Below are positions 1 to 64,000 of a stretch of DNA of 64,000 bases, piece by piece. Made by a program: the position numbers and the translations under genes. Location: positions 194 to 64,193 of the forward strand of contig CALXTR010000002.1 in the NCBI GenBank assembly GCA_944391475.1, written 5' to 3'. Below the pieces are notes generated by a model, which searched no databases, was not told the origin of the DNA, and was given only the letters and a program-made list of their open reading frames with translations. The stretch's first letter is position 1. The number at the start of each line of letters is the position of its first letter. Origin of the DNA: an uncultured Alphaproteobacteria bacterium. Its GTDB lineage: Bacteria > Pseudomonadota > Alphaproteobacteria > RF32 > CAG-239.

Positions 1-883
1 CAACTATTTTCGTCAACAAAGCACGCTTAAACCCTTTGGTTAAAAAAGCATATTCAAATATGTTCTGTCCTTTGATTTTCTCCATAACCAAAGGGTCATA
101 ACCATAAATTTGCGGAATATTCTTATATCCTAAAGCTGATACTTTTTTATACCAAGCAATCTCATCTTCAGCGAGTTTTCTACCTTGCTCATTTAAGGGA
201 TATTTGAGCACAATATCACCCTTAAATTCCATTTTGTTAAACGGACGACATTTGGGTTTATTAAGCTCATTTTGGAAATATGACAACATGGTTCCAATTT
301 CTAAGCCGCCGTACATATTCAATCTCTCAAATGACAAATTATGCTTACCTGAAAGATAACGAACAAACTCTCCTTCTTCGGGAACATCTATGATTTGTTG
401 CTTGTTTTTGAATATAAATAGGCCGGCGACACCGTTTTCGGATGAGGCACTTTCCTTAAACTGATTATCAACATAGGACCAACGGCACGGAAAATCTTTA
501 GAAATTCCAATATAGTTTTTATCGTTATCTCTTGGCATACTAGCGATATTAGACAACACCAAATCGCACCAGATGAGCATGAAACTTTGGTTATCGGGAA
601 TTGTCTTTAAGCAATCCCCTATCCCTGAGCAAGTACCTTTCTTTTGAGCTTCTATAAGTTCATAATCTACTTTTGCAAAAGCCTTGAGATATTGGCGAAA
701 CGTATTTTTTTGATAATCCGCAATGATTTTGAAATGCGCATCAGGATAGCGATTAAACAAATGAAAAATCATAGGTAAATTGTCAACCGGAACCAGAGCC
801 TTCGGTTTATTAGTGGTAAGTGTTTCAAGACGAGAACCGCGACCGCCAGCTTGGACAATTATGTATTCAATTTTATTTTCCAA
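1..883 (-). CDS. Partial CDS (3' end outside window): sugar-phosphate nucleotidyltransferase fused to a choline/aminoglycoside-kinase-like region (LicC/LicA-like)
   Basis: My own translation of the minus strand runs from TTG at 883 (SD GGAGAG 5 nt upstream) to the window edge with no stop. The N-terminus IIVQAGGRGSRLETLTTNKPKALVPV is the NTP-transferase G-x-G-x-R-L/K motif. It is absent from the ORF track because it runs off the window edge. Confidence 0.6.
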   Translation of the reverse strand, partial: MENKIEYIIVQAGGRGSRLETLTTNKPKALVPVDNLPMIFHLFNRYPDAHFKIIADYQKNTFRQYLKAFAKVDYELIEAQKKGTCSGIGDCLKTIPDNQSFMLIWCDLVLSNIASMPRDNDKNYIGISKDFPCRWSYVDNQFKESASSENGVAGLFIFKNKQQIIDVPEEGEFVRYLSGKHNLSFERLNMYGGLEIGTMLSYFQNELNKPKCRPFNKMEFKGDIVLKYPLNEQGRKLAEDEIAWYKKVSALGYKNIPQIYGYDPLVMEKIKGQNIFEYAFLTKGFKRALLTKIV

Positions 884-902
884 TGTACCTCTCCTATTGG
901 CT

Positions 903-1946
903 TTAATTAATGGTTTTAATTATGGGAAATCCCAACAAATAATATTTTTTCTTGCCGGGCTTTTGCTTCATGCTTAATAATGATAGTTTGTTCAATAACT
1001 TCAATTTCCAGCCGTACTCCATTTGTTCAAACGAAAATAACTTCAAGCAGGAAAATAGATAAAAACTTTTACATTTTTGTTGTCGTATTGTTTCCGTAAA
1101 TATTGCAGCTTCGTCTGGAGATAATGTGTCATAAATAGAACTTAAAAAGACTGACTTTGTATCTAAAGGAAGCTGATTGTATGCCCAGACTGCATGTTGT
1201 ATACGCCAAGTTTTGAAATCTTTACTCAAATCAAGCTTGTGTTTAGCTAAAACTTTATCAATTTCTTTCATTACTAGCGGCAACTCAATGAAATGAGGTG
1301 ATATTTTATTGGTGGTGCTGCCTTTTGTTTGGCGATAGTAGTATAGTGCATCATCTAAAAATGCGATTTTTTTGGCACTCAAAACTGCATCAAGCACAAA
1401 ACGCACATCCTCACAAACAAAAACATAGCTAAATCTGATATCATGCTGTTTTATCCAGGATGCCTTGTAAAGCATGTGCCATGAATGGAAAGAAACATCG
1501 CTTAGGTTTTCCTTGATGTCTCGCCATGTTCCAACTTCTTTTAGAGAACTATAGTAGAGTTTGCGGCTGAGTTGGCCATCTTGCGCAACATAGGCATTAA
1601 AGCTGACCAAATCTGCATCTGTGGTTTTAGCTAATTGCGTTGTTTTAGAAATCATATCCAAAGCAAGCCAGTCATCCGCATCTAAAAAGGCCAGATACTT
1701 ACCTTGAGCTGCCTCCATGCCGCAATTACGCGCAACTCCGGGGCCTTGGTTTTCCTGATTAATTATCTTAAATCTTTTATCTTTAGCGGCATACTCATTT
1801 AATATAGACAGACTAACATCGGTTGAGCCGTTATTTATGCAAATGGCTTCCCAATCACTTTCAGTTTGGGACAATAAACTGTCTAAACAACGATGAAGCG
1901 TTGGAGATGCATTATATATCGGGATGACAAATGAAATCAAAGTCAT
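903..1946 (-). CDS. Family 2 glycosyltransferase
   Basis: ISFVIPIYNASPTLHRCLDSLLSQT and FLDADDW are GT2 signatures. I take the start at the internal ATG at 1946, which overlaps the upstream stop by 1 nt. The C-terminus carries a YYLLGFPIIKTIN motif. Confidence 0.85.
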   Translation of the reverse strand: MTLISFVIPIYNASPTLHRCLDSLLSQTESDWEAICINNGSTDVSLSILNEYAAKDKRFKIINQENQGPGVARNCGMEAAQGKYLAFLDADDWLALDMISKTTQLAKTTDADLVSFNAYVAQDGQLSRKLYYSSLKEVGTWRDIKENLSDVSFHSWHMLYKASWIKQHDIRFSYVFVCEDVRFVLDAVLSAKKIAFLDDALYYYRQTKGSTTNKISPHFIELPLVMKEIDKVLAKHKLDLSKDFKTWRIQHAVWAYNQLPLDTKSVFLSSIYDTLSPDEAAIFTETIRQQKCKSFYLFSCLKLFSFEQMEYGWKLKLLNKLSLLSMKQKPGKKKYYLLGFPIIKTIN

Positions 1947-2752
1947 TAGGCACACTCCTTTTGCCAGACCAACATGAAAGTTCGGTGAGAAGATTTTTCA
2001 AGTTTGAACAATAATTTTTGATTATTCGGCAAAACAATGTCCGATGCGTTTGTTTTTTGGCGTTTATAGCGAATCAACTTTAGGCAGCCATTACCTAAAC
2101 GTAACGATAATTTTTCGGTAATTTTATAGTCATCCACCCAACTGGCATCAAAATGATGAATACAATAGCTGTCTTTACTTGGCCAATAGAGTAACTTGGC
2201 CGGAAAAATATAGGCGTCTTGTGTGATTTTAATCGGCTCTGCATCTGTGTATAGTTGCGGAAGATTATATTGTTTTTTCAGATATGCGCTAAAACGAACC
2301 GTGTTAGGCGTGGTATCCTCACTACCATCGGGTTTTATAAAGCTTAATGTATCATAAAGTTTTAAGAAGTTTCCGATTAAGGGGTGACCTGCCTCGCTAC
2401 CCATTACTGCCGTTCCGACAGATTCTATATTTTCGAGATATTCACTACCCAAAAATACCTTATTAGACAACAAATCATCAAAAGGTTTGAACACCTCGAC
2501 ATCTGTATCTAGGTAGATACCACCTTGTGTATAGAGAGCATATAAGCGGAACCAGTCTGAAACAAAAGCCCATTTTTGAGCAGCATAGGCTTCTCTAACG
2601 TATTGATTATTGATGTTTGATAAATCTTTTTCAGACCACTCACGAAACTCATAACCGGAAAGATTTTGTTTCCAGCTATGCATACAACGACGGATAGTTT
2701 CGTTCTTCGGACCGTTTCCAAACCAGCAATAATGAATCAGTTTACGAATCAT
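1946..2752 (-). CDS. DXD-motif glycosyltransferase (Gly_transf_sug / GT32-like)
   Basis: IHYCWFG at the N-terminus, GGIYLDTDVEV DXD motif, SD GAGGAGG upstream. Confidence 0.8.
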   Translation of the reverse strand: MIRKLIHYCWFGNGPKNETIRRCMHSWKQNLSGYEFREWSEKDLSNINNQYVREAYAAQKWAFVSDWFRLYALYTQGGIYLDTDVEVFKPFDDLLSNKVFLGSEYLENIESVGTAVMGSEAGHPLIGNFLKLYDTLSFIKPDGSEDTTPNTVRFSAYLKKQYNLPQLYTDAEPIKITQDAYIFPAKLLYWPSKDSYCIHHFDASWVDDYKITEKLSLRLGNGCLKLIRYKRQKTNASDIVLPNNQKLLFKLEKSSHRTFMLVWQKECA

Positions 2753-3127
2753 TACGCCCTCCTCGGAAACGAGCGGGGCTGATGCGCATTATACACCTTG
2801 CGGCAAAGCTTTATGAAGAACTTTGCAAATTGTCAAATGGTTAATAAAAAAAACCAACTATCCTTATCGGTTTTGAGCCTAAATTATTTGGATTAGGATT
2901 ACAAGCACTTTTTTGTATTTTTACCCTCTTTAAGCTAAATAATTTTAACCTAAAAATGTATTGACAAACTTTGTGTAATTTTTTGATGCAATAGTAATTA
3001 TTTCTATTATTGGTTGTGATTTTGTAAGTCTATGAATCAGTAAATTTTACTTTATCGTAAAAGAAATGGTGCCGAATCGATAAACTAAAATCCGACACCA
3101 ATCTGACTGCAAACTTTTTTTAGTTAT

Positions 3128-5212
3128 TTAACTGATTTTCATAATCGGCAGCAGGTTAAAAAATTTAATCAGCTTGTATTTCTTTTTGTTTTGTACTCTA
3201 AACATCGGAATTCCTAACACCGATATAACATCTCGCTTGCCGCGTTTGATTTTTATTAGGGGCAAAATTCCAAATAGTTTATAGCTACTTTGGGTTGAGT
3301 TATGTTTAATTTTCAGCAATGGCAAAAGCCCAAATAATTTGTAGCTGATTTTACTTGCATTTTTGCTATTTTGCGCCGGATTATTGAGTTGTCGTGCGAT
3401 TACATCATAATATGGCGAGACCCGAAGATATTGCCAATATACATTTGCAAAATCGCAAGACAAATTGTCTACCTCCCATGGCTTAATGATGAAAGATACT
3501 AATGACGGAGCGCACATAAACTTAAAGTAATTGTCCTTTTCTTCATCTCGCAAATAGTCACTTTCTTTTAAGGTATTGGTAACATTAAAATAATTCCAAT
3601 TCCGCGGCAAAACAAACAACTCATTTTCGCTAAATAAACAGTTTAGAACATCTTGGTCGTGGCTATAATAATCTTTTTCTAAAAGCTTAGTTAGCTTGCA
3701 GCGTTTTTCTTCTAAGTTCATCTTTTCTAAATCTAAAATTAGAACCCCACTGCTAAAATAGTTTTGGCTGCGGATTTCACTCATATTCAGATAATTTCTA
3801 CAATAATCATGGTATGTACCAGAAAATCCACACCAAGTTATATTTTTAGAATACAAACTTTTTTGCCATACACATGAATCAAGAGCTCCAGCAATGGATT
3901 TATCACCAATATCCATTTGATATAGCTTAGAAACATCATCTAATAATAAGCTGTCGGCATCGATATACAACACGCGGTCAAATTTGCGAAACAACCAGAA
4001 AATTCCAAGCCGATAATATGCTGCTCGGGTCAGATGGCGAGTTTCTGAAGCGCTAATAAACTGATCTCGCATATCAATAAAACTGATTTTGACTTTCTGG
4101 TTTTCCAATTGGTAGAAATTTTCTTTTTGAACAATACCCCCGTCTAAAATGTATATATAGGCAGTGACATCAGGCGAGATTTTGCTCAAAGCAGATTTAA
4201 TTGCCACATATAAATGCGGTTCATAATTGGCATCGCTAGCCAAGCAAAGCACAACCTTATTTTCTTTTTGATTGTAAGGAGGCTCAATAATCGGCAAATC
4301 AGAAAGCTTGTTTATCATATCTTCTTTCGTATATGCAGAGGGAATGCGCTCCACTTTATCTAATGGATTGCGCTGGCATAAAATTTTTAAGGCTTTGATG
4401 AACTTTGGGCTATAAGTGTCTGATTTTTGCTCTGAAAAATAGCGGTATATCTCATCGTTGCTTTTCCAAATAGCACGGCTTAAAAATTCGCAATCAGTGT
4501 TTGAAAGCTCTGGAAAATGGTGTGAAATTATCTCAGCCCTCTCGGCTAAGTGAACTGAAGTTATCTTTTTATCCTTACTGCCGCTTAAGCCGCCCAATCT
4601 AACTCCTGCTACTGCACGATACAGATTTTTTACATAACAAGATTTGTCTTCATAAACCCGCAAGAAAAAATCCCAATCTGCGGCAATTTTATAATGAGTG
4701 TTATAGTCGCCTAACCTCCGGTGCAAATCTTTTTTATATATAATTCCTTGATGGCTGACCATAAAACTAAAATACATTTTATCGTCGAGTTCATAAGGAA
4801 TGCGACACGAAACTCTTTTGTCTTTGGCGTCATATTCGTTGACACCACAGATATAGGCATCGACTTTACCGAAATCTGCTTGTTCCAAAATGGCATTGAC
4901 TGAGCCATTCAATATATAATCGTCTGAATTGATAAGCCAAATATATTCGCCTTGCGCCAAGTGTATCCCCTTGTTCATAGCATCATAAATACCGTTATCC
5001 GCCTCAGAAATATATTTGAGCCAACCTTTTTTTGCGTATTCGTCCAAAATTTTTACACTACCATCTGTTGAACCGCCATCGATAACTAAGTGTTCTATTT
5101 GCCCTTTGTTTTCTTGATGTATGCTTTCAACACATTGACGAAACTGTTTCTCTCGTTGCGTTTTTAGCAGGTTGAATACAACTGTAATAATGGAGATTTT
5201 GTATGACATCAT
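3128..5212 (-). CDS. Bifunctional glycosyltransferase: N-terminal GT2, C-terminal GT8-like domain with tandem YKLFG(L/I)LPL(L/I)KIK repeats at the extreme C-terminus
   Basis: ISIITVVFN..DGGSTDGS..INSDDY gives the GT2 domain. RAAYYRLGIFWLF..VLYIDADSL..HDQDVLN gives the GT8-like domain. The repeats are seen in the last ~80 aa. Confidence 0.8.
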   Translation of the reverse strand: MMSYKISIITVVFNLLKTQREKQFRQCVESIHQENKGQIEHLVIDGGSTDGSVKILDEYAKKGWLKYISEADNGIYDAMNKGIHLAQGEYIWLINSDDYILNGSVNAILEQADFGKVDAYICGVNEYDAKDKRVSCRIPYELDDKMYFSFMVSHQGIIYKKDLHRRLGDYNTHYKIAADWDFFLRVYEDKSCYVKNLYRAVAGVRLGGLSGSKDKKITSVHLAERAEIISHHFPELSNTDCEFLSRAIWKSNDEIYRYFSEQKSDTYSPKFIKALKILCQRNPLDKVERIPSAYTKEDMINKLSDLPIIEPPYNQKENKVVLCLASDANYEPHLYVAIKSALSKISPDVTAYIYILDGGIVQKENFYQLENQKVKISFIDMRDQFISASETRHLTRAAYYRLGIFWLFRKFDRVLYIDADSLLLDDVSKLYQMDIGDKSIAGALDSCVWQKSLYSKNITWCGFSGTYHDYCRNYLNMSEIRSQNYFSSGVLILDLEKMNLEEKRCKLTKLLEKDYYSHDQDVLNCLFSENELFVLPRNWNYFNVTNTLKESDYLRDEEKDNYFKFMCAPSLVSFIIKPWEVDNLSCDFANVYWQYLRVSPYYDVIARQLNNPAQNSKNASKISYKLFGLLPLLKIKHNSTQSSYKLFGILPLIKIKRGKRDVISVLGIPMFRVQNKKKYKLIKFFNLLPIMKIS

Positions 5213-5338
5213 TTAATCCTTTGGTTTATATTATACTTAATAAGCAATTATGGATTTATGATATAGATGTATACAAATTTTAATATATCTATTTTTAGTT
5301 ATATACAATTTTTTTGAGAAATAATGACACCATTACGA

Positions 5339-6856
5339 CTAAAGTATATTGACTATACGTCTAATTTCAAAACTGCGCAGAGATTTTCTTTCTTGGCACT
5401 CGGCGACCAAAAAATCTCGCTTTATATCTTGGGGGATTACCTCTCTTTTATAGCATTTACCATCTGTTTTACAATAGACTAGCCTCAGCGTTTGATTATC
5501 TCTGATTGCTTTTTGTAAAGTTTGCATCTTGCGTATTGTCGGCATGGCTGTGTCTTCACAATAATTACACAAAAAGTCATTAATCCGCTCGTCTACCATC
5601 ACACTTTTTAGCGAAACCGCACGCGTCAAGCTCAAGCCTTCAAACGAAGTACAACGGCTCAAGGCAACGTATAATTGTCCGGCGGCAAAGGTCCCTCGTC
5701 CGATATCTATCTCTACTTTATCAAATGTTTTACCTTGGCTTTTGTGTATCGTAACTGCCCAAGACATTCGAAACGGAAACTGCACAAAACTACCCACTAC
5801 TTCCGATATTATTTCCTTACCCTCAAGCTTATATTTACAAACCTCCCACTCAAACGGGAAGACTGCCACCAGTCTTTGTCCGGCCTGTAATCTTACATTG
5901 ACCTGACTTAAGCGGTCATCACGAAACTTTATGCCCTCAATGTGTCCGACACTGCCATTTACCCAACGGTTTTTAGAATCATTGTTTAAAAACATTATCT
6001 GAGCACCAATCTTAAACTCCAAATGCTCAGCTGTGGGGTAATATTCTTTGCTGAAATCTCCTTGTATCTCAGCATCGGAAATATAACTTATCCCCTCTAA
6101 CGCCTCTAGACGCTCCTGATTTATTTTATCGGCGGTTTGGTTGGTGGTGGTAAGAGTTATCTTAAAATCTTCTGCTCCTTTGGCGCTGACATCAACTCCG
6201 ACCCGCGAGTTGAGTTCGCGGATATCCGCCAAAGTGGCCTGATTGTTCCGGATATTATTTAACAACCGAATGAAATCACCGTCTTTTTGGCGGTATATCT
6301 TCTTGAGTTCAATAACCTGAAGAGAAATTTGGCGCATGACATCGGCGCTAAAAAAATATGGTGTGGCATAGTGCTCGGCAAATATCTCTTTTTCTTGGTT
6401 TCCTACTACCGGCGGAAGTTGGTATAAATCCCCAACCAGTACAATTTGGACACCTCCAAAAACTTGGTCTTCTTTAGGACCATAACGGCGCAAAAATGCA
6501 TCAATGCAATCCAATAAATCCGCTCTTAGCATAGAGGCTTCGTCAATTATCAGCGTTTCTAAATGCTTATATATTCTTACGGCACGAGGCTTAAACTCGC
6601 CACTTGTAATTTGTGGAGCGCTAATATTAATCGGAAAACCAAAAAAACGGTGAATAGTCTGCCCTTTGATATTTAAGGCCGCCACTCCAGTTGGCGCCAG
6701 CAGCACTATTCTTTTAGCGCTATGCTCATAGGCGTAATTTAGTAAGGTAGATTTTCCGGTACCGGCTTTACCGGTAATAAACAGATGTTGCTGGGTGTTT
6801 TCCAGCAAATCTAAGGCTTTTTGAAATTCCGGATTAATCTCGACCTGCAAGGGCAT
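5339..6856 (-). CDS. Pif1/RecD-family (AAA_30) helicase with C-terminal WYL domain
   Basis: Walker A GKAGTGKST, DEASML, and VTIHKSQG in the UvrD_C_2-like region. The C-terminus LRLVYCKTDGKCYKREVIPQDI..FLVAECQERKSLRSFEIRRI fits the WYL pattern. Confidence 0.8.
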   Translation of the reverse strand: MPLQVEINPEFQKALDLLENTQQHLFITGKAGTGKSTLLNYAYEHSAKRIVLLAPTGVAALNIKGQTIHRFFGFPINISAPQITSGEFKPRAVRIYKHLETLIIDEASMLRADLLDCIDAFLRRYGPKEDQVFGGVQIVLVGDLYQLPPVVGNQEKEIFAEHYATPYFFSADVMRQISLQVIELKKIYRQKDGDFIRLLNNIRNNQATLADIRELNSRVGVDVSAKGAEDFKITLTTTNQTADKINQERLEALEGISYISDAEIQGDFSKEYYPTAEHLEFKIGAQIMFLNNDSKNRWVNGSVGHIEGIKFRDDRLSQVNVRLQAGQRLVAVFPFEWEVCKYKLEGKEIISEVVGSFVQFPFRMSWAVTIHKSQGKTFDKVEIDIGRGTFAAGQLYVALSRCTSFEGLSLTRAVSLKSVMVDERINDFLCNYCEDTAMPTIRKMQTLQKAIRDNQTLRLVYCKTDGKCYKREVIPQDIKRDFLVAECQERKSLRSFEIRRIVNIL

Positions 6857-6860
6857 GGGG

Positions 6861-7631
6861 TTAATCGTCTTTCAGCGGGCGGTCTGGCATTCCTACTCTT
6901 CCCACAAAAGGCAGCTTAACCGCTGGGCGCAATATATCAACTCCAAAGTCGAGCCCCAAAATATTAACCTCGATTCCTTCACCTTCTCCAATGGTGAACC
7001 CTAACAATCCATACAGTGAAAACTGCCAACCGGTTTTGCTTTCACTTACTGACCAAAAATTGCCGCCATAGAGCCAATCTCTACCAATGGCATGCGGAGG
7101 CAATTCCACGCTTAACTCGGGGACATTCCTAATTATGTATGATATAAAGGTGTTGCTGTTGGGACCTGGCCAAAGCACATAGGTATCATCATAAGCGTAG
7201 TTTTTGACCAATTCTTCAATCTTGGTAATGGCGGTTTTAGCTTTTTCTCCCCGCAATTCCTCAATTAATTCCGGAGTTGAGCCATACCATTTGCGGTCAG
7301 GAATATCTTGTTCAACTGTCACACTGTGTCCGGTGCGCGGAAGGCGATATCCCAAGACCTGATAAGTGGTATATTGCTTAGCATTTTCAGGCTTTACGGC
7401 TATCCAACTATGCACCGCAAACCAACCGCGCCAGCTATAGGTGCGCGCAGCATATACTTGCACAACCGCTCTTTTCTCAACATCTGGCAGTGGGGCAATT
7501 CCGGCCGAACTACGGTCAGCCTGCCACCATGGTTCGGGGCGGTAAAATAATACCAAGCCTAAAAAAACGGCAGTCATTACAAATCCGAATATCATGGCCT
7601 TATTGATTTTTATTTCTTTTATTTTTATCAT
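6861..7631 (-). CDS. Hypothetical N-terminally membrane-anchored protein (possibly DUF3750-like)
   Basis: Long ORF with ATGA overlap with radC and one N-terminal TM helix. The family assignment is from memory only. Confidence 0.5.
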   Translation of the reverse strand: MIKIKEIKINKAMIFGFVMTAVFLGLVLFYRPEPWWQADRSSAGIAPLPDVEKRAVVQVYAARTYSWRGWFAVHSWIAVKPENAKQYTTYQVLGYRLPRTGHSVTVEQDIPDRKWYGSTPELIEELRGEKAKTAITKIEELVKNYAYDDTYVLWPGPNSNTFISYIIRNVPELSVELPPHAIGRDWLYGGNFWSVSESKTGWQFSLYGLLGFTIGEGEGIEVNILGLDFGVDILRPAVKLPFVGRVGMPDRPLKDD

Positions 7632-8353
7632 CTTTTTACTCTAGGTATCAGACCTTCTTTAGCAAAACTATACACGTTATCCTTACTGACTATCAAGTGG
7701 TCAATGACATCAACATCGACCAAGCGACCAGCTTCACAAATCATTTGAGTTAGGGCAATATCTTGTCCTGAAGGTTTAACCACACCTGAGGGGTGATTGT
7801 GTACCAGAACAATTGCTCCGGCGCCACGGTCAATGGCTGCTTTGATAACCTCGCGAGGATGAATCGAAACTTGGTTGAGACTGCCTCGTTGCTCAATATC
7901 TTCTCCGATTAATCTTAATTTGGAGTTAAGATAAACCACCATGAACTGCTCAACCGTACTATAGCCGATTTTAGAGCGGCAATAGTCTACCACTAAATCC
8001 CAGTTGTTAAGCACCGGAACATCGGCCGCATTAAGATTTTGCCACTGCAAACGCAAGGCGGCCTCTTTTACGGCTTTTAAAAGGGCAAGACTACTTTCCT
8101 TAAAACCAGGAAAAGAAAGCAACTCATGATTATCGGCATTAATCACGCCGGCAAAAGAGCCAAACCTTTTAACCAACTGTTTTGCTAAAGGTTTGACATC
8201 GCGTCTGGGGATAGACATAGTGAGCAAAAATTCTAAAAACTCATAGTCGGCCATATCTTTTCCCTCGCTAATCAAAAAGCGAGTTCTTAACCTTTGGCGA
8301 TGACCAAGGTAGTCTGGCTGCTCTTCTTTCTTGGTTTGAGTAGTCCTGCTCAT
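7628..8353 (-). CDS. radC: RadC-family JAB/MPN domain protein
   Basis: HNHPSG JAMM motif, N-terminal HhH-like region, and position downstream of map as in many alphaproteobacteria. Confidence 0.85.
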   Translation of the reverse strand: MSRTTQTKKEEQPDYLGHRQRLRTRFLISEGKDMADYEFLEFLLTMSIPRRDVKPLAKQLVKRFGSFAGVINADNHELLSFPGFKESSLALLKAVKEAALRLQWQNLNAADVPVLNNWDLVVDYCRSKIGYSTVEQFMVVYLNSKLRLIGEDIEQRGSLNQVSIHPREVIKAAIDRGAGAIVLVHNHPSGVVKPSGQDIALTQMICEAGRLVDVDVIDHLIVSKDNVYSFAKEGLIPRVKR

Positions 8354-8355
8354 AG

Positions 8356-9183
8356 CTACTCTACCTTATAGGGCGGCTTATCATAGCCTTTGAGCGAATA
8401 GGTAAACACCTCACAACCATCTTTGGTTACACCCAATGAGTGTTCAAACTGAGCTGAGAGCGATTTGTCTCTTGTCGTGGAGGTCCAGCCATCTGCCAAA
8501 ATAATGGCATCTTTTTTACCAATATTAATCATTGGTTCAATGGTGAAAAACATACCCTCCTCTATCAGCGGGCCGGTACCTTTGCGCCCGCAGTGCATGA
8601 CATTTGGGGCATCGTGGAAAACTCGTCCCAAACCATGACCGCAGAACATATCAACCACCGAATAGCCATATTTATGAGCATATTCCTCAATGACAGCACC
8701 AATATCTCCCATGCGAGCTCCGGGTTTGACCACATCTATACCGCGCATTAAGCACTCGTAGGTAACATCGCAAAGTCTGGTGGCTTTAATTTTAGGTTTG
8801 CCGGCATAATACATGCGGCTCGTATCACCAAACCAACCATCTAATGTTACTGTAACATCAATATTTAAGATATCGCCATCTGCCAACTTGCGTTCGTAGC
8901 TCGGGATTCCATGGCAAATCACATGGTTAATGGAAATACACAAGGTTTTGGGATAGCCACGGTAGCCAAGGCATGATGGAATCGCGCCATGGGACAAGAT
9001 AAATTCTCTTGCCAGGTCGTCCAGCTCTCCGGTGGAAACGCCGACTTTGACATAAGGGGTCAGATAATCTAAGCACTCAGCCGCGAGTTTGCCAGCTTTG
9101 CGCATTCCTTCAAAATCTTCCGGCTCATAAATGGTGATGCCGTCTTTTCTTTTGTGTGACAATTTTTCCTCTTTCAGTAACAC
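8356..9183 (-). CDS. map: Methionine aminopeptidase type I
   Basis: Full-length M24A pattern (HGIP, DIGAV, GHGLG, FTIEP, EHS). GTG start. Confidence 0.95.
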   Translation of the reverse strand: MLLKEEKLSHKRKDGITIYEPEDFEGMRKAGKLAAECLDYLTPYVKVGVSTGELDDLAREFILSHGAIPSCLGYRGYPKTLCISINHVICHGIPSYERKLADGDILNIDVTVTLDGWFGDTSRMYYAGKPKIKATRLCDVTYECLMRGIDVVKPGARMGDIGAVIEEYAHKYGYSVVDMFCGHGLGRVFHDAPNVMHCGRKGTGPLIEEGMFFTIEPMINIGKKDAIILADGWTSTTRDKSLSAQFEHSLGVTKDGCEVFTYSLKGYDKPPYKVE

Positions 9184-9283
9184 TACTTTTTATTGTTTTG
9201 TATTTTTACATCATTAAAATAATATTGCAATACTCCTTACACTTATTATTTATATAGTATTGTCTCATTGAAAGGAGAAAACC

Positions 9284-9739
9284 ATGATAAAGAAAATTTC
9301 TTATGCATTTTTGAGCGTGTTGATTGTTGGCTTAACTTTAGTTGGATGCAAAATTTTTACTGAAGTTGGTATGAGCTCATGGTATCCGATGGCACAAAAA
9401 CCAATGTTTACTCCACCAGATTATGTTTTTCCGATTGCTTGGAGTATTATTTATGCAATGCTCATCTTAACAGCTTATCGAATTTTTTATTATCGTTTGG
9501 GGACTTCTAGCACCGTATTATTTATTATTCAGCTAACCTTACAAGTGCTGTGGTGTATGGTCTTTTTTGGAATGCAAAATTATCTAATGGGACTAATTGT
9601 ACTTTTAATGCTTGATTTGACGGTGCTTATGCTCATTTTGCGCTTGCAAAATTCTGATATTATCTCGGCGCGGCTGATGTATCCATATTTTGTTTGGCTG
9701 CTGTTTGCAACTTATTTAAACCTCGGATTCATCTTCTAG
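9284..9739 (+). CDS. tspO: TspO/MBR family tryptophan-rich sensory protein
   Basis: Five-TM protein of ~150 aa with KP.FTPP..VFPIAWSIIY signature. SD AAGGAG upstream. Confidence 0.7.
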   Translation: MIKKISYAFLSVLIVGLTLVGCKIFTEVGMSSWYPMAQKPMFTPPDYVFPIAWSIIYAMLILTAYRIFYYRLGTSSTVLFIIQLTLQVLWCMVFFGMQNYLMGLIVLLMLDLTVLMLILRLQNSDIISARLMYPYFVWLLFATYLNLGFIF

Positions 9740-9849
9740 GTCTAATCTGTGAGAAAAACAGTAATTTTTGATAAAAAAATTATAGACAACCGCAGAGCTT
9801 TGCTTTATTTTATCAAGGTTAGTAATTTTTTTATTTTTGGGAAGTAAAA

Positions 9850-28636: not shown

Positions 28637-29428
28637 TTACATCAAGTCTCCGAACTTATCACGTGCTAATCGTTTGAACTGTTTAACCACAAGATTGAGT
28701 TCTTCAGTGGTTAAACCATCTCGGTTGATAATCAGATTATAGGTTTCTAGAGATCTCTTGGAGATGGCATCTACATCCTTCTTCAAGTCATCTTGCAAAA
28801 ACTCTATAATGTCATTGATTGTATCATCAAAACCACAATAAAATATCTTTTGCGGAGTGACAATCAGCTGACTTGGAAATTGCTGTTGCCAGAATAGTCT
28901 ATCGGTTACGGTAGCGATTTCATTATGCGGCAGATAGACAATATATAAACCATGAGTACTCTCAGATTTACGAATGGCTAGCTCTGCCAAATTTTCTTGC
29001 TCTTGGGTGATGCCTTGAGCCTCACGACAGAATCTGGTCATTTCTTCAAGCGAAGCTTTGCTATAGCCTGCTCTTACCAAAATGTGCAATCCTATCATAC
29101 TATCTTCAATTGTCTCGTATGTTTCAATTGCATTATCCATTTTGCTGGGATTAACACCGATAAGCTCTTTAACCTGAACTATCGGACTTTCTTTAATCCA
29201 GATGCATTCCCCATAGTAGTCACTTGGACCATCGGTCAAAACACATACCGGAGTGTAACCACTTCTAATGAAATCTACAAGTTCTTGAGCTAGCGGAATG
29301 TATTCGCCATTTTCGTTAGGTGTAACCAATGTACAATTCTGTTCACTTTCCTCTAAAAAAGATAAAATCTTTTTTTGCATACCGCATGGGCGGCCTACAA
29401 GGTACCAATACTTTGATGTTGTTTCCAT
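28637..29428 (-). CDS. Hypothetical protein (ORFan, CGxDD motif family)
   Basis: 263-aa ORF with no SD. ATTAACTTAAA box 11 nt upstream of the ATG. FYCGFDD motif. Confidence 0.6.
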   Translation of the reverse strand: METTSKYWYLVGRPCGMQKKILSFLEESEQNCTLVTPNENGEYIPLAQELVDFIRSGYTPVCVLTDGPSDYYGECIWIKESPIVQVKELIGVNPSKMDNAIETYETIEDSMIGLHILVRAGYSKASLEEMTRFCREAQGITQEQENLAELAIRKSESTHGLYIVYLPHNEIATVTDRLFWQQQFPSQLIVTPQKIFYCGFDDTINDIIEFLQDDLKKDVDAISKRSLETYNLIINRDGLTTEELNLVVKQFKRLARDKFGDLM

Positions 29429-29506
29429 AATTACAAAAATTTAAGTTAATAATATAAATTAAAATATCTTACATGTCTTAAAACTTAATTTTCTTATGTC
29501 GATTTG

Positions 29507-29926
29507 TCAATCATTATTTTGTTCATCCGACCACTTTTTGCCGTCAAACAATAAATTTATCAACCTTGGGTCTTTAGACTTAGAATAGGCAAACTCCAAT
29601 TCCACAACATATTTGCCGGATCTTATTTTCTCCTCCAGCGCCATTGCTGATGTTTCCGGAACATAATAACGGTAGTGTTTCTTAAACTGGTCTTTGGGGC
29701 ATTGACGGTCGTTAAATTGACGGCAATCGCTTTTATCCCAATCAATTTCCAACTGTAAGTAATGTCCGGAAATAAGACTGCGCGGGTCATAGCCCACGGC
29801 ACGCAAACGTACAAGCTCGGGGCAGGAAAGATGATATTCGTGCCAACAAATTGTAGATAACAAGACAACCACCGGAAAAAATAACCCCACTATGAAAATT
29901 TGCTTTTTTAACTTACTCATGTTCAC
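29507..29926 (-). CDS. GDYXXLXY-domain protein
   Basis: N-terminal TM segment and SGHYLQLEI in the position of the GDYxxLxY motif. Overlaps the upstream membrane gene. Confidence 0.6.
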   Translation of the reverse strand: MNMSKLKKQIFIVGLFFPVVVLLSTICWHEYHLSCPELVRLRAVGYDPRSLISGHYLQLEIDWDKSDCRQFNDRQCPKDQFKKHYRYYVPETSAMALEEKIRSGKYVVELEFAYSKSKDPRLINLLFDGKKWSDEQNND

Positions 29927-31049
29927 CTCGAGGAGAATTATAAACCATAAATTTTTTTGCCATATAACCTAACAACAAAAACATTATGCCGGCACCAATT
30001 AAGCCAATGCCGGTATTTATCAAATTACCAAACACTTGCAAAAAGCCTACAAATATCCTAAGAGCCAACAGCAAAATCAACAAATTGGTAGGACGCAACA
30101 GCTGATGGTGTAAACAATGATATATCCCCTGCCCGAGGATAAGTGCCGTCAGCATAAATCCTAATACTTCATGGCTCAACAAATCACTTGGTACTAACTC
30201 CCTGATTGCTCCATATCCCCACAATATGAGTAGGCATTGCGACATAAATATATCTGCTTTATTATTTTTACACCAGCGATAAAATCCTATCAGTACAAGC
30301 ATAAACATTGCCATTAGACCATAAATCAAAGCACTTGCCTGCAAACCAGATGTTCTAAAAAACCACCCAAAATCGCAATTGATTAGCACAAAGATAAAAT
30401 AAACATAAACCAATATTTTGAGCGATTTTGACAATCGTTCTTGCCTATTTATCAGCAACTTAGCTATTCCTAGTATTGATACAAATAACAATAACCAACC
30501 ACCAATAGGATAGTTTTTATCCCAAAAATTTATCAGTGCGCCAAACCAGTTAGTATGAGCTCTTAAAAACTCAAACCAAGCATTAATACTCAACAAGCCC
30601 CAAAACACACCAAACCAAACCTGACTACTCATCAACACTAAAGGAATGCTCAACACGCCCCAAAAAGATAGGGCACTATAAATATCTCCTTGAAGTTGGT
30701 ATATCTGTCCAATCAGACCAATGCTAGCCATAATCATCAAAGAATAGCCCCAAATCAGACCTTCTGTCAGCACCTTGCGATGGGTGGCTTGACCATAGAT
30801 TATACCTATGGCTAAGCCTATTAGCAGCAACATATCTGCCGATAACTTAACCATTGTCGGAATGCTATCCCAATTAGCCGTGAGTATGGCTATAATCCCA
30901 ATACTAATACTAAATATACTCAACATTACCACAGAAAGAAAAAACTTGGGATGCCCAATACGTCTTTCATATTCTAATATCGCCTGCCCTTGATAAGCTG
31001 AAATTATTTTTGCCTGTTCCCAAGCTTTTATCTTATCTGTTAGTTTCAT
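29913..31049 (-). CDS. Multi-pass membrane protein (DUF2157/DUF4401-like partner of GDYXXLXY proteins)
   Basis: About 10 TM helices. Start placed at the internal ATG with SD AAAGGA. Operonic overlap with 29507..29926. Confidence 0.55.
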   Translation of the reverse strand: MKLTDKIKAWEQAKIISAYQGQAILEYERRIGHPKFFLSVVMLSIFSISIGIIAILTANWDSIPTMVKLSADMLLLIGLAIGIIYGQATHRKVLTEGLIWGYSLMIMASIGLIGQIYQLQGDIYSALSFWGVLSIPLVLMSSQVWFGVFWGLLSINAWFEFLRAHTNWFGALINFWDKNYPIGGWLLLFVSILGIAKLLINRQERLSKSLKILVYVYFIFVLINCDFGWFFRTSGLQASALIYGLMAMFMLVLIGFYRWCKNNKADIFMSQCLLILWGYGAIRELVPSDLLSHEVLGFMLTALILGQGIYHCLHHQLLRPTNLLILLLALRIFVGFLQVFGNLINTGIGLIGAGIMFLLLGYMAKKFMVYNSPRGEHE

Positions 31050-31114
31050 AATGCGGTTTCCTTTATGTCTTGATTGTGTTAAGAGTAGCAACATCAGCGC
31101 ATTTGTCAAACAAA

Positions 31115-31147
31115 AAGCCTCGGGTTATAACATAACCGGAGGCTTTA
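31115..31147 (-). terminator. Intrinsic terminator downstream of 31168..31755
   Basis: Long stem GCCTC.GGTTAT/ATAACC.GAGGC followed by a T-run on the minus strand. Confidence 0.75.
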
Positions 31148-31167
31148 GTGAATACAAGTGGAGCTAC

Positions 31168-31755
31168 TTATTTTCTGAGTGAAGAAGTGAGGCTCCAGAC
31201 AGATAGTGGTTTTACAACAGGACCTTTAACTCTGTGGCGAGAATATCTCATCAGTTCACGCTTAAAGTCAACTATTGTTCCCAAGGAACGTTGCTTAAAC
31301 ATAAATAAAAACACGTTACCAATGTCTACAAACAAATAAGTTTTCTGCAGCAAACTCTTTTCTTGTTTGTGTAGTTCGTAACGCTGTCGATAATCTGATG
31401 CTCTCCAGTAGCTAAGCTCGTGTTTTTGTTGTTGAAGTGCTTCTAACGTGATACGAGTGGCTTGGATTTCCCTCATCAAGCGATGTGCAACTTCACCACT
31501 GTCATCTAATCCGCAACAAAATATCAACATTTGGTCTTGTGACTGCTGACCCGCTAAGACCAAATCAGACACTAAAATATTGTTGCCATCATAGGTGTCT
31601 GTTTCCAGATGTCTAACATTGAGATAAGATGCTTTCATGACTTCGCTGTGAATGATTTTAAACACATAACGACGAAACATTTCTCCATCTTCAATTCTTT
31701 CAAGTTCTGAAAGAACATCCAACAATTTTTTAGCTGTAAATACTAGTGTTTTCAT
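31168..31755 (-). CDS. Hypothetical protein (ORFan, CGxDD motif family)
   Basis: 195-aa ORF with no SD. FCCGLDD motif. The N-terminus resembles that of 28637..29428. Confidence 0.55.
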   Translation of the reverse strand: MKTLVFTAKKLLDVLSELERIEDGEMFRRYVFKIIHSEVMKASYLNVRHLETDTYDGNNILVSDLVLAGQQSQDQMLIFCCGLDDSGEVAHRLMREIQATRITLEALQQQKHELSYWRASDYRQRYELHKQEKSLLQKTYLFVDIGNVFLFMFKQRSLGTIVDFKRELMRYSRHRVKGPVVKPLSVWSLTSSLRK

Positions 31756-32001
31756 ATATAATTTAGTTTAATAATATGCATAGTTCTATAATTTTGATGT
31801 TACTTTATGCCCTGGAGTTATCTATGTCAACAATATCTCGCACATATATACCTTAACAGTTAAAAGTTACAAAATTTTGTATAGTAAAATCAGCAACATG
31901 CTATTTTGGAAAAATTAATTTTTAAAATCGGAATATTAAATGCATTTTTTTCTTGAAATTATATGATAAAAACTCTATAAAGGTTTTTGCTATCAGACAT
32001 T

Positions 32002-32078
32002 CGGGACGTAGTTCAGCCTGGTAGAGCGCTTGCATGGGGTGCAAGATGTCGGAGGTTCAAATCCTCTCGTCCCGACCA
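32002..32078 (+). tRNA. tRNA-Pro (anticodon GGG), CCA encoded
   Basis: Manual cloverleaf fold: acceptor CGGGACG/CGTCCCG, D stem GTTC/GAGC, anticodon stem CTTGC/GCAAG with loop ATGGGGT, T arm GGAGG-TTCAAAT-CCTCT, then ACCA. Confidence 0.9.
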
Positions 32079-32083
32079 AATAT

Positions 32084-32110
32084 AAAAGCCGCTTCTTTAA
32101 AGCGGCTTTT
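32084..32110. terminator. Bidirectional intrinsic terminator (tRNA-Pro / ppa)
   Basis: AGCCGC/GCGGCT stem with flanking A and T runs. Confidence 0.75.
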
Positions 32111-32147
32111 CTCTTTGGAGAGGATTATCTCACTTTATCTTAGGTTA

Positions 32148-32702
32148 TTATTCTCCTTCATAACCTAGAAGATGTGTCTTATTTTTTTCATACAATGCAA
32201 AGGCGTCTTCAATAATCTTACGTGCCTCTTCCGGGCCTAGGAATTTTTCAATAATTACTTCCTTATTCTCTAGAACCTTATAGTCCTCAAAAAATCTTCT
32301 TAATGTTTTAAGGCAATGTGGAGGAAGTTCGTCGATGTGCTTATAAAACATAAACTCAGGATCATCAACATGAACAGCAACTATCTTATCGTCTTTCTCG
32401 CCCTGATCAATCATTTTCATAACCCCAATGGGTTTGGCGCGCAGTAATGATAGCGGAACAACAGATTCCTGACACAACACCAAAATATCCAGCGGGTCGT
32501 TATCTTCACAATAACTTTGGGGAATAAATCCATAATTTGCCGGATAATGGACTGCACTATATAGAACTCTATCAACCTTTAACATTCCGCTTGGTTTATC
32601 TAGCTCATATTTTAGGTTTGAGCCTTTGGGAACTTCAATGACTGCTGTGACAATATCGGGAGCATTTTCTCCTTTGTTGACGCCATGCCATGGGTGTAAC
32701 AT
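32148..32702 (-). CDS. ppa: Inorganic pyrophosphatase, family I
   Basis: KYE.D...G...VDR, YP.NYGFIP, DGDPLDILV-like (DNDPLDILV) and KI.AV motifs. Confidence 0.92.
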   Translation of the reverse strand: MLHPWHGVNKGENAPDIVTAVIEVPKGSNLKYELDKPSGMLKVDRVLYSAVHYPANYGFIPQSYCEDNDPLDILVLCQESVVPLSLLRAKPIGVMKMIDQGEKDDKIVAVHVDDPEFMFYKHIDELPPHCLKTLRRFFEDYKVLENKEVIIEKFLGPEEARKIIEDAFALYEKNKTHLLGYEGE

Positions 32703-32734
32703 TTTATATCATCTTCTTAAGTTGGGTTGGTTAA

Positions 32735-34342
32735 TTAAATTGCTGAGCGGCCGCTATTAGCAAATATATCCATTGGTATCATCCACTGATTGTCTTTAGT
32801 GGTTTTAGCCTCTTCAGTGGGGTGATTTAAGACCATGATGCTTGCAATCTTCTCTTGAACAGTTTCTGGAACCGGAGTATCTGCCGGAACATAGACGTAA
32901 TACCCACCATAGCCATTAAGATTGCGACGAACATTGCGGATTTTGCTAGAAAAATCTCTTGCTTTACCCTGCTTATCACGACCAACCACAAAGATGTGAC
33001 CATGCACATGGCTTTTGCGGCCTCGATCAAAAATTACAACCGAACCATTAGGAAGTTTATCCAAGTCATCAAAATCACAGCGGATTTGTTTGAAGTTTTG
33101 ATTGGCATCCATATAGGACTTTGCCATGTAAGCACTACGTCCTTCCATAACTCCCAAATTAATACGGTTAAACATTCTTTTAACGCCGCGATAGCAATAA
33201 CCTTCACAATTCATATTAAGTGCTACCTTGGCAGCCTGTTTGGTCAATTTCTCCCCTATTTTACTTTCACCCATTGCGGCTAATTCATCTCCGGAGAAAT
33301 AATAATCGGCATAGCTGATGTCGGCAATGGTGGCCGGTTTTTCTTCTTCCTCTGCTTGGCTGTTTTCATAATTTAGCCAAGGTAAGCTCAAATCCAAGTT
33401 AGACTGAAAATCTTCAAAATCAGGGAAATTTGTTTGATTAGTAAAGGCTGCTGTCAAATCCAACGTATCTTTGGCTGGACGCATTTGAGCAATTGCGGCA
33501 GCTGCTTCATCGGGCATCTCAAATTTAGATAAGTCTCTTACATAAACTTGAGATTTCTGATATTTATCAACATGCGCATCGGCATTGCTAAACCCAATAT
33601 TTCCGGCCACGCCCCACAATGCTATAGCAGCCATGCCATAGCGACGAACTTTTCCACTGATATCATTTTTAAGGCTAACCATTGTGGCTTGGGTAGAATT
33701 TTTGACACCAATAAAGAATTTTTTACGCAGTTGCACGGTGTTTTGAAACTTAAATGATTTGTGATTATACTTTTTGCGTTTAGCTGTTTGAGGCTGCATT
33801 GATTTACGAGCATATGTCGTTTTTTTGCTGCGTTTTTTGAAGCTTAATGCCGAAATGAGCTTGCTCATCAAACCTGCTGATTTGACTTGTTTTTTATGCA
33901 ACTCATACGCACGTTTTTGCTCCGTTGCCGGATGAGTAATCACTTTAGCTTCTGGTTTTGAAGCTGTTTCGTGTTGATGACGAAGCTTTTGTATCATTAA
34001 TTTAGCGCAAATTGCATCTTGTGTGGGCTCATAGCGCATTTCTTTGCCGTATCGAACATATTCTCTACCAAATTCTTCAACAAAATCTTGCATCAAGTCT
34101 AATGCATCGGCAGAGACACTAATTTTACCGTCAGAAAAAGATTTAATCATTTTGCTGGCTTCTTCCACTATCATCGCAAAACGCGAATTATACACGTCGC
34201 GTTTTTGCGGTTCATGGTGGGACTGCTTGCACATCTGATAGACGATGGCAATTTGCTCCAAATCGCTCTTAGAATAGTGTTGTTTTGCCATAGAGGAGCG
34301 ATTGAATTTCAAGACTTGTTTCATATTGATGTCTATCGACAT
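32735..34342 (-). CDS. Hypothetical protein with a central TM helix and a C-terminal putative Cys/His hydrolase-like region
   Basis: Start placed at the ATG preceded by GGAGGA. TM segment YGMAAIALWGVAGNIGF. The C-terminus has EGYCYRGVKR ... GSVVIFD ... HVHGHIFVV, resembling CHAP/NlpC-type Cys...His spacing (weak inference). Confidence 0.55.
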   Translation of the reverse strand: MSIDINMKQVLKFNRSSMAKQHYSKSDLEQIAIVYQMCKQSHHEPQKRDVYNSRFAMIVEEASKMIKSFSDGKISVSADALDLMQDFVEEFGREYVRYGKEMRYEPTQDAICAKLMIQKLRHQHETASKPEAKVITHPATEQKRAYELHKKQVKSAGLMSKLISALSFKKRSKKTTYARKSMQPQTAKRKKYNHKSFKFQNTVQLRKKFFIGVKNSTQATMVSLKNDISGKVRRYGMAAIALWGVAGNIGFSNADAHVDKYQKSQVYVRDLSKFEMPDEAAAAIAQMRPAKDTLDLTAAFTNQTNFPDFEDFQSNLDLSLPWLNYENSQAEEEEKPATIADISYADYYFSGDELAAMGESKIGEKLTKQAAKVALNMNCEGYCYRGVKRMFNRINLGVMEGRSAYMAKSYMDANQNFKQIRCDFDDLDKLPNGSVVIFDRGRKSHVHGHIFVVGRDKQGKARDFSSKIRNVRRNLNGYGGYYVYVPADTPVPETVQEKIASIMVLNHPTEEAKTTKDNQWMIPMDIFANSGRSAI

Positions 34343-34721
34343 AAAATCCTCCATATATTATATCTGCCTATTTTATGGAGGACATTATGCTATATTTTCA
34401 GCCCCGTGTAAACAAAAAAGACAAAATTCATCAAAAATGTAATATTTTTGTAACATTATTACTAATTTGAGATTTTATTACGCATAATCAACCATATATC
34501 ATAGATTTAGAATATAATTAGCATAAAAATTAATATTATTTTACACTAAAATATACAAAAATTTGTCTCATTTGTTAAATTTGACGTAAAGCATTCTTCG
34601 TAAAATTCACCCACAGGAAAATATATTTTTTTGATGAGTTCTAGGTGGTAAATACTATATCAGCTATTGATGTGCTAATGCAATATGCACTCAAATTATA
34701 GCATTATTTTAAATACTGGTT

Positions 34722-35123
34722 TTACTTGGAAATTCTCTCAAGACTTAGAGATAAGTCATTTTTGAGGGCTTTTAGTTCTTCTAAAATGCCGGAAATTAGC
34801 TCACGGCTAGAATCATCAATTTTTTCAGGAGTGGCAAAAAAATCTTTCTGGATTTCTTCTCCTACCAGATTTTTTACGCCCTTTTCTTTTAATACTTTTT
34901 GTACACCTTCTATGGTGTAGCGTTTTTCATATAAAAAATCTTTAATTGTTTTTACCAACTCAACATCGTCAGGACGATAATAGCGTCTTCCGCCGCTGCG
35001 TTTCATTGGTTTTATTTGGGGAAATTTGGTTTCCCAAAAGCGCAAGACATGGGTCGCCACACCTAGTTCATCGGCTACCTCGGCAATGGTTCGGAAAGCA
35101 GCTTTACTCTTGTTGACGACCAT
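34722..35123 (-). CDS. MerR-family transcriptional regulator
   Basis: [25 protein letters not shown]...GGRRYY is a MerR HTH. The position downstream of ihfA is conserved in alphaproteobacteria. Confidence 0.85.
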
Positions 35124-35143
35124 ATCTTTTCCTTTGTTTCTAA

Positions 35144-35428
35144 TTAGGCATTAATGGTTTTGCGCATGGTTTGTGAAGGCTTGAACGAAATGACACGACG
35201 AGAACTAATCAAAGCCTCAACACCGGTCTTTGGATTGCGGCCGGAACGTGCACGTTTGTCACGCAGAGAAAATGTCCCAAATGAAGACAACTTGACATCA
35301 TTACCTCTGGCCAATTCTTGAATGATTTCATCAATAACCATATCTAAAATGTCATTAGAATCTTTACGAGATAAACCAATCTCTTCATAAATTGCTTCCG
35401 CAACATCTGCACGTGTAATAGTTTTCAT
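35144..35428 (-). CDS. ihfA: Integration host factor subunit alpha
   Basis: 94 aa, HU/IHF fold, GLS+KD and RSGRNPKTG motifs. Confidence 0.9.
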
Positions 35429-35537
35429 GTCTAATTCCTTATTTATTCTTAATTTTACTTAATCTGTATCATTGAATATATCAATTTTTTTCCTAAGGCA
35501 AGCATCTTCTCTGATTATTAAACAAATTATTTTTTGC

Positions 35538-36515
35538 TTAAATACGCACCAAAGCTCCGCCCCAGGTAAAGCCTGCGCCCATAGCTGTCAATACAACTAA
35601 GTCGCCTTTTTTGATTTGACCGCTTTCCATGCACTCAGACAATGCCAAAGGTATTGAGGCTGCTGAGGTGTTACCATGGTTTTGCAAGTTGACAATTACT
35701 TTTTCTTCCGGAAGTTCAAGCTTTTGACCAACACCATGAATGATACGTACGTTGGCTTGGTGTGGCAACAACCAATCGATATCAGATGTGGTAACCCCGC
35801 CCATTTCCATAACAGTTTCAGCAGCTTGGCTCAAACTATTAATTGCATACTTGAACACTTCCTTACCATCCATCCAGATAAATCCGGCATTTTTAGTGCT
35901 TGAAACACCGCCATTGGTATATAATTTATCCCACTGAGAACCATCAGAATAAAGTTTGGTGGCAAAAATTCCGCTTTCAGAAATATCTCCACTGCACTCT
36001 TTGGCACGCAAAACAACTGCTCCGGCACCATCACCAAACAAAACGCAAGTATTGCGGTCGTTCCAATCGGTAATGCGAGATAAGCTTTCTGCACCAATAA
36101 CTAAGGCAGTCTTAATCTGACCCAAGCGAATCATATTATCAGCCATAGTCAAAGCATATACAAAGCCAGAACAAGCGGCGGACATATCAAAAGTCGGGGT
36201 GCCGACTTTTACGCCCAAACGATTTGCTACTTTGGCTGCGGTTGCCGGAGTGGTATTATCCGGAGTTACGGTTGCCAACACAATCAAATCGATTTCTTCA
36301 GCGCCGATATCTGCGGTGCGAAGAGCCATACGTGCAGCATTGAAAGCCAAGTCTGAGGTCAGCTCATCAACAACCACATTACGTTTACGAATGCCGGTAC
36401 GAGTACTAATCCATTCATCGTTTGTATCTACAATTTTTGACAAGTCATCATTGGTTAAGACCTTTGCAGGCACAAAATGCCCGTGGCCGATTATTTCACT
36501 TCTAATAAGAGTCAT
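35538..36515 (-). CDS. fabH: 3-oxoacyl-ACP synthase III
   Basis: SAACSGF active-site Cys, HQAN, GNTSAAS. Start taken at the internal ATG (MTLIRSEIIG). Confidence 0.92.
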   Translation of the reverse strand: MTLIRSEIIGHGHFVPAKVLTNDDLSKIVDTNDEWISTRTGIRKRNVVVDELTSDLAFNAARMALRTADIGAEEIDLIVLATVTPDNTTPATAAKVANRLGVKVGTPTFDMSAACSGFVYALTMADNMIRLGQIKTALVIGAESLSRITDWNDRNTCVLFGDGAGAVVLRAKECSGDISESGIFATKLYSDGSQWDKLYTNGGVSSTKNAGFIWMDGKEVFKYAINSLSQAAETVMEMGGVTTSDIDWLLPHQANVRIIHGVGQKLELPEEKVIVNLQNHGNTSAASIPLALSECMESGQIKKGDLVVLTAMGAGFTWGGALVRI

Positions 36516-37569
36516 ACAGAATTTCCTGAGAGAGTTCATCCAAATCTATTTTTTCGACTTCGTTACGAATAGTAGCAACAAAATCTTGTCGAACCAGCGT
36601 TATGGCATTACCAACGGCAACCGAATATCCTAAAGCATCTGTTCCGCCATGGCTCTTAACGGAAAGACCGTTTAAGCCAACAAACATAGCACCGTTATAT
36701 AATCTCGGGTCAAGAGTCTTTTTCAGTTTTAGTCTTGCGCCCAGCATAAACGGAATACCAAGCATGGCCAGCCATGATTGTTTTACTGATTTTTTGATTA
36801 ATCTCATGACTAATCTTGCTGTTCCTTCAATCGACTTTAAGGCAATATTACCGGTAAAGCCATCGGCCACAACAACATCAGCCACCCCTTCGGGAATTTC
36901 GTGTGGTTCGATATAGCCATGGAAATTAATATTCAAATGTGAACTTTTTATCATTTGAGCAGCCTGACGAATCTCTTCACGGCCCTTCATCTCCTCTGCT
37001 CCGATATTGAGCAAAGCAATGCGCGGATGCTCAATTCCCAAAGCGTGGCGAGCCAAGATATCGCCCATGACAGCAAATTCGGTCAAGTTGATTGCATCGC
37101 ACTCTGTATTAGCGCCCAAATCAAGCATAACATATCTGCCGTTTTGATGCGGCATAATACTAACAATTGCCGGACGATGAATCCTTGGCAAGGTCTTTAA
37201 GACCAATTTAGAAATTGCCATCAGAGCACCGGTATTACCAGCTGAAACAATCGCTTTAGCTTCGCCGCGACGAACTGCATCAATTGCCATGTACATACTA
37301 GTGTTGCGATTACGAATCACCTGAGAGGGTTTGTCATCATTGCGGACGACCTCTGTGGTATGCCTCACTTCACAAACCTTCTTGAGTTCGGGATAATTAT
37401 TGAGGTGTTCCAATACTTTTGGTTCATCTCCGTATAGCAAAAATTTTGCGTCAGGATGTTTTTTGGCGGCCAATGCCAAGCCCTCAATAACGACTCTGGG
37501 GGAATCATCTCCCCCCATTGCATCGATAGATATGACCAGATTATTCGTTTCAGACAATATCTGCTCCAT
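36502..37569 (-). CDS. plsX: Phosphate acyltransferase PlsX
   Basis: IDAMGGD, SAGNTGA, and 355 aa length. Synteny rpmF-plsX-fabH. Confidence 0.92.
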   Translation of the reverse strand: MEQILSETNNLVISIDAMGGDDSPRVVIEGLALAAKKHPDAKFLLYGDEPKVLEHLNNYPELKKVCEVRHTTEVVRNDDKPSQVIRNRNTSMYMAIDAVRRGEAKAIVSAGNTGALMAISKLVLKTLPRIHRPAIVSIMPHQNGRYVMLDLGANTECDAINLTEFAVMGDILARHALGIEHPRIALLNIGAEEMKGREEIRQAAQMIKSSHLNINFHGYIEPHEIPEGVADVVVADGFTGNIALKSIEGTARLVMRLIKKSVKQSWLAMLGIPFMLGARLKLKKTLDPRLYNGAMFVGLNGLSVKSHGGTDALGYSVAVGNAITLVRQDFVATIRNEVEKIDLDELSQEILYDSY

Positions 37570-37591
37570 ATATAATATAAAAAGATTTTAA

Positions 37592-37780
37592 TTATTCAGC
37601 AGTTGCTTTCTTTGCAACAACTTCACGACCATCATATTGTCCGCAAGACGGGCAAACAGAGTGAGGTCTTTTGAGCTCACCGCAGTTGGGGCATTCTTGA
37701 TAAGAATTGCCTTCCAAAGCCAAGTGAGAACGACGCATATCGCGACGTGATTTTGATGTTTTCTTTTTAGGTGTAGCCAT
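37592..37780 (-). CDS. rpmF: 50S ribosomal protein L32
   Basis: [19 protein letters not shown] plus CPNCG...CPSCG zinc ribbon. Confidence 0.92.
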
Positions 37781-37929
37781 TTTTCTATACTCTAATTAAT
37801 TGTTATTCACTTTATTTTGCTTTAGCCATTAATAAACCATTTAGTTTTTAAATGCAACTAAATTAATCGGGTTTATAAATTCTGAGAGTTCTTTTAGCTA
37901 ATATTTTCTCGTTTGGCAAGTACAAAATG

Positions 37930-38448
37930 CTATTTTTTTAATTTTTTTAGGATATTAAATGGATTGGCCTGATTGGTGGTTTCTTCATCAAACTCAGAAA
38001 CAAAGTTAAATACCTCTCCTTCTTGGCGTGGATAATCGTCAATTAGGAGGGCTACTTGCTCTATTGTGATATCACCCAAATCGATTTTCCCATCAACAAC
38101 AAGGTCTGGAATCTCATCTCCTAACTCCTCGTCTAACTCCCTGATATCCTTATATGTCGCCTTGGTATCAAAAAACAAGGAAAACTCCCCCTGATATGTT
38201 TTATCAAAAAGCTCTAAGCTGATTACGCTCTCTTGCACCAAAACAGCCTTAACACTTCCACTTACATCTAAGTGATGATTCTTGCGGTCAAAATGCAGCT
38301 GTATCTTGCTTTGACAAGATTTTACCTCCGGAACCTTTAAAACTTCTGCTATATAAACTAAATCTTTAGGGCTGGCCGAGAGTTTATATTCTCTTTTGGC
38401 CGCACTCAAATCGTCAACAACTATGGGATAAGAAAAAAGTTTTTGCAT
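37930..38448 (-). CDS. yceD: YceD/DUF177 family protein
   Basis: 172 aa, acidic, located upstream of rpmF as in most bacteria. Confidence 0.8.
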   Translation of the reverse strand: MQKLFSYPIVVDDLSAAKREYKLSASPKDLVYIAEVLKVPEVKSCQSKIQLHFDRKNHHLDVSGSVKAVLVQESVISLELFDKTYQGEFSLFFDTKATYKDIRELDEELGDEIPDLVVDGKIDLGDITIEQVALLIDDYPRQEGEVFNFVSEFDEETTNQANPFNILKKLKK

Positions 38449-38514
38449 AAATTGTTTCCTTATGCTATAAATTAACGTGAGAATTGTAACGATATTAACG
38501 TCAAGGGTTTTTGA

Positions 38515-38973
38515 ATGTCAATAAACAAATTGTTTTTTACTTCACTCATGGCTCTATCGCTTTCAGGGTGCGCCAGTGAGTGGTTTGTGACCCATAATGG
38601 GAATATGCCGACAAATGAACGAATCTCTCAACTTAATGTCGGACAAAGCAAACAAGAAGTTATAAGCTTGCTTGGTTCCCCTTCTTCTGTGGTATCTTTG
38701 GATCAGAACACTTGGATTTATATGTCTTCTGACATAAAAAGAGTAGCTTTTTTTAAGCCTGAAGAAATCAGCCGTGATGTGCTGACAATCAAGTTCAATA
38801 AAGATGACAAAGTCCAAGACATTACTCGGCTTAAAAAAGAAAACGGACGTGAAATTATAGTCAGCCAAGATGAGACCCCTACCCTTGGACAACAACCAGG
38901 ATTTTTTGAGAAATATTTTGGCGGGGTCGGTCAATATATGCCCTTTGGACCATCTAGAAGGACAGATATATAA
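38515..38973 (+). CDS. bamE: Outer membrane assembly lipoprotein BamE (SmpA/OmlA)
   Basis: Lipobox LSGC and GQSKQEVISLLGSPS...NTWIY motif. Confidence 0.75.
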   Translation: MSINKLFFTSLMALSLSGCASEWFVTHNGNMPTNERISQLNVGQSKQEVISLLGSPSSVVSLDQNTWIYMSSDIKRVAFFKPEEISRDVLTIKFNKDDKVQDITRLKKENGREIIVSQDETPTLGQQPGFFEKYFGGVGQYMPFGPSRRTDI

Positions 38974-38991
38974 ACCTTTTTACTTAAAGCA

Positions 38992-39027
38992 AAAGCCCTG
39001 CGCATCACTGCGAAGGGCTTTTTTATT
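38992..39027 (+). terminator. Intrinsic terminator after bamE
   Basis: GCCCT..CGCA/TGCG..AGGGC stem followed by TTTTTT. Confidence 0.7.
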
Positions 39028-39136
39028 TCAACACTTAAATTACCTGTCGAATGTCCGGACATCGCTGCAGGGACATCCCTCATAAATTAAAAATGTGTTT
39101 ATGATACTAAAAAAAGGTTTATGAGGATTGATTGCT

Positions 39137-39505
39137 TTAAGCTATTTCTGCAAATTGCAACGGAGTGTCTTGGATATACATCTTGTCGGTATCGACATTA
39201 TGGATAACCAACAATGACTTACCCTCAACCTGAATCGGCATTACCCATAGTTCCGCTCCACTGGCAGCTCCAATAATCTGATAGCCATGACGGATACGTT
39301 CTTTCATTTTGACGAGGCAGGATACATCATCACCACACGCCAAGTGCATGGCAATTACTTGTTTTATCCGGCTCGGCATATTACAGTGCGTGATATAATC
39401 CAGCAGCAAGGCCGGCATTCTTTCCATAAACTCAAGATATTTTTCAATCTTTGAGGAACCATTTATCACACAACGCTTAACATTTGAAAAAACTTTTTTG
39501 TTCAT
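39137..39505 (-). CDS. Hypothetical protein (ORFan, ACGDD motif)
   Basis: Start moved to the internal ATG (MNKKVF). TATAAT lies 12 nt upstream of this ATG and there is no SD. Confidence 0.5.
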   Translation of the reverse strand: MNKKVFSNVKRCVINGSSKIEKYLEFMERMPALLLDYITHCNMPSRIKQVIAMHLACGDDVSCLVKMKERIRHGYQIIGAASGAELWVMPIQVEGKSLLVIHNVDTDKMYIQDTPLQFAEIA

Positions 39506-39684
39506 AATAAAAAAAAAATTATAAGGTAAATAAATAAATTTTTCATTGTATGTACACCTCATTTGGACAAAAGTCAACAATTATTTTATTTTGTCTAGCA
39601 ATTTTCTTCTTTAATTTGCTCTAATACTGATTATATCCAAAGCACAAAACTTAAACATTAAGTTATCTGAATGAGGGTAATAGT

Positions 39685-40959
39685 ATGAAAAAACAAAATT
39701 TTTTATTATTTAGTGTAATTGTCTCCGCTGCGGTTTTAGGTAGCGATATATACGCTCAGGCTGCAAGCACTCAAAATGAAATAATGAGCGAACCAACCAA
39801 TAATAGCGATTATCTCAAAAAGACTCGCAGCGCAACCCAAAGAGTGGCCGCAAGTAAAGTGCGTCGCAACAAAACTTTTTCTGATTTTGGGCAGAAGTAC
39901 ACCGATTTTAAGAACTATCTTAGCAACAAGTATAACATTGACTACTCAATTGATATTAGCTACATGGCTCAGCGCGGGGCTCCGGCTGGCAAAAAATCGG
40001 CTTTCCAGACTATCATTTCTCCTTCTCTCACTTGGCAGACTTTTCAAAACGAATATGGAACCGGAACGCTAAGCATGGCTTACAACATTGTTCGCTACGG
40101 CGGATCTTCGGCGGCGCGAATCGACAATAACATCGGGACACTCAGCGGTATCAACGACTACACCTCTAAATCGACCTCTTTTGATGAACTCCTTTACACC
40201 TATCAACTGGGCGGTAGATGGGATTGGCTGACCATTGGGCTCGGGCAATTTCCTTTCTATAATTTTGACGGCACCAACTATGATTCCAACCAGCAAGTTA
40301 ACTTTGTCAACGAAGCTTTATCGCAAAATTTGACCTCGACCTACTCTACAGCCGGTGTGGGTACTTATCTCCAGATTGCGCCAAACAGCGAATGGACATT
40401 GGCTTTCGGCGGACAAGATGCCACCGACATTGAGGGCGAAAGCATCCGGCTTAATGACCTTAGTGAAGAACACTATGCCACTTTTGGCTCTATCACCTAC
40501 TCCCCGACCATTAAAGGTTTGGGCGACGGCGAATATTCTTTGCTCGTCTATAATCAACCCTGGGTCAAAGACCAACCACAAACAACTAACGGCTGGTCTT
40601 TGAACCTTTCGCAAGACATTGGCGACAAGCTCTCTTTGTTTGCGCGGATTAACGGCGTGAGCGGCGATGTTTCCGATTTTAAGAACTCTTACGTTTTTGG
40701 CGGAGTATATAACGACCCGTTTGATCGCAATCCCTTAGATCAAATCGGCTTGGCGGCGGCCTACAACAAAATTAATAAAAAGGCCGTTGGCATCAATACT
40801 GCTCATGATTATGAAACCGTGCTAGAGGCCTACTGGGCTTGGGGTATCTCCAAATGGATGACGCTTACTCCTGATGTTCAATTCTACATCAATCCGGCGC
40901 TCAACACCAAATCTGATTATGCCAGTGTCTACACGCTCAGAGCGACGGTCTTCTTCTAA
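39685..40959 (+). CDS. OprB-family (carbohydrate-selective-type) outer membrane porin
   Basis: Signal peptide, beta-strand-rich sequence, C-terminal ...YTLRATVFF, and OprB-like GQFPFYNF / AYWAWG motifs. Confidence 0.75.
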   Translation: MKKQNFLLFSVIVSAAVLGSDIYAQAASTQNEIMSEPTNNSDYLKKTRSATQRVAASKVRRNKTFSDFGQKYTDFKNYLSNKYNIDYSIDISYMAQRGAPAGKKSAFQTIISPSLTWQTFQNEYGTGTLSMAYNIVRYGGSSAARIDNNIGTLSGINDYTSKSTSFDELLYTYQLGGRWDWLTIGLGQFPFYNFDGTNYDSNQQVNFVNEALSQNLTSTYSTAGVGTYLQIAPNSEWTLAFGGQDATDIEGESIRLNDLSEEHYATFGSITYSPTIKGLGDGEYSLLVYNQPWVKDQPQTTNGWSLNLSQDIGDKLSLFARINGVSGDVSDFKNSYVFGGVYNDPFDRNPLDQIGLAAAYNKINKKAVGINTAHDYETVLEAYWAWGISKWMTLTPDVQFYINPALNTKSDYASVYTLRATVFF

Positions 40960-40979
40960 ATTTCATCAATCTTCTGTTT

Positions 40980-41017
40980 AAGGCAAAATCTCTTCGGTTT
41001 TGCCTTATTTTTTGATT
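40980..41017 (+). terminator. Intrinsic terminator after the porin gene
   Basis: AGGCAAAA/TTTTGCCT stem followed by a T-run. Confidence 0.8.
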
Positions 41018-41110
41018 TATATGCCGATTTTTGCTTGCTTTTGTCTATTTTTTGTGTTAATGCTTAGCAAAATAATTAAGCATTATATTAACAATTAAAT
41101 ATTATTTATT

Positions 41111-41620
41111 ATGAAAATGTGTGATTTAATCGTTGCTGCGGCAGTTTTTGTTGTGTTGCTCGGCGTGAATTTTGGTATGGGAGCATTATTAGATTATTTT
41201 GATGTGCCGATTTCGGCGTCGTTGATAATAATCATTATTGCTCTACAAGCTATGTTTTTGTATATGAACGTGCATAGCTACCGACTTTCGTCGGTACATC
41301 TGGTATCTAGTTTGGCATGGTGTGTGGTGCAGACGGGTGTGATTTTTGCGCTTACTGACTGGGAAAACTTCTCAATCATGCAATGGATTGTTAGTTTTTC
41401 GCCGGTGGTGTTATCTATAATCCCACCAATCTTCTACCGCAAATCGACTACCGACAACTGGGTGAAACCTTTGATGGCGGTGTATTTAGTGTACACCTTG
41501 GCTCTGGTTCATTATCTGCACGGAACCGGATTTTATCAGGTTTACACAACTTTGCAAATGCTGGTAACTTCCTTGGCTATCTTGGCTTTGCAGCCGAAAA
41601 AAGCCAGTAGTACTATTTAA
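41111..41620 (+). CDS. Hypothetical integral membrane protein (5-6 TM), no SD
   Basis: Hydrophobic 169-aa ORF. ATTAACAATTAAA lies exactly 11 nt upstream of the ATG. Confidence 0.55.
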   Translation: MKMCDLIVAAAVFVVLLGVNFGMGALLDYFDVPISASLIIIIIALQAMFLYMNVHSYRLSSVHLVSSLAWCVVQTGVIFALTDWENFSIMQWIVSFSPVVLSIIPPIFYRKSTTDNWVKPLMAVYLVYTLALVHYLHGTGFYQVYTTLQMLVTSLAILALQPKKASSTI

Positions 41621-41677
41621 AATTTTAACAGCGCCCTATCATCTCTGATACGGCGCTGTTCTTATATCTACTTTACT

Positions 41678-42313
41678 CTAATCTAAATCGGCAATCACTT
41701 GCAAGCTAATGATTTCATCTGGCTCGCTAACCGATCCATTGGGACCATTACCTCGCTTAATCTTATCAACAACTTCCATGCCGCTAGTAACTTCGCCCCA
41801 TACCGTATACTGACCATCTAGCCACGGGCAATCGGCAAAGCAGATGAAAAACTGGCTATCGGCAGAATCTGGCATCATGGAACGAGCCATTGATACAGTA
41901 CCACGTTTATGCGGATTGCGGTTAAATTCGGCCTTGAGCTTTTTGCCGCTGCCTCCCGTTCCGTTTCCATACGGACAACCGGTTTGTGCCATAAAGCCAT
42001 CGATTACCCGATGAAACTTTAAGCCATTATAAAACTCTGCACGCGCCAACTCCTTAATACGGTTAACGTGTTCGGGCGCATCTTCGGGGTACATTTCAAT
42101 CACAACATCGCCGTCTTTGAGTTTCAACAACAAAGCATTCTCAGCATCTTTTACTTGATATGAATGTTTGATTTTTTTGGCTCTGGTGGCACTAACACCG
42201 ATTTTTTTGGTTCCACCTGAGTTGAGTTTTTTTGTTCCCGAATCTGTTAATCTTTTAGTCGAACTCTCTTTTAATAATTTGGGTTCTTTCTTGGTTTTGC
42301 ATTCTTTGGCCAT
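41678..42313 (-). CDS. Cyclophilin-type peptidyl-prolyl isomerase with a ~55-aa Lys-rich N-terminal extension
   Basis: FHRVIDGFMAQTG, SMAR, QFFI and WLDG..TVWG motifs. The N-terminus carries TKK-type repeats. Confidence 0.9.
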   Translation of the reverse strand: MAKECKTKKEPKLLKESSTKRLTDSGTKKLNSGGTKKIGVSATRAKKIKHSYQVKDAENALLLKLKDGDVVIEMYPEDAPEHVNRIKELARAEFYNGLKFHRVIDGFMAQTGCPYGNGTGGSGKKLKAEFNRNPHKRGTVSMARSMMPDSADSQFFICFADCPWLDGQYTVWGEVTSGMEVVDKIKRGNGPNGSVSEPDEIISLQVIADLD

Positions 42314-42369
42314 TTAGGCACCTCCTGTCATTTTATACTATTCTTTTATTCTAATATAGTGACAGTTTT

Positions 42370-42966
42370 TTATAATTGCAAATCGCAAATATACTTATTT
42401 ATCGCACGTTCGGCATCATCTTTTGTTACAGCTATTCCATCGGCATTAAAAATATTAAAAAAGCTCACATCGCTCACGCCGATATGCTTCATAGATTTAC
42501 GAATGCTTGCCTCAAAGCCTAAAGCCGGCATAATCTCGTCTTCGCTTTCATTCCATGAGGAAATGACCACTACCCGCTTATTCTTTAGTATGGGTTGCTC
42601 GTTGACATCAATTGTTAGACCCACCTGGACTATGTGTTCGAGCCAACTCTTAAACGAAGCCGGAGCATCATACATATATCCGGCCAAGTCAAACAGCCAC
42701 AAGTCACAATCGCGCAGAGCCTGCATATTGGGGTGCAACAAAATTTGGTTTTGTTTAACACTTCTTTCTCGGGGCGGAATCATGGCGGCATTATACCACT
42801 CGGCAGTGATATAACTTGGCGGATTTTTAGCCAAGTCTAAATAGCTGACCTCCAACTGTCCGAATCTTTCCTGAAATTTGCGGATAAAATACTGTCCGGT
42901 TTGGCGTGTATAAGAATCTTGCGTGTCTTTAATGCTAGTATCTATCTGAAAAATTTTGTGTCCCAT
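42370..42966 (-). CDS. Flavodoxin-like-fold NAD(P)H oxidoreductase (AzoR/AcpD-like)
   Basis: LDLAKNP and FKSWLEHIV resemble the AzoR family. The N-terminal flavin-binding motif is divergent. Confidence 0.6.
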   Translation of the reverse strand: MGHKIFQIDTSIKDTQDSYTRQTGQYFIRKFQERFGQLEVSYLDLAKNPPSYITAEWYNAAMIPPRERSVKQNQILLHPNMQALRDCDLWLFDLAGYMYDAPASFKSWLEHIVQVGLTIDVNEQPILKNKRVVVISSWNESEDEIMPALGFEASIRKSMKHIGVSDVSFFNIFNADGIAVTKDDAERAINKYICDLQL

Positions 42967-43011
42967 GTCATATCTCCTGTTTGGTGCAGAAGATATATGC
43001 TCAATTTTGGC

Positions 43012-43971
43012 TTAATCAAGCTGACCTAGCACATAATCAACGCGTTCTATCGGGCCTAGACCTTTGGGATAGTGCTTATCTATCTCTTTTAAACGACGCG
43101 ATAAACCGACTAAATTTGCAATCTGAATCGCCAATCCGGGGCGTGCATTTAGTTCCAACATCATGGGGCCGCGCTCTTTATCTAACACAATATCCGCGCC
43201 TAAATACCCCAGTCCGGTCATTTCATAGGCCTTAGAAGCAATTTCCAAGTGTTCACGCCAGAGCGGTACCTTTAAGCTCAGCAAATTCACTCCGGTGTCG
43301 GGGTGTTTTTCTATCGGCAAATTGTTCATCACCGCATGGAGTGTGTGTCCAGTATGAATATCCAACCCTACTCCAACCGCACCTTGGTGCAAATTGGCGC
43401 GTCCGCCGGAAGCTTTGGTTGCTAATCGCATCATCGACATAGCCGGATAACCTTTATAGACAATGACCCTAACATCGGGAATGCCCTGAAAACTATAATT
43501 TTGGAAAATATTGCTAAAATGCACCAATTCCTCAATCACGGCCACATCATACTGTCCACCCAAGCTATAAAGTCCGCTCAAAATATTGGATATATACTGG
43601 TATAGCTCTTTATAGGTTAGGGTCTTACCTGAGGCTGTAGTAAAGCAATTTTCACTATAGCTTTTGACTACCAAAACCCCTCGTCCGCCACTGCCGTGCG
43701 CCGGTTTAATCACAAATTCTTTATAATCTTTTACAATGTTTAGAATATCTTTAACTTGGTGCTGGTGCTCTATCACACCTATCAGCCCAGGAGTGTTAAT
43801 CCCATGCTGGTTGGCCAAGATTTTGGTTTGGACCTTGTCGTCGACCAATGGATATAGCTTGCGGTTGTTTAATTTGCTAATCACCTTAAAATTGCGGGCG
43901 TTCATCCCCATTACTCCGGCGGCGCGGAGCTCTCGGGGCGAAACAAATGAACTAAACCACTTTCCAAACAT
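43012..43971 (-). CDS. RimK-like ATP-grasp ligase (alpha-L-glutamate ligase-like)
   Basis: ATP-grasp pattern: FVIKPAHGSGGRGV, YLGADIVLD, LELNARPGL. Confidence 0.85.
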   Translation of the reverse strand: MFGKWFSSFVSPRELRAAGVMGMNARNFKVISKLNNRKLYPLVDDKVQTKILANQHGINTPGLIGVIEHQHQVKDILNIVKDYKEFVIKPAHGSGGRGVLVVKSYSENCFTTASGKTLTYKELYQYISNILSGLYSLGGQYDVAVIEELVHFSNIFQNYSFQGIPDVRVIVYKGYPAMSMMRLATKASGGRANLHQGAVGVGLDIHTGHTLHAVMNNLPIEKHPDTGVNLLSLKVPLWREHLEIASKAYEMTGLGYLGADIVLDKERGPMMLELNARPGLAIQIANLVGLSRRLKEIDKHYPKGLGPIERVDYVLGQLD

Positions 43972-45512
43972 TATTTCTTTTCCTTAACCAAGGGAACAAA
44001 ACGGCGCAATTCGGTTAAACGATAGCCGGTATAGGTACCAAGCAACATAACCAGCAGCAGTATCACCAAGTTGATTTCGTTAAAGGCATACAAAATATGG
44101 CGGATACTCTCGTTGTTGATGACAAAGTAGGTCAAAACGGCCACAATCAAACTGTAAATAATCTGCTTGATGGCGGCAGAGGCACCGTCTTCTTCCCAGA
44201 TGATGGAGGCACGTTCAATAATCCAGGCCATGATGATTATCGGGAAGAACACTGCCGACAAAGCTACTTTCAAATCCAGTTGATATCCAACTACAGTCAA
44301 TATCTGCATAATCAAGATTACAAAAATCACCACGGCGGAAATTCTTGGTACCAACAACAAGTTCAGTCTGGAGAGCCATGCACGTATCAACATACCTATC
44401 GTTAACATTAAGGCAAAGCATGCCAACCCGGCCCAAAGTCCGGTTTGGACTAACGAAATAGATATCAACATCGGGGTGAAAGTGCCCATGGTTGACAAAC
44501 CAACCACGTTTCTTAAGACAACTACCATCAGAATGGCCAAGGGGAAGATAGATAGCCACTTGAGGGTATTTTGCTCAGAGAGCGGTAAGCTGTAGATGGA
44601 ATAGTCGAACCAAGATTTTTGGTCAGCAAGCTCTGCTCTTTTGCCAGCCAGTTTATAAGAACTGCTAACTGATTTTAAGACCGAGAACTTGACTGAAGAA
44701 TCTTCTCCGCCTTCAACATCGAGCAAAGAATCTCCTCCACGTTGGAAAATAACAAAATCGCTTGGGAGACCTTGCTTGCCATTTTTTAGATTATATATCT
44801 TCCATTTGCCTGATGTATAGGCTTCAAGCATCAAGTCTGGGCTTAAGGCAGTCTTATTCTCTTTAAGCCTAATACCATAGGCTAGTCTGGTCGGAACTCC
44901 TTTTAAGGCCAAAATTGTTCTAACTGCTTCTGCCACGGTTTTGGGTGTTTTTTTCATCGGTAAGAACGAAACCACCGTTGGATCTGGCGGGGTTTGACGG
45001 AATGTCTTAATCACTTTTTCGGGCCAGTCGCCGGTTTGTTTGCCGGCAGCTTCCAAAATTTCTTTGGCGACTGCCATTCTTTGGTCATCCAAAACCGGAA
45101 TTTCGGGAGTTTGCGGTGCTTGAGAGCGAATCCGCCCTTTGGTATCAATATTATCAAACATCAGTACTCGATAATAAATATTTTGTAAGCCTTCTTTGGC
45201 TCCAGAGGTTAGTTGCAGTTTTTTAGGTGTACCTTGCAAATATTTAACCTTATATCCTTCGGAAACCACATCTTCACTAAATATCTTAAACTCGCGGTTA
45301 TCTGTTGGAACAGAAAGCTGAACTTTTATCGGTTCGCCGGTTGCCTCAAATGCGATATGGGCCTCAATGGTCCAGATATTGGAAACCTGTTTGGGTTTGA
45401 GACTAAACCCCCAGACCGTGACTTTATAATATGCACTCCAAGCGGCAAAAATTACGGCAAAAAACAGCAGTATAGTTAAAATGGTGCGAACAGATAAAAG
45501 TTTTTTTAGCAT
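43971..45512 (-). CDS. Membrane protein: N-terminal TM, inactive transglutaminase-like periplasmic region, C-terminal 7TM module
   Basis: Topology read from the sequence. It shares 1 nt with the ATP-grasp gene. The architecture matches the recalled Transglut_i_TM/7TM_transglut family. Confidence 0.7.
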   Translation of the reverse strand: MLKKLLSVRTILTILLFFAVIFAAWSAYYKVTVWGFSLKPKQVSNIWTIEAHIAFEATGEPIKVQLSVPTDNREFKIFSEDVVSEGYKVKYLQGTPKKLQLTSGAKEGLQNIYYRVLMFDNIDTKGRIRSQAPQTPEIPVLDDQRMAVAKEILEAAGKQTGDWPEKVIKTFRQTPPDPTVVSFLPMKKTPKTVAEAVRTILALKGVPTRLAYGIRLKENKTALSPDLMLEAYTSGKWKIYNLKNGKQGLPSDFVIFQRGGDSLLDVEGGEDSSVKFSVLKSVSSSYKLAGKRAELADQKSWFDYSIYSLPLSEQNTLKWLSIFPLAILMVVVLRNVVGLSTMGTFTPMLISISLVQTGLWAGLACFALMLTIGMLIRAWLSRLNLLLVPRISAVVIFVILIMQILTVVGYQLDLKVALSAVFFPIIIMAWIIERASIIWEEDGASAAIKQIIYSLIVAVLTYFVINNESIRHILYAFNEINLVILLLVMLLGTYTGYRLTELRRFVPLVKEKK

Positions 45513-45527
45513 ATTTATTCTCGAAAA

Positions 45528-46055
45528 TTAGTGCAAAGTGTTAGAAATTGCGGGATCTACAATGGCGCGACCAGATATGATGTTACGGCCAATCAAGGCT
45601 TGATACTCAAATTTTTCTCTATCCGCCAAAGAAAATTCGGCATTGATAATTTCATTGCCAAACTTAACATCCATATTTACAACCACGCGCTTTTCGTGTT
45701 TGTTGATGCGCTTAATGCTGGTGGTGCGAACAACTTTTTTCTCGAAACGGTGGATTTCCCCATTTTCTTCATTAACCAAAACAAAGGAGACCCATTTTTC
45801 TCCATCTCTTTCAAAACGATGGAACTCTGAGACATCAAGTGCAGAACCGGCTGCACCGGTATCAATACGAGCTTGGAAAGGTGTTTTCATCGGCAAAAAG
45901 TATATCGGTTCGACTCCGCCAATTACTCCTAAGGTATGCTGTGGTTTGGTTTTGACCTCAACTGCAGGGACAATCTTGGGGCGGACTTGCTGGGTGCTAC
46001 AACCGCAAAGAATGGCAACAAGACTTAAGCAGATTAATTTGGCAAGATTTTTCAT
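45528..46055 (-). CDS. Retropepsin-like aspartic protease lipoprotein (annotated in databases as ATP-dependent zinc protease family)
   Basis: Lipobox ILCGCS, and RIDTGAAGSALD containing the D-T-G-A aspartyl protease motif. Confidence 0.75.
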   Translation of the reverse strand: MKNLAKLICLSLVAILCGCSTQQVRPKIVPAVEVKTKPQHTLGVIGGVEPIYFLPMKTPFQARIDTGAAGSALDVSEFHRFERDGEKWVSFVLVNEENGEIHRFEKKVVRTTSIKRINKHEKRVVVNMDVKFGNEIINAEFSLADREKFEYQALIGRNIISGRAIVDPAISNTLH

Positions 46056-46164
46056 ATCAATTCCCATCGGATTATTATAATTTTACTCTATTGGTTGGGT
46101 TTACTATATTTTCCGTTTTAAAGCAAAGCTATTTTGCAGTTTATCCTCGCCATTAATTTTTACT

Positions 46165-46202
46165 TAAAAAAACTCCCCGCTGTGGCAGGGAGTTTATTTT
46201 TT
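46165..46202 (-). terminator. Intrinsic terminator after the RND operon
   Basis: AACTCCC/GGGAGTT stem with a T-run on the minus strand. Confidence 0.75.
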
Positions 46203-49200
46203 TTATGATTTTAAGAGTGGCCGACCACGTTTAAGTGCTCGTTTCCTTATCTTGCGGCGCAATATGTGGTCTTTATCAAACCTTTCGCCAAGAATTGCAA
46301 ACAACATCGGCACAAATAACGTAGCCACAAAGGTAGAGGCTATCATACCACCGACCATACCGGTACCAATAGCATGACGGCTAGCAGCCCCTGCCCCGCT
46401 ACTGATAACCAGAGGCAAAACACCAAATGTAAAGGCCAGTGAAGTCATTACGATTGGGCGGAAACGCAATCTGGCTGCAGAAACGGCCGCGTCGTAATAA
46501 CTCTTGCCGGCTTCAACCTCCATAACCGCAAATTCAACAATCAAAATTGCGTTTTTGGCAGCCAAACCTATCAAGGTGACTAGTCCGACTTGGAAATACA
46601 GGTCATTTTCCAATCCCCTCATCCAAGTTGCAAGCAAGGCACCTAATACGGCAAACGGAACTGACATAATCACCACAAAAGGTAATGACCATTTCTCATA
46701 CTGAGCAGCTAAAATCAGGAATATCATGATAATACCAAAGGCAAATGCCTGAGTTGAGGCGCCTCCGGTTTGCTTTTCCTGATAGGCTGAGCCAACCCAT
46801 GACAAATCGTAGTCCGACCCCAATACCTGGTTGGCAACTTCTTCCATGGCTGCAATGGCTTGGCCAGAGCTGTATCCGGGAGCCGGATCGCCGGTGATTT
46901 TGGCGGCAGGAAAGATGTTGAAACGATTTATCAACTCAGGTCCGGTTATCCGCTTAACATTAATCAGCGTAGAAAGCGGTATCAACTTGCCATCGTTTGA
47001 CTTGGCATACACATAACGCAAGTCATCAGGGCTGCGACGGAACTTGTCCTCAGACTGAACCGTGACCCTAAAGTTGCGCCCTTTGTAGGTAAAGTCATTT
47101 ACATACAAACTACCAAATGTAGCCTGCATTACCGAGTATATCTGATTAATCGGCACATTTAGTGCTTTGGCTTTTTCTCTATCCAATTCAATATTATACT
47201 GCGGTGTACTAACCGAAAATGTGGTTCTAACGTTTGATAGTGCCGGATTTTGAGAAGCGGCATTAATCAACTCATTTACCTTATCCATCAGTTCCTGAGA
47301 ACTATGGCCAGCCTTGTTTTGGACATAGCCTTCAAAACCTCCGGTCATGCTCAAGCCCATAATTGGCGGCATACTAAACGAATAGGCTATCCCTTCTGGC
47401 TGGCTCATACCAATTCCGGTCAATTTCTTGGCTATTACATCGGCTGTTTGTGACGGAAGTTGGCGATTATTCCAATCATCTAGCACAATAAAGCTAATGC
47501 CGGAATAGGTATTTTGACTTGATGACAAAATGTCATATCCTGAAATCGTGATAATATCTTTAATTTCCGGATTTGCCTTAGCTAGACCAGACACCTTATC
47601 CGTGAACTTTAAGGTACGTTGTAAAGACGAAGCCGGCGGCATGCTATAAGCCATCAGAAGACTGCCTTGGTCTTCCATAGGCACTAAACCTCCCGGGATA
47701 ACCCTAAACAACAGCACAATGCATACTATTATGCCACCAAAGCCTAGCATGGTTGTTTTGCGATTATTTAAGCAAAACTTAACACCGCTTATGTACCAAT
47801 CGGTCAGTTTTTCAAAACCTTTATTAAACCACAAGAAAAATCCTGATGGTTCTTTGTGGCTATGCTCTTTTTTAATGAGTAATGCGCACAAGGCTGGTGT
47901 CAGCGACAAGGCCACAAAAGCCGATATCAATACCGAAACTGCAATTGTAACCGCAAATTGGCGATACATCACACCGGTCATACCTCCTAAAAAGGCAATC
48001 GGCAAAAATACTGATGACAGCACCAATGCCACCGCAACAACCGGACCTGATACTTCTCTCATGGCCTTGAAGGCGGCTTCTTTGGGGGTGAGATGTTCTT
48101 CACTCATTAGACGCTCAACATTTTCAAGCACGATAATGGCATCATCTACCACTATACCGATAGCTAATATCAAGCCAAACAAAGTCAACAGGTTGATTGA
48201 AAAACCTAGCAGGTACATACCGGCAAAAGCACCAATAATGGACACCGGAACTGCTAAAATCGGTATTAAAGTAGCCCGCCATTTTTGTAAAAAGAAGTAC
48301 ACTACCAAGATAACCAACACCACCGCTTCAAAAAACGTGTGTATTACTTCTTCAATAGAAATACTTACAAACAGCGTGGTATCATAAGGTATGGCATATC
48401 TGATACCATCGGGAAACTTTTTAGCCAACTCGGCCATTTTGGCTTTGACGGCATTAGAGGTTTCGATAGCATTGGCACCTGATTGCAAATAGATTGCAAA
48501 AGCTACGGCTGGTGTGTTATTGCGTTGAGATGACACACTATAATCTTGTGCGCCAAGCTCAATACGGGCAACATCTTTTAGTCTTAAGGTTGCTCCTGAA
48601 GAATCGCTTTTTAAGATGATATTGCCGAATTCTTCTTCATTAACCAAACGCCCCTTAGTATTAACACTATATGTATAGGGCAAATATTCGCCTATCGGTT
48701 CTTGGCCAAAACGTCCGGCAGCAAATTGCGAATTTTGCTCTTGAATGGCAGAAACCACATCTTGCGGAGTTAGATTATAATCTGATAGCTTATCTGGACT
48801 AATCCAAATCCGCATCGAATAATCTTGTGAAGCAAACAGCGATGCACTACCTACTCCTGGAATACGTTTTATCTCATCTAGCACATTTAACAAAGCGTAG
48901 TTGCTTACATAAACAGTATCATACTGTTTATTATCAGACTGCATGGTGACAATTTGCAAAATCGAATTGGATTTCTGCTCAACCGTTACACCTTGTTTGG
49001 TGACCTCCGAGGGGAGTTTGGCCATAGCAATCTGGACTTTGTTATTGACATCGATTGTGGCCTGATCGGGGTCTGTTCCAATCTCAAAGACTACACTAAT
49101 TGTCAGATATCCGCTCGAGGTCGCAGTTGAATACATATATATCATATTATTAACCCCGTTGAGTTCTTGCTCAATTGGGGCGGCAACAGTATCAGCTAAA

Positions 49201-49370
49201 ACCTCGGCTGTGGCACCTGGGTAAGTTGCACTAATCTGAATCTCTGGTGGCACGATATTTGGGTATTGTTCAACCGGCAGAACCTTAATCGAAACTAAAC
49301 CGGCCAGAACAATCACCAACGAAACAACCGTGGCAAATATCGGGCGTTTAATAAAAAACTCTGAAAACAT
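46203..49370 (-). CDS. RND inner-membrane efflux transporter (AcrB/HAE1 family)
   Basis: 1055 aa. MFSEFFIKRPIFATVVSL N-terminus and a 12-TM, two-large-loop layout. Confidence 0.95.
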   Translation of the reverse strand: MFSEFFIKRPIFATVVSLVIVLAGLVSIKVLPVEQYPNIVPPEIQISATYPGATAEVLADTVAAPIEQELNGVNNMIYMYSTATSSGYLTISVVFEIGTDPDQATIDVNNKVQIAMAKLPSEVTKQGVTVEQKSNSILQIVTMQSDNKQYDTVYVSNYALLNVLDEIKRIPGVGSASLFASQDYSMRIWISPDKLSDYNLTPQDVVSAIQEQNSQFAAGRFGQEPIGEYLPYTYSVNTKGRLVNEEEFGNIILKSDSSGATLRLKDVARIELGAQDYSVSSQRNNTPAVAFAIYLQSGANAIETSNAVKAKMAELAKKFPDGIRYAIPYDTTLFVSISIEEVIHTFFEAVVLVILVVYFFLQKWRATLIPILAVPVSIIGAFAGMYLLGFSINLLTLFGLILAIGIVVDDAIIVLENVERLMSEEHLTPKEAAFKAMREVSGPVVAVALVLSSVFLPIAFLGGMTGVMYRQFAVTIAVSVLISAFVALSLTPALCALLIKKEHSHKEPSGFFLWFNKGFEKLTDWYISGVKFCLNNRKTTMLGFGGIIVCIVLLFRVIPGGLVPMEDQGSLLMAYSMPPASSLQRTLKFTDKVSGLAKANPEIKDIITISGYDILSSSQNTYSGISFIVLDDWNNRQLPSQTADVIAKKLTGIGMSQPEGIAYSFSMPPIMGLSMTGGFEGYVQNKAGHSSQELMDKVNELINAASQNPALSNVRTTFSVSTPQYNIELDREKAKALNVPINQIYSVMQATFGSLYVNDFTYKGRNFRVTVQSEDKFRRSPDDLRYVYAKSNDGKLIPLSTLINVKRITGPELINRFNIFPAAKITGDPAPGYSSGQAIAAMEEVANQVLGSDYDLSWVGSAYQEKQTGGASTQAFAFGIIMIFLILAAQYEKWSLPFVVIMSVPFAVLGALLATWMRGLENDLYFQVGLVTLIGLAAKNAILIVEFAVMEVEAGKSYYDAAVSAARLRFRPIVMTSLAFTFGVLPLVISSGAGAASRHAIGTGMVGGMIASTFVATLFVPMLFAILGERFDKDHILRRKIRKRALKRGRPLLKS

Positions 49371-49384
49371 TTGAGCTTTTCCCT

Positions 49385-50545
49385 CTATTGTTCGTTTTTA
49401 GGACTATTATCTTCAGTTTGAGGTTCAAGTTGAGCTTTAACGCTCATACCGGGACGAATTTTCATCAGACCCGTAGTAACTACTATATCTCCTGGGCTGA
49501 GGCCTTCATCAATAATCCATGAACCATCAGGTGCAACCAGTCCGGTTTGGACACTTACTGATTCAACTTTGCCTTCAGCATTAATCCGATATACATATGA
49601 ACCTGCCCCACTTTGCATTACGGCTTCTTGCGGAACTAAAAGTGCATTAATCCGAGTTAAACCTTCCATCGCCAAACGCAAAAATTGTCCCGGGCGCAGT
49701 CTTTGCTCCGGATTTTCAAACACCGCGCGCAGCTTGATTGTGCCGGTGCTCTCATCAATTGAAGGATTGATAAAATTAATTTTACCTTCCTTATTATATG
49801 TACTTCCATCGCTAAACTTTACCAAAGCAAAAATTTCGCTCTTGTTATATGGATTTCTTATTAAGCCGCGTTCGACCATATTACTCAAGCTCAAAATCTC
49901 ATTTTCAGAAGCGGAAAAAATTACATATATTGGATCTAATTGTGTGATGGTAGTTAGCATACCATTGGCACTTATCAAACTACCTTCCGATTGCGTTTCC
50001 ATGCTGGTGATACCACTAATCGGAGCTTTAACCTTGGTATAATCCAGATTAAGCTTGGCGGCATTTACTTCAGCTTTGGCCTGCATGTATGATGCCTTAT
50101 AAGAATCGAGAGCGGCTCTGGCATCGTCTAAAGCTTTTTCGCTGACAATACGGTCTTTGGCCAATTTTTCTTTACGAGCCCAATCAATCTCGGCATTTTT
50201 CAAATTGGCCTCAACTTGTGCCATATTGGCCTCTGCCCTATCTAAGGCAACTTGATATTGGTCTGGGTCTATCTCAAACAAAATATCTCCTTCTTTAACT
50301 GCCGAGCCTTCGACATAATTTCTCTTGAGCAAAATTCCGCCAACCCGAGCTCTAACCTCAGTTTCTTTGGAACCTTGAGCGCGAGCTGAAAACTCAAAGC
50401 TCAGTGGCACATTTTGTGGTTCAAGCCGAACCGCACCTACCACCGGAATTTGCGGCTCCATATTATTTTGTCCGCTATTTTCTTTACATGCCGGGAGCAT
50501 TAGAAGCACCGCAGCAAACGCATATATTTTTTGTTTGAGCAACAT
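49385..50545 (-). CDS. RND membrane fusion protein (AcrA-like lipoprotein)
   Basis: Lipobox LPAC, coiled-coil hairpin, and barrel-sandwich motifs. Located upstream of the RND pump. Confidence 0.9.
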   Translation of the reverse strand: MLLKQKIYAFAAVLLMLPACKENSGQNNMEPQIPVVGAVRLEPQNVPLSFEFSARAQGSKETEVRARVGGILLKRNYVEGSAVKEGDILFEIDPDQYQVALDRAEANMAQVEANLKNAEIDWARKEKLAKDRIVSEKALDDARAALDSYKASYMQAKAEVNAAKLNLDYTKVKAPISGITSMETQSEGSLISANGMLTTITQLDPIYVIFSASENEILSLSNMVERGLIRNPYNKSEIFALVKFSDGSTYNKEGKINFINPSIDESTGTIKLRAVFENPEQRLRPGQFLRLAMEGLTRINALLVPQEAVMQSGAGSYVYRINAEGKVESVSVQTGLVAPDGSWIIDEGLSPGDIVVTTGLMKIRPGMSVKAQLEPQTEDNSPKNEQ

Positions 50546-50769
50546 TTTCTATCCTCTTTGATAAAATTTAACTAAAAAATAAACTACTATAAGAATTTTA
50601 AAATACAATCCTAACCGATCATTGTGGATATTTCGGTTTGTATTTGGTGTAGAGTTTTTTTACTTTGGTTTTATTGAAATCTTCGGCTTTGCGACTAGCT
50701 TTTATGAAGCTGATGCAAATTAGCACCTTAATTTTCTTTCGTAACATATAACAAATTAGGAGATTTATT

Positions 50770-51354
50770 ATGACACAAGGAGTTCGTTATCCGACTTTTG
50801 CATTTATCACAGGTGGTGCCGGACAGGCTGATGATGGTATTCCACCGCAACCATTTGAAACCTTTTGCTATGATTCTGCTTTGCTTCAAGCAAAAATCGA
50901 AAACTTTAATATCGTTCCCTACACTTCTGTTTTGCCTAAAGAATTGTTTGGCAACATTGTCCCGCTCAATGACAAAATCGTTAGTCAATTCAAGCATGGT
51001 GCCGTACTTGAAGTGATTATGGCCGCACATGGGGCTAGTCGTGATGAACACAAGGCAATTGCTACCGGACTAGGTGTTTGCTGGGGTAAGGATAAAAAAG
51101 GCGAACTCATCGGTGGTTGGGCTGCTGAATATGTCGAATTTTTTGATACCCAAATTGACGATGAAATTGCTAAAGGACATGCCGAAATGTGGCTCAAAAA
51201 ATCACTCAATCACGAACTCTCTATTCGTGGGGTGGAGCAACACTCTGAGTTCCAAATGTGGCATAACTATGTCAACATCACTCAGCAATTTGGCTTTAGC
51301 TTAACCGCTATGGGTTTCTTGAACTTTGAACACGCTGAACCGGCTAAAGCTTAA
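50770..51354 (+). CDS. pdaD: Pyruvoyl-dependent arginine decarboxylase (PvlArgDC; chlamydial AaxB-like)
   Basis: About 194 aa. IVPYTSVLP contains the Thr/Ser-Ser self-cleavage site typical of the family. Confidence 0.8.
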
Positions 51355-51431
51355 TCATTAATCTCCGCCATTGCGACTGCGCAGCTCCCTGCCCAACTCT
51401 CGCAATGGCGTTTTTTATACAGGAAAAAATT

Positions 51432-52922
51432 ATGGCAGACAGAAAAATTAAAACTACTGCGGCCGCTCAATCTGAAACGCCTTCTAACAAAACTGGTTTG
51501 GGGGTTTTAGCTTTGGCCGGTATTGTGGTCAGCTCCATGATTGGCGGCGGCATATACAGTCTACCGCAAAATATGGCAGCCGGTGCTTCGGCCGGAGCGG
51601 TACTCTTGGCCTGGGTGATTACCGGTATTGGTATTTATTTTATTGCCAATACTTTCAGCATTCTCTCCATGGCTAAACCCAATCTCCACACTGGTATTTA
51701 TTCATACAGCGAAGCCGGATTTGGAAAATATGCCGGTTTTACCATCGGTTGGTCTTACTGGTTATGCCAAGTGTGCGGAAACGTCGGTTATGCCGTCATT
51801 ACCATGGATGCGCTTAACTACTTCTTCCCACCATATTTTGCCGGTGGTAACAATTTGGCTTCCATTATCGGTGGATCGCTGATTATTTGGTTATTCAACT
51901 TCTTGGTCTTGAAAGGAATTCAACAAGCCAGTATCGTGAACTTAATCGGTACAATCATCAAAATCACTCCGCTGATTTTATTCATTATCGTGTTGGCAGT
52001 GGTCTTTCATGCTTCTAAGTTTGATTTTGACTTCTGGGGTGAATCAATCGCCGCTCAGGCCAAAATCGGCAATCTTTCAACCCAAATCAAAAGCACTATG
52101 CTCGTTACCCTTTGGGCTTTTATCGGTATTGAAAGTGCCGTGGTTCTTTCCAGCAAGGCTAAAGGTCCCGACACCGTCAGTAAAGCCACCATACTTGGTT
52201 TTATCGGCTGTTTAATCATCTATATCCTACTTTCACTCCTGCCATTTGGCTATATGTCTCAAGAACAACTTGCGCAGGTAGCTAACCCTTCAACAGCCGG
52301 TATCTTAGAACCGATTTTGGGCAAATGGGGGGCTTGGATTATGAACATTGGCTTAGTGGTATCGGTTTTGACCAGTTGGCTCGCCTGGACAATGGTAACT
52401 GCCGAACTTCCGTTTGCTGCGGCTAAGGCCGGAACCTTCCCTAAGGCCTTTACCAAAGAAAACCAAGCCGGTTCTCCTTGCGTTTCACTCTGGATTACCA
52501 GTTTGATGATGCAGCTATTTATGTTCTTGGTATATTTTTCTAACAATGCCTGGAACACCATGCTCAGCATTACCGGAGTGATGGTACTTCCGGCCTACTT
52601 GGCTTCTTGTGCTTATCTTTGGAAAATTTGTGAAGACCATGAATATCCTACTCAATTTCCAATCAAGCGCTCAACCGCTCTTATATGCGGTATGCTTGGA
52701 GCATTCTATGCCTTGTGGCTCATCTATGCCGCCGGCTTAAACTATCTAATGATGGCTGCTGTCATTATTGCTCTTGGCATTCCGGTCTTTATTTGGGCGC
52801 GCAAGCAAAATGACCCCAAGCAACCAGCGTTTAGCAGAACGGAAAGTATTTTTGCCGGACTGTTAATCATCATTGCGCTCTGGGCGATTTATGCTTTCAG
52901 CCACGGAATTATTAATCTTTAA
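51432..52922 (+). CDS. APC-superfamily basic amino acid/polyamine antiporter (ArcD/AaxC-like arginine:agmatine exchanger)
   Basis: SSMIGGGIYSLPQNMAAGASAG N-terminal motif as in ArcD, 12-13 TM. Start at the ATG with SD AGGAAA. Confidence 0.8.
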   Translation: MADRKIKTTAAAQSETPSNKTGLGVLALAGIVVSSMIGGGIYSLPQNMAAGASAGAVLLAWVITGIGIYFIANTFSILSMAKPNLHTGIYSYSEAGFGKYAGFTIGWSYWLCQVCGNVGYAVITMDALNYFFPPYFAGGNNLASIIGGSLIIWLFNFLVLKGIQQASIVNLIGTIIKITPLILFIIVLAVVFHASKFDFDFWGESIAAQAKIGNLSTQIKSTMLVTLWAFIGIESAVVLSSKAKGPDTVSKATILGFIGCLIIYILLSLLPFGYMSQEQLAQVANPSTAGILEPILGKWGAWIMNIGLVVSVLTSWLAWTMVTAELPFAAAKAGTFPKAFTKENQAGSPCVSLWITSLMMQLFMFLVYFSNNAWNTMLSITGVMVLPAYLASCAYLWKICEDHEYPTQFPIKRSTALICGMLGAFYALWLIYAAGLNYLMMAAVIIALGIPVFIWARKQNDPKQPAFSRTESIFAGLLIIIALWAIYAFSHGIINL

Positions 52923-52940
52923 TCTCGTCCTATTCTAATG

Positions 52941-52978
52941 AAAAAAACACGTTCTTATCAAAAGAACGTGTTTTTTTT
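52941..52978. terminator. Bidirectional intrinsic terminator
   Basis: 9-bp stem CACGTTCTT/AAGAACGTG with an A-run before and T8 after. Confidence 0.85.
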
Positions 52979-52988
52979 GAGCTCGACT

Positions 52989-53777
52989 TTAATAAAGACC
53001 ATCTAATCTCAATCTGACCCGATGGTGATATTTTTCTGCCATGTACTGCATGTACTTGGTTTGCCACCACAACCGACTAAAAATAATCCCGAGCTGATGC
53101 CCTTGGATAAAATAGCGGTATTTTTGCTCCAGATACATTCCGGCTTGCTCCATAGCCGTTTTTTTGTTAACCGGCATTTCATCACGATGTTGCCAATAGT
53201 AACGGTTGAAGACATAGGCCAAAAGGTGATACATCATGTGCCGACGTCCGGGAACTTCGTCATCTCCCAACCTACACTCATCATCAAAGCCACAGCTAAC
53301 AATATCAAACCAGAAATTGCTTAATCCGGCCTTTTTTGACATCTCTTCCAAAATGAGGCTAAATGGTCCGGGGGTGACAAAGATTATACCCGAACTTAAA
53401 AGCTCATGTTGGTTTTTCCAAGTCAAAAATTGCGGAAATTCTGCCAAAGAGGCAAAGCTTGCGTCTTCTTTGGCAAGCTTACACTTACGTTGGAAAAATT
53501 CAAAAAATAAATCTCCATTACCGTGAGCAGAAGCGCTAACATTCCGGTCTTCTTGCAAAAAAAGCACATGCGGTTCAATTTGGTGGTGCTCCTTAATGGT
53601 GTCAAATGTTCGCATTGCTTCAAAACAAGTATGCGGATTGTTGCCGACTACAACTAATAAAGCGGCTTTTTTGAATTGGGGCTCAATCAAATTTTGAGAT
53701 GCACTTTCCATACAATCTGATTTATGGCAAAGATTACTATACAGATACTCTATGCCTTGCTTTATATACATATCCAT
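52989..53777 (-). CDS. Hypothetical protein (ORFan, SCGFDD motif)
   Basis: 262-aa ORF with no SD. ATTAATTTAAA box 11 nt upstream of the ATG. Confidence 0.55.
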   Translation of the reverse strand: MDMYIKQGIEYLYSNLCHKSDCMESASQNLIEPQFKKAALLVVVGNNPHTCFEAMRTFDTIKEHHQIEPHVLFLQEDRNVSASAHGNGDLFFEFFQRKCKLAKEDASFASLAEFPQFLTWKNQHELLSSGIIFVTPGPFSLILEEMSKKAGLSNFWFDIVSCGFDDECRLGDDEVPGRRHMMYHLLAYVFNRYYWQHRDEMPVNKKTAMEQAGMYLEQKYRYFIQGHQLGIIFSRLWWQTKYMQYMAEKYHHRVRLRLDGLY

Positions 53778-53853
53778 AAGCTAAATAATTTAAATTAATA
53801 CTTTTTTTTCGGCTTATGAATATAGGTATTTTTTTCTAAATTGCAAGCAAATT

Positions 53854-54201
53854 TTATCCCAGCAAATTGCCGCCAATGGCTAGGCCTGAGGCCGGAATGT
53901 CTATCAACTCTATATTAACGCTAGAGATGTCCAATCCTTCCAAGCGGTCATACAAAAACTCCGTCAAAATCTTGCTCAAACCGCGTTTGTCACCAAAGCC
54001 GATTGATTTCATCTCTACTAAAGCACCATATGTTTTTGTACTTCCGCCAAATGACATAGCCGAATTGTAGTCATAGCTTGCTACCACATAGCTTATCGGT
54101 TTATGGAGCTCTTGTGCCACGAGATTGGCGGCATCTTCTACAAATTGCTCAGGGTTATTATCTTTCAACTTAGCATTGGTATGAACAATCAAAAACGGCA
54201 T
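53854..54201 (-). CDS. MIF / D-dopachrome tautomerase family protein
   Basis: 115 aa. MPFLIVHTNA (Pro-1) and SFGGSTKTYGALVEMKSIG align by eye with human MIF MPMFIVNTNV / AFGGSSEPCALCSLHSIG. Confidence 0.75.
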   Translation of the reverse strand: MPFLIVHTNAKLKDNNPEQFVEDAANLVAQELHKPISYVVASYDYNSAMSFGGSTKTYGALVEMKSIGFGDKRGLSKILTEFLYDRLEGLDISSVNIELIDIPASGLAIGGNLLG

Positions 54202-54210
54202 TTTCTTCTC

Positions 54211-54759
54211 CTATACTTCTATTACAAAATACTCACAATTCTTAAAATAGCGCTTAACATCAAACAGATGATAGTAATAATACTGCATCACCATTGCATG
54301 ACACGCTACTCCGGCACGCTCATGGTGGCAATCTTGTTTGATGAACTCAATGGCTTTAACAAACCGCTCTAAAGACTGCTTACGACTTTCTTGTCCGGCA
54401 ATTGAGGCATCAAAGGTCTCTTTAATTGTCACCTCAAAGGGTGCGAAAATCTCATCACCGAATTTTTCAACCGCATCTTCTTCATACATCCCTTCGGCTT
54501 TGCCCATATCAACTTCGTGCAAGCCTTCCACTATCTTAATGTTAGCACCATTGGAAGATGCAACATACTCAGCGGTTTCTTTAGCTCGCGAGAGCGGACT
54601 GGCGTATATTACCGGCAGTTTGGCCGTGGCCAACTCCTTACTCAGTCTTTCGGCTTCCATACGTCCGACCTCGTTTAAGCCATACAAGTCCACATTGCCT
54701 TGGATAAGTCCGGTAACATTAGCTTCGGTCTGACCATGGCGAAAAATATATAACAGCAT
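54211..54759 (-). CDS. Histidine phosphatase family protein (phosphoglycerate mutase-like)
   Basis: LYIFRHGQTEAN carries the RHG catalytic motif. A downstream His lies in VACHAMV. Confidence 0.85.
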   Translation of the reverse strand: MLLYIFRHGQTEANVTGLIQGNVDLYGLNEVGRMEAERLSKELATAKLPVIYASPLSRAKETAEYVASSNGANIKIVEGLHEVDMGKAEGMYEEDAVEKFGDEIFAPFEVTIKETFDASIAGQESRKQSLERFVKAIEFIKQDCHHERAGVACHAMVMQYYYYHLFDVKRYFKNCEYFVIEV

Positions 54760-54817
54760 TTTTTACCTCCACTTTATTTATAATCTCAATTTCTTAAAAT
54801 TCTATCAACTCACGCAC

Positions 54818-54850
54818 AAAAAAACAGGAAGCTTACGCCTCCTGTTATCT
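54818..54850 (-). terminator. Intrinsic terminator downstream of 54864..55577
   Basis: ACAGGA/TCCTGT stem followed by T7 on the minus strand. Confidence 0.65.
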
Positions 54851-54863
54851 TTTGTGTTTTTGT

Positions 54864-55577
54864 TTAATCAAAGGCGGTTGGCATTCGCACTACCAAATCA
54901 CCCTTTTCTGACCTTATCACGCTATGACCGGTCAAAATCTTCTTGGCTCCACTTTGTATGGGATATTTGAACGGATAATCAGCAATACTCTGCACAAACT
55001 CGCCAGTAAAAATATTAAAATAGCTTACTGTAGTGAGCTTGTGGCGCTTAGCCCAGATTTCCCAACCGATAAACCAATTGTGATAATCAATATCACGTCC
55101 AAAAATTCGCGAACACAAAATATAGCCAAACTCTGCTTTGCCCATCACCTGTTCTGCATATACACGCATAGCATTACGACTGAACATCCAGCGCGGAATC
55201 AACATACCATACCCCTCAAAGTCGTTAATCAGCTTGAATTTTATATCGGCAATTTCACAATTAACCGGAATATCTTCTTTTTCATACTCACCAAATACTT
55301 CTTCGGGAACAGTATAATACAACAGCCTAGCATCAAGTTTATGGTGCGGAATGGCCACAAAATGCATAAATCGACGCTTTTTGTCATCGGGACGGTAGCA
55401 CTGAGTTATCCAGACCGCATATTCCTTACCATGCTCAAACACTATACCTTCATAGTGATGATAATCCTTTTTGCACAAAACTTTTCGAAACAGCGGAGTG
55501 TCAACCAATGCATATTGGCTTTTTTGGACATACATCATGGCCTCTCGAGCCGAAAGATTAATAAACTCGTTATTCAT
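54864..55577 (-). CDS. Hypothetical protein (ORFan, no SD)
   Basis: 237-aa ORF. ATTAATTTAAA box 10 nt upstream of the ATG. Confidence 0.55.
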   Translation of the reverse strand: MNNEFINLSAREAMMYVQKSQYALVDTPLFRKVLCKKDYHHYEGIVFEHGKEYAVWITQCYRPDDKKRRFMHFVAIPHHKLDARLLYYTVPEEVFGEYEKEDIPVNCEIADIKFKLINDFEGYGMLIPRWMFSRNAMRVYAEQVMGKAEFGYILCSRIFGRDIDYHNWFIGWEIWAKRHKLTTVSYFNIFTGEFVQSIADYPFKYPIQSGAKKILTGHSVIRSEKGDLVVRMPTAFD

Positions 55578-55697
55578 AACAATAATTTTTAAATTAATAA
55601 ATAATCTTAATAACCTATTTGCCGAAAATATTACGATATTTTTTTAATTTGTCAACCTTCGCATTTCCGCAAACCGATTTTTATTTGTCTTTAGCTA

Positions 55698-55729
55698 TAA
55701 AAAGAATGGGGCGATAAATTAATCGCCCC
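55698..55729 (-). terminator. Intrinsic terminator after gyrA
   Basis: GGGGCGAT/ATCGCCCC stem followed by a T-rich run on the minus strand. Confidence 0.8.
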
Positions 55730-55776
55730 TATCTATATTACAGCAACGGCGTCCCGTTGCGCTGACAGAAAACTTG

Positions 55777-58590
55777 TTACTCTATCTCGCTAACCTCGTC
55801 TTCGGCAATGTTATCTTCATTGTCGCTGACGCTGTCTCCCAAGACTTCGCTTCCGGTTTCTTCCTCAAGTTCTTCATCGTCGCCCTCATCAGCATCAAGC
55901 CAGGTGACCGAAACCACCTTCTCGTCTTCTGCCGTGCGGAAGAGAATTACACCTTGAGTCTTGCGGCCGGCAATACGAATATCCTTAACCGGCATTCGTA
56001 TCAGCTTGCCGCTGTCGGTAATCATCATAATCTGGTTGTCATCTGCAATCGGGAAGGAGCTGACCACCTCTTTGTTACGAGCCGACATTTCCATATTGGC
56101 AATACCCTGCCCGCCGCGTCCGGTGACACGATACTCGTAAGAAGATGATCTTTTACCGTAACCTGTTGAGGTAACACTCAGAATAAACTGTTCTTTTTCA
56201 GCCATTGCCTGATATTTTTCCGGACTGAGGACACTCATCTCAATACCGGCTTCTTGCGGGGTGAGCGGAGCATCTTCACTACCGCGCTCGCTTTCGGCAC
56301 GCTTGAGGGCTGAAGAAATACGCAGATACTCGTCGCGCTCCTCAGAAGTGGCATCGCTATGATTTAGGACTGACATAGAAATGACTTCATCGCCATCGGC
56401 CAATTTGATACCTCTAACACCAGTAGAGTTGCGGCCGACAAACATTCTGACCTCTGTGACCGGGAAGCGGATGCACTTACCACTACGAGCAGCCAGCATA
56501 ATGTCGTTATCTTCATGGCAGATACGAACATTTATCAGTTTGTCACCCTCGTCTAACTTCATGGCAATCTTACCATTGGACTGAACATTAACAAAGTCCA
56601 TCAGCGAGTTGCGGCGAACATTACCCTGCGAGGTGGCAAACATGATGGACATTCCTTCGCATTCGGCCTCGTTTTCGGGCAATTTCATAATCGTGGTAAT
56701 ATTTTCACCATCGGCTAAAGGCAACAGGTTTACAAAAGGTTTACCCTTAGATGTAGGCGAGCCCAGCGGCAGTTTATAAACCTTCATCTTATAAACCAGA
56801 CCTTTGGAAGAGAAGAACAAGACCGGTGTATGGGTGTTGGCCACAAACAGACGAGTCACAAAATCTTCTTCTTTGGTCGACATACCGGATTTGCCTTTTC
56901 CGCCACGCTTTTGCGCCTTGTAGGCATTGAGCGGAACGCGTTTAATGTATCCGGCTTCGGTTACCGTTACCACCATTTCTTCGCGCTGGATGAGCGATTC
57001 AATGTCGGTATCATATTCAATATCTTCAATTTTGGTACGGCGCGGAGTTGCATATTCATCTTTAATGGCAACAAATTCGTCGCGCATGATGGAATATAAT
57101 TTCTCGCGGCTGCTCAAAATTGAAAGACATTCTTTAATTTCATCGCCTAAGGTTCTCAATTCATCGTGAATTTTATCGCGTTCCAAACCGGTCAAGCGTT
57201 GTAATTTCAAATCCAAAATTGCTTTGGCCTGAGCCTCAGACAAATGATAAAATCCGTTTTCAACCTTACGGTCGGGCTCATCAATCAAAATGACCAAAGG
57301 CTCAACATCTCCGGCCGGCCATGCTTTGGCTAACAAGGCATCTTTAGCATCTTGCGGAGTGGGCGATGTTCTAATCAGCTCAATCACGGGGTCTAAGTTT
57401 TCAACTGCTATCGCCAAACCAACCAAAGTGTGAGCACGATTGCGGGCTTGGTTGAGTTCATAAATAGTGCGGCGGCGAATGACCTCCTCGCGGAACTCAA
57501 TGAACGCGCTAATGATGTCTTTGAGGTTCAACATCACCGGACGTCCGTTGTGAATGGCCAAAACATTCATACCAAAGCTGGTTTGCAAGGGTGTATATTT
57601 ATAAAGTTGGTTTAAGACCACATCGGCTTGGAAGTCGCGTTTAAGCTCAATCACAACCCGAACGCCATGGCGGTCAGATTCATCGCGAATCTCAGAGATA
57701 CCGTCGATTTTCTTTTCTTTGACCAGCTCGGCAATACGAGTAATCATGGCGGCTTTGTTGACCTGATAAGGAATTTCGTGGACAATGATGGCCTCTTTGT
57801 CTTTGCGAATCTCCTCAATGGTGCATTTAGCACGCATCATAACCGAGCCGCGGCCGGTATAATAAGCCGATTTGGCACCGCTGTAACCCAAAATCAGGCC
57901 TCCGGTCGGGAAATCGGGTCCGGGGATAATCTTAATAAGGTCATCAATCGTGATATCGGGATTATCAATATACGCACAGCAAGCATCTAAGACTTCGCCC
58001 AGATTGTGCGGCGGAATATTGGTAGCCATACCTACGGCAATACCATTGGCGCCGTTCACCAACAAATTGGGGTAACGAGCCGGCAAAACCACCGGTTCTT
58101 GCAGGGTTTCATCGTAGTTGGGCATAAAGTCCACGGTGTCTTTGTCAATATCTTCTATCAACGCATGGGCAACTTTTTCAAGGCGAGCCTCGGTATAACG
58201 CATGGCGGCGGCACCGTCACCATCCATGGAGCCAAAGTTACCCTGCCCGTCGACCAACGGCAAGCGCATAGAAAAGTCTTGCGCCATACGGACCATGGTT
58301 TCATATACGGCAATATCACCATGAGGGTGATATTTACCTAAAACCTCACCCACGATACGGGCAGATTTACGATACGGGCGGTTGTAGTCATAACCATTTT
58401 CATACATAGTATAAATAATGCGGCGATGAACCGGTTTGAGACCGTCGCGAATATCGGGCAAGGCACGAGCCACAATCACGCTCATGGCATAGTCCAGATA
58501 CGAACGGCGCATTTCCTCCGAAATTTCAATCGGGGCAATGCTGTTATCGGTAGCAACCACATTATCTATGATTTCATTTTCTTCTGACAT
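55777..58590 (-). CDS. gyrA: DNA gyrase subunit A
   Basis: 937 aa. [16 protein letters not shown], the AAMRYTE active-site Tyr region, a C-terminal beta-pinwheel and an acidic tail. Confidence 0.97.
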
Positions 58591-58715
58591 AATCTTCCTT
58601 TACATAGACTTTAAACTGTAGGGATATTAGCAAAAAGTGCCTCAACAAACCAGTTTTTTCTCAAAGTTATGCCCATTTTTTACCTAAATTTACTTTTCTT
58701 TCGTGCAAATTATGC

Positions 58716-58743
58716 TTGCAATTTTGGTTAGATTGATTAAGCT
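58716..58743 (+). promoter_or_regulatory. Putative sigma70-type promoter of leader/XRE module A
   Basis: TTGCAA (58716-58721), 16 nt, TAAGCT (58738-58743). Conserved in copy B. Confidence 0.5.
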
Positions 58744-58749
58744 TTAACT

Positions 58750-58944
58750 GCACTCGGGTGAGCTGGGTGCGGAGTGTCACAACTCCTCATATGAAAGTAT
58801 AGCTCCTTTAATGGGGAGCGACCGGAATAAGTGTGCCTTGCGCATAACGAAGAAGGTCGACTGACATATGCAGTTGTGAACTCCCCGCCTTAGGAACGCT
58901 AGGGCGGTTTCTTTTAACCGGAAACCTAAAGGGAGTTTAGAACC
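58750..58944 (+). promoter_or_regulatory. Structured 5' leader RNA with internal intrinsic terminator (copy A); unrecognised fold
   Basis: Multiple helices supported by comparison with copy B. Terminator CCGCCTTA/TAGGGCGG plus TTTCTTTT at 58885-58915, then SD AAGGGAG and ATG at 58945. Confidence 0.65.
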
Positions 58945-59193
58945 ATGGGACATCATCGCAACCGCATTAAAGCTTGGCAGGAATGTCGCAAAGAAATTGG
59001 CGAACAAATCCGCAATATGCGCTTAGAGTTAGATTTATCGCCCGAAACCGCCGCCGAAATACTGCATACCGGCACCAATCATTTGCTTTACTTAGAAGAT
59101 GGATATCTAAAAAATATGCAAATCTCCACCCTTCACGCACTGGCTTATAAGTACCATTACAAGCTCAAGATAAGCTTTGAGAGAAAAAACTAG
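58945..59193 (+). CDS. Small XRE-family HTH protein (copy A), paralog of 23844..24089
   Basis: 82 aa. About 15 of 81 aligned residues differ from copy B by my manual alignment. The HTH_XRE pattern is present. Confidence 0.75.
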   Translation: MGHHRNRIKAWQECRKEIGEQIRNMRLELDLSPETAAEILHTGTNHLLYLEDGYLKNMQISTLHALAYKYHYKLKISFERKN

Positions 59194-59360
59194 AAAAACA
59201 AAAATAGTCATCCCTCGTTTTTCAGAGAAAAACGTCCAGGGATCTACCGATTAAAGCGACTAACTCGAAGACCCCTTGACGACTACTAAAGTAGTCGAGG
59301 GGTGACAGTTGTGGTGTGACGACACTCTCATAGTTGAGGGTGACAGTTAAAAACAAACAA

Positions 59361-59390
59361 AAAAACTCCCGTTTAGCACGGGAGTTTTTA
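59361..59390. terminator. Bidirectional intrinsic terminator (XRE ORF / ssb)
   Basis: CTCCCG/CGGGAG stem flanked by A-run and T-run. Confidence 0.8.
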
Positions 59391-59410
59391 AGATTGATTC
59401 TATCTTTTCC

Positions 59411-59875
59411 TTAGAACGGAATATCATCGTCTAAGTCTGCGGCCGGAGCAGCTGAGGGAGTGCTATCCCAACCCGAACTGCTACCGGAGAAAACATCATT
59501 GCCACCAGCCGGAGCTCCATCTCCACGGCCATCTAACAACACCAAATTGCCGTTGAAGTTTTGCAAAACAACTTCGGTGGTATATCTTTCTTGACCGTTG
59601 TTGTCTTCCCATTTGCGGGTTTGGAGCTGGCCTTCCAAATATACCTTGGAGCCTTTGCGCAGATATCTTTCTGCAATATCAGCTAACTGCGGATTAAAAA
59701 TTACAACCCGATGCCATTCGGTGCGCTCTTTGCGATCGCCTGAGAGTTTGTCTTTCCAAGTATCTGTGGTGGCGACGTTCAAATTGACAATCTTTGAGCC
59801 GCCAGTGGTGTTGCTGACTTTCGGATCTGCACCCAAATTGCCAACCAAAATTACCTTATTAATGCTACCAGCCAT
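59411..59875 (-). CDS. ssb: Single-stranded DNA-binding protein
   Basis: MAGSINKVILVGNLG OB-fold N-terminus, Gly/Ser-rich linker, and an acidic tip DDDIPF. Confidence 0.92.
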   Translation of the reverse strand: MAGSINKVILVGNLGADPKVSNTTGGSKIVNLNVATTDTWKDKLSGDRKERTEWHRVVIFNPQLADIAERYLRKGSKVYLEGQLQTRKWEDNNGQERYTTEVVLQNFNGNLVLLDGRGDGAPAGGNDVFSGSSSGWDSTPSAAPAADLDDDIPF

Positions 59876-59946
59876 TATATTCACCTTACTATATTATTAA
59901 ATCTGGCGGTTAGTATAAACACAATCTTTTTATATGAAAACAAAAA

Positions 59947-61068
59947 TCATTCGACCTGTGCATATTCGGGCCCAAAAATCCGATAAACCCGATAACCGAC
60001 CGTATTATCCGGTATCCCGTTCTCAAATCGGGTATCTCCCCAACCAATGTCAACTTTGGCTTCGGGCAGTTCTTTGGCCAATTTGGCAGCCGAGAAAGAA
60101 CCTGCCTCTTTGACCAACTCTTCCCACAGTCTTACCGCCGAATAGCCATAGACACTCAGTCCATGAGGCTCAATTCCAAGTAAGCGCAACTTAACTAATG
60201 TTTCGGTAAACTCAGGATTATCTTTTAAGGTTGGGAGCGACATGACATAAGTACCTATACCTTCTTCTCCCATGATGTCGCGATAAGCATTCTCTACCTG
60301 ATAGCGGTCAATGAAAATCTTGGCCTTGGGATTGATATCTTTCCACTCTTTAGCCACTTTGGACACACTCTTAGCCTTGCCTAAAATGTAGCCTATCTGC
60401 ACATAATTATTTTTCATATCCTGAGCCAGGCGCTCAAAATCTTCATCATAGGCGGCAATATCAAACACCGACAAATATGCTGTTTTGTTGTCTTTGTTAA
60501 AATGCTCTTTCACCACCTCGGCCATGGAATTGACTGATTTGAGCCTACTGTCATAAACCAAACCGACTTTTTGGTTGGGGTATTTTTCTTGATAATATCT
60601 GTAAAACTCGTCACCTTGGTCTTCTTGATAACCAACCATTTTTATCAGGCCACTATGGTTCTTTCCGGCTTCAGCTTGGCTAATCGGTGTGGGCACAATC
60701 TGGAAAATATCGGCTTTGGCATAGATATCTGCAACCTGATTGAACGAATTGCTACAATAAGGTCCAATAATCAGGCTTATCTTATCTTTGCGCGAAGTAT
60801 GCAAGGACATCATCTGCGCCATGGTGATGGCAAAGCGGTCGTCACAGCGGTCGTCAATCATTATCAAATTGACTTTTTCACCTTCAAGTCCGCCATTTTC
60901 ATTTAGCTCGTTAACTGCAATTTGGGCACCTTCCCAAAGCTCACGACCAAACATCTCACGGCTGCCGCTTTGCGGAGCCACAACCGCAACATTTACATCT
61001 GCAGATGCCTCAGGGGGGGAACTTATCAGAACGCCGAAAAAAGCTATATTTAGTAGTCTCTTAAGCAT
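59947..61068 (-). CDS. Periplasmic substrate-binding protein, LivK/Peripla_BP_6-like (branched-chain amino acid type)
   Basis: Signal peptide, then VAVVAPQSGS..G..GAQIAVNELN pattern. No cognate permease or ATPase gene in the window. Confidence 0.75.
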   Translation of the reverse strand: MLKRLLNIAFFGVLISSPPEASADVNVAVVAPQSGSREMFGRELWEGAQIAVNELNENGGLEGEKVNLIMIDDRCDDRFAITMAQMMSLHTSRKDKISLIIGPYCSNSFNQVADIYAKADIFQIVPTPISQAEAGKNHSGLIKMVGYQEDQGDEFYRYYQEKYPNQKVGLVYDSRLKSVNSMAEVVKEHFNKDNKTAYLSVFDIAAYDEDFERLAQDMKNNYVQIGYILGKAKSVSKVAKEWKDINPKAKIFIDRYQVENAYRDIMGEEGIGTYVMSLPTLKDNPEFTETLVKLRLLGIEPHGLSVYGYSAVRLWEELVKEAGSFSAAKLAKELPEAKVDIGWGDTRFENGIPDNTVGYRVYRIFGPEYAQVE

Positions 61069-61212
61069 AATAACCAGATTATTATTCAAACTTCGCTTAG
61101 GTCTATCACTTTTTGCATCCCTTTGCAACACATTTTTAACTTTTTCCCTTTAGGCTTGCTTTTGAGCGCTATTTGTGATAGGCTTATTTATATGATTAAA
61201 GTTTTCTAGGGG

Positions 61213-61569
61213 GTGGACATGCGCAACGATGATTATGTAATGAATAAGGATGGAACTATCGTTGATATGGAAACGCATCAGGCCGATATTTCTTCTCAAG
61301 ACGGAAATATCCAAACCAAAGAAGATGATGTGTTTGAAAAAGCTACTCTTGCCAGTATTAACCGTATGAAAGCTCGAGTACGCAGCGCTAGAGAGGTGAT
61401 GAAAGCTCGTGACCGCTTGGCTGCTGAAACTGATATTGCTCAAAATAATGAAAACGGATTTGCCGCTCAGTTTATAAAAGAAAACGAAAAAGATATTGAT
61501 AATTATCAAAAACGCAAAGAAGCATTTGCTCGTTTGGTGGAAGAAAGGAAAGCTCTCAAGCAGAAATAA
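61213..61569 (+). CDS. Hypothetical charged/coiled-coil protein
   Basis: 118-aa ORF with SD AGGGGG 5 nt upstream. Confidence 0.5.
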   Translation: MDMRNDDYVMNKDGTIVDMETHQADISSQDGNIQTKEDDVFEKATLASINRMKARVRSAREVMKARDRLAAETDIAQNNENGFAAQFIKENEKDIDNYQKRKEAFARLVEERKALKQK

Positions 61570-61730
61570 TTCCCCTACCTTTTTAACAATTCCGGAAGAA
61601 AATCTCTTTCCGGAATTTTTTTTGAGAAATAGCTTATTTTATCTCAAGTTTAATATTGACAAATTTTTTATTTTTGACAAAATACTGCCAAACAAAAATT
61701 ATATGTCAAATTATTAAAACTTTTCTTATT

Positions 61731-62243
61731 ATGATGAAACGTGTTAAAAAAAATGTCCCCTACAACAAGCCGATGATTGTAGCTGCTATTGTTGCCGACA
61801 AATTGGGCGATGATCCAAAAACTGCCGCAATTTCTCCTGTGATTAGTATTGGTTTTAATGGTACTGAGTTCGTATCTTCTACCGAGTGGCTGTACCAAAA
61901 CGAGGGAAAAGAATGTATCTACTCCTTCAACCAAGAGCCGCAAGGTTCAACTTTCATTACGCTTGAGGCGGGTATGAAGTTTGCACTTGAGGCTCACAAT
62001 CGATGGAGCATGCTCCGTGATGACAAGCCCGCTATTGTGGAAGTCTTGGGGCAAAAGTTTGAATTTGCCAGTGGTCAGGTCTTGCGCGTTCCTATCAAGC
62101 TCGGGTGCAAAAAGTTCCCGATGTCTGATTGTGAGGTAAAACTCTTAGAAACTGACCAAGCTCGTATTTTTAGCTTGCAGCCCGAGGAATCTACCGTATT
62201 TGGGGAATACTTAAACGAACAAACCGGAATTTGGAGCTTATAA
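61731..62243 (+). CDS. Hypothetical protein (ORFan, no SD)
   Basis: Start moved to the internal ATG-ATG. AT-rich upstream region TTATTAAAACTTTT. Confidence 0.5.
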   Translation: MMKRVKKNVPYNKPMIVAAIVADKLGDDPKTAAISPVISIGFNGTEFVSSTEWLYQNEGKECIYSFNQEPQGSTFITLEAGMKFALEAHNRWSMLRDDKPAIVEVLGQKFEFASGQVLRVPIKLGCKKFPMSDCEVKLLETDQARIFSLQPEESTVFGEYLNEQTGIWSL

Positions 62244-62313
62244 GCCTTTTTTCGGTCTTACAATTGGCGGCGGAGTAATACGTATACTCTGCCGCTTTTA
62301 ATTTAATATATGT

Positions 62314-62775
62314 TCAATCCTTCTTTCTTTTTTTAGCAAAAAAATCTTTCAGCAACTGCGAGCACTCCTCACTCATGATGCCGCTAATCACCTGCGGTCG
62401 GTGGTGGCAGGTCGGAGCTTCATAGAACTTGACCCCGTTTATCACGCCCCCGCCCTTCTTATCTTCGGCGCCGATATAAAGTTTCTCTATCCGCATAAAA
62501 GAAATGGCCGCCGCGCACATAGTACAAGGCTCAAGCGTTACATACAACTCCATTCCCCTCAGCCGATTGCTACCCAATTTTTCGCAAGCTTGCCTTAAGG
62601 CCAACATTTCGGCATGGTCTGAGGCATTGCCGCTATGCTCACTCAAATTATGCGCCGCCGACACAACCTCACCGTTTGTCGGATCAACCACAACCGCACC
62701 AATCGGAACTTCGTCTGCTGCGGCGGCTTTTTTGGCCTCATCATAGGCTAACTGCATATAAAATTTTGGTGTCAT
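62314..62775 (-). CDS. tadA: tRNA-specific adenosine deaminase
   Basis: HAEMLA and PCTMCAAA zinc-binding deaminase motifs, ~150 aa. Confidence 0.9.
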   Translation of the reverse strand: MTPKFYMQLAYDEAKKAAAADEVPIGAVVVDPTNGEVVSAAHNLSEHSGNASDHAEMLALRQACEKLGSNRLRGMELYVTLEPCTMCAAAISFMRIEKLYIGAEDKKGGGVINGVKFYEAPTCHHRPQVISGIMSEECSQLLKDFFAKKRKKD

Positions 62776-62838
62776 CTTTTGCCTTTACTTATTGATAAAT
62801 ATTTTATAAAAGAAGATTAAGAAAAAGGAAAGCACAAA

Positions 62839-63561
62839 ATGAGTGAAAGAATAGCAAAATATATGGCTCGTTTAGGAGTATGTTCCCGTCGCGAAGCCGA
62901 AAAACTTATCTTACAGCAAAGAGTGAGTGTAAACGGGCAAGTCATTGAAAGCCCCGCGTTTAATGTGGAAGGCACAGAAAAAATTCTCCTCGATGGCGAA
63001 AAGTTGCCTGAGAAAGAAACAACCCGTTTATGGCTTTATTATAAGCCGGTGGGTTTGCTTACCACTCATCGGGACAATCAAAACCGCCCGACTGTTTTTG
63101 ACAATCTGCCGGCCGGAATGCCGCGCGTAATCTCGGTGGGGCGTCTTGACCTCAATTCTGAAGGCTTACTCTTACTGACAAACAACGGCGAACTGTCACG
63201 CAAGTTAGAACTCCCCGGAAATGGCTGGGTGCGTCGCTACAAAGTGAAAGTGCATGGTTTCTTAGATGAGGCAAAACTCGCTTCTCTGGCCAAAGGTATT
63301 AGCATTGATGGCATTGACTACGGCTCTATCAAGGTCGAAATTGAAAACAAAGCCGGCACTAATGCTTGGTTGGTGGTTTCGTTGACCGAAGGCAAAAACC
63401 GCGAAATCCGCAAAGTGATGAAGGCTATCGGTCTGGAGGTGGCGCGTCTTATTCGTCTCTCTTACGGGCCGTTCCAGCTTGGCTCGCTCAAAAAAGGTGA
63501 AGTCCGCGAGGTGTCTGGCAAAGTGCTTAAAGAACAACTTGGGAGCAAATTCGAATTATGA
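62839..63561 (+). CDS. Pseudouridine synthase, RsuA/RluB family, with N-terminal S4 domain
   Basis: RIAKYMARLGVCSRREAEKLI gives the S4 domain. GRLDLNSEGLLLLTN is the catalytic Asp motif. Confidence 0.88.
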   Translation: MSERIAKYMARLGVCSRREAEKLILQQRVSVNGQVIESPAFNVEGTEKILLDGEKLPEKETTRLWLYYKPVGLLTTHRDNQNRPTVFDNLPAGMPRVISVGRLDLNSEGLLLLTNNGELSRKLELPGNGWVRRYKVKVHGFLDEAKLASLAKGISIDGIDYGSIKVEIENKAGTNAWLVVSLTEGKNREIRKVMKAIGLEVARLIRLSYGPFQLGSLKKGEVREVSGKVLKEQLGSKFEL

Positions 63562-64000
63562 GGATAATTGCCGGAAAATATCGCGGAAAAAAGCTATTTT
63601 CTCCACAATCTGACGGCGTCCGTCCTACTGCCGACCGCGCGCGCGAATCGGTTTTTAATATCCTCAACTCTAGACTTGAGCTCCCTTGGGAAAACTATAA
63701 GCTGTTAGACCTATTTTCCGGAACCGGAGCGTTTGCCTTAGAAGCTCTGTCTCGCGGAGCAAGCTTCATTGCCATGGTGGATCAAAACCCGCAGACCATT
63801 CGCAAAAATGCTGCGCTCTTTCCTAACGAAAGTGCCAATATCCGCATTATCACCGCAGATGCCACCAAACTTCCTCCGGCCAAAGAAAAATATAATCTGC
63901 TCTTTGCCGATGCTCCTTATAACCGTGAGCTTTCGGCTCCGGCTCTCATATCGGCGGCATCTAAAAACTGGCTTTGCCCTGATGCATTGTGTATTGTTGA
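63558..64000 (+). CDS. rsmD: 16S rRNA (guanine966-N2)-methyltransferase RsmD (partial, 3' end outside window)
   Basis: My own translation gives MRIIAGKYRGKKL..RPT.DRARESVFNIL..DLFSGTGAFALEALSRGA..DAPY. ATGA overlap with the upstream gene. Confidence 0.85.
   Translation, partial: MRIIAGKYRGKKLFSPQSDGVRPTADRARESVFNILNSRLELPWENYKLLDLFSGTGAFALEALSRGASFIAMVDQNPQTIRKNAALFPNESANIRIITADATKLPPAKEKYNLLFADAPYNRELSAPALISAASKNWLCPDALCIV

Follow-up and report, generated by a model that had tools for sequence, protein, structure and literature searches.

The closest known counterpart of the element described here is the Bartonella tandem of Brt small RNA (sRNA) and Trp regulator, with which it has an architecture in common and no detectable relatedness. 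Brt, too, is a structured RNA of alphaproteobacteria; it is ~200 nt long, lies between genes and is multicopy, with 0–34 copies in a genome (PMC5387305). Brt RNA is abundant, trp is poorly transcribed, and deletion of the Brt 3′ stem-loop de-represses trp1 (PMC5387305; PMC8070961). In both systems a small XRE-type helix-turn-helix (HTH) gene without its own promoter lies directly downstream, a 3′ stem-loop would restrict transcription into that gene, and the RNA has been suggested to work both in cis, as an attenuator, and in trans, as an sRNA.

Two other designs are comparable. SreA/SreB of Listeria and EutX/Rli55 of Enterococcus and Listeria are terminated leaders that double as sRNAs; these also combine a structured 5′ element, an intrinsic terminator, a short RNA and possible trans action with cis gating, but they belong to known ligand classes (SAM, B12) and serve metabolic operons, whereas the element described here matches no known aptamer class and has tandem units and mini-regulator targets. 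Type III toxin–antitoxin (ToxIN-like) systems share the order of promoter, tandem RNA units, a terminator setting the RNA:protein ratio and a small protein gene. Their repeats, however, are ~36 nt long and without their own promoters, and their protein is an endoribonuclease, whereas in the present family every 165-nt unit comes with a promoter and a terminator of its own, next to a protein of XRE-type HTH character; no ToxN/AbiQ/CptN-type endoribonuclease partner was found with Pfam, PADLOC, NCBIfam or PHROGs.

We analysed a 64,000-nt stretch of DNA (the window) from an uncultured Alphaproteobacteria bacterium (GenBank assembly GCA_944391475.1, contig CALXTR010000002.1, positions 194 to 64,193 of the forward strand). 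It contains a ~165-nt structured RNA, uncatalogued until now, with its own promoter and terminator, 5′ of a tiny DNA-binding regulator gene. The sequence at 58716–59193 (copy A) is as an earlier note on this DNA had described it, and the anatomy read there (promoter, ~195-nt structured leader, internal intrinsic terminator, Shine–Dalgarno (SD) sequence and small XRE-type HTH ORF) stands. The second copy that it had mentioned (copy B) exists as well, on the minus strand at ~24320–23844. The features are as follows.

58716–58743, plus strand: copy A promoter, −35 TTGCAA (58716–21), 16-nt spacer, −10 TAAGCT (58738–43); conserved across copies
58750–58915, plus strand: copy A structured RNA, terminated form (~165 nt; H1, P2-long, P3, P4, P5, P5a and terminator), from minimum free energy (MFE) folding, RNAalifold, covariation and covariance models
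58750–58770, plus strand: hairpin H1, 58750–57/58763–70 (covariation)
58771–58786, plus strand: local hairpin H2, GGAGU/ACUCC, 58771–75/58782–86, alternative to P2-long (subfamily compensation)
58788–58870, plus strand: core domain, P3 58788–93/58865–70 enclosing P4, P5 and P5a (covariation)
58803–08/58813–18, 58819–23/58855–59 and 58832–36/58842–46, plus strand: P4, P5 and P5a, respectively
58872–58884, plus strand: 3′ strand of P2-long (AGUUGUGAACUCC), pairing with 58771–75 and 58777–84 (triplet covariation)
58879–85, plus strand: anti-SD AACUCC(C), overlapping the 3′ strand of P2-long
58885–58915, plus strand: intrinsic terminator, stem 58885–93/58899–907 (9 bp, −15 kcal/mol), loop GAACG, U-tract UUUCUUUU (58908–15) (terminator scan)
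58906–58926, plus strand: post-terminator hairpin GGUUUCU/GGAAACC, pairing the U-tract in the read-through RNA (MFE)
58928–58943, plus strand: SD region AAAGGGAGUUUAGAAC, in which 58931–39 can pair with the anti-SD strand 58877–85 (MFE of read-through RNA)
58945–59193, plus strand: 82-aa ORF, divergent XRE-type HTH protein (dN/dS, Pfam)
23844–24320, minus strand: copy B, whole module (blastn, 84.5% identity to copy A over 478 nt; alignment)
24320–15 and 24298–93, minus strand: copy B −35 and −10
~24286 to 24119, minus strand: copy B RNA, terminator stem 24150–24128 (covariance model, 241 bits)
24089–23844, minus strand: copy B ORF, 81 aa (open reading frame)

The likeness to Brt extends to the predicted folds: each RNA starts with a 5′ hairpin, and a long-range helix closes the multi-helix domain that comes next; further 3′ stand a CUCCC anti-SD, a GC-rich hairpin and an SD that pairs back to the anti-SD side. 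Brt lies 10–18 nt upstream of a promoterless HTH gene, and the placement seen here, with the U-tract ending at 58915 and the ATG at 58945, agrees with this; the intervening ~30 nt hold no promoter-like element. Sequence likeness is absent. Brt1–9 are mutually 74–100% similar and contain a conserved 3′ block, CCCGGAAUACCAAUGCGAGGGCGCUCGCA, whereas the window module has no such similarity, and no match to the Brt 29-mer, with up to 3 mismatches allowed, occurs anywhere in the window. Searches of PLSDB with the module (blastn 'distant' and tblastn) returned no Bartonella plasmid, though five carry Brt. With filters off, covariance models R1 and R2 scored 3.4 bits (L017) and 4.7–6.5 bits (Brt strand), respectively, at the authentic Brt loci L017 and L018, where unrelated matches scored higher, which places the Brt scores at noise level. 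In hhalign, the window protein family and the Trp of pBGR3 aligned over the HTH core only, with a probability of 12%. A Bartonella origin or Brt membership, suggested by GC content, the gyrA/ssb neighbourhood and the architecture, therefore failed in sequence, covariance-model and profile tests. The systems also differ in protein length (108–152 aa for Trp, 74–116 aa for window-type proteins), in the hairpin (a canonical terminator with a U-tract here, no U-tract in Brt), in range (Brt is regarded as specific to the genus Bartonella, the window module is found in uncultured gut alphaproteobacteria) and in the tandem RNA-only arrays, a trait of the window module alone.

The earlier note had been unable to place the fold in any known RNA family, and Rfam 15, which covers alphaproteobacterial sRNAs, leaders and the known riboswitch classes, gave the same answer: at gathering thresholds only one tRNA was found in the whole window, and at E ≤ 10 over 58600–59420 there was no match on the structured leader (58750–58904). 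Elsewhere, E ≤ 10 matches comprised terminator-like noise at 59318–59420 and a chance match to the snoRNA sn2343 (14.8 bits, E 3.1). The latter lies at 58905–58964 on the opposite strand, where it overlaps the 3′ end of the terminator as well as the SD and the beginning of the ORF.

The structured RNA is repeated many times in uncultured gut alphaproteobacteria. For copy A the R1 score is 233 bits and the R2 score 173 bits. The unit duplicated between copies A and B runs from the −35, where homology begins, through the stop codon. Two further candidates in the window were discarded, both of them weak matches: the one at 12714–12776 falls within an opposite-strand ORF, and the one at 12986–13081 is an ordinary terminator. 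Species-representative genomes that carry the module are exclusively metagenome-assembled genomes labelled 'uncultured Alphaproteobacteria bacterium' or 'uncultured proteobacterium', and the metagenome matches sit on human gut contigs. The family numbers at least 138 examples, with seven helices and about 50 covarying pairs, and a genome holds at least nine copies, which precede paralogous regulators. They are dispersed among housekeeping genes (gyrA|ssb, topA, atpH|priA, grpE and proS), and at the gyrA-proximal site both sister lineages carry the module, in divergent versions. Units also occur in tandem arrays of two to four, spaced 58–63 nt apart with only a promoter in between and one HTH gene at the array end. 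Among 101 assessable copies, an ORF starts right after the unit in 73, another RNA unit comes next in 15, and the remaining 13 are orphans with no ORF directly downstream. There are two RNA subfamilies, Sub-I and Sub-II, paired with different HTH clades, together with chimeric copies that join a Sub-II RNA body to a Sub-I SD/ORF tail. What looked like inserted sequence in the L009 and L012 leaders proved to be a separate MITE-like element. A phage association was likewise discarded, as none of six viral-contig pattern matches was a true model hit.

A TTGCAA-like −35 and a TTTAAnAT-like −10 stand at a fixed distance from a conserved 5′ TGC in 73 distinct upstream sequences. The promoter proposed for copy A (TTGCAA, 16 nt, TAAGCT) thus has conserved spacing, although a generic sigma-70 scan did not call it, its −10 matching at only 3/6 positions. 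Transcription probably starts near 58750. A palindrome at the promoter, an operator candidate, reached a best arm of 5.6 nt versus 4.7 nt in shuffles, a comparison confounded by upstream terminators.

The terminated RNA has an MFE of −74.5 kcal/mol (z = −6.1; none of 200 shuffles was equally stable), and RNAalifold reproduces its fold. In 24 distinct close copies, 99.1% of cells pair, compared with 36–44% when the partners are slid; both-sided changes occur at 16 pairs, and the observed score was reached by 0/500 shuffles. For 114 diverse metagenomic copies (set A4), the figures are 95.6% against 40–49% slid, again with 0/500 shuffles, and double-sided changes at 48 of 52 tested pairs, counts that lean towards the structure since A4 was gathered by a pattern built from conserved junctions and aligned to the model. 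Junction conservation within A4 is circular for the same reason; the junctions are also conserved among sets of copies collected without that pattern. These unpaired core junctions are AUAAG, CGAAGAA and GACUG, and a conserved CAGUU (58871–75) follows the P3 3′ arm just outside the core. P5a is missing in one natural variant.

Every helix that the earlier note had drawn is present, and in the close copies compensatory variation was found for these helices apart from H2 and the pairing placed at 58802–06/58815–19, H1 changing on one side only; in the diverse set all eight H1 pairs change on both sides. H2 is invariant in Sub-I, and 31 distinct Sub-II sequences carry the compensated form GGUGU/ACAUC. 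Reading the leader as a peptide attenuator was rejected: the sole leader start in copy A gives M-K-V-stop (58791–58802), and P3 variants elsewhere lack that segment.

The terminator reported at 58885–58907 plus TTTCTTTT was called by the scan, and its stem covaries, with at least three sequence variants carrying compensatory changes and all nine pairs changing on both sides in the diverse set. These variants assort independently of the remaining RNA, so no partner covaries with the stem. At every nascent length the 5′ arm is unpaired. The anti-terminator suggested earlier, GGGGAG (58813–18) with CTCCCC (58881–86), does not hold up: forcing it costs 17 kcal/mol and leaves 7 bp of the terminator intact, and all its positions are invariant, giving zero covariation. 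In these models the terminator has no competing structure and is hence uncoupled from the core. The GGTTTC/GAAACC hairpin noted beyond it does exist and is part of the MFE structure predicted for the read-through RNA. Of 62 distinct tails, 53 have a corresponding UUUUGUUUU/AAAACAAAA hairpin, although composition-matched shuffles do not clearly do worse.

The alternative pairing that the data do support is a different one and involves the SD. P2-long, which the earlier note had missed, is a 13-bp long-range helix that joins 58771–84 to 58872–84 and closes the fold. Its 5′ strand comprises the loop and 3′ arm of H2, and an H2-loop triplet covaries with the distal triplet via four variants. Both-sided changes occur at 9 of 13 P2-long pairs in the diverse set, and the outer part carries a U·U mismatch at the position that is compensated in the Sub-II local H2. 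H2 itself is present in the MFE structure of the longer, read-through RNA. The SD flank tracks the anti-SD flank (AACUCC with GGAGUU, AGCUCC with GGAGCU), 43 of 46 distinct combinations being Watson–Crick and two wobble, a covariation that, like that of local H2, amounts to about one compensated position, divides the two clades and may stem from one or two evolutionary events. By comparative sequence evidence, the distal AACUCC strand can thus pair alternatively with the 5′ GGAGU strand or with the SD, and both states are compensated. The two predicted conformers, P2-long versus local H2 plus anti-SD:SD, differ by 3.1 kcal/mol. P2-long competes with H2 and anti-SD:SD, so this switch-like element would act on translation, not on termination.

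The ORF at 58945–59193 is under purifying selection (dN/dS 0.05–0.45 against paralogues). Its Pfam match is sub-threshold (HTH_31, E 0.043), that of copy B falls just below the cut-off (HTH_25, 24.5 versus 24.6 bits), and 9 of 10 family representatives match XRE-clan HTH models, four of them above Pfam cut-offs. An AF2 model of the protein (pLDDT 61) is too poor for fold assignment. Across Pfam, PADLOC, NCBIfam and PHROGs there were weak generic HTH matches only, and the 66 homologues of the window protein are each 47–92 aa long, none of them named. Small XRE-clan HTH proteins lie downstream in 69 of 73 cases; in the other four, the gene that follows is a large one of secreted, LRR-like or pilin-like type, and in the two of these with tails listed no extended SD complementarity was seen. 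The window ORF appears to belong to a highly divergent group of small HTH proteins of the XRE type.

We consider it somewhat probable that each module is an autonomous gene for a highly structured RNA of ~165 nt that doubles as the leader of a mini XRE-type HTH regulator, controlled by termination and SD masking. The conserved promoter would start transcription near 58750, and the RNA would fold into H1 and the core (P3, P4, P5 and P5a), closed by P2-long. The unopposed terminator (58885–58915) would free most transcripts as a stand-alone sRNA, and a minority would extend into the HTH ORF. In these longer RNAs AACUCCC would leave its 5′ partner, which refolds as H2, and pair with the SD region GGGAGUU, so that two layers, termination and SD masking, would keep translation of the regulator low. 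Stabilising the closed core and P2-long would unmask the SD; the stabilising factor could be a small ligand or a protein, including the HTH product itself. The fold, the terminator, both alternative pairings, the promoter conservation and the ORF-less units are observed in silico; we infer the actual transcript ends, the read-through frequency, the trigger, a trans-acting role of the free RNA and the HTH targets. The earlier note had offered a terminated sRNA with read-through into the ORF as its fallback, and the tandem arrays that end in one HTH gene, together with the orphans (13 of 101), favour a stand-alone sRNA that is also a regulator leader.

The same tandem and orphan copies make a strict riboswitch less likely, the orphans having nothing to regulate in cis. 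As a classical riboswitch, a reading we regard as unlikely, the P2–P5 core would be a small-molecule aptamer whose ligand stabilises P2-long, sequesters the anti-SD and turns on HTH translation, with the terminator setting a low baseline. The core does resemble a conserved, covariation-backed aptamer, being a complex multi-helix fold with invariant unpaired junction nucleotides and a stem, P5a, of naturally variable length; the 3′ strand of its closing helix doubles as anti-SD, with near-isoenergetic conformers that are each compensated; and Brt1 is reported to respond to heme levels (PMC8070961). A riboswitch would, however, be expected to serve one pathway and always in cis. Here each genome has at least nine copies, which stand before diverse mini-HTH regulators rather than before transport or metabolic genes that would indicate a ligand; after 15 copies comes another RNA unit and after 13 no ORF, and no alternative structure couples the terminator to the aptamer. 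A broader version is possible but still doubtful: the P2–P5 core would be the sensor of a new riboswitch-like or protein-responsive class, relaying one signal to a paralogous mini-HTH set (at least nine modules per genome) and also released as free sRNA, with Brt an independent case.

Another reading is an RNA–protein partner system, along the lines of type III toxin–antitoxin loci. The order of RNA, terminator and small protein gene, the two- to fourfold amplification of RNA over protein gene, the conserved purine-rich internal loops typical of protein-binding sites and the co-diversification of RNA and protein subfamilies would all suit an abundant terminated RNA that titrates its cognate mini-HTH or another protein as a decoy or antagonist, its excess fixed by the terminator and tandem copies. 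We nevertheless judge this quite unlikely, since the protein has an XRE-type DNA-binding fold and is not an endoribonuclease toxin, the chimeric copies oppose strict RNA–protein co-specificity, and nothing points to toxicity or to processing sites. Orphan and tandem copies would also fit a purely trans-acting sRNA gene that lies by chance upstream of HTH genes with their own promoters, the SD complementarity being incidental to helices rich in CUCC and GGAG. The RNA holds three CUCC motifs, and such motifs occur in anti-SD sRNAs of other alphaproteobacteria. But the ~30 nt from U-tract to ATG lack a promoter-like element, the ORF starts right after the unit in 73 of 101 assessable copies, the duplicated unit spans −35 to stop codon, and the SD and anti-SD flanks covary, all of which makes this very unlikely. 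Least credible is that the module is a selfish repeat or a mobile element and that its structure exists to propagate it. The module is multicopy and dispersed between housekeeping genes, and a MITE has inserted in two copies, but the module itself has no terminal inverted repeats, target-site duplications, transposase or integrase, it occupies the gyrA-proximal site in both sister lineages, no viral-contig match (0/6) was a true model hit, and its RNA pairs and ORF are under strong purifying selection.

The module is thus a well-supported complex structured RNA family that Rfam lacks, from an uncultured human gut lineage, and standard annotation misses such modules entirely. Fremin & Bhatt 2021 placed HTH-XRE in the top two domains within 5 kb of novel candidate structured RNAs (100 candidates; PMC8040213). 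In the main text of that paper, genomic context suggests no function for the candidates, and a term search of the same text gave no mention of Alphaproteobacteria or tandem copies (PMC8040213). The window family may be among these HTH-XRE-adjacent candidates, and may account for part of the reported enrichment of structured RNAs beside HTH-XRE genes in human microbiomes.

For two alternative conformers, the comparative evidence from this family is unusually clean, and the family is also a second, independent system in which to test the Brt mechanism (riboswitch, attenuator or trans sRNA). If the sensor reading is true, Brt and the window family would be independent inventions of a general relay from sensor RNA to mini-regulator. 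The design that joins an abundant, terminated sRNA to a mini XRE regulator, until now considered specific to Bartonella, is present in an unrelated sequence family and therefore may be a general regulatory solution in alphaproteobacteria.

The module at 58716-59193 on the forward strand (copy A) is flanked by gyrA and ssb and comprises a promoter, a leader, an AAGGGAG motif and an open reading frame (ORF) starting at ATG 58945, exactly as the earlier note had described them. The homology between this module and a second one on the reverse strand (copy B) begins at the -35 hexamer and stops at the stop codon, and the duplicated unit is therefore promoter, leader and ORF together. Comparison of the paralogous ORFs gave a dN/dS of 0.05-0.45. 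The G+C content of the window is 40.7%.

Features of copies A and B and of the region downstream of copy A
58716-58743, +: copy A promoter (TTGCAA, 16 nt, TAAGCT), read from the sequence
about 195 nt, +: copy A leader, GC-richer, then AAGGGAG, read from the sequence
ATG at 58945, +: copy A ORF, 82 codons, read from the sequence
59272-59302: 31-nt hairpin, CCCCTTGACGACTACTAAAGTAGTCGAGGGG, downstream of the copy A ORF
59300-59310 and 59338-59348: direct repeat GGGTGACAGTT, two copies, downstream of the copy A ORF
59361-59389: 12-bp bidirectional terminator common to the copy A ORF and the convergent ssb
about 24320-23844, -: copy B, 84.5% identical to copy A over 478 nt

The bidirectional terminator (59361-59389) is the source of the only weak Rfam leader-type matches, which are spurious. 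Small-secreted-protein genes adjoin copy B (24245-24760, +), and at a related locus, L045:393-1186, proteins of this kind match EF-hand (calcium-binding) models weakly or faintly.

The predicted terminated RNA (58750-58915) has a folding energy of -74.5 kcal/mol (z = -6.1), a stability equalled by 0 of 200 dinucleotide shuffles. Nothing in Rfam 15 matched the leader over its structured part, in line with the earlier note, which could not place the fold in a known family. In an alignment of 24 distinct leaders (A3), gathered via the encoded protein, RNAalifold reached the same fold independently, with 15 compensated pairs. With the structure made explicit, 99.1% of the cells in A3 pair, versus 36-44% after sliding the 3' partners 1-3 columns; double-sided changes occur at 16 pairs, and the covariation score was reached by 0 of 500 shuffles. 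A diverse set of 114 covariance-model matches (104 distinct) among the matches listed, collected by means of a pattern of the junctions and aligned on the covariance model, so that its junction conservation is circular and its pair counts are biased towards the structure, gave 95.6% of cells paired versus 40-49% slid, changes on both sides at 48 of 52 pairs, and a score again reached by 0 of 500 shuffles. This pairing margin far exceeds the ascertainment and alignment bias, and the junctions are also kept in both sets collected without the pattern (the 24 close leaders and the sister-lineage copies).

The gyrA-proximal site of copy A is also occupied in the sister lineage (loci L046-L051), defined by GyrA relatives at 96% identity: there a divergent, full-length form of the RNA (79-86 bits) precedes a different HTH protein of 86-89 aa. 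Synteny near this module differs between strains, some having ssb and others pyrG/secG. A DNA pattern of the unpaired junctions common to both lineages (AUAAG...CGAAKAA...GACUG...CAGUU) retrieved at least 120 metagenome loci, many labelled human gut metagenome, and at least 138 stretches in the pattern loci are true covariance-model matches (37-223 bits); none of the six matches on viral contigs was a true one. Species-representative genomes with the module are uncultured alphaproteobacterial MAGs only, one with nine copies. In the sister lineage, contig_5014 of ERZ28753057 (1,885,872 bp) is probably a complete chromosome, and host genomes would therefore be small (~1.9 Mb). Two weak, partial covariance-model matches in the window are not module copies: an 18-bit match at 12714-12776 (-) lies inside an opposite-strand ORF, and a 20.6-bit match at 12986-13081 (-) is an ordinary terminator with a family-type UUUUGUUUU tail.

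Each unit is an autonomous gene. The promoter placed at 58716-58743, with a start predicted near 58750, is missed by a strict sigma-70 consensus scan of copy A; its -35 and -10 elements are conserved in 73 distinct upstream regions among the matches listed (TTGCAA-like -35, ~17 nt, TTTAAnAT-like -10, 6-8 nt, then a conserved 5' TGC), which speaks for the promoter and start of the earlier note. Among the matches listed, 101 copies could be assessed for the next element downstream, which is an ORF in 73, another RNA unit in 15 and no ORF in 13. Arrays hold 2-4 complete units (promoter, RNA and terminator) 58-63 nt apart, a spacing with room for a promoter only and no ORF between, and end, where assessable, in a single HTH gene of 100-116 aa.

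Metagenome loci with serial units or with large non-HTH genes downstream
L056, L118, L156, L158: arrays of 3-4 units
L086, L089, L091, L103, L119, L123: arrays of 2 units
L121, L167: two full RNA and ORF modules in series
L072:841-1024, L104:5160-5347, L133:4719-4916, L146:927-1113: copies before large non-HTH genes

Palindromes with their centre on either the -35 hexamer or the -10/start region occur in copy A (TGCAA-N7-TTGCA, 58707-58723) and in several metagenome copies (TTAATTgcaAATTAA, AAAAAGAAattgcaaTTCTTTTT, ATTATCTTttAAGATAAT; for example, L092, L098, L111 and L132). The HTH proteins might bind these as operators and so regulate their own genes; their enrichment over shuffles is small and confounded by upstream terminators. 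A MITE-like element of ~270 bp with ~30-nt terminal inverted repeats (GGCCCCTAAATCCCCCTTAAA... / ...TTTAAGGGrGATTTAGGGGC) interrupts two module copies of MAG CALXUQ01 (L009:922-1194 and L012:1154-1434) at the same leader position, immediately 3' of the conserved CAGTT, with the two insertions in opposite orientations; the 3' strand of the closing helix is lost, and terminator, Shine-Dalgarno (SD) and ORF are intact.

The downstream proteins are highly diverse within a common layout (69 of 73 ORFs among the matches listed encode 74-165 aa). XRE-clan HTH models matched nine of ten representatives, several above Pfam cut-offs. The 82-aa ORF of copy A stands as noted earlier, and its XRE assignment is borderline (HTH_31, E 0.043); the copy B protein scores 24.5 bits against HTH_25 (cut-off 24.6). 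PADLOC, NCBIfam and PHROGs returned generic HTH matches only, and the AlphaFold model was too poor for use. Four copies precede secreted, LRR-like or pilin-like proteins of 211-234 aa with no HTH gene, and the tails of two of them (L072 and L104) have no anti-SD complementarity outside the GGAG core.

The internal intrinsic terminator reported earlier is called by a generic scan and occurs as three compensated stem variants (CCGCCUUAG/CUAGGGCGG, CCACCUCAAA/UUUGAGGUGG and CCACCUUGA/UCAAGGUGG), each always followed by a U-run. Because these variants assort independently of the remaining RNA, no anti-terminator-like partner covaries with the terminator. In folding calculations its 5' arm is unpaired at all nascent lengths and the hairpin by itself contributes -15 kcal/mol; on these models, termination is most likely the default state. 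The earlier note's observation is real and its anatomy correct, and its anti-termination switch fails: holding GGGGAG and CTCCCC together costs 17 kcal/mol, with 7 bp of the terminator still intact.

In the short RNA the predicted closing helix (P2-long) has 13 bp, GGAGU-G-UCACAACU (58771-84) with AGUUGUGA-ACUCC (58872-84), and its variable triplet covaries with the loop of hairpin H2 through four variants. In the minimum-energy fold of the read-through RNA, H2 forms locally (58771-75/58782-86), the distal strand pairs with the SD region (58877-85 with 58931-39) and the post-terminator hairpin pairs the U-tract; the two states are a computed 3.1 kcal/mol apart. The base 5' of CUCC follows the base 3' of GGAG (AACUCC with GGAGUU, AGCUCC with GGAGCU), matching in 43 of 46 distinct combinations among the matches listed, with two wobbles, in chimeric copies. 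Local H2 is compensated between the two subfamilies (GGAGU/ACUCC versus GGUGU/ACAUC, 5/5 pairs, 31 distinct sequences), a change that places a U.U mismatch within the outer part of P2-long. These covariations suggest, but do not prove, that selection acts on both conformers, because each is one position separating two clades.

We lean towards two-layer, default-off control of the mini-regulator, in which its transcription would be stopped by the terminator, the SD of any read-through RNA would be masked by the anti-SD strand, and the same RNA would also be produced in excess as a free sRNA. The ends of the transcripts, read-through, a trigger and any role of the RNA in trans are all inferred. 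A strict metabolite riboswitch would fit the conservation of the junctions and a closing helix whose distal strand contains the anti-SD; the tandem and orphan units, the many copies before paralogous regulators and the uncoupled terminator make it unlikely. Gene order and RNA amplification would fit an RNA-protein partner system of type III toxin-antitoxin kind, which we hold to be still more doubtful given the DNA-binding fold of the protein and the chimeric copies. That the RNA is an independent sRNA with an unrelated ORF downstream is quite improbable, because the 30-nt gap holds no promoter and the SD flank covaries, and a mobile element, for which there is no supporting anatomy, is the least credible reading.

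The closest described system is the Brt/Trp tandem of Bartonella. B. henselae has nine highly transcribed Brt RNAs of ~200 nt and other species have 0-34; 10-18 nt separate each RNA from the poorly transcribed XRE HTH gene downstream of it, and the pair was proposed to act as an attenuator or riboswitch plus trans sRNA (PMC5387305). Deletion of the Brt1 3' stem-loop de-repressed trp1, and a response to heme has been reported (PMC8070961). The predicted fold of authentic Brt follows the layout of the module: first a 5' hairpin, next a multi-helix domain that a long-range helix closes, after it the CUCCC anti-SD and a GC hairpin, and finally an SD or start codon paired back; the module terminator has a U-tract, whereas Brt has none. 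The module works like Brt/Trp and, although the plan is the same, is not a Brt member, because the homology tests fail: the conserved Brt 29-mer (Table S6, PMC5387305), which retrieves five Bartonella plasmids, is absent from the window, blastn or tblastn with the module finds none of these five, on the Brt strand of authentic loci the scores of two covariance models of the RNA (R1 and R2) stay within noise, and hhalign gives a probability of 12% between the module protein profile and plasmid Trp. The likeness may reflect either convergence or an ancestry too deep for these tests. In the main text of a human-microbiome catalogue of candidate structured RNAs, HTH-XRE is among the commonest neighbouring domains, with none of the candidates characterised there (PMC8040213), and the present family may be among those candidates. 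It is best filed as a non-homologous, Brt/Trp-like, multicopy, terminated and structured sRNA-leader before mini-HTH regulators of uncultured gut alphaproteobacteria.
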